The notes beneath the pieces were generated by a model. The model had not been told where the DNA came from and did not search any database. It saw only the letters and a list, made by a program, of their open reading frames with translations. A stretch of 33,227 nucleotides of DNA from a virus. Its lineage: Duplodnaviria; Heunggongvirae; Uroviricota; Caudoviricetes. Made by a program: the position numbers and the translations under genes. Positions 1-33,227 of this stretch are shown piece by piece. Location: IMG/VR virus record IMGVR_UViG_3300045450_000131, positions 1-33,227 of that record; one strand, written 5' to 3'. Every line of letters begins with the position of its first letter. Within the stretch, counting starts at the first letter, position 1.

Positions 1-1
1 T

Positions 2-808
2 AGGAGCAATTACAGGAGCTCCCTGGACATCACCCACAATCTGCATGACGATGGTGTGTTTAACACCATCCAATGGGAAGTCTTGGCACGCAGCGAATTT
101 CTGCTGAGATACAGAGCCTGGGACGGTTATACCAACTTCATTGTGCGCTGCGCTATATGAGCGGGCTTGTTCATTGTCCATCCAGTCAATTGCAGCCTGA
201 CCATCATGTGCTGCAAGGCTCATTTGTGCAAAGGCTTCTCCTCGTGTTTGATGAGCAGCGGGCGTTGAATCGACGGAACTACCACTGGCTCTAACGCCCC
301 CTTTTGTAGAGTTGAGACGCATACCACTAAATGCGCCTAGTGTGTAGCGGTCATCTCGAGGAAGGACATCGTCATAACGAGAGTAAGATCGACTGGTGTA
401 AGTTTTATCCCAAATGGTTGTAGGAGTTCCAAGATATTGCTGTTGAATTGGGATTACTTTTTCAAATTCAAATTCAATCCTAATAATGCCATCATCAAGC
501 TTGTCACCACGGTGATTGCTAACCGCTGCAGTACGTTCGATGAACTTAAAGCGATTTCCCTCCGACATATTACCATTTTTAATGTATCGTTCCAAGTCAA
601 TTGACTCGTTAGGCTTAACGACCAATGTGAAGCCGCCTGTTGCACTTTCACCGTCAATGCTAATTTTTACTTGGGCGCGAACTGAATTTAAGTTTTTAAT
701 GAGAAGAGAATATTCAGAGCCGAATGGCACAAATACCTTTTCACCTTGCTCACGAAGAATCTTGCCGCCCGCTTTTACTGCTAATACTAGCTTATTTTGG
801 TACATCAT
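2..808 (-). CDS. Conserved large-phage hypothetical protein, 3' end runs off the window
   Basis: Not in the ORF track because it has no stop in the window. Manual translation from ATG at 808 (AAGGA RBS at 815-819) gives MMYQNKLVLAVKAGGKILREQGEKVFVPFGSEYSLLIKNLNSVRAQVKISIDG...GNRFKFIERT...DGIIRIEFEFEK, open to position 2. I recognise it as a family common in large phages. Confidence 0.85.
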   Translation of the reverse strand, partial: MMYQNKLVLAVKAGGKILREQGEKVFVPFGSEYSLLIKNLNSVRAQVKISIDGESATGGFTLVVKPNESIDLERYIKNGNMSEGNRFKFIERTAAVSNHRGDKLDDGIIRIEFEFEKVIPIQQQYLGTPTTIWDKTYTSRSYSRYDDVLPRDDRYTLGAFSGMRLNSTKGGVRASGSSVDSTPAAHQTRGEAFAQMSLAAHDGQAAIDWMDNEQARSYSAAHNEVGITVPGSVSQQKFAACQDFPLDGVKHTIVMQIVGDVQGAPVIAP

Positions 809-925
809 TTTGTTTCCTTAATTGTAACGGTTCACGGAGTAAGAACCCAATATTTTAAACTCCGTTTAAGTGAATGTAATTGCTACATTCAAGCTATTTA
901 TTATACTGCGCTAGCATAAAATTAT

Positions 926-933
926 TATAAATA
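926..933 (+). promoter_or_regulatory. T4-type late promoter TATAAATA
   Basis: Exact TATAAATA about 30 nt upstream of the ATG at 965; matches the T4 gp55-dependent consensus. Confidence 0.7.
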
Positions 934-964
934 CGCAGGATAAACGATGTGAAAGAAGGTGCGT

Positions 965-1720
965 ATGATTAAACTAATCATTGCATTTATGGCTGCTATT
1001 ACCTTAACTGCGTGTGGCGCGAAAGTTGATGAAAGTAAGATAGACTTGACAGAAGAAGAGCTGCAATTTATTGCCTCCCACCCGACTGTTACCTGGGCTT
1101 TGGAAGATAACCGGCCTCCTTATATTTTTGTGGAGAATTCCAATATTAAAGGATTGTCATTTGACTACTTAGTTTTAATTTCTAAAAAGACAGGTATAAA
1201 TTTCCAGCCAATTAGAACTGCTAATTTCTTCAACTCTATCGAGGCACTTAAAAATAAGCAGGTAGATGTAATGACTGCATTACGACCAACGCCATACAGA
1301 GCAGACTTTATGGGATTTACCCCACCTATCGCGTATAATGGTGGAGTTTTTCTTTTCAGGGTAAATACATTGCCGCGGTCTCCAATGACGACTGGTATTA
1401 GAAGAGGAGAAGCGGTAAAGGACTATCTCAAAGAGAGATTCCAAGATATGAAAATTGTAGAAGTAGAAGATGATGAGCAATCAATTTCTTTATTACAGAA
1501 AGGTCTACTTGACGGTTCAGTAATGGATGCTGGAAGCGCTAATTATCTCATGAATCACGCTGCCATTAAAATGAGAAAGGCGGCCATTAATTTTGACTAT
1601 CCGTACTCTTTCGGGTATCACAAAGACAATCACATCTTGGGGTCAATTTTAACTAAGGCAGTTATCTCAATATCTAACGATGATAAGAAAACACTGAATC
1701 AACAATGGATTAAGGATTAA
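965..1720 (+). CDS. Lipoprotein with type-2 periplasmic solute-binding (SBP family 3, BvgS/EvgS sensor-like Venus-flytrap) domain
   Basis: Signal peptide with lipobox LTAC. IDLTEEELQFIASHPTVTW...RPPYIF...GLSFDYLVLISKKTGINF is the typical start of PBP2 sensor domains of histidine kinases. No kinase or transmembrane output domain follows. Confidence 0.85.
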   Translation: MIKLIIAFMAAITLTACGAKVDESKIDLTEEELQFIASHPTVTWALEDNRPPYIFVENSNIKGLSFDYLVLISKKTGINFQPIRTANFFNSIEALKNKQVDVMTALRPTPYRADFMGFTPPIAYNGGVFLFRVNTLPRSPMTTGIRRGEAVKDYLKERFQDMKIVEVEDDEQSISLLQKGLLDGSVMDAGSANYLMNHAAIKMRKAAINFDYPYSFGYHKDNHILGSILTKAVISISNDDKKTLNQQWIKD

Positions 1721-1724
1721 CTTT

Positions 1725-2369
1725 ATGAGACGCGTCATTCGAAAAATAAGGGAAGAGAGGATTTGGAAGGGCATAACATTTTGCTTAACACTTGTGACGC
1801 TTGTAGCTGTTGCTAGTGTCGCTACAATGTATATGAATCGACCAGAAAAGCCTGCATTAAAGGCGCCCAATATATCTAGCAAGGTGCTAAAGATTTCACC
1901 ACGATCAGAAAGAATGTTGACTGACTACATGAAGACAAAAAGTCTAATCGTCGCAATTAGCACTGTTGATGCCGACCTAGCTAAGAACGAACGTCGCACA
2001 ACTTTCTTGACTTCTCAAAATGTAGAATTCCAACAAATTTGGGATTCATATATATTACGGAGAGAACCTTCTCCGGCGCTATTTACTAAGGAGCCAGATC
2101 AAAATGATCGTATTGCTAATTTGTTAAATGGTAATTTAGATTGCAGAGAATTTAAACGCACAATCAATATGGGATTTATTCCTGAAGCTGAAAAAATTGC
2201 ACCATGGATTTGCTCCATTTCAGTTCCGCCCGGCTTTGATGGTAGCGGCGATTTCGTTGGATTTATTAACTTCTTCCTAACCCGTGAATTATCAGATAGG
2301 GAGAAGAAAAGATTATCAGTTGATGCCGTTGACATTTCAACAGCGATTTATAATCAGGATTTAAAATGA
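1725..2369 (+). CDS. Single-pass membrane protein with predicted periplasmic GAF-like domain (T4 holin T-like?), paralog 1
   Basis: Basic N-terminus, one hydrophobic helix (GITFCLTLVTLVAVASVATMY), two Cys, motifs RIANLLNG and ICSISVPPG..GDFVGFINFFL shared with the next ORF. The holin-like call is inference. Confidence 0.55.
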   Translation: MRRVIRKIREERIWKGITFCLTLVTLVAVASVATMYMNRPEKPALKAPNISSKVLKISPRSERMLTDYMKTKSLIVAISTVDADLAKNERRTTFLTSQNVEFQQIWDSYILRREPSPALFTKEPDQNDRIANLLNGNLDCREFKRTINMGFIPEAEKIAPWICSISVPPGFDGSGDFVGFINFFLTRELSDREKKRLSVDAVDISTAIYNQDLK

Positions 2370-3028
2370 GCACAAAGAAAGATAATACACGGAAGTGGAA
2401 AATTGCTACTATTATATTAGCGGTAGTTGCATCCATCTCCGTTGCTACTTTAGGTTGGCAGTTAAGGCAGCCAATTATTCGGCAAATTACCGGTAAAAAG
2501 GTAAACCTTGATAATGCAAGGTCTCCAAATCCTGGTAAAGAATCTCAAGCAGATTTAATAAAGTACGTTAATAGCAAAAATGCCATAATGGGAATAAATA
2601 TTGTTAAGGTGGACTTTAAGCTGAATACCCGAAGCACGACCTTTAGATATTATAAAGACGAAGCAGTCACACAAGCATGGAATGATTTTATCGCACGCAA
2701 TGTGCAAGTAGATTTGTTTGGTAAGAATGAGTTAATTAATCAACGAATTGTAAATTTAATTAATGGTCAATTTTCATGTGCACCGGTAGAAGAAACAAGT
2801 GCAGGGATGGTTATCCCAACAATTAGAGAACATGCAACGACAGTTTGTTTAGCGCCTATACCTCCAGGGTATGGCGACTTTATTGGGTTTATTAATGTGT
2901 TTTTAAGACAGCCGCCAAGTTTAGCAGATATTAAAGACGTAGAAACTGAAACAAGAAAACTCTCGCTTGATATGTATGAACGAGATATCGTAAAATCAAA
3001 TAAGAAGTTTGATATGTTTAAAATGTAA
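2366..3028 (+). CDS. Single-pass membrane protein with predicted periplasmic GAF-like domain, paralog 2
   Basis: ATGA overlap with the previous gene; TM helix IATIILAVVASISVATLGW; motifs RIVNLING and VCLAPIPPGYGDFIGFINVFL align with paralog 1. Confidence 0.55.
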   Translation: MSTKKDNTRKWKIATIILAVVASISVATLGWQLRQPIIRQITGKKVNLDNARSPNPGKESQADLIKYVNSKNAIMGINIVKVDFKLNTRSTTFRYYKDEAVTQAWNDFIARNVQVDLFGKNELINQRIVNLINGQFSCAPVEETSAGMVIPTIREHATTVCLAPIPPGYGDFIGFINVFLRQPPSLADIKDVETETRKLSLDMYERDIVKSNKKFDMFKM

Positions 3029-3052
3029 AAAGGGGCCATATGGCCCCTTTTT
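3027..3052. terminator. Bidirectional intrinsic terminator
   Basis: Perfect palindrome AAAAAGGGGCCATATGGCCCCTTTTT between convergent genes. Confidence 0.85.
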
Positions 3053-3944
3053 ATTTGTACTTACGAAGTTCGCTCCGAGTAGGAGCTTTCTCAATAACAT
3101 CATTAGATAAGTTATACTTTGCGAGTACCTTGTGATTGGCGCTTTCTCGAGAAATAACAGTTTTCTTTGGTTGAATGCGACTCCAACTTTCAATGAAATA
3201 ATGAGAGGTGGGTGGAATGTCAAAAGCTCCATTAGAAAATGTCCTCTGGTGCTGAATTCCTCGAATTGTTTTCTGCTGAGGATTCATTTTATCCCACGCT
3301 TTAATATCAATATTCCCCGGACGAGTATAATAATATTCAATTTTACGTGCATCTTTGTAGTTGTAAACATACCAGATTCCGTCAACCTTATTCAGCTCGG
3401 TATTTTCGTCAATCAGGATGCGTGCTTCTTTGTTTTTAGACTTTTCAATTTCAGCGTATTTCCTACGACGTGCGGCGTTGCTGACTCGCCGATCATTTGT
3501 CATCAAAATGTCTGTTTCGGGATCGACATACCACAAAACATAGCTTGCATACTCGAGGTCTCGCCAGCCAGAATAGTTATCGTAGATGAAGATTTCCCCA
3601 TCAACCTTTTTTGTGTTAATTTTGACGTACTGAAACAGGTGAAGCAGGATGTGGTCGTTCACAACCTTTCGCTTATCAAAGTTCTGGCAAAACTCGCTAT
3701 AGAAGTCATCCCACTTTCGCCCGACATTTTTCTCAATCATACGCTTGAGAGGGCTGAGGTTTTCGTTGAACTCTTTGCGATCCCCATAGGTACTGTAACG
3801 CTTCTTCATGCTCTCGCGGCCACCGAAAGGGTTGCCATCTTCATCGCGAATTTCGTACTTGGTTTTACGGCGTTGTTCACGGTAAGAACGTTCGTGGCCA
3901 ACGCGGGCATTTTCGGTCAGGATTTTGTTAAGGTCTTGACGCAT
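3051..3944 (-). CDS. Conserved hypothetical protein, basic, early
   Basis: 297 aa, AAGGAG RBS, early promoter upstream. Motif KEFNENLSPLKRMIEKNVGRKWDDFYSE resembles an uncharacterised bacterial family (LNENLAPLRRYL...VGRPW..VYSE). Confidence 0.85.
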   Translation of the reverse strand: MRQDLNKILTENARVGHERSYREQRRKTKYEIRDEDGNPFGGRESMKKRYSTYGDRKEFNENLSPLKRMIEKNVGRKWDDFYSEFCQNFDKRKVVNDHILLHLFQYVKINTKKVDGEIFIYDNYSGWRDLEYASYVLWYVDPETDILMTNDRRVSNAARRRKYAEIEKSKNKEARILIDENTELNKVDGIWYVYNYKDARKIEYYYTRPGNIDIKAWDKMNPQQKTIRGIQHQRTFSNGAFDIPPTSHYFIESWSRIQPKKTVISRESANHKVLAKYNLSNDVIEKAPTRSELRKYK

Positions 3945-3971
3945 TGTTCTCCTTATTTGTTGCCGTAGATA

Positions 3972-4001
3972 ATTATACTACAACGTGCAGCACATGTACA
4001 C
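3972..4001 (-). promoter_or_regulatory. Early promoter GTGTACA-N17-TATAAT
   Basis: Minus strand GTGTACATGTGCTGCACGTTGTAGTATAAT; motif recurs throughout the window. Confidence 0.75.
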
Positions 4002-4816
4002 TACTTTGGCATTCTTCTGCCTGCATCGGCAATAGTTTTTGCAAATGCATTTAACTGTGCCGAGGTGTAGGCGAATAAAATATTTAAAGCTTGAGCGGCA
4101 TCAGCAACTCTATCTTCAGCCGTAGTTTTCATTTTAGCAGATAATAATGACTTGAAATTATTATCATCCAGCTTAAAGTCATCGTCAATTCTAAATAGCT
4201 TCTTGAAAAATGATGCTTCCTTCTGTGCAAATTTTTCCAGCGGTTCAGGCAACTTACCACTCTCTGCTATCTTTTCTGCATCATCTTGAAACTTGCTTGA
4301 TTGCTTTGTTGTTATTTTTCTCTGCCCGACTAATGACGTGTTCATGCTTTTAGTCAGGTCATCTACTTTATTAGCTAGATTCTTAAATGTCTTAAAAGCA
4401 TTTACTGCGCCTGCCCTAGTTTTTAAATTCTGAGAAATATATTCAGGTCCGATGTCACTGCCATAATTAGGAAAGTTATCAAAGAATTGGTTTAAGAAAT
4501 TATCAGCTAATTGCTTAGCATTAACTTTATCCTGATTCTCTTCATCCTTGGCTTTAGCTACTGCATCTAATGAATTTTGTTTATCTTGTGCGGTCTGTTG
4601 TGCTTTTTGCTTATTAATAGCATCCTCAGCATCTTTCTTTTGCTTATCTACTTCCGCCTGCGCTTTAGCAGCAATGTCCTTATTTTTAAAGTCCGCGAAC
4701 TGGTGCTTAGATTTCGCGGTATTATATCCGGTTTTTAAGTCACCAGCAATTTTAGCAACACCTGCAGTGATGTCTTCATCTTCATTAATAATTTGTGAGA
4801 GTACTTTGAACGTCAT
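4001..4816 (-). CDS. Hypothetical alpha-helical K/A/Q-rich protein, late; possible virion-internal protein
   Basis: Start moved to ATG 4816 (GAAGGA RBS); TATAAATA about 20 nt upstream. Function is inference. Confidence 0.75.
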   Translation of the reverse strand: MTFKVLSQIINEDEDITAGVAKIAGDLKTGYNTAKSKHQFADFKNKDIAAKAQAEVDKQKKDAEDAINKQKAQQTAQDKQNSLDAVAKAKDEENQDKVNAKQLADNFLNQFFDNFPNYGSDIGPEYISQNLKTRAGAVNAFKTFKNLANKVDDLTKSMNTSLVGQRKITTKQSSKFQDDAEKIAESGKLPEPLEKFAQKEASFFKKLFRIDDDFKLDDNNFKSLLSAKMKTTAEDRVADAAQALNILFAYTSAQLNAFAKTIADAGRRMPK

Positions 4817-4837
4817 ACTGGATTCCTTCATTTACGA

Positions 4838-4845
4838 TATTTATA
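4838..4845 (-). promoter_or_regulatory. T4-type late promoter TATAAATA
   Basis: Plus strand reads tatttata; a second box CTAAATA lies at 4877-4883. Confidence 0.7.
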
Positions 4846-4851
4846 CCCCAC

Positions 4852-4873
4852 AACGGGCTCATGCGAGCCCGTT
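4852..4873 (-). terminator. Hairpin, probable terminator after the HD gene
   Basis: 9-bp stem AACGGGCTC/GAGCCCGTT with 4-nt loop; weak U-tract. Confidence 0.55.
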
Positions 4874-4905
4874 TCTTATTTAGCAACTAATGCTTATGAT
4901 ATGCG

Positions 4906-5679
4906 CTAGTCGTAAATTGGTGTGTGTTTCAATTCTTCATATCTCGATTTTAGTTCCTCACACGCAATAGGAGCACTAATAGGAAATCTAAATGACATCA
5001 GCATTTGAGGTTGTGGTCGAAGTCCTGGTAAATTCCATGTAAGCCCTCGGGACGGCATAAAGTGATATGCTTCCACCATTAGTGCATACATGTCTGCCCA
5101 CCCGACAATGTAGTCTGAATACCTGCGCATCCCAGGCCACTTATCAACGTAGTCAAATTTAAATCTTTTCAAGATAATTTCATCTAGATTGCGCTCTACC
5201 TTTTTATATGCTTCATATAAGCCAGGAATTCGCTTGACTGGAGTTGGCAAGTCAACAATGTATGCCTCAGCAAAGTCATGCAGCAATCCGTGTAATGATA
5301 CATTGCGCTTAAATTCCAAGTCATGCATCTTAATTCGATCGCTTAAATCGGTTAAGAATTCAAATTGCTGTTCACATCTGGACTTGTGATCTTCTTTAGC
5401 ATCGTCAGACTCTAGCATTGCTTGTTCCATACCGCGCTCAATAGTTTCCATCAGCACGTCATATAGATGCTCGCCTGGAGTCAGCGCCTCCTCGATGTAG
5501 CGTGACACCATTACGGTGTGTTGGGCTACGCTATATGGCAATTCACTGAGGGTGTGGCCTCCATATCGACCTTGCCGAGATAATGCCCAGGCAATGTCAT
5601 CTAGCTTAATGTCATCTGGATTTGGGTTAACGACATCTAAAAAGATGCCGCTAACTGTTTCAATTTCATGATTCTGCAT
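4906..5679 (-). CDS. HD-domain phosphohydrolase (YfbR/YfdR-like 5'-deoxynucleotidase family)
   Basis: DIAWALSRQGRYGGHT, YSVAQH, GLLHDFAEAYIVDLPTPVK motifs; about 60-aa insertion between the motifs. Confidence 0.85.
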   Translation of the reverse strand: MQNHEIETVSGIFLDVVNPNPDDIKLDDIAWALSRQGRYGGHTLSELPYSVAQHTVMVSRYIEEALTPGEHLYDVLMETIERGMEQAMLESDDAKEDHKSRCEQQFEFLTDLSDRIKMHDLEFKRNVSLHGLLHDFAEAYIVDLPTPVKRIPGLYEAYKKVERNLDEIILKRFKFDYVDKWPGMRRYSDYIVGWADMYALMVEAYHFMPSRGLTWNLPGLRPQPQMLMSFRFPISAPIACEELKSRYEELKHTPIYD

Positions 5680-5682
5680 AGT

Positions 5683-6306
5683 TTACATTGACCTAATGCC
5701 AGCATCGTTATAAGCAGCGAAAGGCTTATTCAGACTTAGGTTATTATTTCGTGCTTCAAATTCCCGATAGCGTTTTGCGCAGGCAGGCGACCGGGTATAA
5801 AATTCCAACGCATCAAAAATAAGAACGTCAACAACGTTGGTCATGTCATCATTAAGAATGACTTCATGCACTTCGTAGTTACTGATGAATGCAAAATTAA
5901 TATTCGAGAAGTACAAGCGAACTGGGCCTGCCTTGTCAAAGATGCGGCCCATTTTATTCTTACTTGATTTCCAGCTGGGCGAAATGAACTTTTTAGTTCT
6001 CTTGTCTTTGATTTTGTAAATTGCCTGTGGGTTTCCAGAGGCTGCAAAGGTGCGTTGATTGAGCTTCTCCTTTGCGTCTTCAAAGGTCATTGCAAGCGCG
6101 GACGACTTGTGCAATCCAAGTTCCACGTTTGCAATCTCAATAATTTTTACCTGTTTAGATTCAATTTCACGTTTAAAGCTAGAACTTAGTTTATTAATTA
6201 TGGAGCGAAGACTCCGATAAAAACGTGGAAATGTAGAGATATTACCACTATTACCTAGGTATAGCGTTTTAGCGCCAGTGTTAAACTCGCAAATATATGC
6301 TTTCAT
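5683..6306 (-). CDS. Hypothetical protein
   Basis: 207-aa ORF in operon context; no motif recognised. Confidence 0.7.
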   Translation of the reverse strand: MKAYICEFNTGAKTLYLGNSGNISTFPRFYRSLRSIINKLSSSFKREIESKQVKIIEIANVELGLHKSSALAMTFEDAKEKLNQRTFAASGNPQAIYKIKDKRTKKFISPSWKSSKNKMGRIFDKAGPVRLYFSNINFAFISNYEVHEVILNDDMTNVVDVLIFDALEFYTRSPACAKRYREFEARNNNLSLNKPFAAYNDAGIRSM

Positions 6307-6326
6307 GTATATGCTTTCATGTATAT
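6294..6326. repeat. 14-bp tandem duplication over a start codon
   Basis: TATATGCTTTCATG twice plus TATAT. Confidence 0.9.
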
Positions 6327-6339
6327 TTTATTCCTTATG

Positions 6340-6546
6340 TTACCAGCGCTCAATTGGGCAAGATGCATTTAAGATTTTGACCTTTAAATCTAAAAAGCAG
6401 CCGCACAAATTGCACTGTCGAGATAGCTTCTTAAAAGCAGGGCAAGGCTCGCACACCTTCATCCGTTCGTGTGCGAGCTCCTTTTCACTTAGCTTTAACT
6501 TACCAGCTAAGACGTCCTTTGCAATTTCTTTTAATGTGTATGTCAC
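6340..6546 (-). CDS. Small Cys-rich protein (DUF6171-like, probable metal-binding)
   Basis: CEPC...CNLCGCFLDLK...CPIERW pattern. Confidence 0.75.
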   Translation of the reverse strand: MTYTLKEIAKDVLAGKLKLSEKELAHERMKVCEPCPAFKKLSRQCNLCGCFLDLKVKILNASCPIERW

Positions 6547-6833
6547 TCTGCGTTCATCATCATTGGTAGAGAGTCACCAAAGGCGTAAGGGCAGTATTGC
6601 TTCCACAACTTCAGCGCCAGCTCTTGGTTAACTTCGTTAAGCTTCACCACCAGACTTTCTGCAATTTTAATTTTCTTCTGGCCCTTGTTGAAGCGATCAT
6701 CTCCAATTTCACCCAAGTCAAAGTCCCAATCCACGCCCTTTAGCGCTTGTTCGGTTTGTGCTTCCAGAGAAAGCACAGCCTTCTCATTAGAGTTATCAAC
6801 ATTGCTCAGCATCAAAATTTCATCAACTTTCAT
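6543..6833 (-). CDS. Hypothetical protein
   Basis: Start moved to ATG 6833; TGA/ATG coupling to the next gene. Confidence 0.65.
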   Translation of the reverse strand: MKVDEILMLSNVDNSNEKAVLSLEAQTEQALKGVDWDFDLGEIGDDRFNKGQKKIKIAESLVVKLNEVNQELALKLWKQYCPYAFGDSLPMMMNAE

Positions 6834-6969
6834 CTTTTGTATCCTTTGCAAAAATAACAACTAGCACTAACAATGCAATTATAACACCAATGGCAATGTA
6901 TGTAAACGTGATCGTAGCACCAACAATAATGTTGACTAGAATGTAAAAGAACCCGATCACGTAATCCAT
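6823..6969 (-). CDS. 48-aa membrane peptide
   Basis: Below the track cutoff; manual translation MDYVIGFFYILVNIIVGATITFTYIAIGVIIALLVLVVIFAKDTKDES fills the gap exactly. Confidence 0.6.
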   Translation of the reverse strand: MDYVIGFFYILVNIIVGATITFTYIAIGVIIALLVLVVIFAKDTKDES

Positions 6970-6980
6970 ACTTTTATACC

Positions 6981-7421
6981 TTAGCGCCGCCGCGTCTTGC
7001 CAGCCGTAATATCCTTCATCATCTCGTCAGTCACAAGCACGTCACCGCCCTTGTTGTAAGCCGGTGCAGTCGCGAACTTACGCTCACGTGCCAGCTTTTC
7101 ACGCTCGACCATTTCAGGATTATCCTTGTACATGATCTCGGGTCGAATGACTGCCTTCGTAGCGTCTCCACCTGCGGTCACCTTGCTCGGCAGCGACTTG
7201 ATGCGCTGAGTAGCTTCACCGCGCTTAATAACCTTGTCGCTATCCACGATGGGAGACAAAGTCTTATCAGTGGAGACACGACCTTTATATTTACTGGAAT
7301 TAAAGAGTGGTGTCGAATTGATCTTTGCGAGCCATTCTGCCTCAGCCTTTGCTGCTTCCTGCCAACCTGGCTTCTTCTTTGGGTTCTTGCACTTACCACC
7401 AGCATAGATCATCTTACCCAT
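6981..7421 (-). CDS. Conserved T4-like-phage hypothetical protein
   Basis: Basic protein with C-terminal APAYNKGG motif; early promoter and GGAG RBS. Confidence 0.8.
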   Translation of the reverse strand: MGKMIYAGGKCKNPKKKPGWQEAAKAEAEWLAKINSTPLFNSSKYKGRVSTDKTLSPIVDSDKVIKRGEATQRIKSLPSKVTAGGDATKAVIRPEIMYKDNPEMVEREKLARERKFATAPAYNKGGDVLVTDEMMKDITAGKTRRR

Positions 7422-7450
7422 AATACTCCTAATATCTGCAATATGAATGT

Positions 7451-7480
7451 ATTATACTTCACATAGTTAGTTTTGTACAC
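7451..7480 (-). promoter_or_regulatory. Early promoter GTGTACA-N17-TATAAT
   Basis: Exact motif and 17-nt spacing. Confidence 0.75.
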
Positions 7481-7643
7481 TGATCTTTTCTAGCTGAGCG
7501 TGAAGTCGTTCTAGAAAGTCATGGCCAATTACAAAGGGAACATTCTTGCCATCATCGTCTTTTTCTTTTGCTTTGCCTTCAACGTAAAATTTTGCCATCC
7601 CTGCTTTCTCAGCAGCCACTTTGAGTTGCTCAATCGTTACCAT
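7467..7643 (-). CDS. Hypothetical protein
   Basis: Start moved to ATG 7643 (GGAG RBS). Confidence 0.6.
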   Translation of the reverse strand: MVTIEQLKVAAEKAGMAKFYVEGKAKEKDDDGKNVPFVIGHDFLERLHAQLEKISVQN

Positions 7644-7845
7644 ATTGGGCTTCTCCAAAAAAGATAGACATATTTTCATCTTGCATTACACCCGCCAGCT
7701 TGTCATTAGTTTCGGCAAATAAGTCAGTTTTTGCATCGTAAAATGCATAACTTGGCTTACAGCTTTCTACTTCCGTCTCGTTGAATACAAATGCAATGAC
7801 CTTGTTGTCTTCATCCAGAATGGTCGCGTTGCTTGAAATAATCAT
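7630..7845 (-). CDS. Hypothetical acidic protein
   Basis: Start moved to ATG 7845, directly after the upstream stop. Confidence 0.6.
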   Translation of the reverse strand: MIISSNATILDEDNKVIAFVFNETEVESCKPSYAFYDAKTDLFAETNDKLAGVMQDENMSIFFGEAQYGND

Positions 7846-7846
7846 A

Positions 7847-8101
7847 TTATTGTTTTGCTTTGTTAATGTAATGGTCTGCGATGTGGGATGCGGCAATCTC
7901 ACTTACTTCCGTCATGGCACTTGCCAAGCGCTCGCTCTGATATTGCAGTTCGTCTTTAATTGCACCATTCATTCCACCAGGGTGACGCAGGGCCTCCTGT
8001 TCGAGTTGTCTTTGGTACACAATAGCCGCCTGCTTCTTATCATCTGGCAGCCCATTAATGTAATCCCAGAGCGCTTTGGTGGCTTCTTCGACAGTTTGCA
8101 T
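7847..8101 (-). CDS. Hypothetical helical protein
   Basis: 84-aa ORF abutting its neighbours. Confidence 0.65.
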   Translation of the reverse strand: MQTVEEATKALWDYINGLPDDKKQAAIVYQRQLEQEALRHPGGMNGAIKDELQYQSERLASAMTEVSEIAASHIADHYINKAKQ

Positions 8102-8102
8102 T

Positions 8103-8459
8103 TTATTGCCCCTTTAAAAATAAACTTGCACGGTAGTTGAGTAACTTACGAAAGTTATTATAACCTGATTGTGCGCAATTTAACATCATTACGTCGTGGA
8201 TTCTATCTGGATTCAAAGTAGGGTAGTCAAAGATAACTGCAGCAATTCCCTCAATCGGAAACTCTACTTCTGACTTACTCATATTTTGCCTTATCGCGGC
8301 TTCAGAAACACCAACGCCTCTGACACCTGCTAAATCTTTTGCATATGATGCAACTTTTTGACAGTCTGACAGAGGCTTTGGAGGTGGTGTACTTGTACAC
8401 CCTGAAATCACTAAAGCTAAAATTGCTACTTGATAACCAACTTTTGGTTTGAACAGCAA
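8103..8459 (-). CDS. Lipoprotein of unknown function
   Basis: Hydrophobic stretch and lipobox ISGC, Pro-rich linker, two further Cys. Confidence 0.7.
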   Translation of the reverse strand: MLFKPKVGYQVAILALVISGCTSTPPPKPLSDCQKVASYAKDLAGVRGVGVSEAAIRQNMSKSEVEFPIEGIAAVIFDYPTLNPDRIHDVMMLNCAQSGYNNFRKLLNYRASLFLKGQ

Positions 8460-8782
8460 TCTAGCAACTCCTCATAAACGGTTGGGTCAATATTAATACA
8501 TCCCTTGGTAATCCTGCGCTGCTTTGGGTCTTTCGACTTTAGGCGTTCAGCTCGCTTTTCCCAAGGACGTAAAGTCCATACTCGGTGAATGGCATAGATT
8601 TCATGCTTATCTTCTTTGAATTGCAGAACATCACCGCCATACCCTGGGCTTTCAACCAGCCTCTGCTGAAGGGTAAATTCTCCACGAGGAGTATCACCAC
8701 CGATTAATACCGGATGACATGTTTCAATGTCATTCTTCATAAAGCAGATAGTAGCTAACGCTAAGCTAACGATTACCGACAT
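8426..8782 (-). CDS. Minimal L,D-transpeptidase (YkuD)-like catalytic domain
   Basis: TPRGEF, YAIH and ITKGCINI correspond to the YkuD H...[ST]xGCxN active-site motif; N-terminal hydrophobic segment. Confidence 0.7.
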   Translation of the reverse strand: MSVIVSLALATICFMKNDIETCHPVLIGGDTPRGEFTLQQRLVESPGYGGDVLQFKEDKHEIYAIHRVWTLRPWEKRAERLKSKDPKQRRITKGCINIDPTVYEELLDCCSNQKLVIK

Positions 8783-9210
8783 TATTCGCGAGGCTTCTTA
8801 ATTGGAACTTCCTTGTAGATCACAGGACCTGGAACTACAACTTCCTTCACGATAACAGATGGTGCTGGTTCAATCTTTGGGGTGAAGAACAGGTATTCAC
8901 CACGACCCATTTTAGGAGACCAATGATAGCCTTCACATGTAACATTGTTTTGTGAAACGCGCTTACATGGAACTTCAATAACACGTGGGTAAATCACCCC
9001 TGCGGTTGGATAGTATGGCATGTATTGAGGTGCATGGAAGATGTCATTCTGCAGCACCGGAATTGCATGCTCTACACCGCCTCGGCCTGGCGTACCAGAA
9101 CCAAGAGTTTCGCGATCAATACCCACCATTGGTTCATTGCGCAGAATTTGAGCATTCGCACCGATAGATGCAAAGGCCAGGATTGCAAGTAGATACTTCA
9201 TGGTGGTCAT
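8782..9210 (-). CDS. Exported protein of unknown function
   Basis: Sec signal (KYLLAILAFASIGANA), Cys pair, Val/Pro-rich tail ending KKPRE. Confidence 0.75.
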   Translation of the reverse strand: MTTMKYLLAILAFASIGANAQILRNEPMVGIDRETLGSGTPGRGGVEHAIPVLQNDIFHAPQYMPYYPTAGVIYPRVIEVPCKRVSQNNVTCEGYHWSPKMGRGEYLFFTPKIEPAPSVIVKEVVVPGPVIYKEVPIKKPRE

Positions 9211-9214
9211 CCTT

Positions 9215-9901
9215 TTATCGTGCTAGTGGAGCTAGACCCATACGCTGACGCACATAAGGATCAGTTGGTTCACCGGCTAGTGGAGCAGTAGTTACGCCAC
9301 GTGCAGCAGCTTGTCGTTCAGCTTGTTCAGTTTGTGGACAGACAAAACCAGTGATTTCTAAAGCTTTGCGGTTGGCGCTGTCTTCACACATACGCGCCAT
9401 TGCAGCCGCCTTCATACCCATGTTCCAGAGTTCACGGGAGTTCTTGAGCATCACGCAGTTTGCATCAGTCCAAGTAGTACCAAAGCCAACACCAAAGCCA
9501 GGACCGTTTGCTGAACCTGAGGTTGAACCCATACAGGTGTCATTTGAAGTTGTTAGTGGTGGGCCTGAAACTGAAGGCACGTTCTTTACGGTTTGTGAAC
9601 CCGAATAAACAATACGTTGTGTTTGATCACCAGAGACAGTGCTCTTTACATTCTGATCAATAGTGCCAGTTGTAACTGACTCGGTCTTGCCTGGCTGTGT
9701 GAAGGTAATTGCTTGGGTGTTGCCAGCATTCGAAGCTGTAGCATCGGCACCGCTTTTGACTTCGTTTGTAGAAACTGTTCCAGTGCCAAAACCACCAGCT
9801 GTTGGGCTGCCAATATTTGCTGTGTTGTTAGTAGTGGTATTTTGTGCAAATGCCCCACCGAAGGACATAGCAAGAGCCGCAACTAGAATAACTTTTTTCA
9901 T
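9215..9901 (-). CDS. Exported protein, Thr/Asn-rich N-half plus conserved 4-Cys C-terminal domain
   Basis: Sec signal MKKVILVAALAMSFGGAFA. Domain DTCMGSTSG...TTWTDANC..LKNSRELWNMGMKAAAMARMC resembles an uncharacterised proteobacterial secreted family. Confidence 0.8.
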   Translation of the reverse strand: MKKVILVAALAMSFGGAFAQNTTTNNTANIGSPTAGGFGTGTVSTNEVKSGADATASNAGNTQAITFTQPGKTESVTTGTIDQNVKSTVSGDQTQRIVYSGSQTVKNVPSVSGPPLTTSNDTCMGSTSGSANGPGFGVGFGTTWTDANCVMLKNSRELWNMGMKAAAMARMCEDSANRKALEITGFVCPQTEQAERQAAARGVTTAPLAGEPTDPYVRQRMGLAPLAR

Positions 9902-9929
9902 CTTAATAAATCCTAATGTAGGTGAGACA

Positions 9930-9955
9930 GAGTAAGAGGGTAAGCCCTCTTACTC
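9930..9955. terminator. 11-bp intergenic hairpin (attenuator or mRNA stabiliser)
   Basis: GAGTAAGAGGG-TAAG-CCCTCTTACTC; no U-tract on the minus strand, so it may allow read-through. Confidence 0.5.
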
Positions 9956-9964
9956 ACTTGCCGA

Positions 9965-10747
9965 TTAACGTGCGGAAGAAACGAAACCGTTAACGCTGGA
10001 GACTGCGTTGCCGTTAGCAGCGCTGTTCTGTAGAACGCCACCGACTGCAGAACCAGTGGAGGTGGAGGTGTTGAAGGTTGTACCTGCCTGGACGTTAACG
10101 CTGGTAGCAGCGTTCTTCACGTCGCCTTGGCTAACTTGTGTGCCGATACCGATTGGGGATAGAAGACCCTTAACAACGGTAGTGGTCTTGATGTCAGCAG
10201 AAGCCTTGCTGTCGAAGGCGGAAAGCTGACCACCGACTTGGGTGGAAGTGCCATTGCCAACAGAGACTGCACCAGTTGCAGTGTATGCATTGGAAGCACC
10301 GCTAACGGAACCTTGTGGGCCAGTACCAGTGGTGTGGAAAGCACCAGCACCTTGAGCAGCTGCAGTAGCAACACCGCCAGCAGCACCGAAAGCAGTTGCA
10401 CCACCAGTTGTGGAGGTAGCAACATCAGTGCGGTTGTAAGTTTCGGTAACACCGCTGACACCGACGTTGCCCGAGCGGGTGTCAGTGAAAGTGGTTACGC
10501 GATCGAAACCGGAACCGGTACCAGTTGAAGTAATGCTACCACCAGCAGCACCTTGAGTAGCAACTTCAGTACGAGCGTAGCCGACATTACCAACGGAAGA
10601 AACTGCTGAACCAGTGCCGTTTGAAGAAACAGCAGCGGTGGAACCTGAGACTAGAGTGTTAGCACCAGAAGCAGCTGCATTAACACCGTGTGCGGAAGCA
10701 ACACCAGCGGCTGCGAAGATAGCTAGAGCGATTAGGGACTTTTGCAT
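9965..10747 (-). CDS. Exported Gly/Ala/Ser/Thr-rich low-complexity protein (adhesin/curlin/S-layer-like)
   Basis: Start moved to ATG 10747 (AAAGGA RBS); Sec signal MQKSLIALAIFAAAGVASA; no Cys or Trp; pseudo-repetitive small-residue sequence. Confidence 0.75.
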   Translation of the reverse strand: MQKSLIALAIFAAAGVASAHGVNAAASGANTLVSGSTAAVSSNGTGSAVSSVGNVGYARTEVATQGAAGGSITSTGTGSGFDRVTTFTDTRSGNVGVSGVTETYNRTDVATSTTGGATAFGAAGGVATAAAQGAGAFHTTGTGPQGSVSGASNAYTATGAVSVGNGTSTQVGGQLSAFDSKASADIKTTTVVKGLLSPIGIGTQVSQGDVKNAATSVNVQAGTTFNTSTSTGSAVGGVLQNSAANGNAVSSVNGFVSSAR

Positions 10748-10870
10748 GAGAATTTTCCTTTGAGATTGCAATTTCAAAAGATAACATCAGAAGCTTCCGA
10801 CGAAATGTCAGATCTGTCATCAGAGTTATCAGCTAGTTTACCAACAATGTATCTTTATTAGTTGGTAGAA
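10748..10870 (-). promoter_or_regulatory. Structured ~120-nt 5' leader
   Basis: Hairpin TACCAAC/GTTGGTA, a three-way junction closed by GATAAC/GTTATC, and a near-perfect 20-bp palindrome next to the RBS. Confidence 0.5.
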
Positions 10871-10874
10871 GTTA

Positions 10875-10903
10875 ATTATACAATAGAGTTTGAGCTTTGG
10901 ACA
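10875..10903 (-). promoter_or_regulatory. Early-type promoter variant TGTCCA-N17-TATAAT
   Basis: One mismatch to the TGTACA consensus, exact spacing. Confidence 0.6.
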
Positions 10904-10928
10904 ACTTTATTTGCGTGGTTACGCATTT

Positions 10929-11696
10929 TTACAAAGGAGTGAAGCTGACTTCTTTAACTAAAACATACCGAGGAGTGTCTAGTGTGCAGTTGCCGCCGCG
11001 AATAATACTGTTTGATCCCCAGTGATTTATAAAAATTTGACTATCTCCATCTAGACCTATGTCTGCGGTCGATCCGAGGAGAGTGTCATTTCGATAAAAC
11101 GAGATTCCTTTGTCAGACCAAAGAATTTTATAGGTATGAAATTCCTCGTGAGGCGCTGGAGTGCTTTGAGGGTGCGAGACCATCTTGAAATTACTGCTGT
11201 CGTATTGACTTTTTGTAGCAATTAACCTGGTATATTTATAACGATCAGGCCCTTCGATCTCAAATTTAACCTCAGTGTTATTTCTAGATCGTAGACCAAA
11301 GCTAGTAATAGAGCCTGATATGTAGTCTCCAGTTCCTCTATACTCTGAGGAACTGGTTTTTACCACCCATGTATAGATACCTTTACCGTATGATTTTTTA
11401 GTAATAATTTCTGCGCCTGTCGAAACGCAGAGAAAGTCCCAAGTCCGAACTTGCCTCATCTTTAAAACCAAAAGGCCATTTAAAATGACCGCGTTGTATA
11501 ACTTGTAGATTGACTTTGAGTCGTGACTATTCCCGGGTGCATACATTTCTGATATGCACCATGTTTTTGCATTGACTTCTCTCTCGCCAAACGTGTCCAT
11601 CAAAAGAGGATTTTTTTGTTCTGTTTGTCTTTTTAGTAATGCAATTTCATCCGGGAAAAAGTTTGTCTTGAAAGATGCAAGCAGCCTTTTTAGCAT
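10929..11696 (-). CDS. GH16/ConA-like glycoside hydrolase family protein
   Basis: GSITSFGL...EVKFEIEG (cf. G.VTAFYL...EIDFEFLG), FHTYKILWSDKGISFY and INHW motifs; start ATG 11696 after AAGGAA. Confidence 0.65.
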   Translation of the reverse strand: MLKRLLASFKTNFFPDEIALLKRQTEQKNPLLMDTFGEREVNAKTWCISEMYAPGNSHDSKSIYKLYNAVILNGLLVLKMRQVRTWDFLCVSTGAEIITKKSYGKGIYTWVVKTSSSEYRGTGDYISGSITSFGLRSRNNTEVKFEIEGPDRYKYTRLIATKSQYDSSNFKMVSHPQSTPAPHEEFHTYKILWSDKGISFYRNDTLLGSTADIGLDGDSQIFINHWGSNSIIRGGNCTLDTPRYVLVKEVSFTPL

Positions 11697-11775
11697 CAAA
11701 AATTTCCTTGTCTATTCACATAAGAGTATTTAATTATAAGCCTAGACCTTAGATGGTAATTGTTACAAAATGATT

Positions 11776-11806
11776 AAAAAGAAAAAGGCCGCAATTGCGG
11801 CCTTTT
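11776..11806 (-). terminator. Intrinsic terminator
   Basis: AAAAGGCCGC-AATT-GCGGCCTTTT followed by a U-rich tract on the minus strand. Confidence 0.8.
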
Positions 11807-11808
11807 CA

Positions 11809-11913
11809 TTATAGCGGGTGATTGGGATCACGTCGCGCTTCTGATACGTCATAGGCATTCTTTCGAATACCGACTCCAATTTGTCTTACAAAGTTAAGAA
11901 ACCTCTTGATCAT
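11809..11913 (-). CDS. 34-aa peptide
   Basis: MIKRFLNFVRQIGVGIRKNAYDVSEARRDPNHPL; C-terminal part of track ORF 11809..11991. Confidence 0.4.
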   Translation of the reverse strand: MIKRFLNFVRQIGVGIRKNAYDVSEARRDPNHPL

Positions 11914-12151
11914 TTTGTTGAGCAGCCTTGCCTGCTCCCTCCAGGAATTCGCGGCCGCTGGTCTTAGCGGGCAGCTCGCCTTGTTTAGCAAGCTCTGCCA
12001 GACGCTTCAGCACATCTGGATTCTTGCGATACGTCCACCGCTTGCCATGGACGGGCGTGGTACGAGAAGGCCCCTTCTCACCATTTTGACGTGCCTTGCT
12101 GAATGTGCGGGCACGTTCGAGGTTGCGGGCGTTCTTGTTATTACGGCTCAT
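11894..12151 (-). CDS. Small basic hypothetical protein
   Basis: AAAGGA RBS; Arg/Lys-rich 85 aa. Confidence 0.75.
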   Translation of the reverse strand: MSRNNKNARNLERARTFSKARQNGEKGPSRTTPVHGKRWTYRKNPDVLKRLAELAKQGELPAKTSGREFLEGAGKAAQQNDQEVS

Positions 12152-12181
12152 TTATTTATTCCTTTTTAATAAGATGATTAA

Positions 12182-13327
12182 TTATACACTAACTTGAGCA
12201 AAATACCCATGTGAATCGAGTGATTCGAAAATTTTGTCCTTACGTTTGCTGTCAAGCGCATTACCCAGTTCCTTGCCTTCTAGCTCAGGAAAATCCTTCG
12301 CCTTCACACCTTCAGAATGGTGCAGGCCGCGCAGAATCTGCAAAGCTGTGTATGGGTGCTTAACTTCTTCAAATGTATTATTCACCCATTCTACAAACTC
12401 GATAAATTGCCCACACTTATATTGATCAGGATTCCAGGCCTTCAACCTCCTGAGGAGGTTGAATAGATCATGAACTGGAATTTTCTTATCAAGTTCATTG
12501 AAATATTTGTAATCCCTGAACAGATCACGAACTTCGTTATTAAAATACCGAGGATCGGTCGCACATAGCGCGATAAATGCACGGATTTTAAACTCCGTAA
12601 TATAAGCGTTTTCACCACCTAGCCGCCTGGCAAAGCCGCTAATCTCAAGGATACTTCGACGTGTGCCGGTGGTCATTTCAACAGTGCCAAAGGTATCCTT
12701 GAAGAACTTAATATTATCGAAGCAGTGCATCTTATACATCTGCTGGAAAAAGATATGTGGGTCAGTGCCTTCAAATACCTTGTAAAACTCTGCCACGAAG
12801 CGTTCTGCGGGCAGGTGATTGAGTTCCCCAGCATCGACAATGTTAACTGCCAAGTCCATAGTTGTGGGGTGAATTTCAAAACCTTCGTAATAGTAACGCG
12901 CGCAGAACCGAGCTAGACGTAACACTCGCAGCGGGTCTTCCTTAAATGCGTCGGATACATGGCGCAGAATACCATTCTTCAGGTCTTCTTGCCCACCATA
13001 CGGGTCAATAATATTACCTTGTTCATCCATCGCCATCGCATTGATGGTTAAATCGCGGCGCAGCAGGTCTTCCTCGAGAGTGACAGTAGGTGAAGCATCT
13101 ACAGTAAAGCCCAGGTAACCATTTCCCGTCTTGCGCTCAGTTCGAGCCAATGCATATTCATTGTTTGTTTCGGGGTGTAGAAAAACTGGGAAGTCCGCTC
13201 CCACCTTAATATAGCCACGCTCAAGCATGTCCTTCTCAGTCGCACCGACTACCACGTAGTCAAAGTCTTTAGGCTTAACGCCAAGCAGCATGTCACGGAC
13301 TGCACCACCAACAATGTAAACTTTCAT
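12182..13327 (-). CDS. cca: tRNA nucleotidyltransferase (CCA-adding enzyme, class II), lacking the HD domain
   Basis: [67 protein letters not shown]. Confidence 0.95.
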
Positions 13328-13536
13328 TAAATTTCTCCGTTCATACGCAGGCGGGCGATTTCAATGAGGGCAATCTGCAGCTCACGAGAGCCCATTTCAC
13401 CGAAGCCAGAATCATAGTCGACGAGGTCATCTAGAATTTCCTTTGGAGACATGCCATTAAATGCATCTGCGAACCCGTTGTCTGCTGCATTTTCCAGAGC
13501 TTCCTCGACTTCTGCCGCGATTTGTGCTTCGTTCAT
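13327..13536 (-). CDS. Small acidic hypothetical protein
   Basis: 69 aa, follows an early promoter. Confidence 0.7.
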
Positions 13537-13564
13537 TTTAACCTTTAAAGATTGGTATAAATGT

Positions 13565-13593
13565 ATTATACTGCTTTTGGCGTAATTTGTACA
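13565..13593 (-). promoter_or_regulatory. Early promoter TGTACA-N17-TATAAT
   Basis: Exact hexamers and spacing; drives the 13536 gene and cca. Confidence 0.75.
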
Positions 13594-13841
13594 TTCATTC
13601 TTTTGGCATTTCTTACAATGTCCTTTGATGAAATAACTTGAGCCCCATTCTCTTTAGCAAGTTTAAATTGCACTTCAGTGATGTCGTAGTGGCTCAAGTC
13701 ACCTTGAGAATGCCAGAAGTGAGGCTTAACTCCAATGCTATTGGCGAATAAAACTAGCTCTTCTTTAGTGTCTGCAACCATGTGAGAGTAAGACTTCTTA
13801 CCTCCCACCTTCTTGAATTTAGGCAAGTCTACGTAGATCAC
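13566..13841 (-). CDS. DUF4031 family protein
   Basis: IYVD...SHMVADTKEEL..FA..IG...W......HYDIT pattern. Confidence 0.8.
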   Translation of the reverse strand: MIYVDLPKFKKVGGKKSYSHMVADTKEELVLFANSIGVKPHFWHSQGDLSHYDITEVQFKLAKENGAQVISSKDIVRNAKRMNVQITPKAV

Positions 13842-14254
13842 CAGGCGAGTAGCTCTTTAATGTTAATTGCAAGTGAAAGTGTTGTATAGTTGGTGCCATC
13901 ATCAAGGATGTTCCAATAGTATGGATCACGAATATACTCGATTTTATCAAGCTTCAAGCGAATAGAGCTTTTAAACATAGTATCATTGAGCAAATCTTGA
14001 GCAAACAGATTTAGCGTGTTATGATCTAAAACTAATTTGACAATCACGTATTCATCATCGTCGCCAATATCAGCACACGTAACGCTGCAAATACTAATAT
14101 CGGTAATGCCAGTTTTGATTTGCATCATTGGCATATTAACAGCAAGGCGCGCGGCGGCGCTTTCTTTGGTTCGAGAAACCTTCTTATGCAGAAAAGCACG
14201 TTCCATTAGGACTTGACAATCCTTGTTTCGTTCAGCAATCTCAATAAACATCAA
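13838..14254 (-). CDS. Hypothetical protein
   Basis: 138-aa ORF overlapping its neighbours. Confidence 0.65.
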   Translation of the reverse strand: MMFIEIAERNKDCQVLMERAFLHKKVSRTKESAAARLAVNMPMMQIKTGITDISICSVTCADIGDDDEYVIVKLVLDHNTLNLFAQDLLNDTMFKSSIRLKLDKIEYIRDPYYWNILDDGTNYTTLSLAINIKELLAW

Positions 14255-14432
14255 AGTCCTTTAGTTGTTTGCGTAGCTTCTGCTTGTCTTTTTGCCGATT
14301 CGTATCCTTATCGGATTTCATGCGACCACCCCGCTTGCTCAGCAAGATGTCGTTAACTGCCTTGTTACGAGGCTTGGATTTTTCAACGACAATAATATCG
14401 TCATCTTCTGCAAAGGGCTTAATTTTGTACAT
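14241..14432 (-). CDS. Small basic hypothetical protein
   Basis: KPRN...KRGGRMKSDKD..R; directly after an early promoter. Confidence 0.65.
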   Translation of the reverse strand: MYKIKPFAEDDDIIVVEKSKPRNKAVNDILLSKRGGRMKSDKDTNRQKDKQKLRKQLKDFDVY

Positions 14433-14438
14433 AATGAA

Positions 14439-14468
14439 ATTATACCTTACTTAATATAATATGTACAC
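14439..14468 (-). promoter_or_regulatory. Early promoter GTGTACA-N17-TATAAT
   Basis: Exact motif. Confidence 0.75.
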
Positions 14469-14683
14469 TACACTTTAGTTAAGATTTGTAAAATCCACTC
14501 CCCATTTAATAAATCTAGCTCAGCGCTTTTAATCTGTGCGCCAGGAAATTTCTTCTGCACGTGTGCAATCATCCATTGCCTTTCATCAGGCAGCATGCCA
14601 AGAGGCTCATCTTTCGTCAAGTAAAGAAAGATGACGTCCTCTTGTTCGGGCGACACGTCAATCCTTAGCGTCGTCAGTGGCAT
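14468..14683 (-). CDS. Hypothetical protein
   Basis: 71 aa, GGAG RBS. Confidence 0.65.
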   Translation of the reverse strand: MPLTTLRIDVSPEQEDVIFLYLTKDEPLGMLPDERQWMIAHVQKKFPGAQIKSAELDLLNGEWILQILTKV

Positions 14684-15626
14684 TTACATCCTCCTTGCTA
14701 ATGACAAATGGCTTCACTTCCTTAAATGTATTCTCAGTGCTTTGATAGAACTTCCATTCCATCAAGTCAATGCAAGTAAGAGCCGCCCATTTCTTAGCGG
14801 GAATTTCATAGCCGCCGTGGCCTTTACTAACATATGACTGAGATGCACCGGTGTCAATGTTAGTTTGGTTTAATAGAGTAAATGGGCGTTGCATGATAGA
14901 GTGACCACTAATAATTTTAGACAGCTTGCCATCTTTAGCCTCAAGCTGCCTCTTAAATTTAACAGAGCGTGCAATCTTGGCTTTATTAGATAGATCAGCT
15001 TGAATAAACGACCCAAAATAGTAACGTGCCCACAAGAATGCCTCGCCATCTTCGGCATATGCAGTTGCTAGCTCTTTTACTTTTTCTTCACTAATTAGGT
15101 CTTCATCTGTAATGCCATCTTCTGTTGGCAGCACTTCAGCATGCAAGACGTGAATTTTTTCACCATTAGGCATGTTGATGGTGATTAGATATGGCAGCTC
15201 AGCAAGTAATTCGACTAAGTCAATAATATCTAGGTCTTGGTCTGTTGCTAAGATATTATTTGAGGCAAGCCTCGTGCCATTACGAATTTGTTGTTGTGAG
15301 CGATATACATTTAAGGCCTCTACACCCCAAAAACCGCCATTGGGTAACCAATATGATCCAGAGTATCCACCATAGAATGCCTCCATCATCATCTGCTCAT
15401 GGTTGCTCAAGACTGAATGAAACCACGGCTCGCGTAGAAGCTGCATGCACTGATAGCTGTCAGGCCCTCTATCAACTAAGTCACCGACAGAGAACATGCG
15501 GTCTTTCCCCGCATCAAAGTTAATATTTTCTAGTAAGTTTGTAAAACATGAAAAGGACCCATGCAGGTCCCCAATCACGTAATCCTTACCTGCTAAATTC
15601 GGTTCGAATGTTTTTAGAAATTTCAT
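14658..15626 (-). CDS. Metallophosphoesterase, PphA/lambda NinI-like Ser/Thr protein phosphatase
   Basis: GDLHG, GDLVDRG, SNHE, HA, GH and IDTG motifs. Confidence 0.9.
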   Translation of the reverse strand: MKFLKTFEPNLAGKDYVIGDLHGSFSCFTNLLENINFDAGKDRMFSVGDLVDRGPDSYQCMQLLREPWFHSVLSNHEQMMMEAFYGGYSGSYWLPNGGFWGVEALNVYRSQQQIRNGTRLASNNILATDQDLDIIDLVELLAELPYLITINMPNGEKIHVLHAEVLPTEDGITDEDLISEEKVKELATAYAEDGEAFLWARYYFGSFIQADLSNKAKIARSVKFKRQLEAKDGKLSKIISGHSIMQRPFTLLNQTNIDTGASQSYVSKGHGGYEIPAKKWAALTCIDLMEWKFYQSTENTFKEVKPFVISKEDVNATDDAKD

Positions 15627-16315
15627 CGTGTTACAGAGTTAAACATTTTATTTACCAGGTCAGTAAACATGCCGCTGAAGAGAGAAGCGATCCAGTCAAA
15701 GAACTTTAGGAGCATATCTTCGAACACTAGAGCTAGCGCATAGAAGGGGAACCAAAGTGTCCATGCCCCGATAAATGCTGCAAGTTTAGACTTGATGATG
15801 GTGACGTTCATTCGCAGATCATTAGGCTCGATTGGCTTCCCAAGCACGCCATGATCGACGTTGCTTGAATTAATTAGCAAATATGGCGGCACTTCATCGC
15901 AGCGATTATGATACTTACGAATGGTAAATTCTGGGGATTCGCGGTTGTCACGTTTATCAGAAATAAACCAATTTGCATACTCTAGCAGAAAATCTTGCCA
16001 CAGGTCCTTCAAATCTCGGGCCCCCTTGTAGGATTGGACGAAGAAGTTAATAACAGAGAATACTAGACCGCATGCAATATAGCCAATTACTAGCTTCCAC
16101 CATTCAACTTGTGCGAGGCTTTCTCCAAGAGTCCATCCCTGCCACTTAGATACACCTATAAAGACACCAATGCCTACAATGGTAATAAACCACTTTGCAC
16201 CGGGGTCTCCTCGATTGTCAACTGCACACGCACCGATCAACATAAGTGCAAGCACAACCAGAAAAACGGTTTCCCAGAGAACGAGTGTAATGCCCAAAAT
16301 AGTTAGAGGAAACAT
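15623..16315 (-). CDS. Multi-pass membrane protein
   Basis: Three N-terminal and one C-terminal hydrophobic helices; start moved to ATG 16315 (GGAG RBS). Confidence 0.75.
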   Translation of the reverse strand: MFPLTILGITLVLWETVFLVVLALMLIGACAVDNRGDPGAKWFITIVGIGVFIGVSKWQGWTLGESLAQVEWWKLVIGYIACGLVFSVINFFVQSYKGARDLKDLWQDFLLEYANWFISDKRDNRESPEFTIRKYHNRCDEVPPYLLINSSNVDHGVLGKPIEPNDLRMNVTIIKSKLAAFIGAWTLWFPFYALALVFEDMLLKFFDWIASLFSGMFTDLVNKMFNSVTR

Positions 16316-16342
16316 AAAAGGCTCCAAAGTTTGTATATGATG

Positions 16343-16372
16343 ATTATAACCTAATCATACGCCCGTGTACAC
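16343..16372 (-). promoter_or_regulatory. Early promoter GTGTACA-N17-TATAAT
   Basis: Exact motif, back-to-back with a plus-strand late promoter. Confidence 0.75.
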
Positions 16373-16378
16373 ACATTT

Positions 16379-16386
16379 TATAAATA
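16379..16386 (+). promoter_or_regulatory. T4-type late promoter TATAAATA
   Basis: Exact box 27 nt upstream of ATG 16414, with GGAG RBS between. Confidence 0.7.
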
Positions 16387-16413
16387 CAACCATCGACTTG
16401 GAGACTAACTTAC

Positions 16414-17487
16414 ATGACACGCTCGCTATTCTTGCTGAAGAGACGCCACGACTACACCGACAATCCAGACTACTTCGCATCTCCTCAGATCGCGACTGGC
16501 ATGTATAATTCGGCAAAGTTCGTCGTTGATGAATTAACTAACGCTGGGAGGGAAGCAAAGTTGGAACTATGTGTCGATGCAAACAGCATCGACAAGATTG
16601 TCACTGACTATAAACCAACTCACGTCTTCATAGAAGGGTTGTGGGTAACACCTGCAAAATTTCAAGAGTTAATGAAGATTGGCAGACACAAAAATATTCA
16701 GTGGTTTTCTAGAATTCACTCCGAAATTCCATTCATCGCAACTGAAGGTAGCGCGTTCGAATGGATTCCACAATATTTGAAGATTGGCGTTAAGGTTGCG
16801 CCGAATGCGCCGCGCGCACATGAGCAGGTAAAATGGCTCGCTAAAACTATTTTTGCCCAAACTATGGATAAGAGTGCCGCACAGTCAATGGCAGACACAA
16901 TGGTGCCATATCTACCAAATTGCTATCCAGTAAACTTCCAAGATTTTCCACTTAAGAATCTAAACTCTAATAAAGAGCATATTGACATTGCGTGTTTTGG
17001 TGCTTTTAGACCGATGAAGAACCACCTTCAGCAGGCCTTCATTGCGATGAAGTATGCCGAGATGCAAAACAAGAAGCTACGGTTCCACGTCAACTCTAGA
17101 AAAGATCAGGGCGGTGACGGTCCAGCTAAAAACACTAAGAATCTACTTGAGGCCGCAGGCTGCGAGTTTGTTGCCCACGGCTGGGAAGATCGTGAAACTT
17201 TCTTGAGCACTCTTGGTGAGATGGATTTACTAATGCAGCTTTCAATGTCTGAGACCTTTAACATTGTTGCGGCTGATGCAACGTTAGTTGGTCGGCCTAT
17301 TATTGTTAGCAAAGAAATTAACTGGGCATATCCAGCTTATGCCGACCCTAACTCAGTGGGTGACTCACTACAAAAGCTAGATTTAATCATGAGCAACAAG
17401 CCATTCTTCATTAACAGCAACCGCGCGGGTCTTAACATTTACGCCAGTGCTGCTCGTAGACGCTGGCTAAATTTCATTGGAGTATAA
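16414..17487 (+). CDS. GT-B fold glycosyltransferase (GT4-like)
   Basis: IACFGAFRPMKN and DLLMQLSMSETFNIVAAD resemble the GT4 GR..K and S..E.F...E signatures. Confidence 0.8.
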   Translation: MTRSLFLLKRRHDYTDNPDYFASPQIATGMYNSAKFVVDELTNAGREAKLELCVDANSIDKIVTDYKPTHVFIEGLWVTPAKFQELMKIGRHKNIQWFSRIHSEIPFIATEGSAFEWIPQYLKIGVKVAPNAPRAHEQVKWLAKTIFAQTMDKSAAQSMADTMVPYLPNCYPVNFQDFPLKNLNSNKEHIDIACFGAFRPMKNHLQQAFIAMKYAEMQNKKLRFHVNSRKDQGGDGPAKNTKNLLEAAGCEFVAHGWEDRETFLSTLGEMDLLMQLSMSETFNIVAADATLVGRPIIVSKEINWAYPAYADPNSVGDSLQKLDLIMSNKPFFINSNRAGLNIYASAARRRWLNFIGV

Positions 17488-17490
17488 GAC

Positions 17491-18072
17491 ATGCGACTGA
17501 TTGATGACAAAGACGGTGTTCAGGTCGTAATTCCACCAGTATTAGGTGATGACGGCATCATGCAAACTATTGACTTTAACTTCTCAGAGATTGAGTTAGA
17601 AAAGTTAGATCATAAGGTAAAGGCGTGGTCATTACAGCTCTTCGATGACAAGAAGGCAATCGCCAAAGTAAAATTTAAGGCATTTCAATTTATCGCCTGT
17701 GGCGTTGAGCGCCGCACCATCAGCGTGAGCCACATGGAGCTTATTCCACAGCAACGCGGTAAAGGCCGCTCTTATGACTTGATGGAATTTATTATTGCTC
17801 GTGTAACTAAAGAATGTGACAAAGAATGGGGTGAAGTATCTGGCAAGCCGGTCTTATTCATTGAAACTTTAGACATTAAGCACCTACCGCAAGCGCAGCA
17901 AAAGGGCCTACTATCCTTATTAAAGAAGGTTGGCGAGAAAGTATTGGGAATTAACCACCACGATCAATCTCCCCCTGAACACGACATTGGGGTCACAGTA
18001 ATTGGTGATGACATTACCATGATGCTTATTAAGGAGCACCTTATTAGATCGAGCATAGCGCGTAAGGATTAA
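17491..18072 (+). CDS. Hypothetical protein, possibly GNAT-like
   Basis: LIPQQRGKG resembles acetyl-CoA-binding motif A; weak evidence. Confidence 0.5.
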   Translation: MRLIDDKDGVQVVIPPVLGDDGIMQTIDFNFSEIELEKLDHKVKAWSLQLFDDKKAIAKVKFKAFQFIACGVERRTISVSHMELIPQQRGKGRSYDLMEFIIARVTKECDKEWGEVSGKPVLFIETLDIKHLPQAQQKGLLSLLKKVGEKVLGINHHDQSPPEHDIGVTVIGDDITMMLIKEHLIRSSIARKD

Positions 18073-18473
18073 TCCTTAAAAATAATAGTTAAGTCGCGCA
18101 GTGTGTTTAGGCCACCAGTTTTTACTACTTTAGACTCGTATCCAGCTTTATTCAACTCAGCTTGTACTGCCTCTAGTGCTTCTGTAATAATGTATTGTGG
18201 AGTAACACTCAGATCATTACATAGAGAAATAAGATTAGTTTCTCCATCTTTACCAAATTTGCGTGGGTCAAATCTCATGTTTAGATTGTCATGACCTGCT
18301 TCTGCAGCTTTAATTAATTTTTGGTCAACTTCAACTAGCATTATCTCAGTGACGCGCATGATGATCTGCTTAATTTGATTTTGCTTACGCTTTTTGTTTT
18401 CTTCAATTCGATCTGCTTCATTCTTGCGGGCAAGTGCAACAATATTAAGCAGACTTTCTTTCTTGATGATCAT
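18069..18473 (-). CDS. Hypothetical protein, paralog of 18475-18873
   Basis: Shared VD..+I.+.E.G and L.V+P..I...AL+.V+AEL patterns. Confidence 0.7.
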   Translation of the reverse strand: MIIKKESLLNIVALARKNEADRIEENKKRKQNQIKQIIMRVTEIMLVEVDQKLIKAAEAGHDNLNMRFDPRKFGKDGETNLISLCNDLSVTPQYIITEALEAVQAELNKAGYESKVVKTGGLNTLRDLTIIFKD

Positions 18474-18474
18474 C

Positions 18475-18873
18475 TTATTTCCAATCTATAATTAAATAGC
18501 GATATGTTTGGGCGCAGCCAGCTTTAAAAAGCTGGCAAACTATGAAGTCTTTACTTTCAAGCTCAGCCTTTACATTATCTAGAGCGCAGTTAAATATATT
18601 TGTTGGTGAAACTCTAAGCGTCTTTTTAAGTTCAGTGAAGTCGCAATCTTCTAAAATTTGATTAATATCGAGCTTAACAATAATTTTCTTAATACCTGTT
18701 TCCTTAGATATAATGATCTCTTTATCTACAATAGCAAAGACGTCTTTAGCACAACGGAGAATTAGATTGCTAATTTCACTTTCGCGCCAGACCTTATGTT
18801 CAGCTTGTGCTTTTATTTCTTGTTTTCGAGCTTCTTTATCCATTAAGCCCCAAGCTTCTTTTGTCAGAGTCAT
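18475..18873 (-). CDS. Hypothetical protein, paralog of 18069-18473
   Basis: See paralog; AGGA RBS. Confidence 0.7.
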   Translation of the reverse strand: MTLTKEAWGLMDKEARKQEIKAQAEHKVWRESEISNLILRCAKDVFAIVDKEIIISKETGIKKIIVKLDINQILEDCDFTELKKTLRVSPTNIFNCALDNVKAELESKDFIVCQLFKAGCAQTYRYLIIDWK

Positions 18874-19080
18874 TTATTTCCTATACTTTAGCTTACTCTT
18901 TTTAAATCGCGCTTGTGAAAGTTTCATGGATGTCACGAGTGCCGCACGTTGAGCCACCTGAGTAATGCTTTGATATGCATCTGGATTGAAATACATAGCT
19001 TTGACCTTTCCATCTTTATGGTCAAAGACATTTAGAGCCATTTTTATTTTAGGCTTATCAAACTTGCAGATTTCACACAT
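18874..19080 (-). CDS. Small hypothetical protein with N-terminal CxxC
   Basis: MCEICK; start moved to ATG 19080. Confidence 0.6.
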   Translation of the reverse strand: MCEICKFDKPKIKMALNVFDHKDGKVKAMYFNPDAYQSITQVAQRAALVTSMKLSQARFKKSKLKYRK

Positions 19081-19391
19081 TACTTGCGCTCCCTCAAAAT
19101 TACTTCGTCGCTTAGCTTGTAACACAAAACTGCCTCTTGATTGTAATACTCAAGAGTCATATCGATAATTTGATCAATCTGTTCTCTCGTGCCGACAATG
19201 CGAACAGGAATCATCCGCTCGATAAAGATTTTACCACGTGGTGAAACCCATTGACCCTTCGCTGGTGTCATGATAGTTAGACCGCCAGTGATTGCTCTTA
19301 CCTTTTCATCCCACACCCGGTGGTATCTAGTCGTATAGAACTTGCCCTCACCTTTCTCGGTAGGTACCAAAATTTCCCACAAGCAGATCAT
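19080..19391 (-). CDS. Conserved small protein, probable ferredoxin-like (DUF3574/PII-like) fold
   Basis: WEILVP...GGLTI..PAKGQW...ERMIPVRI...YNQEAVL pattern; fold is inference. Confidence 0.6.
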   Translation of the reverse strand: MICLWEILVPTEKGEGKFYTTRYHRVWDEKVRAITGGLTIMTPAKGQWVSPRGKIFIERMIPVRIVGTREQIDQIIDMTLEYYNQEAVLCYKLSDEVILRERK

Positions 19392-19582
19392 TTGTTCACC
19401 TCTGCGTCCCTAATTTCCATGGCTGCGATGTCGAGCTCGATTAGAATCCGCTTTCGTTCATTGTCATCAGCCACAAAAAATGCGCTAGTATATGCAAGAA
19501 CACGTTCGTACAGGGGAAGATTTTTGTTCTTCAGCTTTGCAAAATTTGCTGCAAACTCGCCCTTTTCAACTTCGCTTTTCAT
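19388..19582 (-). CDS. Hypothetical protein
   Basis: Start moved to ATG 19582 after the AGGAG RBS and early promoter. Confidence 0.6.
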   Translation of the reverse strand: MKSEVEKGEFAANFAKLKNKNLPLYERVLAYTSAFFVADDNERKRILIELDIAAMEIRDAEVNK

Positions 19583-19603
19583 GTGCATCGCTCCTAAAAT
19601 TAA

Positions 19604-19632
19604 ATTATAACTTAGGAGCACCACTTTGTACA
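19604..19632 (-). promoter_or_regulatory. Early promoter TGTACA-N17-TATAAT
   Basis: Exact hexamers and spacing. Confidence 0.7.
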
Positions 19633-19848
19633 TCAGAGATTTGTCTTTAGCTTCTCATATGCTTCAATAACGCGCTGATCAATTTCTTCTGGCGATCCCT
19701 CGTTACGGTGAGCATTTACCCAGTTGTCAATGTCACCTAGAATCTTAAAGATAGGTTGTTCTTGGTGGGTAAATGATCGGTGAAAGTTAATTTTATTAAA
19801 GAGAGCTTCGTAAGTTTGTACTTTTTCTTTGTTAGTTGGCTTTTTCAT
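19633..19848 (-). CDS. Hypothetical protein
   Basis: 71 aa, coupled to its neighbour. Confidence 0.65.
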   Translation of the reverse strand: MKKPTNKEKVQTYEALFNKINFHRSFTHQEQPIFKILGDIDNWVNAHRNEGSPEEIDQRVIEAYEKLKTNL

Positions 19849-20099
19849 AGTGTGGATTGCGCGACTGATGTATTGCGAAGATTCTTGACATCTTCTGGCG
19901 GTTGAGGAATTGATGAAACTGGAACAACGCAGCTTTCACTGAGCGACCCTGTTTCAATTTTACCAGTTACATTATTGAAATACATTACGTTAATGCACGC
20001 TACACCCGCATTAGTATAGGTGCCGCAAACGGTAAAGGCAGGGCTGCCGCTTCTAAGGCGAACAATGTCACCAACGCGATGATTTGATTTAGCTGTCAT
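19845..20099 (-). CDS. YodC/DUF2158 family protein
   Basis: VGDIVRLRSGSPAFTV motif. Confidence 0.8.
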   Translation of the reverse strand: MTAKSNHRVGDIVRLRSGSPAFTVCGTYTNAGVACINVMYFNNVTGKIETGSLSESCVVPVSSIPQPPEDVKNLRNTSVAQSTL

Positions 20100-20638
20100 G
20101 GTGTGAACTCATGTGAAATGTTAAAAATTTTACTCGCAAAATAGTAATTTACGGCAGTGAAGCCGCTGTTTGAATTACACTTAATGAAATTATCTTCGTG
20201 GCCTTTGCCAGCACTGGCTTCATCATCAATAATGATGAAGCTTTCTAGCTTAAAGTCCTCAATTGCCTTGTTAACTTGTTGGCACCTTGTGCCATAATTT
20301 ATATCAGTAATGCCGATTAATTTACCGGTTAAACCTAAGCACTTAAGATATGCTTGTAAACAATCAAGCTGCTTTGTTCTGCCATGATTTCCAAATAACG
20401 TACGGTGACTTGATGACAAAATAATATTAGCGTCAGCTTCCGCAATAAGTCTGTTAATTAAACTGACTGCAATTGGGTCAATAGTTTTAATTGTTTGATC
20501 GGCCAAGTAGGGCATATTGGGCTCTAGAAAATAAAAATATTCCAGCGCAAGAGCCGCGTGTAAAGATGGACCCGGTCGGCCTATCACAGATGCAGTGCTA
20601 TTCAAACACCCATCAATATCTAAAATAATCGTGCTCAT
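20096..20638 (-). CDS. HAD-family phosphatase (Swiss-Army-Knife RNA-repair-like HAD)
   Basis: IILDIDGCLN, IILSSS, IGIT and FIIIDD motifs. Confidence 0.8.
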   Translation of the reverse strand: MSTIILDIDGCLNSTASVIGRPGPSLHAALALEYFYFLEPNMPYLADQTIKTIDPIAVSLINRLIAEADANIILSSSHRTLFGNHGRTKQLDCLQAYLKCLGLTGKLIGITDINYGTRCQQVNKAIEDFKLESFIIIDDEASAGKGHEDNFIKCNSNSGFTAVNYYFASKIFNISHEFTP

Positions 20639-20672
20639 AAAATCCTCTATAAGACATGAATTTTAAACTAAA

Positions 20673-21944
20673 TTATGGTCGCCAAAGTTCAATATTCTCA
20701 GGACATTTATTTCTATTAAGAGATGCCTTCAGGTCCATCACAACTAACTTATGATCTAACCCCTTACCATAGTTCTGGATAGTTGTCCACCCATCATCTA
20801 AAAATTGCTTGTGTGGCACCGCTAAGATGACGGCGTGGGCACCTTGATATTGATGTGGATTGATGTCAATGTTGTATTCGTGCTTTACCTCTTCTTTATT
20901 AGCTAGAGGATCAAATACCTGAATTGTTACTCCATACTGCTTTAGTTGGCAAATAGCATTAAACACCTTCGAGTTCCTAATGTCGGGTACATCCTCCTTG
21001 AAGGTGCAACCTAAAATAGTAACGATGGGGGAAGCGCCTAGCATGCGATTCCTTGCCATCAGCTTAATTAGCTGATCAACGATAAAGGACGACATGCTGT
21101 CGTTAATTTCCCTTGATGATAATATTACGTCAGCCACAAATCCCTGCACAGCTGCCTTGTGCGATAGGTAGTATGGGTCAATTGAAATGCAGTGGCCTCC
21201 TACCAATCCAGGCCTAAACTTTTGGAAATTCCACTTTGAACCAGCAGCGTCAATTACGTCATTGGTATCTACACCGAGCCGGCTGAAGATATGACTTAAC
21301 TCATTCATCAAAGCAATGTTTACGTCCCGCTGGGTATTCTCAATTACCTTTGCAGCTTCTGCAATCTTAATGCTTTGGGCTCGATATGTTTTAGTAATTT
21401 TGCCATAGATGTAGTCTAAGTTATTCAAGGTGTAGTTACTATCACCAGCCACAATTTTGGTGGTTGTAGTAAGGGTGTGTTCCTTGTCACCAGGGTTAAT
21501 TCGTTCTGGTGAATAACCGACGAAGAAGTGTTCCTTCCACTCTAAGTTAGATTCTTCTTCTAAAATCGGAACGCAGATTTCTTCTGTCACGCCTGGATAA
21601 ACAGTTGACTCATAAACCACTAAGTTGCCTGCTGTGAGGTGTTTACCAACCATCTTAGTGGCTGACTTCACTGGGTTTAAATCTGGGACGTTACCCTCCG
21701 CGACGGGTGTGGGGACGGTAATAATGTAGGTGTCTATTTCGGCTAAATCAGCTTCATTGCTTGACAGCTTCACAGTACTGTTCATGAGGGCAAAGCGACT
21801 GATTTCGTTCGTTCTATCGTGACCGCTTTTTAGTTCAGATACTCTAGATTCATTAATGTCATAACCAACAACCTTGAAGTGCTTGGCAAGCTCAACGGCA
21901 AGAGGGCAACCAACGTAGCCCAAACCAATAACCGCAATTTTCAT
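20673..21944 (-). CDS. UDP-N-acetylhexosamine C6 dehydrogenase (TviB/WbpO-like)
   Basis: GLGYVG Rossmann loop, YESTVYPG, YSPERINPG, GGHC catalytic motif, KEDVPDIRNS. Confidence 0.92.
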   Translation of the reverse strand: MKIAVIGLGYVGCPLAVELAKHFKVVGYDINESRVSELKSGHDRTNEISRFALMNSTVKLSSNEADLAEIDTYIITVPTPVAEGNVPDLNPVKSATKMVGKHLTAGNLVVYESTVYPGVTEEICVPILEEESNLEWKEHFFVGYSPERINPGDKEHTLTTTTKIVAGDSNYTLNNLDYIYGKITKTYRAQSIKIAEAAKVIENTQRDVNIALMNELSHIFSRLGVDTNDVIDAAGSKWNFQKFRPGLVGGHCISIDPYYLSHKAAVQGFVADVILSSREINDSMSSFIVDQLIKLMARNRMLGASPIVTILGCTFKEDVPDIRNSKVFNAICQLKQYGVTIQVFDPLANKEEVKHEYNIDINPHQYQGAHAVILAVPHKQFLDDGWTTIQNYGKGLDHKLVVMDLKASLNRNKCPENIELWRP

Positions 21945-21945
21945 T

Positions 21946-22554
21946 TTATATCCTAACTATATTTTTTAATATGGAAGTTCGCGCAGTATGAGGTAGTGAC
22001 TCCAAATATTCTAGTGAACTGTGTATATCTATCAAGTGATGCTCCTGCAGAATCTTATCTGACAATTCCCACCATTTTAAATTAAGCAACCTTTCAATGA
22101 TTAAATCGTTAAATCTAAACTTAATGACCCTTGCCGGCACACCGCCAACGACTGCATAATCTGGCACATCTCTATTTACAACCGCCCCAGCGGCAATTAC
22201 AGCACCATTCCCAATCGTAACCCCATTCATGATGATTGCATTATCACCAATCCAGACGTCATTTTTAATTAAGACCAACATGCCATCTTTAACTCTCTTC
22301 ACAGTGTTAGAATCAGAGGTGAAGGCGGAACTGGTGCTCAGTAAGTTCATGTCATGATGGCCAGTACCAATTGTAATATTATTACCAAATGAGCAATAAC
22401 GCCCAATGTAAACGTTACTGTGAATTCTACCACTATTAACATAAGAGTGCTTTAAAATTCTGACACCTGGATTAATGTGAGTATTACCAACCCTAATCGG
22501 CGGCTCATAGAAGAATGGACTTCTAGGCAGAACATAATAACTTAAGCCATTCAT
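21946..22554 (-). CDS. CatB-related hexapeptide-repeat (LbH) O-acetyltransferase
   Basis: [47 protein letters not shown]; start moved to ATG 22554. Confidence 0.9.
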
Positions 22555-22555
22555 A

Positions 22556-23812
22556 TTAATCAAATAGAGGGTGAAAAACAAATAACATATCTTTGTTTTT
22601 AACTTCACGTGTAAGCGTAATTTCTGTAATGTAGCCGTTTATTTCCCGTCCTGAATATGGCTGATCACCAGATTGTAATTGCGGATAGACATACTTTACT
22701 TCACCGATGTTGTCACACCAGAAAACGCCAACTCGACAATCATATAGGGGATAACCAGGCTGCAGGAAGTGCAGTGCCTTCTCTGGCACGAACATAAAAG
22801 TAATTGGCGCATTGCTGAGTGTTACTTTAAATTGCGCGCTCTCAGTAGATTGCTTCATCAGCTTCTTTAACTCAATAAGCTGTTGTGTCTTTTCTAAAAT
22901 TTGGAATGAAATTTTAGACATTTCTTGTTCAGCAACTGTAATTTCAGCCATAATGCGGTGTGAGTCCCACAGAAGCTGTAAATCCTTGCTGCTGATCTTC
23001 ATGCTCCTATCATATGGAGACGGAGGCACATAAGGCTGTGGTATAGGCTGATATGGTGGTGTATATTCCAATTCTGGTAATTTTTGCACCTCTGGTGGTT
23101 CGTATTGAGGTGCAACATATGGAGCTGGTTCTAGAATAGGGGTCTCGTTCTCTGGCAAAGGATCGAAATTAGTTCTCTTAAATGTATTAGTGTCATTGTA
23201 GATATTGTCAAAGAGTAACTTGCGATGATGTCTAGCATCAGCAAATGACGCCTTAAGCTCATTAATTTGATTTTTCAATTCATATAGGTCATTCGGAGAA
23301 ATGCTCTTCGCGATCTCCTGCGTGCTAATTAGCATCTCTAGGTGGTTGGCTAGAGCTAACACTTCAAGTGCCTTGCTTCTATCTGGCAAGTCAATATTTG
23401 AGAGCGGACCCAACCTTTCAATCTGGACAGGATTCAAGTTAGACTCTTTTTCTAGCCTAACGATAGATTTAAACAGCTCATTATATAATACTGCGTGGCG
23501 CTGAACTTGGCCCTTTAATGTCCTGTCGAGCTTTAATACCCTCTCATCCAGTTGGTTAATAGTCTGAGATAAAGACTGTACATTGGAGTTAAATGATACC
23601 ATCTTATCGTCAGTCTTTAAAATTCTGACAGGTATACCCCACCTTATGCTATTATCAAAGTACATTCTCATGTAGAAGTAGCTTCCCAAATAAGCAATAA
23701 GAGTAACACATAATGAGATAATGACGATTCTAATGGCTGGAAAGTACTCACCATTACGATAGTAAACCCACTGTATTAACGCGACAACTACAAAGATTAA
23801 GAACCACAACAT
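22556..23812 (-). CDS. Membrane-anchored coiled-coil protein, possibly HlyD/membrane-fusion-like
   Basis: Two N-terminal TM segments, long heptad regions, Pro-rich linker, C-terminal beta domain (FVP...PG.PLYDC....FWC..IG.V). Function is inference. Confidence 0.55.
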
Positions 23813-23836
23813 AAAAGACCCCCTTCAACGGAGTTC

Positions 23837-23865
23837 TATTTAGGTGAAAGGGCACAGCCCTTTCA
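23837..23865 (-). promoter_or_regulatory. Hairpin after the helicase followed by late-type box CTAAATA
   Basis: TGAAAGGG/CCCTTTCA stem at 23845-23865; CTAAATA at 23837-23843, 24 nt before ATG 23812. Confidence 0.5.
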
Positions 23866-23868
23866 ATC

Positions 23869-25371
23869 TTAGTCCTTAGTCAGAGTAACCAGAATAAGTT
23901 CTTCCATTGCGCGGGTGGTTGCAACATAGCACAGGTTGTCTTCCTGTTCCAGTTCCCACTGCTTCTTAGCGAAGCCAGACGGGCCAGTTTGGAGCCAAAA
24001 GACACGCTTCCATTCCAGGCCCTTGCTGCGGTGGATAGAGCAAAGCAATACCACCGGCTTCTTGCTTTCTTCCTGGCCAAAGATTTCATCAATCTCGAGT
24101 TCAATTGCCTGCTGAGGGCTGAGCTTGGTGTTTTTGGCCATCGCCCGAGTAATGATGACCTTCAAGCACTGCAGTTTGTCCATCAGATCATCAGCTTGAC
24201 GGTTCTTCTCCTGTGCAAGCAGCTTCTTGATTTCACGCTCTTCAAACTCTTCCAGCTTGGTAATCAGGGCATCAAACGTCTTGCACTTCCAACGACCAGC
24301 AAGCTTCTTCAGACCACTAGCAATTTCACGGCCTTCAATACGGGCCGGGATACCAGCACCAATAAATTGGTAGACGTATTTAATGAGGGGAGCATTGAAG
24401 CGGGAAACAATTGCATCACCAACTTTAGCGACCTTCATCAGTTCGGTGTCTACCAGTTGGCTGACAACACCTGGGGCTGCAGTGGGCGAGCACTCAATGT
24501 GATTCACCCACTGCTTTGCATGTGCAACGACATTCTGTGGGCACCGGAAGGTGAAGGACAAGGGCAGCTTGATTGCATTGACTGCATTGCCGATAAGTTC
24601 CAAGCTGTTAGCATCAGCACCGGTGAAACCATAAATTGCCTGATGCTTGTCGCCGACTGCAACCAGTCGGCCATTTTGCTTCATCATCAGCACTGCGAGG
24701 TAACGGCGGGAAGCGTTGGTGTCTTGGGCTTCATCAAGTAGAACCCAGTCATACTCGTCAATAGAGACGTTGTGGTAGAGGGGTGCGAAGATCATGTCAT
24801 CGAAATCGATCACGCGGTTATTGTTAGCAATAGAACGCTTGAAGACATCTTTTGCCAAGTTGATAATAACATCGGTGTTGTCAATACCGGATTTCTCATC
24901 GAAGCACTCTACGCCGAAGTGATCGATAAACTTAATCCATTCACCACGGTCACTCTCATTGCTATTATAGCCAAGAGCGGCCTGCTTCGCATAGGAAACC
25001 AGCTGCAATACTGGGCCTTCAAACAAACCATAGCCGAAGATTCCCTGGGTGACCATGCGGTAGATGTCGCGGCACTTGTCATTGTTGACTTGAACTCGAG
25101 GTGCCGCCTTACGCCATGCTTTAAAACCGGCGGCGTGCATGGTAGAAATATTCAGGCCATTCTTGAGCTTAGGAGCACGGTCAGAAATCTCAACGGCGAT
25201 CTTTTTGTTGTAGGCACCGAAGAAGATGGTGCCCTTCATAATTTTGAGAGCTTCGATAAGGGTGGTAGTTTTGCCGCTACCAGCAACTGCTTCCAAAACA
25301 CACGAACCTTCACCATCCTTAATCCAGTTGAAGAAGGTGGTCTGTTGTGCGGAAGGAAGAAATTTGCTCAT
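23869..25371 (-). CDS. Superfamily 1 UvrD/Rep-like helicase
   Basis: AVAGSGKTT, DEAQD, VGDKHQAIYGF, FRCP, SIHRSKGLEW and YVATTRA motifs. Confidence 0.93.
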   Translation of the reverse strand: MSKFLPSAQQTTFFNWIKDGEGSCVLEAVAGSGKTTTLIEALKIMKGTIFFGAYNKKIAVEISDRAPKLKNGLNISTMHAAGFKAWRKAAPRVQVNNDKCRDIYRMVTQGIFGYGLFEGPVLQLVSYAKQAALGYNSNESDRGEWIKFIDHFGVECFDEKSGIDNTDVIINLAKDVFKRSIANNNRVIDFDDMIFAPLYHNVSIDEYDWVLLDEAQDTNASRRYLAVLMMKQNGRLVAVGDKHQAIYGFTGADANSLELIGNAVNAIKLPLSFTFRCPQNVVAHAKQWVNHIECSPTAAPGVVSQLVDTELMKVAKVGDAIVSRFNAPLIKYVYQFIGAGIPARIEGREIASGLKKLAGRWKCKTFDALITKLEEFEEREIKKLLAQEKNRQADDLMDKLQCLKVIITRAMAKNTKLSPQQAIELEIDEIFGQEESKKPVVLLCSIHRSKGLEWKRVFWLQTGPSGFAKKQWELEQEDNLCYVATTRAMEELILVTLTKD

Positions 25372-25399
25372 TAAGACTCCAGTTTAGTGGTATGAATGA

Positions 25400-25429
25400 A
25401 TTATACCACCAACCTGTCGCCTTGTACAC
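25400..25429 (-). promoter_or_regulatory. Early promoter GTGTACA-N17-TATAAT
   Basis: Exact motif upstream of the helicase. Confidence 0.75.
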
Positions 25430-25435
25430 ACTATT

Positions 25436-26032
25436 TTAATTTAGAATTCCAGTACCCTTTGGTGGTGTAAAATTAAAGTGATCTGCCGAGAATGTAATAT
25501 TTCTTTGAATTTGATAAAAATTAATAATGATTGTGTTATCAAATACGTCTTGAATCTGCATAATGACTGGCATGTTATTCTTCATTGCGACTCTGACCAT
25601 CTCAATCATGCCGTCATTGACTTTGGGTAACACTCTTACCCATTCTAGCCCATCATTAGATATGTCTTCAGACAAATTATATGATTTCGTAATGTCATTG
25701 CCAAATAAAATCATGGCTGGTGAATTACTAGCCGTCTGCTTAGCGGACTTTTTAGTTAACTGATTAAGGTCCTTGTCATAAATGAACAAGGTTACACCAT
25801 CAGATTGTAATGTCTGCTCAAATGGCAAACGGTATTCCCAAATAAACTTTCCAGGCTTTGCAAATTCAAACATGCCGGCGGCAGTTTTATTGCCCTTGCC
25901 GCCTTTGGTGACTTGGGCAAAGTTACCTTTTGCCGAATTTGTAGTAGAAGTGAATTGTTTAAGTTGCTCAACTGCACCTGCAAATGAAGAAGTGGAGAGT
26001 GCAAGTAAAAATATTGCTAACAGCTGTTTCAT
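25436..26032 (-). CDS. lolA: Periplasmic lipoprotein chaperone LolA homolog
   Basis: Sec signal; GNFAQV, GMFEFAKPGKFIWEY..PFEQ.LQSDG..LFIYDKDLNQLT, SPAMILFG, FNFTPPKG span the full LolA fold. Start ATG 26032 after AAGGA. Confidence 0.9.
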   Translation of the reverse strand: MKQLLAIFLLALSTSSFAGAVEQLKQFTSTTNSAKGNFAQVTKGGKGNKTAAGMFEFAKPGKFIWEYRLPFEQTLQSDGVTLFIYDKDLNQLTKKSAKQTASNSPAMILFGNDITKSYNLSEDISNDGLEWVRVLPKVNDGMIEMVRVAMKNNMPVIMQIQDVFDNTIIINFYQIQRNITFSADHFNFTPPKGTGILN

Positions 26033-26068
26033 AACATCCTTTATAAGAGTAGGATTTTTCACCACTCT

Positions 26069-26075
26069 TATTTAG
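26069..26075 (-). promoter_or_regulatory. Late-type box CTAAATA upstream of lolA
   Basis: GCTAAATAAG is identical to the 10-mer at 4875-4884. Confidence 0.45.
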
Positions 26076-26110
26076 CATCTAATACTGTATGAGCAGGCGA
26101 TATAGGTAAT

Positions 26111-26497
26111 TCAATCAAATACGGTGATTTCCACTCGTCGTGGTTTAACGGTCGTAATTTCATCATCCCATTCCGTGCCTTCATGAGAGGTATAGAATCC
26201 CTCAACGCTAACATAGCCAAGAGCAGATTCGATTTGATCAAATTCGTTTGCTTTAGAGCCTCCAGGAGCAATCGCAAAGACGTGACAAACATACTCACCT
26301 TGCCCTTCACCCCCTCCTTCACATTGAACTTCAATTAGTTCTAGATTAAAGGGGTATCGTTCAAGATAACACCGGTTATAAATTAGGTCTCCTACTTCCA
26401 TGTCATTAAAGTCCAGCCACTCTTGTGCCCACTTTGCAGGGTCTTGTTGAGCTAGCTCTTTGTCTGCGTCAAAGTCATTACCAAATTCGTATTCCAT
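26111..26497 (-). CDS. Acidic phage protein with GGGEGQGE motif, paralog B
   Basis: EGGGEGQGE...ALGYV...GFY.S..GTEWDD shared with 26499-26894. Confidence 0.8.
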   Translation of the reverse strand: MEYEFGNDFDADKELAQQDPAKWAQEWLDFNDMEVGDLIYNRCYLERYPFNLELIEVQCEGGGEGQGEYVCHVFAIAPGGSKANEFDQIESALGYVSVEGFYTSHEGTEWDDEITTVKPRRVEITVFD

Positions 26498-26498
26498 A

Positions 26499-26894
26499 TT
26501 AATTCCATTCATTAAATTTAGTCACCTGGACTACTTTAGGATAAACCACTCGCAGATCGTCATCCCACTCGGTGCCATTATACGAGCTATAGAATCCACC
26601 GAGCTTTACATAGCCAAGTGCACCATTAATTTGTTGAATATCATTAATTAATGAGCCCTTAGGCGCGATTGCAAAGATTCGAATTACCTTTTCGCCTTGA
26701 CCTTCACCCCCACCCTCGGCTTGAACTTCAAATACGCCCAAGTCAAATGGATAATCCGCATTACCAGTATCACCCTCTCCAAGCGATGTGGTATTAATTT
26801 GATTCAGTTTCATCCATTGCTTGACCCACTCTACAGGGTCAGTGATTGCGAGCAGCTTATCTTGTTCAAAGTCCTTACCAAATTCGAATGCCAT
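26499..26894 (-). CDS. Phage protein with GGGEGQGE motif, paralog A
   Basis: Tandem paralog; AGGAGAG RBS. Confidence 0.8.
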   Translation of the reverse strand: MAFEFGKDFEQDKLLAITDPVEWVKQWMKLNQINTTSLGEGDTGNADYPFDLGVFEVQAEGGGEGQGEKVIRIFAIAPKGSLINDIQQINGALGYVKLGGFYSSYNGTEWDDDLRVVYPKVVQVTKFNEWN

Positions 26895-27628
26895 TTTTCT
26901 CTCCTATCGATTAAAAGTTCTTTTTCATTTAAAATTAAAAACAAAGAAAACCAACCCTTTGTCATCGTCGTGCACAGCTTGTAATATGCATAATTTACAG
27001 CGGATAAAATCTCTATCTTAGTGCTAGCTAATGTCAGCTTTCGCCTTTCGATCGCCGTTACTATAATTTCTTCCAAACAGATTTCAAATTGCTGTTCAGC
27101 AGTTAAGTTTACAAATAGTTCTTGGCTGCACCAGGCTTTAGTTAAATCAGGTCTGATTGATTCGTGCAAAGGCCGATCATAAAATGCCACCTGCTCATGA
27201 AGCCATTCGTGGTTATAAATTCGATCTACCTTATCAGTAAAGAAGTCATCAACCTTCTGATTTAAATTAATTGGCTTCTTGCCGTGAATTTCAAGCCAGA
27301 CGTTTTCTAAATCTCGCAGTACCTTATAATTAAGCTTGCAACCTTTCTGTTTGAAGAAGTTAATGTCAAACATCGTCTTCTTCCACTTAATGTTGTATGA
27401 CGCGTGAGACACCTTTAAGGTATAGAGTAGGTCTTTATCTAAAAAGGTCTTACACGTATTAATATCCATCATGTACTGAGCAGCATTATGCCACGAAGTA
27501 TCTACTAAGCACTTAGTCGGATTCAAACACTCAATTTTGGCGGGTGTAAGAACGTCGATGTCGCCAGGGTCTCGAAAGTCAGGAAAGTGGTGCTTAGCTG
27601 CGACACTTCCAATTATGAGCCACTTCAT
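26831..27628 (-). CDS. Pol-beta-superfamily nucleotidyltransferase-like phage protein
   Basis: IIGS...DIDV (hG[GS]...DxD) at the N-terminus; LYTLKVSH, HEWLH motifs. Confidence 0.7.
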   Translation of the reverse strand: MKWLIIGSVAAKHHFPDFRDPGDIDVLTPAKIECLNPTKCLVDTSWHNAAQYMMDINTCKTFLDKDLLYTLKVSHASYNIKWKKTMFDINFFKQKGCKLNYKVLRDLENVWLEIHGKKPINLNQKVDDFFTDKVDRIYNHEWLHEQVAFYDRPLHESIRPDLTKAWCSQELFVNLTAEQQFEICLEEIIVTAIERRKLTLASTKIEILSAVNYAYYKLCTTMTKGWFSLFLILNEKELLIDRREKWHSNLVRTLNKISCSQSLTL

Positions 27629-27897
27629 ACCTTAAGATTAATAAGCGGACTCTGCAGGTATGTATCAGCGTGCTTTTCAATATACACATATGCTTCATCC
27701 CTAAACACCGTGTCGCTCAGCCCCCACTCAAATGCCGTCATTCTTATGTGTAATGGTAATGAGATAAATGCCTGCATCAGAAACATGTCGCTCAAATAAC
27801 CTTCTGCCCAGTCGTGCAAATCCAGCGCGTCAAAAACACAGTCATGAAATGACCCCACGCTGTCTTTATTGCTAAAGAGTTCTTCAGTGCTTCGCAT
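27625..27897 (-). CDS. Hypothetical protein
   Basis: 90 aa, coupled to the next gene; AFEWGLSDTVFRD motif. Confidence 0.7.
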   Translation of the reverse strand: MRSTEELFSNKDSVGSFHDCVFDALDLHDWAEGYLSDMFLMQAFISLPLHIRMTAFEWGLSDTVFRDEAYVYIEKHADTYLQSPLINLKV

Positions 27898-27898
27898 T

Positions 27899-28087
27899 TT
27901 ATTTTTGCCTAAAAAGATTAGAGATAAGCATCATAACATAAATTGGTGGAAAAGTAAAACAATACATGCACTTATCCCACCAGCTATTTGGGTATTCTGA
28001 TAAATCAAAACCATTTTGCATGACAGAGTTTGCCAAAAATAGCCAGATTACAAATGCGGCGCAAGCTAATAAGATTACAATCATCAA
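27899..28087 (-). CDS. Small membrane protein
   Basis: Two hydrophobic segments. Confidence 0.6.
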   Translation of the reverse strand: MMIVILLACAAFVIWLFLANSVMQNGFDLSEYPNSWWDKCMYCFTFPPIYVMMLISNLFRQK

Positions 28088-28254
28088 AACTTGGATAAAA
28101 TTGCCGCAATCGCAAATACTGGGATGAATCCAATTGTGTCTAGAATATTTTCAAGTGTGGTTGGTTTACGACACTTTCTGCCAAGTGCAGATACGTACCA
28201 CGCAACTGACAAAATGGACCACACTAGTATCCCGAGTAAGATATACCAGATCAC
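28084..28254 (-). CDS. Small membrane protein (56 aa)
   Basis: Below the track cutoff; GTG start, MIWYILLGILVWSILSVAWYVSALGRK...; fills the gap with 4-nt overlaps on both sides. Confidence 0.55.
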   Translation of the reverse strand: MIWYILLGILVWSILSVAWYVSALGRKCRKPTTLENILDTIGFIPVFAIAAILSKF

Positions 28255-28598
28255 GATAGTGCTAGTTTAGCAACTTGTTTTGGATACTTGCTAACTTCTT
28301 CACCATGTAGGTCGAGTTTAATCTTAATCTTTTCACGGCTGAAGCCAATTACGACTCCAATAAGCATCTTAGTGTTTGTGTTATAGCTAACAGTTGCAAC
28401 CTTATCCCCAATACACAGTGAGTTGTTTGCAGCATCATTATGAGAGATAGTCGAAACTTTACGAACCGCGACTGGTGCTGGCTTTGGTGAAGGAGGCGGG
28501 ATATAAGGCATTACAAGCTTTGGTGCCTGGAGTCCTTGAGCTTGAAGGCTGCTAGACATTTGTTGCGCTCGCCGGCGCTGCTCTTCTTTGTTGAACAT
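28251..28598 (-). CDS. Hypothetical protein with C-terminal SH3/KOW-like domain
   Basis: LCIGDKVA...GVVIGFS..KIKI; AAGGAG RBS. Confidence 0.65.
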   Translation of the reverse strand: MFNKEEQRRRAQQMSSSLQAQGLQAPKLVMPYIPPPSPKPAPVAVRKVSTISHNDAANNSLCIGDKVATVSYNTNTKMLIGVVIGFSREKIKIKLDLHGEEVSKYPKQVAKLALS

Positions 28599-28621
28599 AA
28601 TTACTCCTTTAATGTTGATTA

Positions 28622-28652
28622 AATAGCCGCCATTAAAATAATGGCGGCTATT
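28622..28652 (-). terminator. Intrinsic terminator
   Basis: 14-bp stem AATAGCCGCCATTA/TAATGGCGGCTATT after the vWA gene. Confidence 0.75.
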
Positions 28653-28655
28653 GTA

Positions 28656-29714
28656 TTAGCGTGCGGAAGGACCTTCGAGGAAGGCCTTACCGACTTGTTT
28701 CCAATACAGGAGGTTGGTGCCGGCGTCAAGCTTGCGGTTGACGGATGTAGATTGAATGTACACCTCAAAGTCACCGAGATCATCGGGTGCAAGGCGTACA
28801 GTACCCACAACAGGGAGCGCCAGCATTTGGCGAGCTGCATCGCCCGCATACACCGCGCCAGTGGACTTTTCACGAATTGCAATGCGTTTGTTAGCTTGCA
28901 CCTTTGGTTCGGTCTTTACTAGTTGATAGAATGCACCACCACGAACCATCGCTTCGCCAAGCTTAGCTTCAACAAATGGGCGGATTAGACTTTGGTTATC
29001 AGCTTGAGTGACGGGAATAAATTGCACCTGGCTTGAGATGTCAGTGAGAGCAGTTTTCACTTCCTTGATGTTTACATCCGCCAGGTTTGCATAGAACTTA
29101 GTAGATGATTTTTCTCCTAGTGCGCGGCCAGAGAAGTATTGCGTGAATGCTTCGCGGTTAGCTTGCGCCGCGACCTGCACACCCTTTTCAGTTTGATCCC
29201 ACTCAAAGATGTTACCGCTTGGGATACCAAGTTGAATAAGTCGACGACCGTAACCGCGAGGAACTCGGAAGACAAAAGTCCATCGATCGGTATTTTGCAG
29301 TTTACGAATGCGTTCTGCCAACTTGGCAGCGCTGGTTCGGGAGTCATTGTCTTCGCCGTCAGTAGTTGCCATTACGAGGAAGGAAACTTCAGGATCGCTC
29401 GCATCAGGCACATTAGACATGATGTCGATTAGTTCCATCACCGAGTCGAAGAGAGGCGTACCATTAGCATCTGCTTGGTATGCATTTTCAAGGATTGGGG
29501 AGAGTTGGTTGACGTTAGAGTTAACGATCTCGCGGTGAACGATAGAGCGGCTGCCGTGTCCGCACTTAACGACCGAAACTACGGTGTCTTGGTTGTTTGC
29601 GAGGGACGCTTCGCGAATGGAAGCGATGTTGTCATTGTAGTCGCGGGCTGCAGCGCGGGCGATTGAGCGCATAGAGCCGGAATGATCACGTGAAAGTCCT
29701 ACATAGTTCTTCAT
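28656..29714 (-). CDS. von Willebrand factor A domain protein with extra C-terminal domain
   Basis: MIDAS motifs DHSGSM, GTPLFD and TTDGEDN; start moved to ATG 29714 (GGAG RBS). Confidence 0.85.
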   Translation of the reverse strand: MKNYVGLSRDHSGSMRSIARAAARDYNDNIASIREASLANNQDTVVSVVKCGHGSRSIVHREIVNSNVNQLSPILENAYQADANGTPLFDSVMELIDIMSNVPDASDPEVSFLVMATTDGEDNDSRTSAAKLAERIRKLQNTDRWTFVFRVPRGYGRRLIQLGIPSGNIFEWDQTEKGVQVAAQANREAFTQYFSGRALGEKSSTKFYANLADVNIKEVKTALTDISSQVQFIPVTQADNQSLIRPFVEAKLGEAMVRGGAFYQLVKTEPKVQANKRIAIREKSTGAVYAGDAARQMLALPVVGTVRLAPDDLGDFEVYIQSTSVNRKLDAGTNLLYWKQVGKAFLEGPSAR

Positions 29715-29781
29715 AAAATTCTCCAAAAGTCTAAAATTAAAAAGTTGTGTTGCTTTATGCTGCAACGTTTTTATTTATTGT

Positions 29782-29811
29782 ATTTTATAACCTAAAACAC
29801 GTAAAGTACAC
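29782..29811 (-). promoter_or_regulatory. Early promoter variant GTGTACT-N17-TAAAAT
   Basis: GTGTAC core and spacing conserved. Confidence 0.6.
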
Positions 29812-29827
29812 CAATTTTTGGTGATTA

Positions 29828-29849
29828 AAAAGGACCCTAGGGTCCTTTT
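29828..29849 (-). terminator. Intrinsic terminator
   Basis: Perfect palindrome AAAAGGACCCTAGGGTCCTTTT after the DUF1328 gene. Confidence 0.75.
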
Positions 29850-29855
29850 AGATGA

Positions 29856-30044
29856 TTACCACCATGGTCCGCGTCTTGGCCCACCGCCCCAACCACCGCC
29901 AAATGCAAGTGATAGGACAAATAGAATTAGGAAGACGACGAATAGGATTTTTGCAATGCCTGCAAAAGTAGAAGCGATGACGCCAAAACCAAAAAGGCCT
30001 AATACCACGGATAGAAGTAATAGAACGAGTGCAGTGTATAACAT
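29856..30044 (-). CDS. DUF1328 (UPF0391/YtjA) small membrane protein
   Basis: LGLFGFGVIA..FAGIAKILFVVFLILFVLSL matches the family signature. Confidence 0.88.
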   Translation of the reverse strand: MLYTALVLLLLSVVLGLFGFGVIASTFAGIAKILFVVFLILFVLSLAFGGGWGGGPRRGPWW

Positions 30045-30060
30045 ATTTTATGCTCCTAAA

Positions 30061-30348
30061 TTAACGAAATGAAACGCAACGAACTGTGCGTTCAACAAAT
30101 CTGCGACCATCACGGATGACAGTGCGTTCCTTAACTACCTTGCGCTCATTGCCGCGGCAGCCATCACGACGCATGTCATGGCGAAAGTCGCGTCTATCGT
30201 GCATTCTGTTACCATGTCCATGGTGCTGTGAGTAACCGTGGCGGTCTGGGCCTCTAACGTCTTGTTCAAAACGGTGTGGGCCACCTTGAGCTTGGGCGCC
30301 AGCCATGCCTAGAGCTAGGGCGGCAACTGCTAGAAATTGCTTAATCAT
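30061..30348 (-). CDS. Exported Arg/His/Gly-rich protein
   Basis: Sec signal MIKQFLAVAALALGMAGAQA; C-terminal Cys pair; start ATG 30348. Confidence 0.75.
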   Translation of the reverse strand: MIKQFLAVAALALGMAGAQAQGGPHRFEQDVRGPDRHGYSQHHGHGNRMHDRRDFRHDMRRDGCRGNERKVVKERTVIRDGRRFVERTVRCVSFR

Positions 30349-30371
30349 CGTAATTCTCCTCATCTAATTAA

Positions 30372-30407
30372 AACGGCCCTTGACTATATTTCAAGAAAAG
30401 GGCCGTT
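30372..30407 (-). terminator. Hairpin terminator or attenuator
   Basis: AACGGCCCTT/AAGGGCCGTT stem followed by TTAATT on the minus strand. Confidence 0.55.
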
Positions 30408-30433
30408 ATGTCTTACTTACCTATAAAAACCAA

Positions 30434-30910
30434 TTAAACTGCCTTACCACCGGAAAGGTTGCGACGGTCAGTATCTCTGTCAAGATTCTTTTCGCCAACC
30501 TTAACGATCTTTTCTGCGTCTTCTGCAGCGCCTGGAAGGTGAGTGTTAGCGTCCATCGCCGCCTGCTTTGCAACAGGATCACGGGTTGGGTCGCCCTTGC
30601 TCATTTCAGCGTCACGTTCGCGCTCTAGACGAGCAGCCTTGCGGAAGCTATCTTCGCCTTCCTTGTCTTCGAAGTGACGGCCGTAAATTTCTTGACGCTC
30701 GTATTCTGTCTTACCCTTGACTTCCTTGTCTAGCTGCTTAACTAGCTTCTGGTCTTCCTGAGTTTCCTGAACACGTGTGTCATCCTTCTTGGAATCGTCC
30801 TTGCTGACGTCGTCTTTCTTGACTTCGTCTTTCTTGGAATCATCGCGCTTTGCAGTATCAACAGGGACGTTTTTCTGGTCGTCGTTTGGATTTGTTGTTG
30901 CCATTTTCAT
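30434..30910 (-). CDS. Highly charged hydrophilin-like protein with (S/V)KKDD repeats, late
   Basis: Dominated by D/K/E/R; KRDDSKKDEVKKDDVSKDDSKKDD; TATAAATA upstream. Confidence 0.75.
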   Translation of the reverse strand: MKMATTNPNDDQKNVPVDTAKRDDSKKDEVKKDDVSKDDSKKDDTRVQETQEDQKLVKQLDKEVKGKTEYERQEIYGRHFEDKEGEDSFRKAARLERERDAEMSKGDPTRDPVAKQAAMDANTHLPGAAEDAEKIVKVGEKNLDRDTDRRNLSGGKAV

Positions 30911-30942
30911 CTCCTAAAAGGTGTTGTTGTAAAAGTACTTCT

Positions 30943-30950
30943 TATTTATA
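30943..30950 (-). promoter_or_regulatory. T4-type late promoter TATAAATA
   Basis: Exact box, embedded in a CTTCTT/AAGAAG inverted repeat. Confidence 0.7.
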
Positions 30951-30986
30951 TTACAAGAAGGTATCTTCATGACTTTATATATGTTA

Positions 30987-31277
30987 TTAAAAGTCTGCTT
31001 TTTGACCACCGCGTTCTGCTTTATCTTTTTCTAAAGCGGCGCGTTCAGTCACCATCGGGTCGTGAAATTTGCCTTGATCCGTTGAAAGGTCTGTGTTTAC
31101 TGGTATAGACGCAGCTGGTAAAGATTGACCTTGATTTACCGCTTGAGCAGTAGGTTGGCCAACACCGGTTGTGTCTGGTCCTGTATTTGTCTCTGGCTTT
31201 GGAGGTACTTTATTAATCTCCGCCTCACGTTCGATACGTGCAACGTTTTGATCTTCATTTTGATTTTCTTGTGTCAT
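30987..31277 (-). CDS. Disordered hydrophilic protein
   Basis: Q/N/T/P/E-rich, no hydrophobic core; AAGGAGAG RBS. Confidence 0.75.
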   Translation of the reverse strand: MTQENQNEDQNVARIEREAEINKVPPKPETNTGPDTTGVGQPTAQAVNQGQSLPAASIPVNTDLSTDQGKFHDPMVTERAALEKDKAERGGQKADF

Positions 31278-31292
31278 AATTTTCTCTCCTTA

Positions 31293-31316
31293 AAATGGGG
31301 CCACGCCCCATTTATA
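31293..31316 (-). promoter_or_regulatory. Hairpin overlapping a late-like box TATAAATG
   Basis: AAATGGGGC/GCCCCATTT stem at 31293-31313; TATAAATG at 31309-31316. Confidence 0.4.
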
Positions 31317-31685
31317 TTACTCACGAACTGGCTTACGCTGCACTTGCATTGGGCGCTTTTCTTCGACCTTTGTAGTAACAGTTTCTGTCTTCTGAATAAT
31401 GACCGCTTCAGTGCGCTTCTCAACTACAACGACTGGCTTTGGAATCTTGCAGTCAATGAAGTGGGTTTGATCGCCCATGTCAACGCGCTTTGGGTTGTAG
31501 CCCATGGTTGGCCAACCGCGAAGGTGCCAAGGTAAGATACAACCATTCTCGATGGTGCCCTGACCTGCTGGTGATGTGGAGTAGTATTCGAACCCGCCAT
31601 TTGGAGTTCTCTTGCCTACTGGTTCAGCTGCGAAAGCAGATCCAGTGGCTGCTGCGACGGCTAGAGCCGCGATAAGTGCCTTCAT
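31317..31685 (-). CDS. Exported protein of unknown function
   Basis: Sec signal MKALIAALAVAAATGSAFA; Cys pair; Val-rich tail ending RKPVRE. Confidence 0.75.
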   Translation of the reverse strand: MKALIAALAVAAATGSAFAAEPVGKRTPNGGFEYYSTSPAGQGTIENGCILPWHLRGWPTMGYNPKRVDMGDQTHFIDCKIPKPVVVVEKRTEAVIIQKTETVTTKVEEKRPMQVQRKPVRE

Positions 31686-31725
31686 CTTATTCCCCTTTGG
31701 AAATGCTACAACATCGTAGCTTTTT

Positions 31726-31733
31726 TATTTATG
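31726..31733 (-). promoter_or_regulatory. Late promoter variant CATAAATA
   Basis: One mismatch to TATAAATA, 40 nt before ATG 31685. Confidence 0.5.
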
Positions 31734-31754
31734 GGAAACCAAGACTTAGTCTGT

Positions 31755-32102
31755 TTAAAATTCCTGATTGCTGGCAACTTTTACGATGCTTTTCTGCTTC
31801 TTTAAGTTAGCAGGCTGGCCCGTACCGAGCTCGTCGTGAGAGGCAATTGCATACAGGTCAATCAAGGTTGGATTTTTACCATGCCGTTTGTATAAGATAC
31901 TAATGTCGTGTGTTAAATGGGCATGAATAAGACCAGAATCTCTTAACACTCCAGCCACAAAGTGCTGATCCTTTGCCCCAAACCTAGACATTGGATCAGC
32001 ACTTTTCTGTTTAATGAATTCTTGTAGCTTAGCTGAAACTTCTTGCTTATGTTTAGCTAAAGTTTGTCTGAATAGCTCGCACTGTCTGAACTTTACAGTC
32101 AT
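31755..32102 (-). CDS. RelE/YafQ-fold putative mRNA interferase toxin
   Basis: IHAHLTHDISILY and IASHDEL correspond to YafQ [ED]CH[IL]..D.LLIY and GSHSEL. Confidence 0.65.
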   Translation of the reverse strand: MTVKFRQCELFRQTLAKHKQEVSAKLQEFIKQKSADPMSRFGAKDQHFVAGVLRDSGLIHAHLTHDISILYKRHGKNPTLIDLYAIASHDELGTGQPANLKKQKSIVKVASNQEF

Positions 32103-32275
32103 AGCAGATTATCCTGCATCAAGCTCAGAATCAACTCGGCTCCATCTTGTTCTTTGCCAAAATTGCTTTCCTGAACATTAAGAGCTTCCGTCAGGATTGC
32201 TTCAGAAAACTTTACGTCTTCCTGCATTGCAGCTTCAGTAATAAGGACTTGAGAGAGGAGGTTAGATTTGTTCAT
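32099..32275 (-). CDS. Small acidic protein, candidate antitoxin
   Basis: 58 aa, acidic, ATGA-coupled upstream of the toxin. Start moved to ATG 32275 because ATG 32299 is too close to the promoter. Confidence 0.55.
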   Translation of the reverse strand: MNKSNLLSQVLITEAAMQEDVKFSEAILTEALNVQESNFGKEQDGAELILSLMQDNLL

Positions 32276-32302
32276 GAATGAATTATAACACAATTTCATG
32301 AA

Positions 32303-32310
32303 TATTTATA
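32303..32310 (-). promoter_or_regulatory. T4-type late promoter TATAAATA
   Basis: Exact box directly abutting the inverted-repeat element; a TATAAT also lies at 32282-32287. Confidence 0.65.
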
Positions 32311-32473
32311 CAGGTTTATTTGCAGTAAGCACCATTGAAAAGTTGCAACGGACTCGAACCGTATACACCATTCAACCTTTTGACTTTGCTGGTGGCCACC
32401 AGCTTTGTCAGACTGCGCAGTCACATTGCTAATGATTATCACCATTAGCTGGTGCTTACTGCAAATAAACCTG
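32311..32473 (-). ncRNA. Candidate structured ncRNA: 24-bp terminal stem enclosing four hairpins, one with a TpsiC-type loop
   Basis: Perfect IR CAGGTTTATTTGCAGTAAGCACCA (32311-32334) / TGGTGCTTACTGCAAATAAACCTG (32450-32473). Internal hairpins at 32428-32449, 32411-32422, 32381-32410 and 32338-32381 (ACGG-TTCGAGT-CCGT). No plausible CDS. Confidence 0.65.
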
Positions 32474-32561
32474 GAGGAGGATAACAGAATCGAACTGTTG
32501 CCGGCTCATCACCGACAGGCTTGCTTTCGAAACAAGTTACACACCTTGTGCCCTATCCTCC
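32472..32561 (-). tRNA. tRNA-Ser(CGA), type II, atypical 8/4 fold, U73, encoded CCA
   Basis: GGAGGATA/TATCCTCC acceptor, D arm GCAC-AAGGT-GTGT, anticodon arm CTTGT-TTCGAAA-GCAAG, variable arm TGTCGG/CCGGCA, T arm ACAG-TTCGATT-CTGT, then T-CCA. Confidence 0.85.
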
Positions 32562-32986
32562 AATATGGCAATTATATCACTTCTGATTTCCATGAGTATA
32601 ATTCCCAACCTATTTTTACCATCGTTACCACAAACTCCCCAGTACTTGTCACCCCAGTGATTTGTCTCCTCCAAATATGCATCACCTGTATCAAGTAGAA
32701 GCTGCATAAACTTTGGCTGGCTAAACTTTTGGATTAGCAAGTCGCGCATTACATCTTCTTTGATTTCTTCCCAGTCACTTCTTAAGGTGACTTTCTTACC
32801 TAGGTTCTTTGCAATCTGTGCGGTAGATGCTTCTTGAATTTCTTTTCGCTGCTTTAAATCTAAAGTTTTAGCAGCTTGATATGCATGCTCCGTGCTTCGG
32901 TAAGGAGCTCCTTCATATACAACCCACACCGACCAGAAGTTTGAGAGAAATCGATTTTCGTTAAAGAAGCCTTTAATTTCATTCAT
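32537..32986 (-). CDS. NADAR (YbiA/DUF1768, T4 gp30.3-like) family protein
   Basis: FLSNFW, STEHAYQAAK, AK.LGK, QKFSQ, LLDTG, DKYWG and GKNRLGIILMEIR motifs; start ATG 32986. Confidence 0.92.
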   Translation of the reverse strand: MNEIKGFFNENRFLSNFWSVWVVYEGAPYRSTEHAYQAAKTLDLKQRKEIQEASTAQIAKNLGKKVTLRSDWEEIKEDVMRDLLIQKFSQPKFMQLLLDTGDAYLEETNHWGDKYWGVCGNDGKNRLGIILMEIRSDIIAILEDRAQGV

Positions 32987-33227
32987 AGCAAGCAATACAC
33001 GATAAAGATGTAAGTGAGAGAGTGAATGAGCTGGTCAAAACCTAAAAGCCACCAAAATTGTTCATGAGTGTTAGGCGCATAACCTAACTTCCTATTCAAA
33101 TTCATCTTAGCCCAGTCAACGTGGTAGTGAATTAAAAAATCTAGAATACCAAAAAGACTAGCTGCAAATGGGTTAACAAACCAAACTAAAACAAGTGAGG
33201 TGCCAATACCATGAAGCATTGCGTGCT
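32983..33227 (-). CDS. DUF3307 family membrane protein, 5' end outside the window
   Basis: HAMLHG...HYHVDWAK...FW..LGFDQLIH..TY; frame open to the window edge. Confidence 0.8.
   Translation of the reverse strand, partial: HAMLHGIGTSLVLVWFVNPFAASLFGILDFLIHYHVDWAKMNLNRKLGYAPNTHEQFWWLLGFDQLIHSLTYIFIVYCLL

Follow-up and report, generated by a model that had tools for sequence, protein, structure and literature searches.

A phage cassette joining a stand-alone Venus-flytrap lipoprotein to two GAF-fold membrane proteins, with a possible role in lysis timing

Introduction

Phage infection is timed by holins, and we know of no system other than the T/RI pair of phage T4 in which a periplasmic signal resets the lysis clock. 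The T4 t gene is a late gene, unlinked to e, and is a single gene that lies head-on to its downstream neighbors; RI is a small, separate periplasmic protein. Other described systems are comparable in part to the locus considered here. Two-component spanins combine a coiled-coil type II membrane protein, the i-spanin, with the o-spanin, a small lipoprotein rich in proline. In the sensor kinases BvgS and EvgS, periplasmic Venus-flytrap domains are fused to the kinase that they serve. In the T protein itself, a TM helix joins a small cytoplasmic N-domain to a periplasmic C-domain (PMC11413866), and the N-terminal region of T is reported to be essential for pore formation (PMC12162936).

Here, we describe a three-gene cassette from a giant, uncultivated tailed phage of a leaf metagenome, encoded within a stretch of 33,227 nucleotides (hereafter, the window). 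The cassette sets a flytrap lipoprotein beside two membrane proteins with periplasmic GAF-fold domains. Literature searches on holins with GAF domains, and on jumbo phages with solute-binding proteins and holins, returned no description of this arrangement.

Results

Cassette layout and transcription signals

The cassette occupies positions 926–3054 as a plus-strand trio of genes set among minus-strand genes (the flanking genes, 2–808 and 3051–3944, are both on the minus strand), and so meets its downstream neighbors head-on, as T4 t does. Its components are as follows:

926–933, plus strand: TATAAATA box, a T4-type late-promoter-like element 32 nt 5' of ATG 965
965–1720, plus strand (ATG 965; alternative GTG 959): gene 1, a stand-alone flytrap lipoprotein of 251 aa (253 aa from the GTG)
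1725–2369, plus strand: gene 2, the position-1 paralog, 214 aa, with a basic 16-aa N-tail, a TM helix at ~17–35, a ~20-aa linker, and a periplasmic GAF-fold domain at ~57–214
2366–3028, plus strand: gene 3, the position-2 paralog, 220 aa, with a 12-aa N-tail, a TM helix at ~13–31, and a periplasmic GAF-fold domain
3025–3054, both strands: a G+C-rich palindrome between an A-run and a T-run, a predicted terminator

The genes are tightly packed, with a gap of 4 nt between genes 1 and 2 and an ATGA overlap of the gene 2 stop with the gene 3 start. The TATAAATA box occurs six times in the window against 1.8 expected, a count reached in none of 100 shuffles, and four of the five other copies lie immediately 5' of ORF starts (4838, 16379, 30943, and 32303). 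At the distal end, the hairpin is a perfect palindrome (A-run, GGGGCC ATAT GGCCCC, T-run) with a stem of 13 pairs, six of them GC, plus a T tail. Because it is symmetric, it is usable as a terminator on both strands, and it is predicted to end transcription both of the cassette and of its convergent minus-strand neighbor at 3051–3944. A similar hairpin lies directly downstream of the cassette in one relative (L024). The ORFs, the box, and the palindrome thus bear out the original prediction, made from the DNA letters, of a plus-strand trio running against the local gene flow between a promoter box and a bidirectional terminator.

The box is a recurrent feature of such loci: a (T/C)ATAAATA or TTAAATA element lies 5' of the start in eight of eight orthologous cassettes, and also in one gene pair that has no flytrap gene. 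A 97%-complete relative (G001) encodes a homolog of T4 gp55. The cassette may be transcribed late, as judged from these elements.

The stretch is present only in two DNA runs of one leaf-metagenome sample, one of which is possibly its source, and in no listed RNA run; the cassette DNA found no match among 50,697 phage records. This phage's genome also carries other envelope cassettes, and LolA is encoded in the window.

The flytrap lipoprotein

The product of gene 1 carries a single Pfam domain, PF00497 SBP_bac_3 (3.7e-15, residues 45–252). Among the sequences of solved structures its best match is BvgS VFT2 (4q0c residues 330–558, E 3.1e-21), with further matches to EvgS (1.1e-15) and to the periplasmic domain of an EAL protein (7.5e-13), over gene 1 residues ~27–252. 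Whereas the flytrap domains of BvgS and EvgS are fused to sensor kinases, the 251-aa product of gene 1 lacks TM segments and any kinase, PAS, or cyclase part; it is phage-encoded, predicted to be lipid-anchored, and found in every cassette with readable context beside the GAF-TM family to which genes 2 and 3 belong. Read from ATG 965, the protein begins with a signal peptide that closes, by eye, in the lipobox L-T-A-C. Across eight orthologs the lipoboxes are LTAC, LTGC, LAGC, LVGC, FSGC, ILGC, and LQGC, the lipobox Cys17 is invariant in 27 flytrap sequences, and the residue at +2 is Asp in none of the eight. The product is therefore likely to be lipidated at this Cys, and it has a flexible linker of ~12 aa.

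The stand-alone form is shared by 27 homologs of 241–265 aa, all carrying PF00497 only, one of which is named 'sensor histidine kinase EvgS' in its JGI record. The prediction of a lipoprotein made of one BvgS/EvgS-type domain was thus correct. Gene 1 also matches PHROG 10776 at positions 24–273 of 674, a length that hints at the existence of phage forms with a fused flytrap domain.

The paired membrane proteins

The products of genes 2 and 3 are paralogous, aligning at 30% identity with E 1e-24. Each has a single N-terminal hydrophobic helix and a pair of Cys, 23 residues apart, conserved without exception in 100 family members; in gene 2 these are C140 and C163, and in gene 3 they are C138 and C161. 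The pair sits on strands, after a LING motif and before a PP motif. These proteins had been described beforehand as paralogs of about 215 aa with one N-terminal TM helix and two Cys each, and this description needs a single amendment, a third and non-conserved Cys within the TM helix of gene 2. Both proteins are probably oriented N-in/C-out, given the positive-inside rule and a Cys pair that needs an oxidizing compartment. The N-tails of the window's pair carry net charges of +5 and +4, and several other cassettes also have basic tails; more broadly, family members are 197–232 aa long, with one hydrophobic helix within the first 45 residues and a net positive N-tail in most, and the remainder of the chain forms a single folded domain. 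In flytrap-linked cassettes the tails measure 0–25 aa (position 1 of L027 has none) and lack a conserved motif; the same estimate gives 29 aa for T4 T. A flexible linker of ~20 aa separates the TM helix from the periplasmic domain in both proteins.

The tails raise the possibility of transmembrane signaling, in which a ligand signal from the flytrap would pass to the GAF-TM proteins, whose basic tails or regulated proteolysis would then affect a cytoplasmic target, much as an anti-sigma factor does, or RIII by binding T. In BvgS and EvgS a flytrap domain of this type feeds the kinase, PHROG 10776 suggests longer phage proteins with such a domain, and the strongly basic tails of the window's pair recur elsewhere. 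However, tails so short, variable, and devoid of a conserved motif are too small for an output domain, and no conserved partner gene lies beside the cassette; we consider this explanation improbable.

The topology also resembles that of a two-component spanin, in that an outer-membrane lipoprotein (gene 1) and type II inner-membrane proteins (genes 2 and 3) could form an envelope-spanning tether, linking or disrupting both membranes at lysis. One late operon would supply the lipoprotein and the N-in/C-out membrane proteins, the +2 residue is never Asp in the eight orthologs, the phage itself encodes LolA, and flexible linkers, as read from the models and sequence, are present in genes 2 and 3 as well as in gene 1. 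The three periplasmic parts, however, are all globular folds of ligand-binding type (flytrap and GAF), unlike spanins, and a lipoprotein gene is missing beside many of the family's pairs and single genes. A tether of this kind is accordingly a doubtful explanation, to which we give little weight.

Distribution of the family and conservation of the cassette

The family of genes 2 and 3 has no Pfam model, is almost wholly viral, and falls into 225 clusters at 50% identity. Eight distinct relatives combine the flytrap lipoprotein with one or two, usually two, family genes, in ORFs that overlap or nearly touch. These eight cassettes share just 36–70% identity, and the persistence of flytrap and family genes together across such divergence argues for a functional linkage. 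Conservation of the neighborhood had been suggested as a check on the original prediction; the flytrap gene co-occurs with the family in eight of eight distinct cassettes with readable context. The proteins of position 1 and those of position 2 each fall into a clade of their own (support 93/96 and 100/99), and the duplication that separates them is, on this phylogeny, apparently old. A related-locus search with the gene 3 group and the flytrap alignment recovered G001 and one further contig only, and tblastn with gene 2 gave no match.

No endolysin or spanin gene was found beside the cassette or the flytrap-free pairs in ~12 contexts, and PF00959 is absent from the genomes G000 and G001. G001 does encode an exported SLT-domain protein near a PQ-loop protein with three TM helices, and these could constitute a separate lysis module.

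Fold of the periplasmic domains

AlphaFold2 models (pLDDT 93.6 for gene 2 and 91.9 for gene 3) give a GAF fold for both proteins. Against 48,161 PDB representatives, T4 holin T (6pxe_T) ranked third for the gene 2 model (Z 12.7, rmsd 3.1, 137 aligned) and first for the gene 3 model (Z 13.0, rmsd 3.2, 139/147 aligned), in a statistical tie with cyanobacteriochrome and other GAF domains at Z 13.6 to 11; the Foldseek top 20 include 6pxe and 6px4. The structural comparison with the T4 T periplasmic domain that had been proposed at the outset thus came out as anticipated in fold. Because T is tied with ordinary GAF domains, however, the fold alone says 'GAF' and not 'holin'. GAF and LuxR-type autoinducer-binding domains scored Z 9–13.6, with Foldseek E of ~1e-4 to 1e-3; they share the fold of the gene 2 and 3 domains, but are cytoplasmic and fused to output domains, whereas the domains described here are predicted to be periplasmic and disulfide-bonded, with a TM anchor as their sole attachment.

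In BFVD, a set of viral structures, matches beyond the family itself are 190–240-aa proteins of large phages and annotated holins, namely the class III holin of Proteus phage Stubb (2.6e-4), the T holin of Serratia phage PS2, and the holin of Proteus phage phiP4-3. The nearest ESM Atlas clusters are 93–100% viral; in one of them (score 0.96, 205/256 features) PF11031, the T holin family, is found on 23% of members, which we take as a lead only; among the intermediate Atlas families that carry it, the share is 12–23%. Complex prediction with the periplasmic domains of genes 2 and 3 and the mature flytrap, with an alignment supplied for each chain and the flytrap as the scored partner, gave an ipSAE of 0.00 in two runs without controls, a result that speaks neither for binding nor against it.

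These results also accommodate a periplasmic sensing or protection module that forms no hole. Late in infection, its flytrap and tethered GAF domains would capture a small molecule or some component of the envelope, with the GAF domains acting as ligand or partner binders and not as holin ectodomains. Such a module could serve superinfection exclusion, receptor masking, or the conditioning of the envelope for assembly and release. GAF and LuxR-type receptors score equal to T in the fold searches, the cytoplasmic tails are very short, no lysis gene adjoins the family in any context, G001 has its separate candidate lysis module, and the other envelope cassettes and the LolA gene of this phage would fit. 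Exclusion functions are usually encoded by early genes, however, and the conserved box is late-type; T4-like phages that lack T, described below, also carry the family. Further, Pfam GAF models are absent from the best 25 of the 32 Pfam families matched by 100 family members (E up to 0.1), so that nothing points to a known ligand class. On balance, we regard a sensing or protection role as rather unlikely, while giving it appreciable weight.

Sequence comparison with T4 holin T

At the level of sequence, no kinship with T could be recovered. PF11031 matched neither gene 2 nor gene 3 at E up to 1, was likewise absent from the best 25 of the 32 Pfam families noted above, and was not found in a six-frame search of G000 and G001. 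Profile comparison by hhalign gave a probability of 3.7% for the family against a nine-sequence T alignment (T4, T5, and others), 1.7% for a sub-profile, and 0.3% against T4 T alone. A word-indexed profile search with the family alignment returned seven matches, none with a Pfam domain, and therefore no bridge from the family to PF11031; against PDB sequences the family profile gave noise only, over the TM region. A loose motif correspondence with T had been noted by eye, and hhalign does set gene 2 PGF...GDFVGFINFFL opposite T4 T PYFNLDNIYAGTITMYW, but with probabilities of 0.3–3.7% the correspondence is without statistical support.

The invariant Cys of T, C175 and C207, lie in the C-terminal helix. 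A homology between the family Cys pair and the T disulfide was considered and dropped, since the partner Cys (C140/C163 and C138/C161) occupies a different structural element, a strand after the LING motif. The resemblance to T therefore holds in part. Genes 2 and 3 share with it a length of ~215 aa, a short N-tail, one TM helix, a large periplasmic GAF-like domain, phage origin, and a late-type promoter, and of the predicted T-like topology with a disulfide-containing GAF domain, the fold, the placement of T among the top structures, the length, the topology, and the presence of a Cys pair all stand. The Cys positions, the sequence homology, and a fold specific to T do not: sequence similarity is undetectable, the Cys pair lies elsewhere, and the N-tails are shorter than that of T.

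Relatives in cultured phages

Cultured phages carry related proteins in simpler contexts. Cronobacter phages S13 and LPCS28 and Citrobacter phage Ci1 encode an uncharacterized TM and GAF-like protein in single copy, without a flytrap lipoprotein gene. The S13 protein (S13_076) is a family member by hhalign (99.3%, E 2e-20), and the top BFVD match (1.6e-10), an unnamed 193-aa entry, is assumed to be this protein. The T4-like phages S13 and Ci1 have one family member each and lack PF11031, which was detected in the T4 control at 1.3e-119; no TAAATA box was found within 100 nt upstream of either gene. Literature mentioning LPCS28 contained nothing on holins.

Klebsiella phage RaK2 is more distant. 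Its ORF146w and ORF145w resemble the cassette as a tandem two-gene unit on the strand opposite to their neighbors, but RaK2 has no flytrap lipoprotein gene, and sequence kinship is marginal (hhalign probability of 87% over 48 columns for ORF146w and 0.7% for ORF145w). A 214-aa RaK2 protein, assumed to be ORF145w, ranks fifth in BFVD, and the record annotates ORF145w as a 'virion structural protein'. This annotation would favor a reading of genes 2 and 3 as virion-associated membrane or structural proteins instead of host-membrane effectors. However, tailed phages have, to our knowledge, no membrane; membrane proteins often contaminate virion preparations; ORF145w is unlinked to the family by hhalign; and the lipoprotein together with the invariant periplasmic Cys pair points to the host envelope. 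We consider a virion role very improbable. PF11031 is absent from RaK2, for which T and RI have been stated to be absent (PMC3622015).

Discussion

The explanation that we favor, tentatively and at less than even confidence, is that the cassette encodes a lysis-timing pair of T-type, holin-like proteins whose action the flytrap lipoprotein modulates. The GAF models with T4 T at ranks three and one argue for this reading, as do the T-like architecture (size, single N-terminal TM helix, basic N-tails, and a Cys pair in the C-domain) and the viral BFVD and ESM Atlas neighbors, some of them annotated as holins. It is further supported by the absence of canonical T from G001, S13, and Ci1, by the conserved late-type box and the gp55 homolog of G001, by the persistent linkage of flytrap and family genes, and by the retention of both paralog clades. 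Against it stand the missing sequence homology to T, the Z-scores tied with GAF domains, and the different location of the Cys pair, along with the short N-tails, the lack of an adjacent lysis gene, and the possible separate lysis module of G001; the annotation of ORF145w, a structure-level relative, as virion structural also counts against it. The original prediction of a signal-controlled holin/antiholin-like system therefore survives in its T-like fold and architecture, its stand-alone BvgS-type flytrap, the co-occurrence of the genes, and the late-type boxes, but not in homology to T, a T-specific match, or a disulfide at the T position. On the superinfection role that it offered as an alternative, the results weigh neither way.

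Under the lysis-timing reading, the cassette would be expressed late and act in the envelope, fixing or adjusting when the host lyses. The products of genes 2 and 3 would be anciently duplicated inner-membrane proteins with class III (T4 T-type) holin architecture, most likely acting as a hetero-oligomer, whether of two holin subunits or of a holin and a homologous antiholin. Made with them from one late transcript, the gene 1 lipoprotein would stand in for RI, docking from the periplasm on the GAF domains; according to whether a small ligand occupies its cleft, it would either delay triggering or allow it. That the pair forms holes, that the flytrap touches the GAF domains, and that a ligand of some kind exists are all elements that we infer. 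T4 t is a single gene where this family forms an old tandem pair, and RI is small where the accompanying periplasmic protein here is a 25-kDa Venus-flytrap lipoprotein.

In its fullest form, this reading describes chemically gated lysis timing in a clade of uncultivated plant-associated jumbo phages. These would have acquired a BvgS-type flytrap domain without its kinase, anchored it as a lipoprotein, and wired it to a heteromeric holin pair of T architecture, so that a small molecule in the periplasm would govern the moment of lysis. The scheme would parallel T4 lysis inhibition, with the flytrap in place of RI and a small molecule as the signal. We consider this full form unlikely as it stands, but its implications are worth stating. 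If the cassette is a holin system, it would define a large unannotated family of T architecture, spanning the 225 clusters that lack a Pfam model, and could account for the 'missing holin' of jumbo phages, of some T4-like phages such as S13 and Ci1, and perhaps of RaK2. It would also be a natural case of a sensor domain coupled to a membrane-lesion protein without a kinase. Should such coupling prove true, environmental control of lysis timing would become testable with three small genes, which may in turn provide a useful ligand-gated lysis switch. Even if the function differs, a BvgS-type flytrap freed from its kinase and conserved beside periplasmic GAF domains on a membrane tether is a new signaling layout.

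Cassette layout and source record

The window opens a 162-kb IMG/VR record (its first 33 kb; CheckV completeness 45%) from a leaf metagenome; the relative G001 comprises 349,660 bp and is 97% complete. The layout put forward in the original prediction, a three-gene plus-strand unit opposed to the local gene flow with a promoter box and a terminator hairpin, is correct as judged from ORFs, box, and palindrome:

926-933: TATAAATA box, upstream of gene 1
959/965-1720, plus strand: gene 1, an ORF between minus-strand neighbours
1725-2369, plus strand: gene 2, an ORF of the trio
2366-3028, plus strand: gene 3, an ORF of the trio
3025-3054: perfect palindromic hairpin with an A-run on one side and a T-run on the other, separating the cassette from the convergent gene 3051-3944

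Minus-strand genes flank the trio on both sides in the ORF reading of the window. A gap of 4 nt separates genes 1 and 2, and genes 2 and 3 share an ATGA overlap. The TATAAATA box occurs six times in the window against 1.8 expected, and four of the five other copies lie just upstream of ORF starts, at 4838-4845 (minus), 16379-16386 (plus), 30943-30950 (minus), and 32303-32310 (minus). Ordinary accessory genes also occur near the cassette:

4906-5679, minus strand: YfbR-like dNMP phosphatase
12182-13327, minus strand: poly(A) polymerase or CCA-adding-type nucleotidyltransferase
20673-21944, minus strand: UDP-glucose dehydrogenase
23869-25371, minus strand: UvrD-type helicase

Gene 1, a predicted flytrap lipoprotein

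The sole Pfam match of gene 1 is SBP_bac_3, the Venus-flytrap domain. Its top sequence match among solved structures is the second such domain of BvgS (4q0c residues 330-558, E 3.1e-21); EvgS (E 1.1e-15) and the periplasmic domain of an EAL protein (E 7.5e-13) also match, and amino-acid ABC binding proteins are far weaker (1e-6 or worse). Translation from the ATG at 965 gives 251 aa, and the signal peptide closes with the lipobox L-T-A-C. The 27 stand-alone homologs (241-265 aa) are all on phage-looking contigs; the lipobox Cys is invariant among homologs, and none of eight orthologs has Asp at position +2. Sequence features thus suggest a free lipoprotein built of a sensor-kinase-type flytrap domain, which bears out the proposal that gene 1 consists of a BvgS/EvgS-type domain only. 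A lipoprotein carrier is encoded in the same window:

25436-26065, minus strand: LolA homolog (PF03548, 1.1e-32)

Together with a cassette lipoprotein lacking Asp at +2, LolA suggests phage investment in outer-membrane lipoprotein traffic late in infection. The cassette might, on such a view of its lipoprotein, act as a spanin-like tether across the envelope, a reading that we consider improbable.

Genes 2 and 3, their fold, and their relation to holin T

Genes 2 and 3 are paralogs (30% identity, E 1e-24) of a family that an exhaustive phmmer search extends to 225 cluster representatives at E up to 0.001; nearly all of the best 150 are 190-230 aa long. A 100-sequence alignment has an invariant Cys pair 23 apart, one invariant Pro, and one invariant Gly, with strongly conserved motifs N-x-R, P-L-F, L-I-N-G-x-F-x-C, and C-x3-I-P-P-x-Y-G-x-F-x-G. 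The families listed as matched by the 100 members include neither PF11031, the Pfam model of the class III T4 holin T, nor any GAF model of Pfam, and no Pfam model exists for the family. Its profile matches no PDB sequence above noise; among PHROGs, gene 3 alone of the two has a match, a weak one to a family of unknown function.

AlphaFold2 models of genes 2 and 3 (pLDDT 93.6 and 91.9; pTM 0.80 and 0.82) alike place a long helix at the N-terminus, connected to a single alpha/beta domain through a linker of about 20 residues. The predicted topology is N-in/C-out, in view of the basic N-tails, the single hydrophobic helix, and a Cys pair that requires oxidising surroundings. VIA-align searches of 48,161 PDB representatives matched gene 2 best to a cyanobacteriochrome GAF domain (Z 13.6) and a far-red cyanobacteriochrome (Z 12.7), with the T periplasmic domain 6pxe_T at Z 12.7 (rmsd 3.1, 137 aligned); for gene 3, 6pxe_T ranks first (Z 13.0, rmsd 3.2, 139/147 aligned), with runners-up at Z 12.2. 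Foldseek against the PDB returned GAF domains, LuxR-type autoinducer receptors, and 6pxe/6px4 (E 3e-4 to 2e-3), and the AlphaFold DB cluster matches are bacterial GAF sensor domains. In BFVD the family itself comes first, through a 193-aa entry (1.6e-10) taken to be the S13-type protein. Next come uncharacterised proteins, 190-240 aa long, from the jumbo phages GAP32, RaK2, and Tenacibaculum pT24, and then proteins annotated as class III or T holins, from Proteus phage Stubb, Serratia phage PS2, and Proteus phage phiP4-3. ESM Atlas neighbours are 93-100% viral; PF11031 falls on 23% of members of one cluster (score 0.96, 205/256 features) and 12% of a structural neighbour (TM 0.60), both leads only. 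The anticipated GAF-like fold is therefore real by these model-based searches. In the models, T matches genes 2 and 3 structurally as well as anything solved, with a score that does not separate it from other GAF domains.

The T alignment (T4, T5, Vibrio phage Chazly21, POP12, Margaery, IME13, Acj61, Makalu, and a Klebsiella T5-like phage) has H145, G148, C175, P176, G186, W192, and C207 among its invariant residues. By hhalign, the family aligns to it with 3.7% probability, over the N-tail and TM region alone. The motif correspondence with T first drawn by eye reappears as one strand, aromatic-x-G-x-I and then Pro, shared by two of the three short alignments (family sub-profile, 1.7%; T4 T alone, 0.3%), yet it is not significant. 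Architecture and fold are thus common to the family and T4 T, whereas sequence does not place the family within PF11031 and the Cys pairs differ in position. Very distant homology is possible.

Conservation and probable late transcription of the cassette

The proposed association of the flytrap gene with the family recurs in eight distinct cassettes, the window's own included. Every flytrap homolog with readable context (349-kb and 376-kb jumbo contigs; loci L003/4, L005, L010, L026, and L027) is followed by family genes on the same strand, against the neighbouring gene flow. Six of the eight cassettes carry the flytrap gene and two paralogs; in L026 a single family gene follows. A third group of paralogs, divergent, 231-252 aa long, and sharing the Cys pair, is represented upstream of the flytrap gene in two contigs:

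L010:932-1627: third divergent paralog, immediately upstream of the flytrap gene, in the remaining cassette of the eight
L027:1186-1944: further divergent paralog, at a distance of about 2 kb from the flytrap gene, in one of the six flytrap-plus-two cassettes

Other phage contigs (L006-9, L025) have paralog pairs that lack a flytrap gene, and two of these pairs are followed by small single-TM ORFs, possibly an additional part of the module:

L025:6356-6532: 58 aa, with an ATGA overlap at the second paralog's stop
L009:1260-1457: 65 aa

In a maximum-likelihood tree, first-position and second-position paralogs form separate clades (support 93/96 and 100/99), indicating that the duplication is old and that both copies have been retained.

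All eight cassettes have a (T/C)ATAAATA or TTAAATA box about 15-55 nt before the start, and one flytrap-less pair has such a box as well. With a homolog of gp55, the late sigma factor of T4, also encoded in G001 (G001:46353-46658, E 1.3e-7), late transcription of the cassette is a reasonable inference, and the jumbo-phage group of the window and G001 probably uses T4-type late promoters.

Phages lacking T

The searched genomes G000 and G001 have no PF11031 match; a T homolog is present in 1,980 phage records. Among 50,697 cultured phage records, family members occur only in T4-like Cronobacter S13, LPCS28, and Citrobacter Ci1, one copy each, aside from a marginal match (E 0.08) in one uncultured Bacteriophage sp. 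record. The S13 protein matches the family at 99.3% (hhalign), and neither S13 nor Ci1, both T4-like Straboviridae, has a PF11031 match (T4 control 1.3e-119). Their family members, annotated hypothetical and on the strand opposite to their neighbours, are candidates for the missing holin:

L013:3950-4531: S13_076, Cronobacter phage S13
L014:361-960: Citrobacter phage Ci1

To our knowledge, no holin is known for Klebsiella phage RaK2, which also lacks PF11031 and carries a tandem unit of TM proteins:

L035:3683-5062, strand opposite to neighbours: ORF145w/ORF146w, 214 aa and 240 aa

Relatedness to the family is weak for ORF146w (87% over 48 columns, at the family C-terminus), and ORF145w has no sequence relation to it; the BFVD structural neighbours include a RaK2 protein of 214 aa, presumably ORF145w. 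The annotation of ORF145w, virion structural protein, counts against a holin; that the cassette proteins are themselves virion-associated seems highly improbable. The RaK2 authors likewise report T and RI, the T4 periplasmic antiholin, as absent (PMC3622015). The pattern of T-less phages fits, circumstantially, displacement of T by the gene 2/3 family.

Possible role in lysis timing

By analogy with T4, we tentatively favour a reading in which the products of genes 2 and 3 assemble in the inner membrane as a heteromeric complex of T-type architecture, made up of two holins or of a holin and an antiholin. The flytrap lipoprotein, binding the periplasmic GAF domains of this complex, would move the triggering time in response to a ligand, in the manner of RI with T (PMC11413866); where RI acts on T, the proposed counterpart is the lipoprotein acting on these domains.

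Several observations count against a holin. N-tails in flytrap-linked cassettes are 0-25 aa long, and the T cytoplasmic region is reported to be indispensable for making pores (PMC12162936); signalling through these short tails would be another use for them, albeit an unlikely one. No endolysin or spanin gene lies next to the cassettes or flytrap-less pairs in the contexts read, and a non-lytic periplasmic sensing or exclusion module is conceivable, if rather doubtful. G001 also encodes, in L031 (G001:94843-97983):

1432-2064, minus strand: SLT-domain protein, 210 aa, N-terminal signal anchor
2792-3079, minus strand: PQ-loop protein, 95 aa, three TM helices, two genes upstream of the SLT-domain protein

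The former is, by sequence, a candidate exported or SAR-type endolysin, and the two may constitute a separate lysis module, again counting against a holin.

We found no description of this arrangement in the literature. Under the reading of a holin complex timed by a flytrap lipoprotein, we class the cassette as a known architecture, that of class III holins, with a new type of partner.

What the first reader, a model, noticed from the sequence alone, without database searches (positions are those of the whole stretch)
25436..26075. Phage-encoded LolA lipoprotein chaperone
Seen: a full-length LolA with signal peptide and a late-type box. The window also encodes two lipoproteins (965 and 8103) without Asp at +2. 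Established: LolA is an essential bacterial periplasmic carrier taking lipoproteins from LolCDE to LolB, and it is not a usual phage gene. O-spanins and several exclusion factors are OM lipoproteins. Inference: the phage boosts or redirects Lol trafficking for its own lipoproteins. The sequence looks closest to betaproteobacterial LolA, which is a host clue.
Basis: partly seen in the sequence, partly recalled or inferred. Interest (0 to 1): 0.7.

Follow-up and report, generated by a model that had tools for sequence, protein, structure and literature searches.

The report
Jumbo phage carries host-derived LolA
A giant T4-like phage encodes an intact, secreted copy of LolA, the bacterial carrier that ferries lipoproteins to the outer membrane; its closest sampled relative captured a different LolA from another bacterial family, so these phages appear to gain from supplying this host function, but nothing has been tested.

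Summary
Window 25436-26032 (minus strand) encodes a 198-aa LolA with a Sec signal peptide. It clears the Pfam and TIGR00547 cut-offs and models as a LolA barrel (TM 0.81/0.86 to Xanthomonas LolA).

It is a real phage gene, not host contamination:
- The 162-kb record has a T4-type capsid gene.
- The flanking genes are syntenic in related jumbo phages.
- The gene's GC3 (36%) matches the phage (41%).

The nearest bacterial LolAs are Oxalobacteraceae-type, at 42-47% identity.

New here: of 25 records in this phage clade, only this phage and its closest sampled relative (G001, 350 kb) carry LolA. The two copies sit at different loci, are 39% identical, and nest in different bacterial clades (Oxalobacteraceae-type versus Sphaerotilaceae). 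An AU test rejects one phage clade (p = 0.016). Two independent captures are the likeliest history.

All eight GenBank "phage" records with a LolA match are host DNA or unverified, and I found no paper on phage LolA.

The "late-type box" is only a degenerate CTAAATA. Both lipoproteins are real candidates without Asp at +2.

Most likely this is a working carrier that uses the host's LolCDE/LolF and LolB. Its purpose (boosting traffic, serving phage lipoproteins, or blocking the pathway) is inferred, not shown. The scan's notes record no canonical phage LolA in other genomes.

The parts
25436..26032 (-). LolA coding sequence (198 aa from ATG; an in-frame GTG at 26065 would add 11 residues)
   Evidence: PF03548 113.5 bits, TIGR00547 182.2 bits over its 112 cut-off, phrog_25624. 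AF2 model pLDDT 85.5. Foldseek top hits are all LolA structures, best 8ORN at TM 0.81/0.86.
25979..26032 (-). Sec-type signal peptide, residues 1-18 (MKQLLAIFLLALSTSSFA|G), no lipobox
   Evidence: Read from the sequence. It aligns with the signal peptides of bacterial LolAs. Model pLDDT is below 50 over residues 1-16.
26037..26041 (-). Shine-Dalgarno AAGGA, 4 nt upstream of the ATG
   Evidence: Read from the sequence.
26069..26075 (-).
   Evidence: Perfect TATAAATA occurs 13 times in the genome, 12 of them upstream of genes. CTAAATA occurs 17 times, only 7 upstream of genes, so this box is weak evidence.
959..1720 (+). Candidate client: SBP_bac_3 (Venus-flytrap) lipoprotein, lipobox LTA|C, +2 Gly, with a perfect TATAAATA 25 nt upstream
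   Evidence: PF00497, 56.3 bits.
8103..8459 (-). Candidate client: small lipoprotein, lipobox ISG|C, +2 Thr, Pro-rich after the Cys
   Evidence: only a weak Rz-like spanin match, E = 8e-4, over the signal region.
23869..25371 (-). Downstream neighbour: phage DNA helicase, syntenic in relatives (58-62% identity). It fixes one edge of the LolA insertion.
   Evidence: phrog_1967, E = 9e-101.
26111..26894 (-). Upstream neighbours: two tandem paralogs (phrog_18295). In G001 they abut the helicase with no LolA between.

Best explanation
The gene encodes a working periplasmic lipoprotein carrier (LolA). A T4-like jumbo phage captured it long ago from a Burkholderiales host of the Oxalobacteraceae type and has kept it under selection. 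After Sec export and signal-peptide cleavage, the soluble protein would dock on the host's inner-membrane LolCDE/LolF transporter, take up triacylated lipoproteins in its hydrophobic cavity, and pass them to host LolB at the outer membrane. The phage encodes neither LolB nor a LolC/E-type protein, so it must rely on the host's. The likely benefit is to keep up or raise outer-membrane lipoprotein traffic in the infected cell, including the phage's own lipoproteins. Shown: identity, intactness, fold, phage residence, old age of the capture, and a second independent capture in the closest sampled relative. Inferred: lipoprotein binding, use of the host partners, and the benefit to the phage.
For: Family and fold.

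Residues: 28 of 35 family-wide conserved columns are kept, within the range of diverged bacterial LolAs (78-83%), and most replacements are conservative. E. coli P44, F47 and W49 are kept. R43 is Lys, as in some bacterial LolAs.

Phage residence: Gp23 capsid gene at 285 bits. Flanks are syntenic in G001. The slot in G001 is empty, with no remnant.

Age and selection: GC 37% and GC3 36% match the phage (42% and 41 +/- 8%), against GC3 81-95% in six of the seven Oxalobacteraceae lolA genes sampled. The terminal branch is 1.44 changes per site against a median of 0.3, yet the frame is open. My rough inference is that so much change without a stop codon needs purifying selection.

Recurrence: G001 has its own LolA among phage genes, 39% identical, at another locus. 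It nests with Sphaerotilaceae at 100/99 support, while the window's copy nests with Oxalobacteraceae and Burkholderiaceae at 100/98. The AU test rejects a single phage clade, p = 0.016.

Dependence on host: no LolB or MacB_PCD domain in G000 or in the 97%-complete G001.

Docking on the periplasmic domain of a Duganella LolC/F: weak support only, score 0.48 against a best control of 0.01. The mark was reached by 58 of 80 solved complexes and 2 of 110 mismatched pairs, but at 0.60 or under by only 7 of those 80 solved complexes and by both mismatched pairs that passed. Runs agree in at least 93% of contacts, and partner pLDDT is at least 81. A similar complex (6F3Z) is solved, so the score may reflect likeness only.
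Against: There is no functional evidence of any kind. The branch is about five times the median length, which would also fit a changed function. Two non-conservative replacements fall at columns conserved within the sample (G165D, D195G), although E. coli differs at both columns too. I found only two candidate phage lipoproteins in the 162 kb held. LolA lacks the clear late promoter that the lipoprotein gene at 959 has, so co-expression is not supported. LolA was not found in 23 other records of the clade, including ones 87-98% complete, so it is dispensable for this kind of phage. Host LolA is a stable periplasmic protein (background knowledge), so why more would be needed is unclear.
Confidence: 0.6

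Rival explanations
1. Decoy or dominant-negative LolA. The phage protein docks on host LolCDE/LolF, or takes up lipoproteins, but does not hand them to LolB. This would block outer-membrane biogenesis (the BAM and Lpt lipoproteins, Lpp) to weaken the envelope for lysis, stop new receptors appearing, or shut down the host.
For: The very long branch (1.44 against a median of 0.3). Lys at the position of E. coli R43, where the R43L mutant is defective in transfer to LolB (my background knowledge; structures 2ZPC and 7Z6X are among the fold matches). Non-conservative G165D and D195G. Capture of a host-matched LolA in each phage would also suit a protein that has to engage the host's machinery.
Against: Lys at this position also occurs in ordinary chromosomal LolAs (P0017, P0022). 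F47, the site of the known E. coli dominant-negative F47E mutation, is unchanged. G001's LolA keeps 34 of 35 conserved columns and looks like an ordinary LolA. pI and charge lie within the donor clades' ranges.
Confidence: 0.13
2. Re-purposed LolA-fold carrier. The barrel now binds another hydrophobic cargo (a lipid, a phage membrane-active peptide, a signal molecule) or acts as a sensor like RseB, no longer as a Lol-pathway component.
For: The LolA fold is used for other ligands: RseB, LolA-superfamily proteins and EPDR1 appear lower in the fold search. Fast evolution. Three clustered residues are shared only by the two phage proteins, including Ile where 63 of 72 bacterial LolAs have Phe and none has Ile.
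Against: It scores above the equivalog cut-off of TIGR00547. The best fold matches are all true LolAs, with RseB far behind (TM 0.50). Universal LolA positions are kept. The shared columns vary in the wider family (E. coli has Ser, Leu, Asn).
Confidence: 0.12
3. Neutral passenger. A host gene picked up by chance and not yet lost, with no role in infection.
For: Jumbo phages carry many host-like genes. LolA was not found in most of the clade.
Against: Base composition is fully phage-like, and the protein has diverged by about 1.4 changes per site with the frame, signal peptide, ribosome-binding site and conserved residues all intact. A second independent capture in the closest sampled relative argues for a recurring benefit.
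Confidence: 0.1
4. Artefact. The contig is a chimera of phage and host DNA, or the record is a provirus with host flank.
For: All eight LolA hits in GenBank 'phage' records turned out to be exactly this.
Against: GC is uniform along the 162 kb. LolA's GC3 of 36% matches the phage, not the typical donors. It is flanked within 64 and 78 bp by phage genes syntenic in G001. It is at most 46% identical to any of 5.8 billion clustered proteins. The bacterial ftsK-lolA-rarA-serS context is absent.
Confidence: 0.02

Closest known systems
Bacterial LolA (E. coli b0891; structures 1IWL, 6F3Z, 7Z6W; Xanthomonas campestris 8ORN; Pseudomonas aeruginosa 2W7Q)
   Same: Same family by sequence (TIGR00547 over its cut-off). 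Same length and signal peptide. Same unclosed beta-barrel with helical lid (TM 0.81/0.86 to 8ORN). Keeps P44, F47, W49, the YD-DL-Q motif and the C-terminal F-F-PP-G.
   Different: Encoded by a phage, outside the ftsK-lolA-rarA-serS neighbourhood. At most 46% identical to any bacterial LolA. Terminal branch about five times the median. Lys for R43. AT-rich phage codon usage.
LolA of the related jumbo phage G001 (IMGVR_UViG_3300045996_002337, L106:1468-2070, protein P0122)
   Same: Also an intact, secreted LolA inside a T4-like jumbo phage whose capsid protein is 90% identical. Also matches its own phage's GC. Shares N139, I143 and A149, which are rare in bacteria.
   Different: Different locus (next to M23 peptidase, PAAR and exonuclease genes). 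Only 39% identical. Nests with Sphaerotilaceae LolAs (53-59% identity) rather than Oxalobacteraceae. Much less diverged (34 of 35 conserved columns kept).
Host-derived auxiliary genes and morons of large phages (for example cyanophage photosystem genes)
   Same: A single host housekeeping gene inserted between conserved phage genes, not found in most relatives, matched to phage composition, and presumably supporting a host process that limits phage yield.
   Different: The process is envelope lipoprotein sorting, not metabolism. I found no report of a phage gene for the Lol pathway in the libraries searched.
PHROGs family phrog_25624 (unknown function)
   Same: The protein matches it at E = 2e-40 over its whole length, so LolA-like proteins already sit unnamed in a phage/prophage protein catalogue.
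   Different: I could not inspect the members of that family. All the LolA matches I could inspect in GenBank phage records were host DNA or unverified, so the PHROG may rest on such sequences.

Membership tests
LolA (outer-membrane lipoprotein carrier; PF03548 / TIGR00547) | Sequence scores above the curated family cut-offs over the full model length | tested here: met
   PF03548 113.5 bits against 23.6, profile positions 2-165 of 165. TIGR00547 182.2 against 112, positions 2-199 of 202. The narrower model NF000661 scores 203.9, below its 255 cut-off.
LolA (outer-membrane lipoprotein carrier; PF03548 / TIGR00547) | Soluble periplasmic protein: a cleavable Sec signal peptide and no lipobox Cys (this separates it from LolB) | tested here: met
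   MKQLLAIFLLALSTSSFA|GA; no Cys anywhere in the protein. Judged by eye; no predictor was available.
LolA (outer-membrane lipoprotein carrier; PF03548 / TIGR00547) | Unclosed antiparallel beta-barrel with a helical lid over a hydrophobic cavity | tested here: met
   AF2 model pLDDT 85.5, pTM 0.78, with 11 main strands (plus a short C-terminal one) and short helices. The first 21 listed Foldseek matches are LolA structures, best TM 0.81/0.86. I could not inspect the cavity lining because no coordinates were available to me.
LolA (outer-membrane lipoprotein carrier; PF03548 / TIGR00547) | Residues characterised in E. coli LolA: R43, P44, F47, W49 | tested here: met
   Alignment A4: K, P, F, W. 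Lys for Arg also occurs in chromosomal LolAs P0017 and P0022. The functional meaning of these residues comes from my background knowledge.
LolA (outer-membrane lipoprotein carrier; PF03548 / TIGR00547) | Accepts lipoproteins from LolCDE/LolF and delivers them to LolB | not testable with these tools
   Only a predicted interface with a stand-in Duganella LolC/F periplasmic domain: weak support, 0.48 against a best control of 0.01; the mark was reached by 58 of 80 solved complexes and 2 of 110 mismatched pairs, but at 0.60 or under by only 7 of those 80 and by both mismatches that passed; possibly from memory of 6F3Z.
LolA (outer-membrane lipoprotein carrier; PF03548 / TIGR00547) | Usual proteobacterial neighbourhood ftsK-lolA-rarA-serS (typical but not defining) | tested here: not met
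   The neighbours are a phage helicase and phage paralogs. Bacterial relatives show the usual neighbourhood.
T4-type late gene | TATAAATA box shortly upstream of the start codon | tested here: not met
   Only CTAAATA at 26069-26075. Perfect boxes precede 12 other genes. No sigma-70-like promoter or terminator isolates the gene on the minus strand.
Host-derived auxiliary gene (moron-like insertion) of a phage | Sits between conserved phage genes, is missing from the same slot in relatives, and its nearest homologues are cellular | tested here: met
   The slot in G001 holds the paralog pair directly followed by the helicase. Present in 2 of 25 clade records. All nearest homologues inspected are chromosomal bacterial genes.

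The most novel reading that the evidence does not exclude
Jumbo phages of this lineage repeatedly capture the LolA of whichever host they currently infect, because the phage protein has to mesh with that host's LolCDE/LolF and LolB in order to take over the lipoprotein-sorting pathway. That takeover could prioritise phage lipoproteins or, as a natural protein inhibitor, jam outer-membrane biogenesis. The three residues shared only by the two phage copies (N139, I143, A149) would then be convergent changes that alter cargo handling.
Probability: 0.15. Interest if true: 0.8.

Novelty: new member of a known kind. Interest (0 to 1): 0.55.

Why it matters
The Lol pathway is essential in Gram-negative bacteria and is an antibiotic target. 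I found no description of a phage that encodes part of it.

If this protein is a working carrier, it shows that lipoprotein traffic can limit a large phage's success. It would also give a naturally diverged LolA that still has to fit host LolCDE and LolB, which is useful for mapping which surfaces matter. If it is a blocker, it would be a natural protein inhibitor of the pathway.

The two captures from different bacterial families also give host predictions for two uncultured jumbo phages: Oxalobacteraceae-type for this phage and Sphaerotilaceae for G001.

The work also shows that LolA "hits" in public phage records are mostly host DNA, which matters for any database survey.

Tried and rejected
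- IMG/VR scans with the window's LolA alone and with a Burkholderiales alignment found no relative. The patterns are specific to that LolA type, and the window's own record is withheld.
- A scan built on G001's type recovered only G001, which serves as a positive control.
- A broad class-level alignment was too diverse to make search patterns, so LolAs of other types in IMG/VR were not surveyed.
- A megablast of 13 kb of the window against GenBank phages found nothing.
- Literature searches for LolA with phage terms returned only chance word matches such as 'LOLA award' and 'Lolans'.
- A recombination tract between the two phage lolA genes was looked for and not found: nucleotide identity is at most 0.6 in any 15-codon window.
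- The o-spanin idea for 8103-8459 rests only on a weak match to the signal region, and its upstream neighbour looks YkuD-like rather than like an i-spanin. Left open.
- My strict lipobox scan of all ORFs found only 959-1720 and one implausible 72-aa ORF. 8103-8459 fails that filter because of a Gln in the h-region, so it is the weaker of the two candidates.
- pI and charge showed nothing unusual.
- I did not try to predict a complex of LolA with a phage lipoprotein, because LolA binds the acyl chains, which the tool cannot model.

Full report
**What is there**

The finding's coordinates cover one minus-strand ORF, 25436-26065. The likely start is the ATG at 26032, which has AAGGA four bases upstream and gives 198 residues. 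The protein matches:
- Pfam LolA at 113.5 bits (cut-off 23.6);
- the NCBIfam equivalog TIGR00547 at 182.2 bits (cut-off 112), over nearly the whole model;
- PHROGs family phrog_25624, of unknown function.

The first 18 residues, MKQLLAIFLLALSTSSFA, form a Sec-type signal peptide. There is no Cys anywhere in the protein, so it should be a soluble periplasmic protein. This was judged by eye.

An AlphaFold2 model built on a 25-sequence alignment is confident (pLDDT 85.5, pTM 0.78). Its best structural matches are all solved LolAs: Xanthomonas 8ORN at TM 0.81/0.86, then Pseudomonas, Francisella, E. coli and Yersinia. RseB and other LolA-fold proteins lie far behind.

**Is it really a phage gene?**

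The window is the first 33 kb of a 162-kb IMG/VR virus record that CheckV rates about 45% complete. That record has a T4-type major capsid gene (Gp23, 285 bits) and uniform GC, 38-47% in 5-kb bins.

LolA lies 64 bp from a phage DNA helicase (phrog_1967) on one side and 78 bp from a pair of phage paralogs on the other. These neighbours, and about fifteen more genes around them, are syntenic in the 350-kb relative G001.

The gene's GC (37%) and GC3 (36%) match the phage genome (42%; gene GC3 41 +/- 8%). Six of the seven Oxalobacteraceae lolA genes sampled have GC3 of 81-95%; the exception is Oxalobacter at 55%.

No protein among 5.8 billion clusters is more than 46% identical. Every near relative I inspected lies in the bacterial ftsK-lolA-rarA(-serS) arrangement (E. 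coli). A read-level check could not be run.

**How unusual is it?**

A tblastn search of 50,697 GenBank phage records gave eight records. All are host DNA or unverified:
- the two Acinetobacter "phage" contigs carry rplU-rpmA-lolA-serS;
- the five Ralstonia records are UNVERIFIED_ORG inovirus calls; the one I fetched is 31 kb long;
- the faecal "Bacteriophage sp." contig carries ftsK-lolA and MoeA.

Pattern scans of 2.9 million IMG/VR contigs for Burkholderiales-type LolA found only G001. LolAs of other types could not be surveyed. Full-text searches found no paper on a phage LolA, and the scan's own notes hold no canonical phage LolA elsewhere.

**A second, independent capture**

I gathered relatives through the helicase and the capsid protein and searched 24 of their records for PF03548. 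Only G001 has a LolA. G001 is 97% complete and its capsid protein is 90% identical to this phage's. Records that are 87%, 94% and 98% complete have none.

G001's copy is intact and carries a signal peptide. It lies among phage genes (M23 peptidase/endolysin-like, PAAR, exonuclease, structural proteins), at a locus unrelated to the window's. The window's slot in G001 holds the paralog pair directly followed by the helicase, with no LolA remnant.

The two phage proteins are only 39% identical. G001's is 53-59% identical to LolAs named Caldimonas, Aquincola, Aquabacterium and Albitalea; the two of these I looked up, Aquincola and Caldimonas, are Sphaerotilaceae. The window's is 42-47% identical to Massilia, Duganella, Pseudoduganella, Janthinobacterium and other Oxalobacteraceae.

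I built a careful maximum-likelihood tree of 74 LolAs. One unpublished genome was left out, and two class-level loci gave no usable sequence. In that tree:
- G001's copy sits in a 15-row clade with the Sphaerotilaceae sequences (support 100/99);
- the window's copy sits in a 33-row Oxalobacteraceae plus Burkholderiaceae clade (100/98);
- within that, it falls in the Oxalobacteraceae-type group (92/88), with no finer resolution.

Forcing the two phage proteins together costs 43.6 log-likelihood units (AU p = 0.016).

Caveats:
- The window's branch is long (1.44 against a median of 0.3).
- I ran the AU test after seeing the quick tree, although phage monophyly is the natural prior hypothesis.
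- Only 45% of this phage is held, and the region matching G001's LolA locus is not in it. A second, G001-type copy in this phage cannot be excluded.

Each gene matches its own phage's GC (37% in a 42% genome; 49% in a 50-51% genome), so both captures are old.

**Is it likely to work?**

Of 35 columns conserved in at least 85% of the 72 bacterial LolAs, the window's protein keeps 28. This is the low end of the range shown by diverged but ordinary bacterial LolAs (78-83%). The seven changes are R59K, V92L, F118Y, F143I, G165D, D195G and V196I. G001's protein keeps 34 of 35.

Aligned with E. coli LolA, P44, F47 and W49 are kept. R43 is Lys, which also occurs in chromosomal LolAs. At the G165 and D195 columns E. 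coli itself differs. pI is ordinary.

A branch this long with an open frame, an intact signal peptide and a ribosome-binding site points to purifying selection. This is my inference; no close relatives exist for a dN/dS test.

Neither phage encodes LolB or a LolC/E-type periplasmic domain, so a working LolA must use host partners. A predicted complex with the periplasmic domain of the LolC/F protein of a Duganella genome (its gene is followed by lolD) gave weak support only:
- score 0.48 against a best control of 0.01;
- the mark was reached by 58 of 80 solved complexes and 2 of 110 mismatched pairs, but at 0.60 or under by only 7 of those 80 solved complexes and by both mismatched pairs that passed;
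- runs agree in at least 93% of contacts, and partner pLDDT is at least 81.

A similar complex (6F3Z) is solved, so this may only reflect likeness.

Both lipoproteins exist and lack Asp at +2:
- 959-1720 is an SBP_bac_3 lipoprotein (LTA|C-G) with a perfect TATAAATA 25 nt upstream.
- 8103-8459 is a small Pro-rich lipoprotein (ISG|C-T). It is the weaker candidate and has only a faint spanin-like match.

Whether +2 rules from E. coli apply in Burkholderiales is unknown to me.

The "late-type box" upstream of LolA is CTAAATA, not TATAAATA. The perfect octamer is a real signal in this genome (12 of 13 copies lie just upstream of genes), so its absence here means late co-expression with the lipoprotein is not supported. 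No sigma-70-like promoter or terminator sets the gene apart on its strand, so it may be read through from the genes upstream.

**Host clue**

The single best hit (46%) lies on a 40%-GC bacterial contig. Its RarA is 84-89% identical to named Undibacterium proteins, which are Oxalobacteraceae. That GC is close to the phage's 42%. This is a lead, not a placement: the tree does not resolve the donor within the Oxalobacteraceae-type clade.

**An unexplained detail**

The two phage proteins share three clustered residues that are rare in the 72 bacterial sequences: N139, I143 and A149. At the I143 column, 63 bacterial sequences have Phe and none has Ile. There is no DNA-level tract pointing to recent exchange, and E. 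coli differs at all three columns. Convergence and a trace of older shared ancestry both remain possible.

**Verdict**

The gene is a true, old, selected phage LolA of Oxalobacteraceae-type origin, and the closest sampled relative holds an independently captured one.

I rate a working carrier that depends on host LolCDE/LolF and LolB at about 0.6. Rivals: a pathway blocker 0.13, a re-purposed carrier 0.12, a neutral passenger 0.1, and an artefact 0.02.

It is a new member of a known protein family in a setting I found no report of. Interest is moderate to good.

Noticed in passing
L106:1468-2070 (-) = G001:C1:81629-82231: The closest sampled relative (350 kb, 97% complete) has its own intact LolA with a signal peptide, at an unrelated locus beside M23 peptidase, PAAR and exonuclease genes. 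It is nearest to Sphaerotilaceae LolAs.
   Followed up: yes
window 25585-25618 (LolA residues 139-149): N139, I143 and A149 are shared by the two phage LolAs but are rare or absent in 72 bacterial LolAs, even though the two proteins sit in different clades. There is no DNA-level recombination tract.
   Followed up: partly
window 8103-10777 (-): A run of exported proteins: the small lipoprotein, a YkuD-like (L,D-transpeptidase-like) protein scoring below its cut-off, and three proteins with signal peptides and no family. This may be an envelope-remodelling or lysis-related cluster.
   Followed up: partly
window 20673-23812 (-): Just downstream of the helicase lie a UDP-glucose dehydrogenase-like gene, a phrog_16087 protein and a 418-aa multi-pass membrane protein with no family. 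This may be a surface-polysaccharide module.
   Followed up: no
whole record (G000), e.g. window 927-934, 16379-16386: TATAAATA occurs 13 times in 162 kb, and 12 copies lie in sense orientation within 80 nt upstream of a gene start. T4-type late promoters are clearly in use.
   Followed up: yes
GenBank CAKLQH020000002.1, CAKLQF020000003.1, MT837408.1, ON170132.1 and four related records: Records labelled as phage carry plain bacterial chromosome at the LolA match (rplU-rpmA-lolA-serS; ftsK-lolA with MoeA) or are UNVERIFIED calls. They would inflate any naive count of phage LolA genes.
   Followed up: yes
L005 (JGI 3300061568 contig, 30.5 kb): The bacterium with the best-matching LolA has only 40% GC and is Undibacterium-like by RarA (84-89% identity to named Undibacterium). 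This is unusually low GC for Oxalobacteraceae and close to the phage's 42%.
   Followed up: partly
G000 versus G001 (L089, L107): The two phages have capsid proteins 90% identical, yet genome GC is 42% in one and 50-51% in the other. Together with the LolA donors, this suggests hosts from different families.
   Followed up: partly

Follow-up and report, generated by a model that had tools for sequence, protein, structure and literature searches.

What is the structured element that lies between the last tRNA gene of a jumbo-phage tRNA array and the promoter of the next gene pair? The window analysed here is a stretch of 33,227 nucleotides from a 162-kb jumbo-phage record that is ~45% complete. 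Within it, a 163-nt segment of the minus strand (32311-32473), which we call E1, folds into a five-way junction in which a perfect 24-bp stem, P1, closes round four hairpins, H1 to H4. The features of the locus are as follows.

32472-32561, minus strand: tRNA-Ser(CGA), called by ARAGORN, the array's final tRNA, fused at its 3' end to E1.
32311-32473, minus strand: E1 as a whole, by MFE and z-score, with one copy in the genome.
32450-32473, minus strand: 5' strand of P1 (E1 positions 1-24), bases 1-2 being the C and A of the tRNA-Ser CCA.
32428-32449, minus strand: H1, a D-arm-like hairpin of 7-9 bp (GCUAAUG/CAUUAGC), read directly off the sequence.
32411-32422, minus strand: H2, GACU-GCGC-AGUC, a 4-bp hairpin with a GCGC loop at the site of the tRNA anticodon arm.
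32381-32410, minus strand: H3, with 4 bp, an A3/A3 internal loop, 6 bp and a GGCC loop, in the place of the class II variable arm.
32338-32380, minus strand: H4, with an 8-bp stem, a 10-nt 5' bulge AAUGGUGUAU, 4 bp of ACGG/CCGU, a UUCGAGU loop and a 2-nt 3' bulge.
32348-32362, minus strand: T-arm ACGG-UUCGAGU-CCGU, with the canonical T-loop U54 U55 C56 R57 A58 and a G53-C61 closing pair.
32311-32334, minus strand: 3' strand of P1 (E1 positions 140-163), which opens UGGUGC and has TATAAATA directly after it.
32282-32310, minus strand: putative promoter region of the downstream pair by consensus reading, with TATAAATA at 32310-32303 and an extended -10 element TGTGTTATAAT at 32292-32282.
32099-32275, minus strand: antitoxin-like ORF of 58 aa with a 4-nt overlap with the next gene (context, outside E1).
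31755-32102, minus strand: 115-aa protein with a RelE/YafQ/YoeB toxin fold (context; pLDDT 87; TM 0.7-0.8, target-normalised, to YafQ and YoeB).

The stem, the four hairpins and the roughly 8 linker nucleotides had been described in an earlier note made from the letters of this DNA, and both sequence and fold were reproduced as stated. On the minus strand, positions 1-24 (32473-32450) pair without mismatch to positions 140-163 (32334-32311), and no spaced inverted repeat in the 162-kb record is longer than P1. Only 8 junction bases (AAUGU and CAA) are left unpaired, with linkers of 0, 5, 0, 0 and 3 nt. When E1 was compared with 200 dinucleotide shuffles, its MFE was -79.5 kcal/mol against -41.1 +/- 3.8 for the shuffled sequences (z = -10.2), none of which folded as well. 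The plus strand of the region folds almost equally well (z = -9.3), because any inverted repeat gives that. The canonical T-loop, however, is found only on the minus strand, the direction of all 25 tRNAs and of the neighbouring genes. The two ends also lie where they had first been placed: P1 opens, at 32473 and 32472, with the C and A from the CCA of tRNA-Ser, and E1 stops at 32311, with TATAAATA starting at 32310. The 5' strand of P1 has GCACCA, a look-alike of a tRNA 3' end, at its own 3' terminus. Open reading frames of 49 and 44 aa span E1, running through its paired strands.

The hairpins of E1 carry parts that are recognisably tRNA-like. H1 has a D-loop-like string, AAUGGUGAUAAU, containing GG. 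Two hairpins contain perfect DNA palindromes, one of 12 bp that makes up the whole of H2 and one of 16 bp, GCTGGTGGCCACCAGC, at the tip of H3, the latter with the E. coli Chi octamer on both strands. H4 forms a 12-bp (8+4) minihelix resembling the acceptor/T-arm stack of a tRNA, and its bulge AAUGGUGUAU is D-loop-like. Genes for tRNA-Ser(CGA) and tRNA-Leu in this phage group contain matches to these pieces: the T-arm agrees at 15 of 16 positions with that of tRNA-Ser(CGA) in the relative L006, the H4 bulge AATGGTGTATA agrees at 11 of 11 nt with the D-arm of the L095 tRNA-Ser(CGA), and the 13-nt core of the T-arm is identical to three tRNA-Leu genes in the same genome. The arm order had been said to match none of the known tRNA-like RNAs, but four hairpins in this order, with a GG-bearing D-like arm first and a T-arm last, are the arrangement of a class II tRNA cloverleaf, and this is the topology of E1, save that it has no anticodon loop. 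With class II tRNAs (Ser, Leu, Tyr) it has in common the five-way junction, the closing stem and the four hairpins, the first arm carrying a D-loop string of the AAUGGU type and the last the T-loop consensus.

The two nevertheless differ in several respects. The closing stem is 7 bp long in class II tRNAs and 24 bp in E1, which has neither a 7-nt anticodon loop nor a 3' CCA. The junction linkers also differ from those of class II tRNAs and the T-arm is nested in H4 rather than stacked on P1, so an L-shape is not assured for E1. ARAGORN found only the adjoining tRNA-Ser here, and RF00005 had no match at E <=10 in 32200-32650, where the tRNA-Ser(CGA) of this phage likewise receives no RF00005 score. 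The sole 7-nt loop in E1 is the T-loop, which speaks against the suggestion of a decoy for anticodon nucleases.

Other resemblances were considered and set aside. The Chi octamer GCTGGTGG on both strands of H3 occurs 15 times in the genome; it is the E. coli consensus, may not be that of the host, and is probably there by chance. Type I-E CRISPR repeats contain AUAAACC, a string that is present in the 3' strand of P1, but without the adjacent repeat hairpin of a CRISPR-repeat mimic. Finally, H1 fits GRTGRTWATC and so recalls the GRTGRTTATCC box of the cluster's other tRNA mimics, a likeness we judge superficial because the box there is the 3' strand of a TAACC-N10-GGTTA hairpin that is absent from E1.

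Turning to the distribution of the element, orthologues of tRNA-Ser(CGA) are found behind a NADAR gene in L006, L095 and L097. At the site corresponding to E1, L097 has 12 nt and a -35 box, TTGACA, and L006 an unstructured spacer (z -0.8). Since E1 is absent from the orthologous site in both, it is a lineage-specific insertion of ~160 nt that is dispensable for tRNA-Ser in these relatives. E1 is present, without indels, in two ~90%-identical phages from other studies (contigs X3 and X4); the X3 contigs cover the 3' strand of P1 and stop inside P1, and those of X4 cover the 3' strand of P1 into part of H1, together with the 5' strand of P1, and stop inside H1. To judge from these sequences, E1 is limited to this phage and its closest relatives.

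Wider searches are in keeping with so narrow a range. As the earlier note had expected of a new RNA, no Rfam family matched E1, whether at gathering scores or with E as high as 10. The homologues in other phage genomes and further copies that the same note had proposed looking for did not turn up: blastn of 32250-32620 found no match in 50,697 phage records, a collection from which the records nearest to this genome may be missing, and the 162-kb record holds the single copy. There was also no match to E1 among plasmids. Six exact or degenerate patterns scanned in viral contigs gave no true match, returning unrelated sequence, and one metagenome scan gave two chance matches only. In 185,579 GTDB species genomes, the terminal 20-mer of P1 had one chance match, in a gene with what we read as YcaO-like motifs. 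When E1 was compared with 80 related loci by nhmmer and short blastn, only generic T-loop matches were seen, and among the contigs fetched no relative of the NADAR protein or of the 115-aa protein came with E1.

Despite this, the design of E1 recurs. A second module, E2, lies directly behind tRNA-Val(UAC) on the minus strand of the same genome (G000, 41577-41696, 120 nt; fold z = -8.0) and sits between two tRNAs. Its P1 of 23-24 bp opens with the UACCA of tRNA-Val, so that the stem takes in all of NCCA, where the E1 stem takes in only 2 nt of CCA. E2 also has a D-like hairpin with the loop UGGUU, and a T-arm, GAAG-UUCGAUU-CUUC, that is stacked directly on P1. Behind tRNA-Val(UAC) in the related phage G001, a counterpart of E2 keeps the outer 8 bp; the 5' strand of its inner stem differs at 9 of 12 positions, yet 20 of 20 pairs are kept, and its final hairpin is again a T-arm. 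Through these compensatory changes, the E2 stem covaries between phages. Similar modules are seen behind tRNA-Gly(UCC) in G001 (102 nt, CCA embedded in the stem, z -5.3) and behind tRNA-Phe in L023 (107 nt, a perfect 23-bp stem from the CCA, z -7.4).

Counting stems that start between -5 and +3 from the tRNA 3' end, we found stems of at least 20 bp at 3 of 79 tRNAs against 4 of 6000 random sites (p = 7e-5), and stems of at least 13 bp at 5 of 79 tRNAs against 56 of 6000 (p = 0.001). In all five modules the closing stem is close to two helical turns long, with 24, 24, 20, 22 (bulged) and 23 bp. The suggestion that E1 sequesters the CCA of its tRNA thus fits a recurring feature, at least four other phage modules starting a 20-24 bp stem in or at the CCA of the preceding tRNA. 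However, a covariance model (R1) built from E1 alone had no match to E2, to its own genome, to four complete related genomes or to 111 loci, and the 'class' formed by these modules is therefore one of design and not of demonstrated homology.

The explanation that we propose, and on which we are about evenly divided between belief and doubt, is that E1 is a trailer RNA derived from a tRNA and co-transcribed with one, its two-turn stem serving both to mask the CCA and as a processing site, probably for RNase III. E1 would be transcribed together with tRNA-Ser(CGA), which we propose because neither a terminator nor a promoter lies between the two. P1 would draw the end of the tRNA CCA into a duplex in which the 3' end of the tRNA meets the start of the next transcription unit, and would serve as a cut site, most likely for host RNase III or, alternatively, for a nuclease with RNase P-type recognition of the T-arm/acceptor-like stack. 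Cutting here would free tRNA-Ser for 3' trimming, part the tRNA transcript from the downstream RelE-like operon, and release a compact RNA of ~115-150 nt with a T-loop/D-loop 'elbow'. The most natural guess is that the released RNA would be a decoy or platform for elbow-binding tRNA enzymes. Throughout, we infer the transcription of E1, the identity of the nuclease and the stability of the product.

RNase III needs ~20 bp of double-stranded RNA, two helical turns being its minimal substrate. If this requirement is applied to the modules, the stems have the length of regular duplex called for (at least ~20 bp), with 24 perfect pairs in P1 and 20-24 bp in its sister modules. The 162-kb fragment encodes no RNase III gene, so the host enzyme must be assumed. 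In bacterial rRNA operons and in polycistronic phage transcripts, RNase III stems are formed from the sequences that flank a structured RNA. As proposed for P1, such processing stems join neighbouring units in a duplex of about two turns, where one double-strand cut gives three products; E1 differs from the rRNA type in that the enclosed RNA is 115 nt long and not an rRNA, and in that the 3' end of a tRNA supplies one of the two strands of its stem.

Alternatively, E1 might have no RNA function of its own and be a palindromic insertion at the DNA level, whether MITE-like or a product of recombination or slippage that picked up scraps of tRNA genes. We consider this unlikely, but it accounts for a good deal: the insertion of ~160 bp between the CCA and the promoter is lineage-specific, the terminal inverted repeat is perfect over 24 bp, all helices are perfect, with H2 and the H3 tip being exact palindromes of 12 and 16 bp as in a young palindromic insertion, the plus strand folds nearly like the minus, and the tRNA-like pieces match different tRNAs piecemeal. 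MITEs share terminal inverted repeats with E1; the many copies and target-site duplications that the earlier note had named as marks of one are, however, absent within the 162 kb, where there is a single copy whose flanks form no direct repeat (CCTCCTC on the left, TATAAAT on the right). The whole element had no plasmid match, and its terminal 20-mer had no relevant match in viral contigs or, beyond the chance match given above, in species genomes. Moreover, E1 is kept without indels in relatives that are ~10% diverged, and the canonical T-loop, GG loops and CCA-embedded stem recur in E2, with its covarying stem.

It is less probable still that E1 acts purely in cis, whether by insulating the tRNA array from the RelE-like operon, by terminating transcription between them or by capping and protecting a 3' end there. 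Its position exactly between two transcription units, abutting the promoter, would suit such a role. A 24-bp stem starting from the CCA would block 3' exonucleases, and perfect palindromic hairpins serve as bidirectional terminators elsewhere in this genome. Those terminators, however, are simple hairpins of 10-14 bp with flanking A and T runs and not five-way junctions. The sequence after the stem of E1 reads UAUAAAUAUU on the minus and GAGGAGGAU on the plus strand, so that neither strand has the U-tract of an intrinsic terminator, and a terminator scan made no call. Furthermore, a cis-acting structure would have no need of an inner T-arm and D-like loops, and E2 lies between two tRNAs, where termination would harm.

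Little speaks for E1 as a Y-RNA-like partner of a Ro60-type protein, a reading we hold to be very unlikely. YrlA-type Y RNAs (RF02553) share with E1 a long terminal stem and a tRNA-like domain with T-like and D-like loops, and they occur in phages too (PMC4201824). In YrlA, GNCGAA(N0-1)G lies near the 5' end and the arms follow the order V, T, acceptor-like, D (Chen et al. 2014, PMC4201824), whereas the 5' strand of P1 lacks the GNCGAA motif and E1 has its D-like arm first and its T-arm last. The TAACC-N10-GGTTA hairpin conserved in the cluster's other modules is missing as well. RF02553 had no match at the E1 locus even at E <=10, its best match in the genome (24.9 bits, against a gathering score of 69) lying away from E1. 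The earlier note had raised a Ro60 gene in the genome, and a Y RNA would be expected to have one within ~4 kb on its own strand, but TROVE (PF05731) found no match in the 162-kb record, which being ~45% complete could leave such a gene outside.

The neighbouring gene pair bears on the last pair of options. The 115-aa product has the RelE/YafQ/YoeB fold, as the prediction of a YafQ-like toxin beside E1 implied; a search with the 58-aa protein matched only itself, and a simple scan of the promoter region gave no sigma-70 site. Two roles that had been put forward for E1, that of a retron-like msr/msd RNA and that of an antitoxin RNA acting on this toxin, are largely refuted and now barely credible: terminal inverted repeats followed by AGC and a toxin-like gene next door are what favoured them, but there is no reverse transcriptase (PF00078) in 162 kb, and the toxin-fold gene is already partnered by the 58-aa ORF upstream (4-nt overlap), in a protein-coding pair that exists without E1 in four other contigs (L097, L099, L100 and L101).

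If E1 is indeed a tRNA-derived trailer RNA cut out through its stem, a broader and more speculative reading, to which we attach only a small probability, is that together with E2 and the similar modules it belongs to a hitherto undescribed class within one jumbo-phage lineage, the 'CCA-masking trailers'. Certain tRNAs would then be made as inactive pro-tRNAs, with the 3' end locked in a two-turn duplex with a tRNA-shaped trailer, and their release could be timed or could depend on some condition, such as the action of host RNase III or of an enzyme encoded by the phage. The UGGUG strings and T-loop elbow of the freed trailer might bind tRNA 3' ends or the enzymes that act on them. By our count, made by eye, UGGUG is complementary to the CACCA 3' end of 11 of the 25 phage tRNAs, and NCCA is bound by RNA elsewhere, namely by the T-box and by the P15 loop of RNase P. 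As a single-lineage insertion, E1 is a lead and not a discovery.

The closest known parallel is found in phage T4. Small stable RNAs co-transcribed with phage tRNA clusters, such as T4 species 1 and species 2, have been known since the early 1970s and are, to our knowledge, still without a function; RNA C is species 1 RNA and RNA D is species 2 RNA. In the 1970s, E. coli RNase III was reported to act specifically on species 1 RNA. RNA D and RNA C share a primary transcript with the tRNAs (PMC2330249), and their roles are unknown (PMC3014915). Both are encoded immediately after the cluster's final tRNA, in the same orientation and a few bases apart; RNA C, which folds into a closed structure of several hairpins, has a T-arm, CCGGG-UUCGAAU-CCCGG, close to its 3' end, and neither RNA has an Rfam family. 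E1 likewise lies directly 3' of the last tRNA of its array, on the same strand, and is structured and T-arm-bearing. The two systems have no sequence similarity: blastn of 32250-32620 against 50,697 phage records gave no match to rnaC or rnaD. The closing stem of RNA C is short and imperfect and shares no base with the CCA of the tRNA before it, whereas that of E1 is perfect over 24 bp, and the T-arm of E1 is nested in an extra 8-bp helix. The initial description of E1 as a new phage non-coding RNA thus holds in so far as it is best read as a non-coding, tRNA-related module, fused to and co-oriented with the tRNA upstream, but its kind was already known from RNA C and RNA D. E1 is interesting without being new in kind, and is most likely a small tRNA-derived RNA excised from the tRNA transcript, comparable to T4 species 1 RNA. 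If P1 is a processing or masking device, it would offer a way to study the maturation, and perhaps the timing, of the large tRNA sets of giant phages, and also the role of the T4-type RNAs. The T4-like placement is here met in an unrelated jumbo phage, with one added feature that can be tested, namely that a stem of two turns takes in the CCA end of the tRNA before it.

On the minus strand (window 32473-32311), the 163-nt element E1 folds into a perfect 24-bp closing stem (P1) that encloses four hairpins (H1-H4), leaving eight unpaired junction bases. The minimum free energy calculated with RNAfold was -79.5 kcal/mol, compared with -41.1 +/- 3.8 for 200 dinucleotide-preserving shuffles, none of which folded as well (z = -10.2; 0/200). 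As for any inverted repeat, the plus strand folds almost equally well; a canonical T-loop, UUCGAGU closed by a G-C pair, is present on the minus strand only, which is also the strand of the neighbouring genes and of all 25 tRNAs and the permuted tmRNA of the 162-kb IMG/VR record (completeness estimated at ~45%). The window makes up the first 33 kb of this record; one sequencing run, a leaf metagenome, contains it in full and may be where it came from. Since ARAGORN places tRNA-Ser(CGA) at 32472-32561 (-), the final two bases of its CCA are also the first two of P1, which ends one base ahead of TATAAATA (32310-32303). E1 is the longest spaced inverted repeat of the record and occurs there once; all its helices are perfect and two of its hairpins are exact palindromes. 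The description of sequence and fold in the earlier note was accurate in every detail that we checked by sequence reading and RNAfold, and, as it had expected of a new RNA, E1 matched no known family in an Rfam search (0 matches at gathering scores, nothing meaningful at E up to 10). The tip of H3 (window 32388-32403) is a perfect 16-bp palindrome, GCTGGTGGCCACCAGC, each strand of which carries the Chi octamer of E. coli; this octamer occurs 15 times in the 162 kb, and its presence in H3 is probably due to chance.

On the minus strand, the features around E1 follow one another in this order:

NADAR-domain gene, its 3' end overlapping tRNA-Ser(CGA)
Element E1, directly behind tRNA-Ser(CGA)
Extended -10 promoter
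58-aa ORF, overlapping a 115-aa ORF by 4 nt

Neither Pfam nor NCBIfam gave a match for the 115-aa protein. Because its AlphaFold model (pLDDT 87) matches the YafQ, YoeB and RelE toxins with TM scores of 0.7-0.8 (target-normalised), the 'YafQ-like toxin pair' of the earlier note is a fair description. This phage-borne pair (window 31755-32275, minus strand) has about 20 homologues in metagenomic phage contigs, in varying neighbourhoods. The pairing of NADAR gene and tRNA-Ser(CGA) is conserved at three loci of related phages (L006, L095 and L097). The tRNA itself is called by ARAGORN, yet RF00005 did not match it at any E value up to 10; its D-arm is unusual, its discriminator base is U, and its acceptor/T stem allows two readings, 8/4 or 7/5. 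Elsewhere in the genome we observed perfect 22-28 bp palindromes of the form AAAAGG...CCTTTT (window 3026-3053, 11783-11806 and 29828-29849; record 47096-47119 and 69653-69678), which are probably bidirectional terminators, a house style of this genome.

Much of E1 resembles parts of tRNAs. Its T-arm matches that of the tRNA-Ser(CGA) of a related 350-kb phage (G001) at 15/16 positions and has the same core as three tRNA-Leu genes of its own genome, while the 10-nt bulge of H4 shares an 11-nt identity with the D-arm of the L095 tRNA-Ser(CGA). P1 is similar over its first 14 nt to the tRNA-Ser(GCT) of G001 around the D-loop, and H1 contains AAUGGUGA, a D-loop string of typical kind. H4 is an 8+4 bp minihelix of the same length as the acceptor/T-arm stack of a tRNA, in which the D-loop-like bulge is, on the predicted fold, well placed to reach the T-loop. 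AAUGGUG is found three times in E1, once each in H1, the bulge of H4 and the 3' strand of P1; across the whole window the heptamer occurs 17 times (5.0 +/- 2.1 expected), 14/17 on the minus (coding) strand. The arm order, previously held to fit no known tRNA-like RNA, is nothing unusual: class II tRNAs have the same topology, in which a closing stem surrounds four hairpins that start with a D-like arm and finish with a T-arm. E1 nevertheless differs from such a tRNA in that it lacks an anticodon loop and a tRNA-like junction (its linkers are 0, 5, 0, 0 and 3 nt), and no tRNA model (ARAGORN; RF00005) scores it.

Two relatives share the NADAR-tRNA-Ser(CGA) arrangement and do not have E1. At L097, an ENA contig, 12 nt separate the CCA from a TTGACA box, after which come the same TGTGTTATAAT as in the window and the same gene pair; in G001 (L006), a 212-nt spacer that shows no significant structure (z -0.8) lies between the CCA and tRNA-Ser(GCT). 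Its absence behind tRNA-Ser(CGA) in both marks E1 as an insertion, some 160 nt in length, by which the -35 region was displaced. Contigs about 90% identical to the window from two other studies (runs X3 and X4) carry E1-specific sequence without indels, so E1 is stable within its sub-lineage; those of X3 extend 30 nt into the element, and those of X4 cover 32232-32432, with 19 differences, and 32451 onwards. Further searches for homologues beyond these contigs were empty or gave chance matches only. Contig ends in both runs fall inside E1 (window 32340-32451). The X4 contig that stops at 32432 continues with nine unlike letters, CTACGCTAA, the reverse complement of which lies at another contig end, 31876; these could reflect an assembly effect at a hairpin, or H1 may have another sequence in that phage.

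When all tRNA 3' ends of the genome were scanned for distal complementarity, exactly one further strong case was found, a module of like design (E2). Together with a counterpart and other stems that embed a tRNA CCA in related phages, it is listed here:

Record 41577-41696 (= L004:9578-9697), minus strand: E2, 120 nt, directly behind tRNA-Val(UAC); z -8.0
L230:10168-10294, minus strand: G001 counterpart of E2, 127 nt, behind tRNA-Val(UAC); 20-bp stem
L230:6746-6847, minus strand: module of 102 nt behind tRNA-Gly(UCC) of G001; z -5.3
L023:5743-5849, plus strand: module of 107 nt behind tRNA-Phe (GAA) of another relative; perfect 23-bp stem; z -7.4

The 23-24 bp stem of E2 begins with the UACCA of tRNA-Val(UAC) and encloses a D-like hairpin (loop UGGUU), an 8-bp hairpin and a 23-nt variable region, before a T-arm, GAAG-UUCGAUU-CUUC, that joins the 3' strand of the stem directly, as in tRNA; the next tRNA-like gene follows with a gap of 0. 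A hairpin with a GG loop and a T-arm at the end are present in the G001 counterpart too. The outer 8 bp of the two stems (UACCAUUU / AAAUGGUA) are identical, and the 5' strand of the inner stem differs at 9/12 positions with all pairs retained, which is real compensatory evidence, in the case of E2, pointing to selection of the stem as a paired structure. Stems of at least 20 bp starting at -5 to +3 of the tRNA end were found for 3/79 tRNAs, compared with 4/6000 random sites (p = 7e-5), a count in which the two Val modules, as orthologues, are not independent. Clusters sampled from five more distant phages (~60 tRNAs) were tightly packed and free of this CCA-embedding design, which is confined to a sub-lineage. 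As a covariance model of E1 gave no match to E2, what the modules have in common is their design, and not a demonstrable homology of sequence. Two related phages also carry homologous ~145-nt modules 2-3 nt behind tRNA-Leu(UAA) and tRNA-Thr(UGU) (L006:2589-2737 and L013:3545-3689, both plus strand), each closed by a stem of 14-16 bp and containing both a hairpin of the AACCG...CGGTTA type and the T-arm GGACG-UUCGAUU-CGUCC.

The earlier interpretation of E1 was right in outline, as a tRNA-linked ncRNA that may mask the CCA, and wrong as to most of the particular options it offered. As to how E1 works, we consider the following scheme to have about an even chance of being correct. With neither a terminator nor a promoter between them, E1 would be co-transcribed with tRNA-Ser(CGA), and P1 would tie the tRNA 3' end to the beginning of the next unit. 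As perfect dsRNA of two helical turns, which is the smallest substrate that RNase III accepts, P1 is a putative target of this enzyme. Were both strands of P1 cut, the tRNA would be set free with a short trailer left for exonucleases to trim, the RelE-like operon downstream would be detached, and a compact tRNA-like RNA would be released, for which a decoy or platform for proteins recognising the tRNA elbow is the natural guess. For E2, whose T-arm is stacked on the closing stem, RNase P-type measuring from the T-loop may be an alternative. The main rival, that E1 is a young palindromic insertion at the DNA level made from tRNA scraps, would account for its uniformly perfect helices, its two exactly palindromic hairpins and its dispensability in relatives; we nevertheless hold it to be unlikely, as the design recurs in other modules and E2 shows covariation. 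There is no case for the RNA antitoxin suggested previously, because no E1-like element accompanies the toxin-like pair in the four other contexts where it occurs. A YrlA-type Y RNA failed on every defining feature tested (RF02553 model, GNCGAA motif, arm order and a neighbouring TROVE gene, the last sought in the ~45%-complete record). The retron proposal was set aside with no reverse transcriptase in the 162-kb record, a MITE with no second copy or target duplication, and an intrinsic terminator with no U-tract.

The closest parallels are two RNAs of phage T4, RNA D (species 2) and RNA C (species 1), encoded 1 and 6 nt downstream of the cluster's last tRNA; the primary transcript spans the entire cluster and terminates past species 1 (PMC2330249). 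Rfam has no family for either, and the roles of both are still unexplained (PMC3014915; PMC9697503). RNA C has a closed fold of several hairpins, with a canonical T-arm close to the 3' end, and E1 resembles it in placement, size, T-arm and closed fold, but differs in having no sequence similarity to it and a far longer stem that overlaps the CCA. We class E1 as a variant of the small RNAs encoded in phage tRNA clusters, which are known as a kind but still unexplained.
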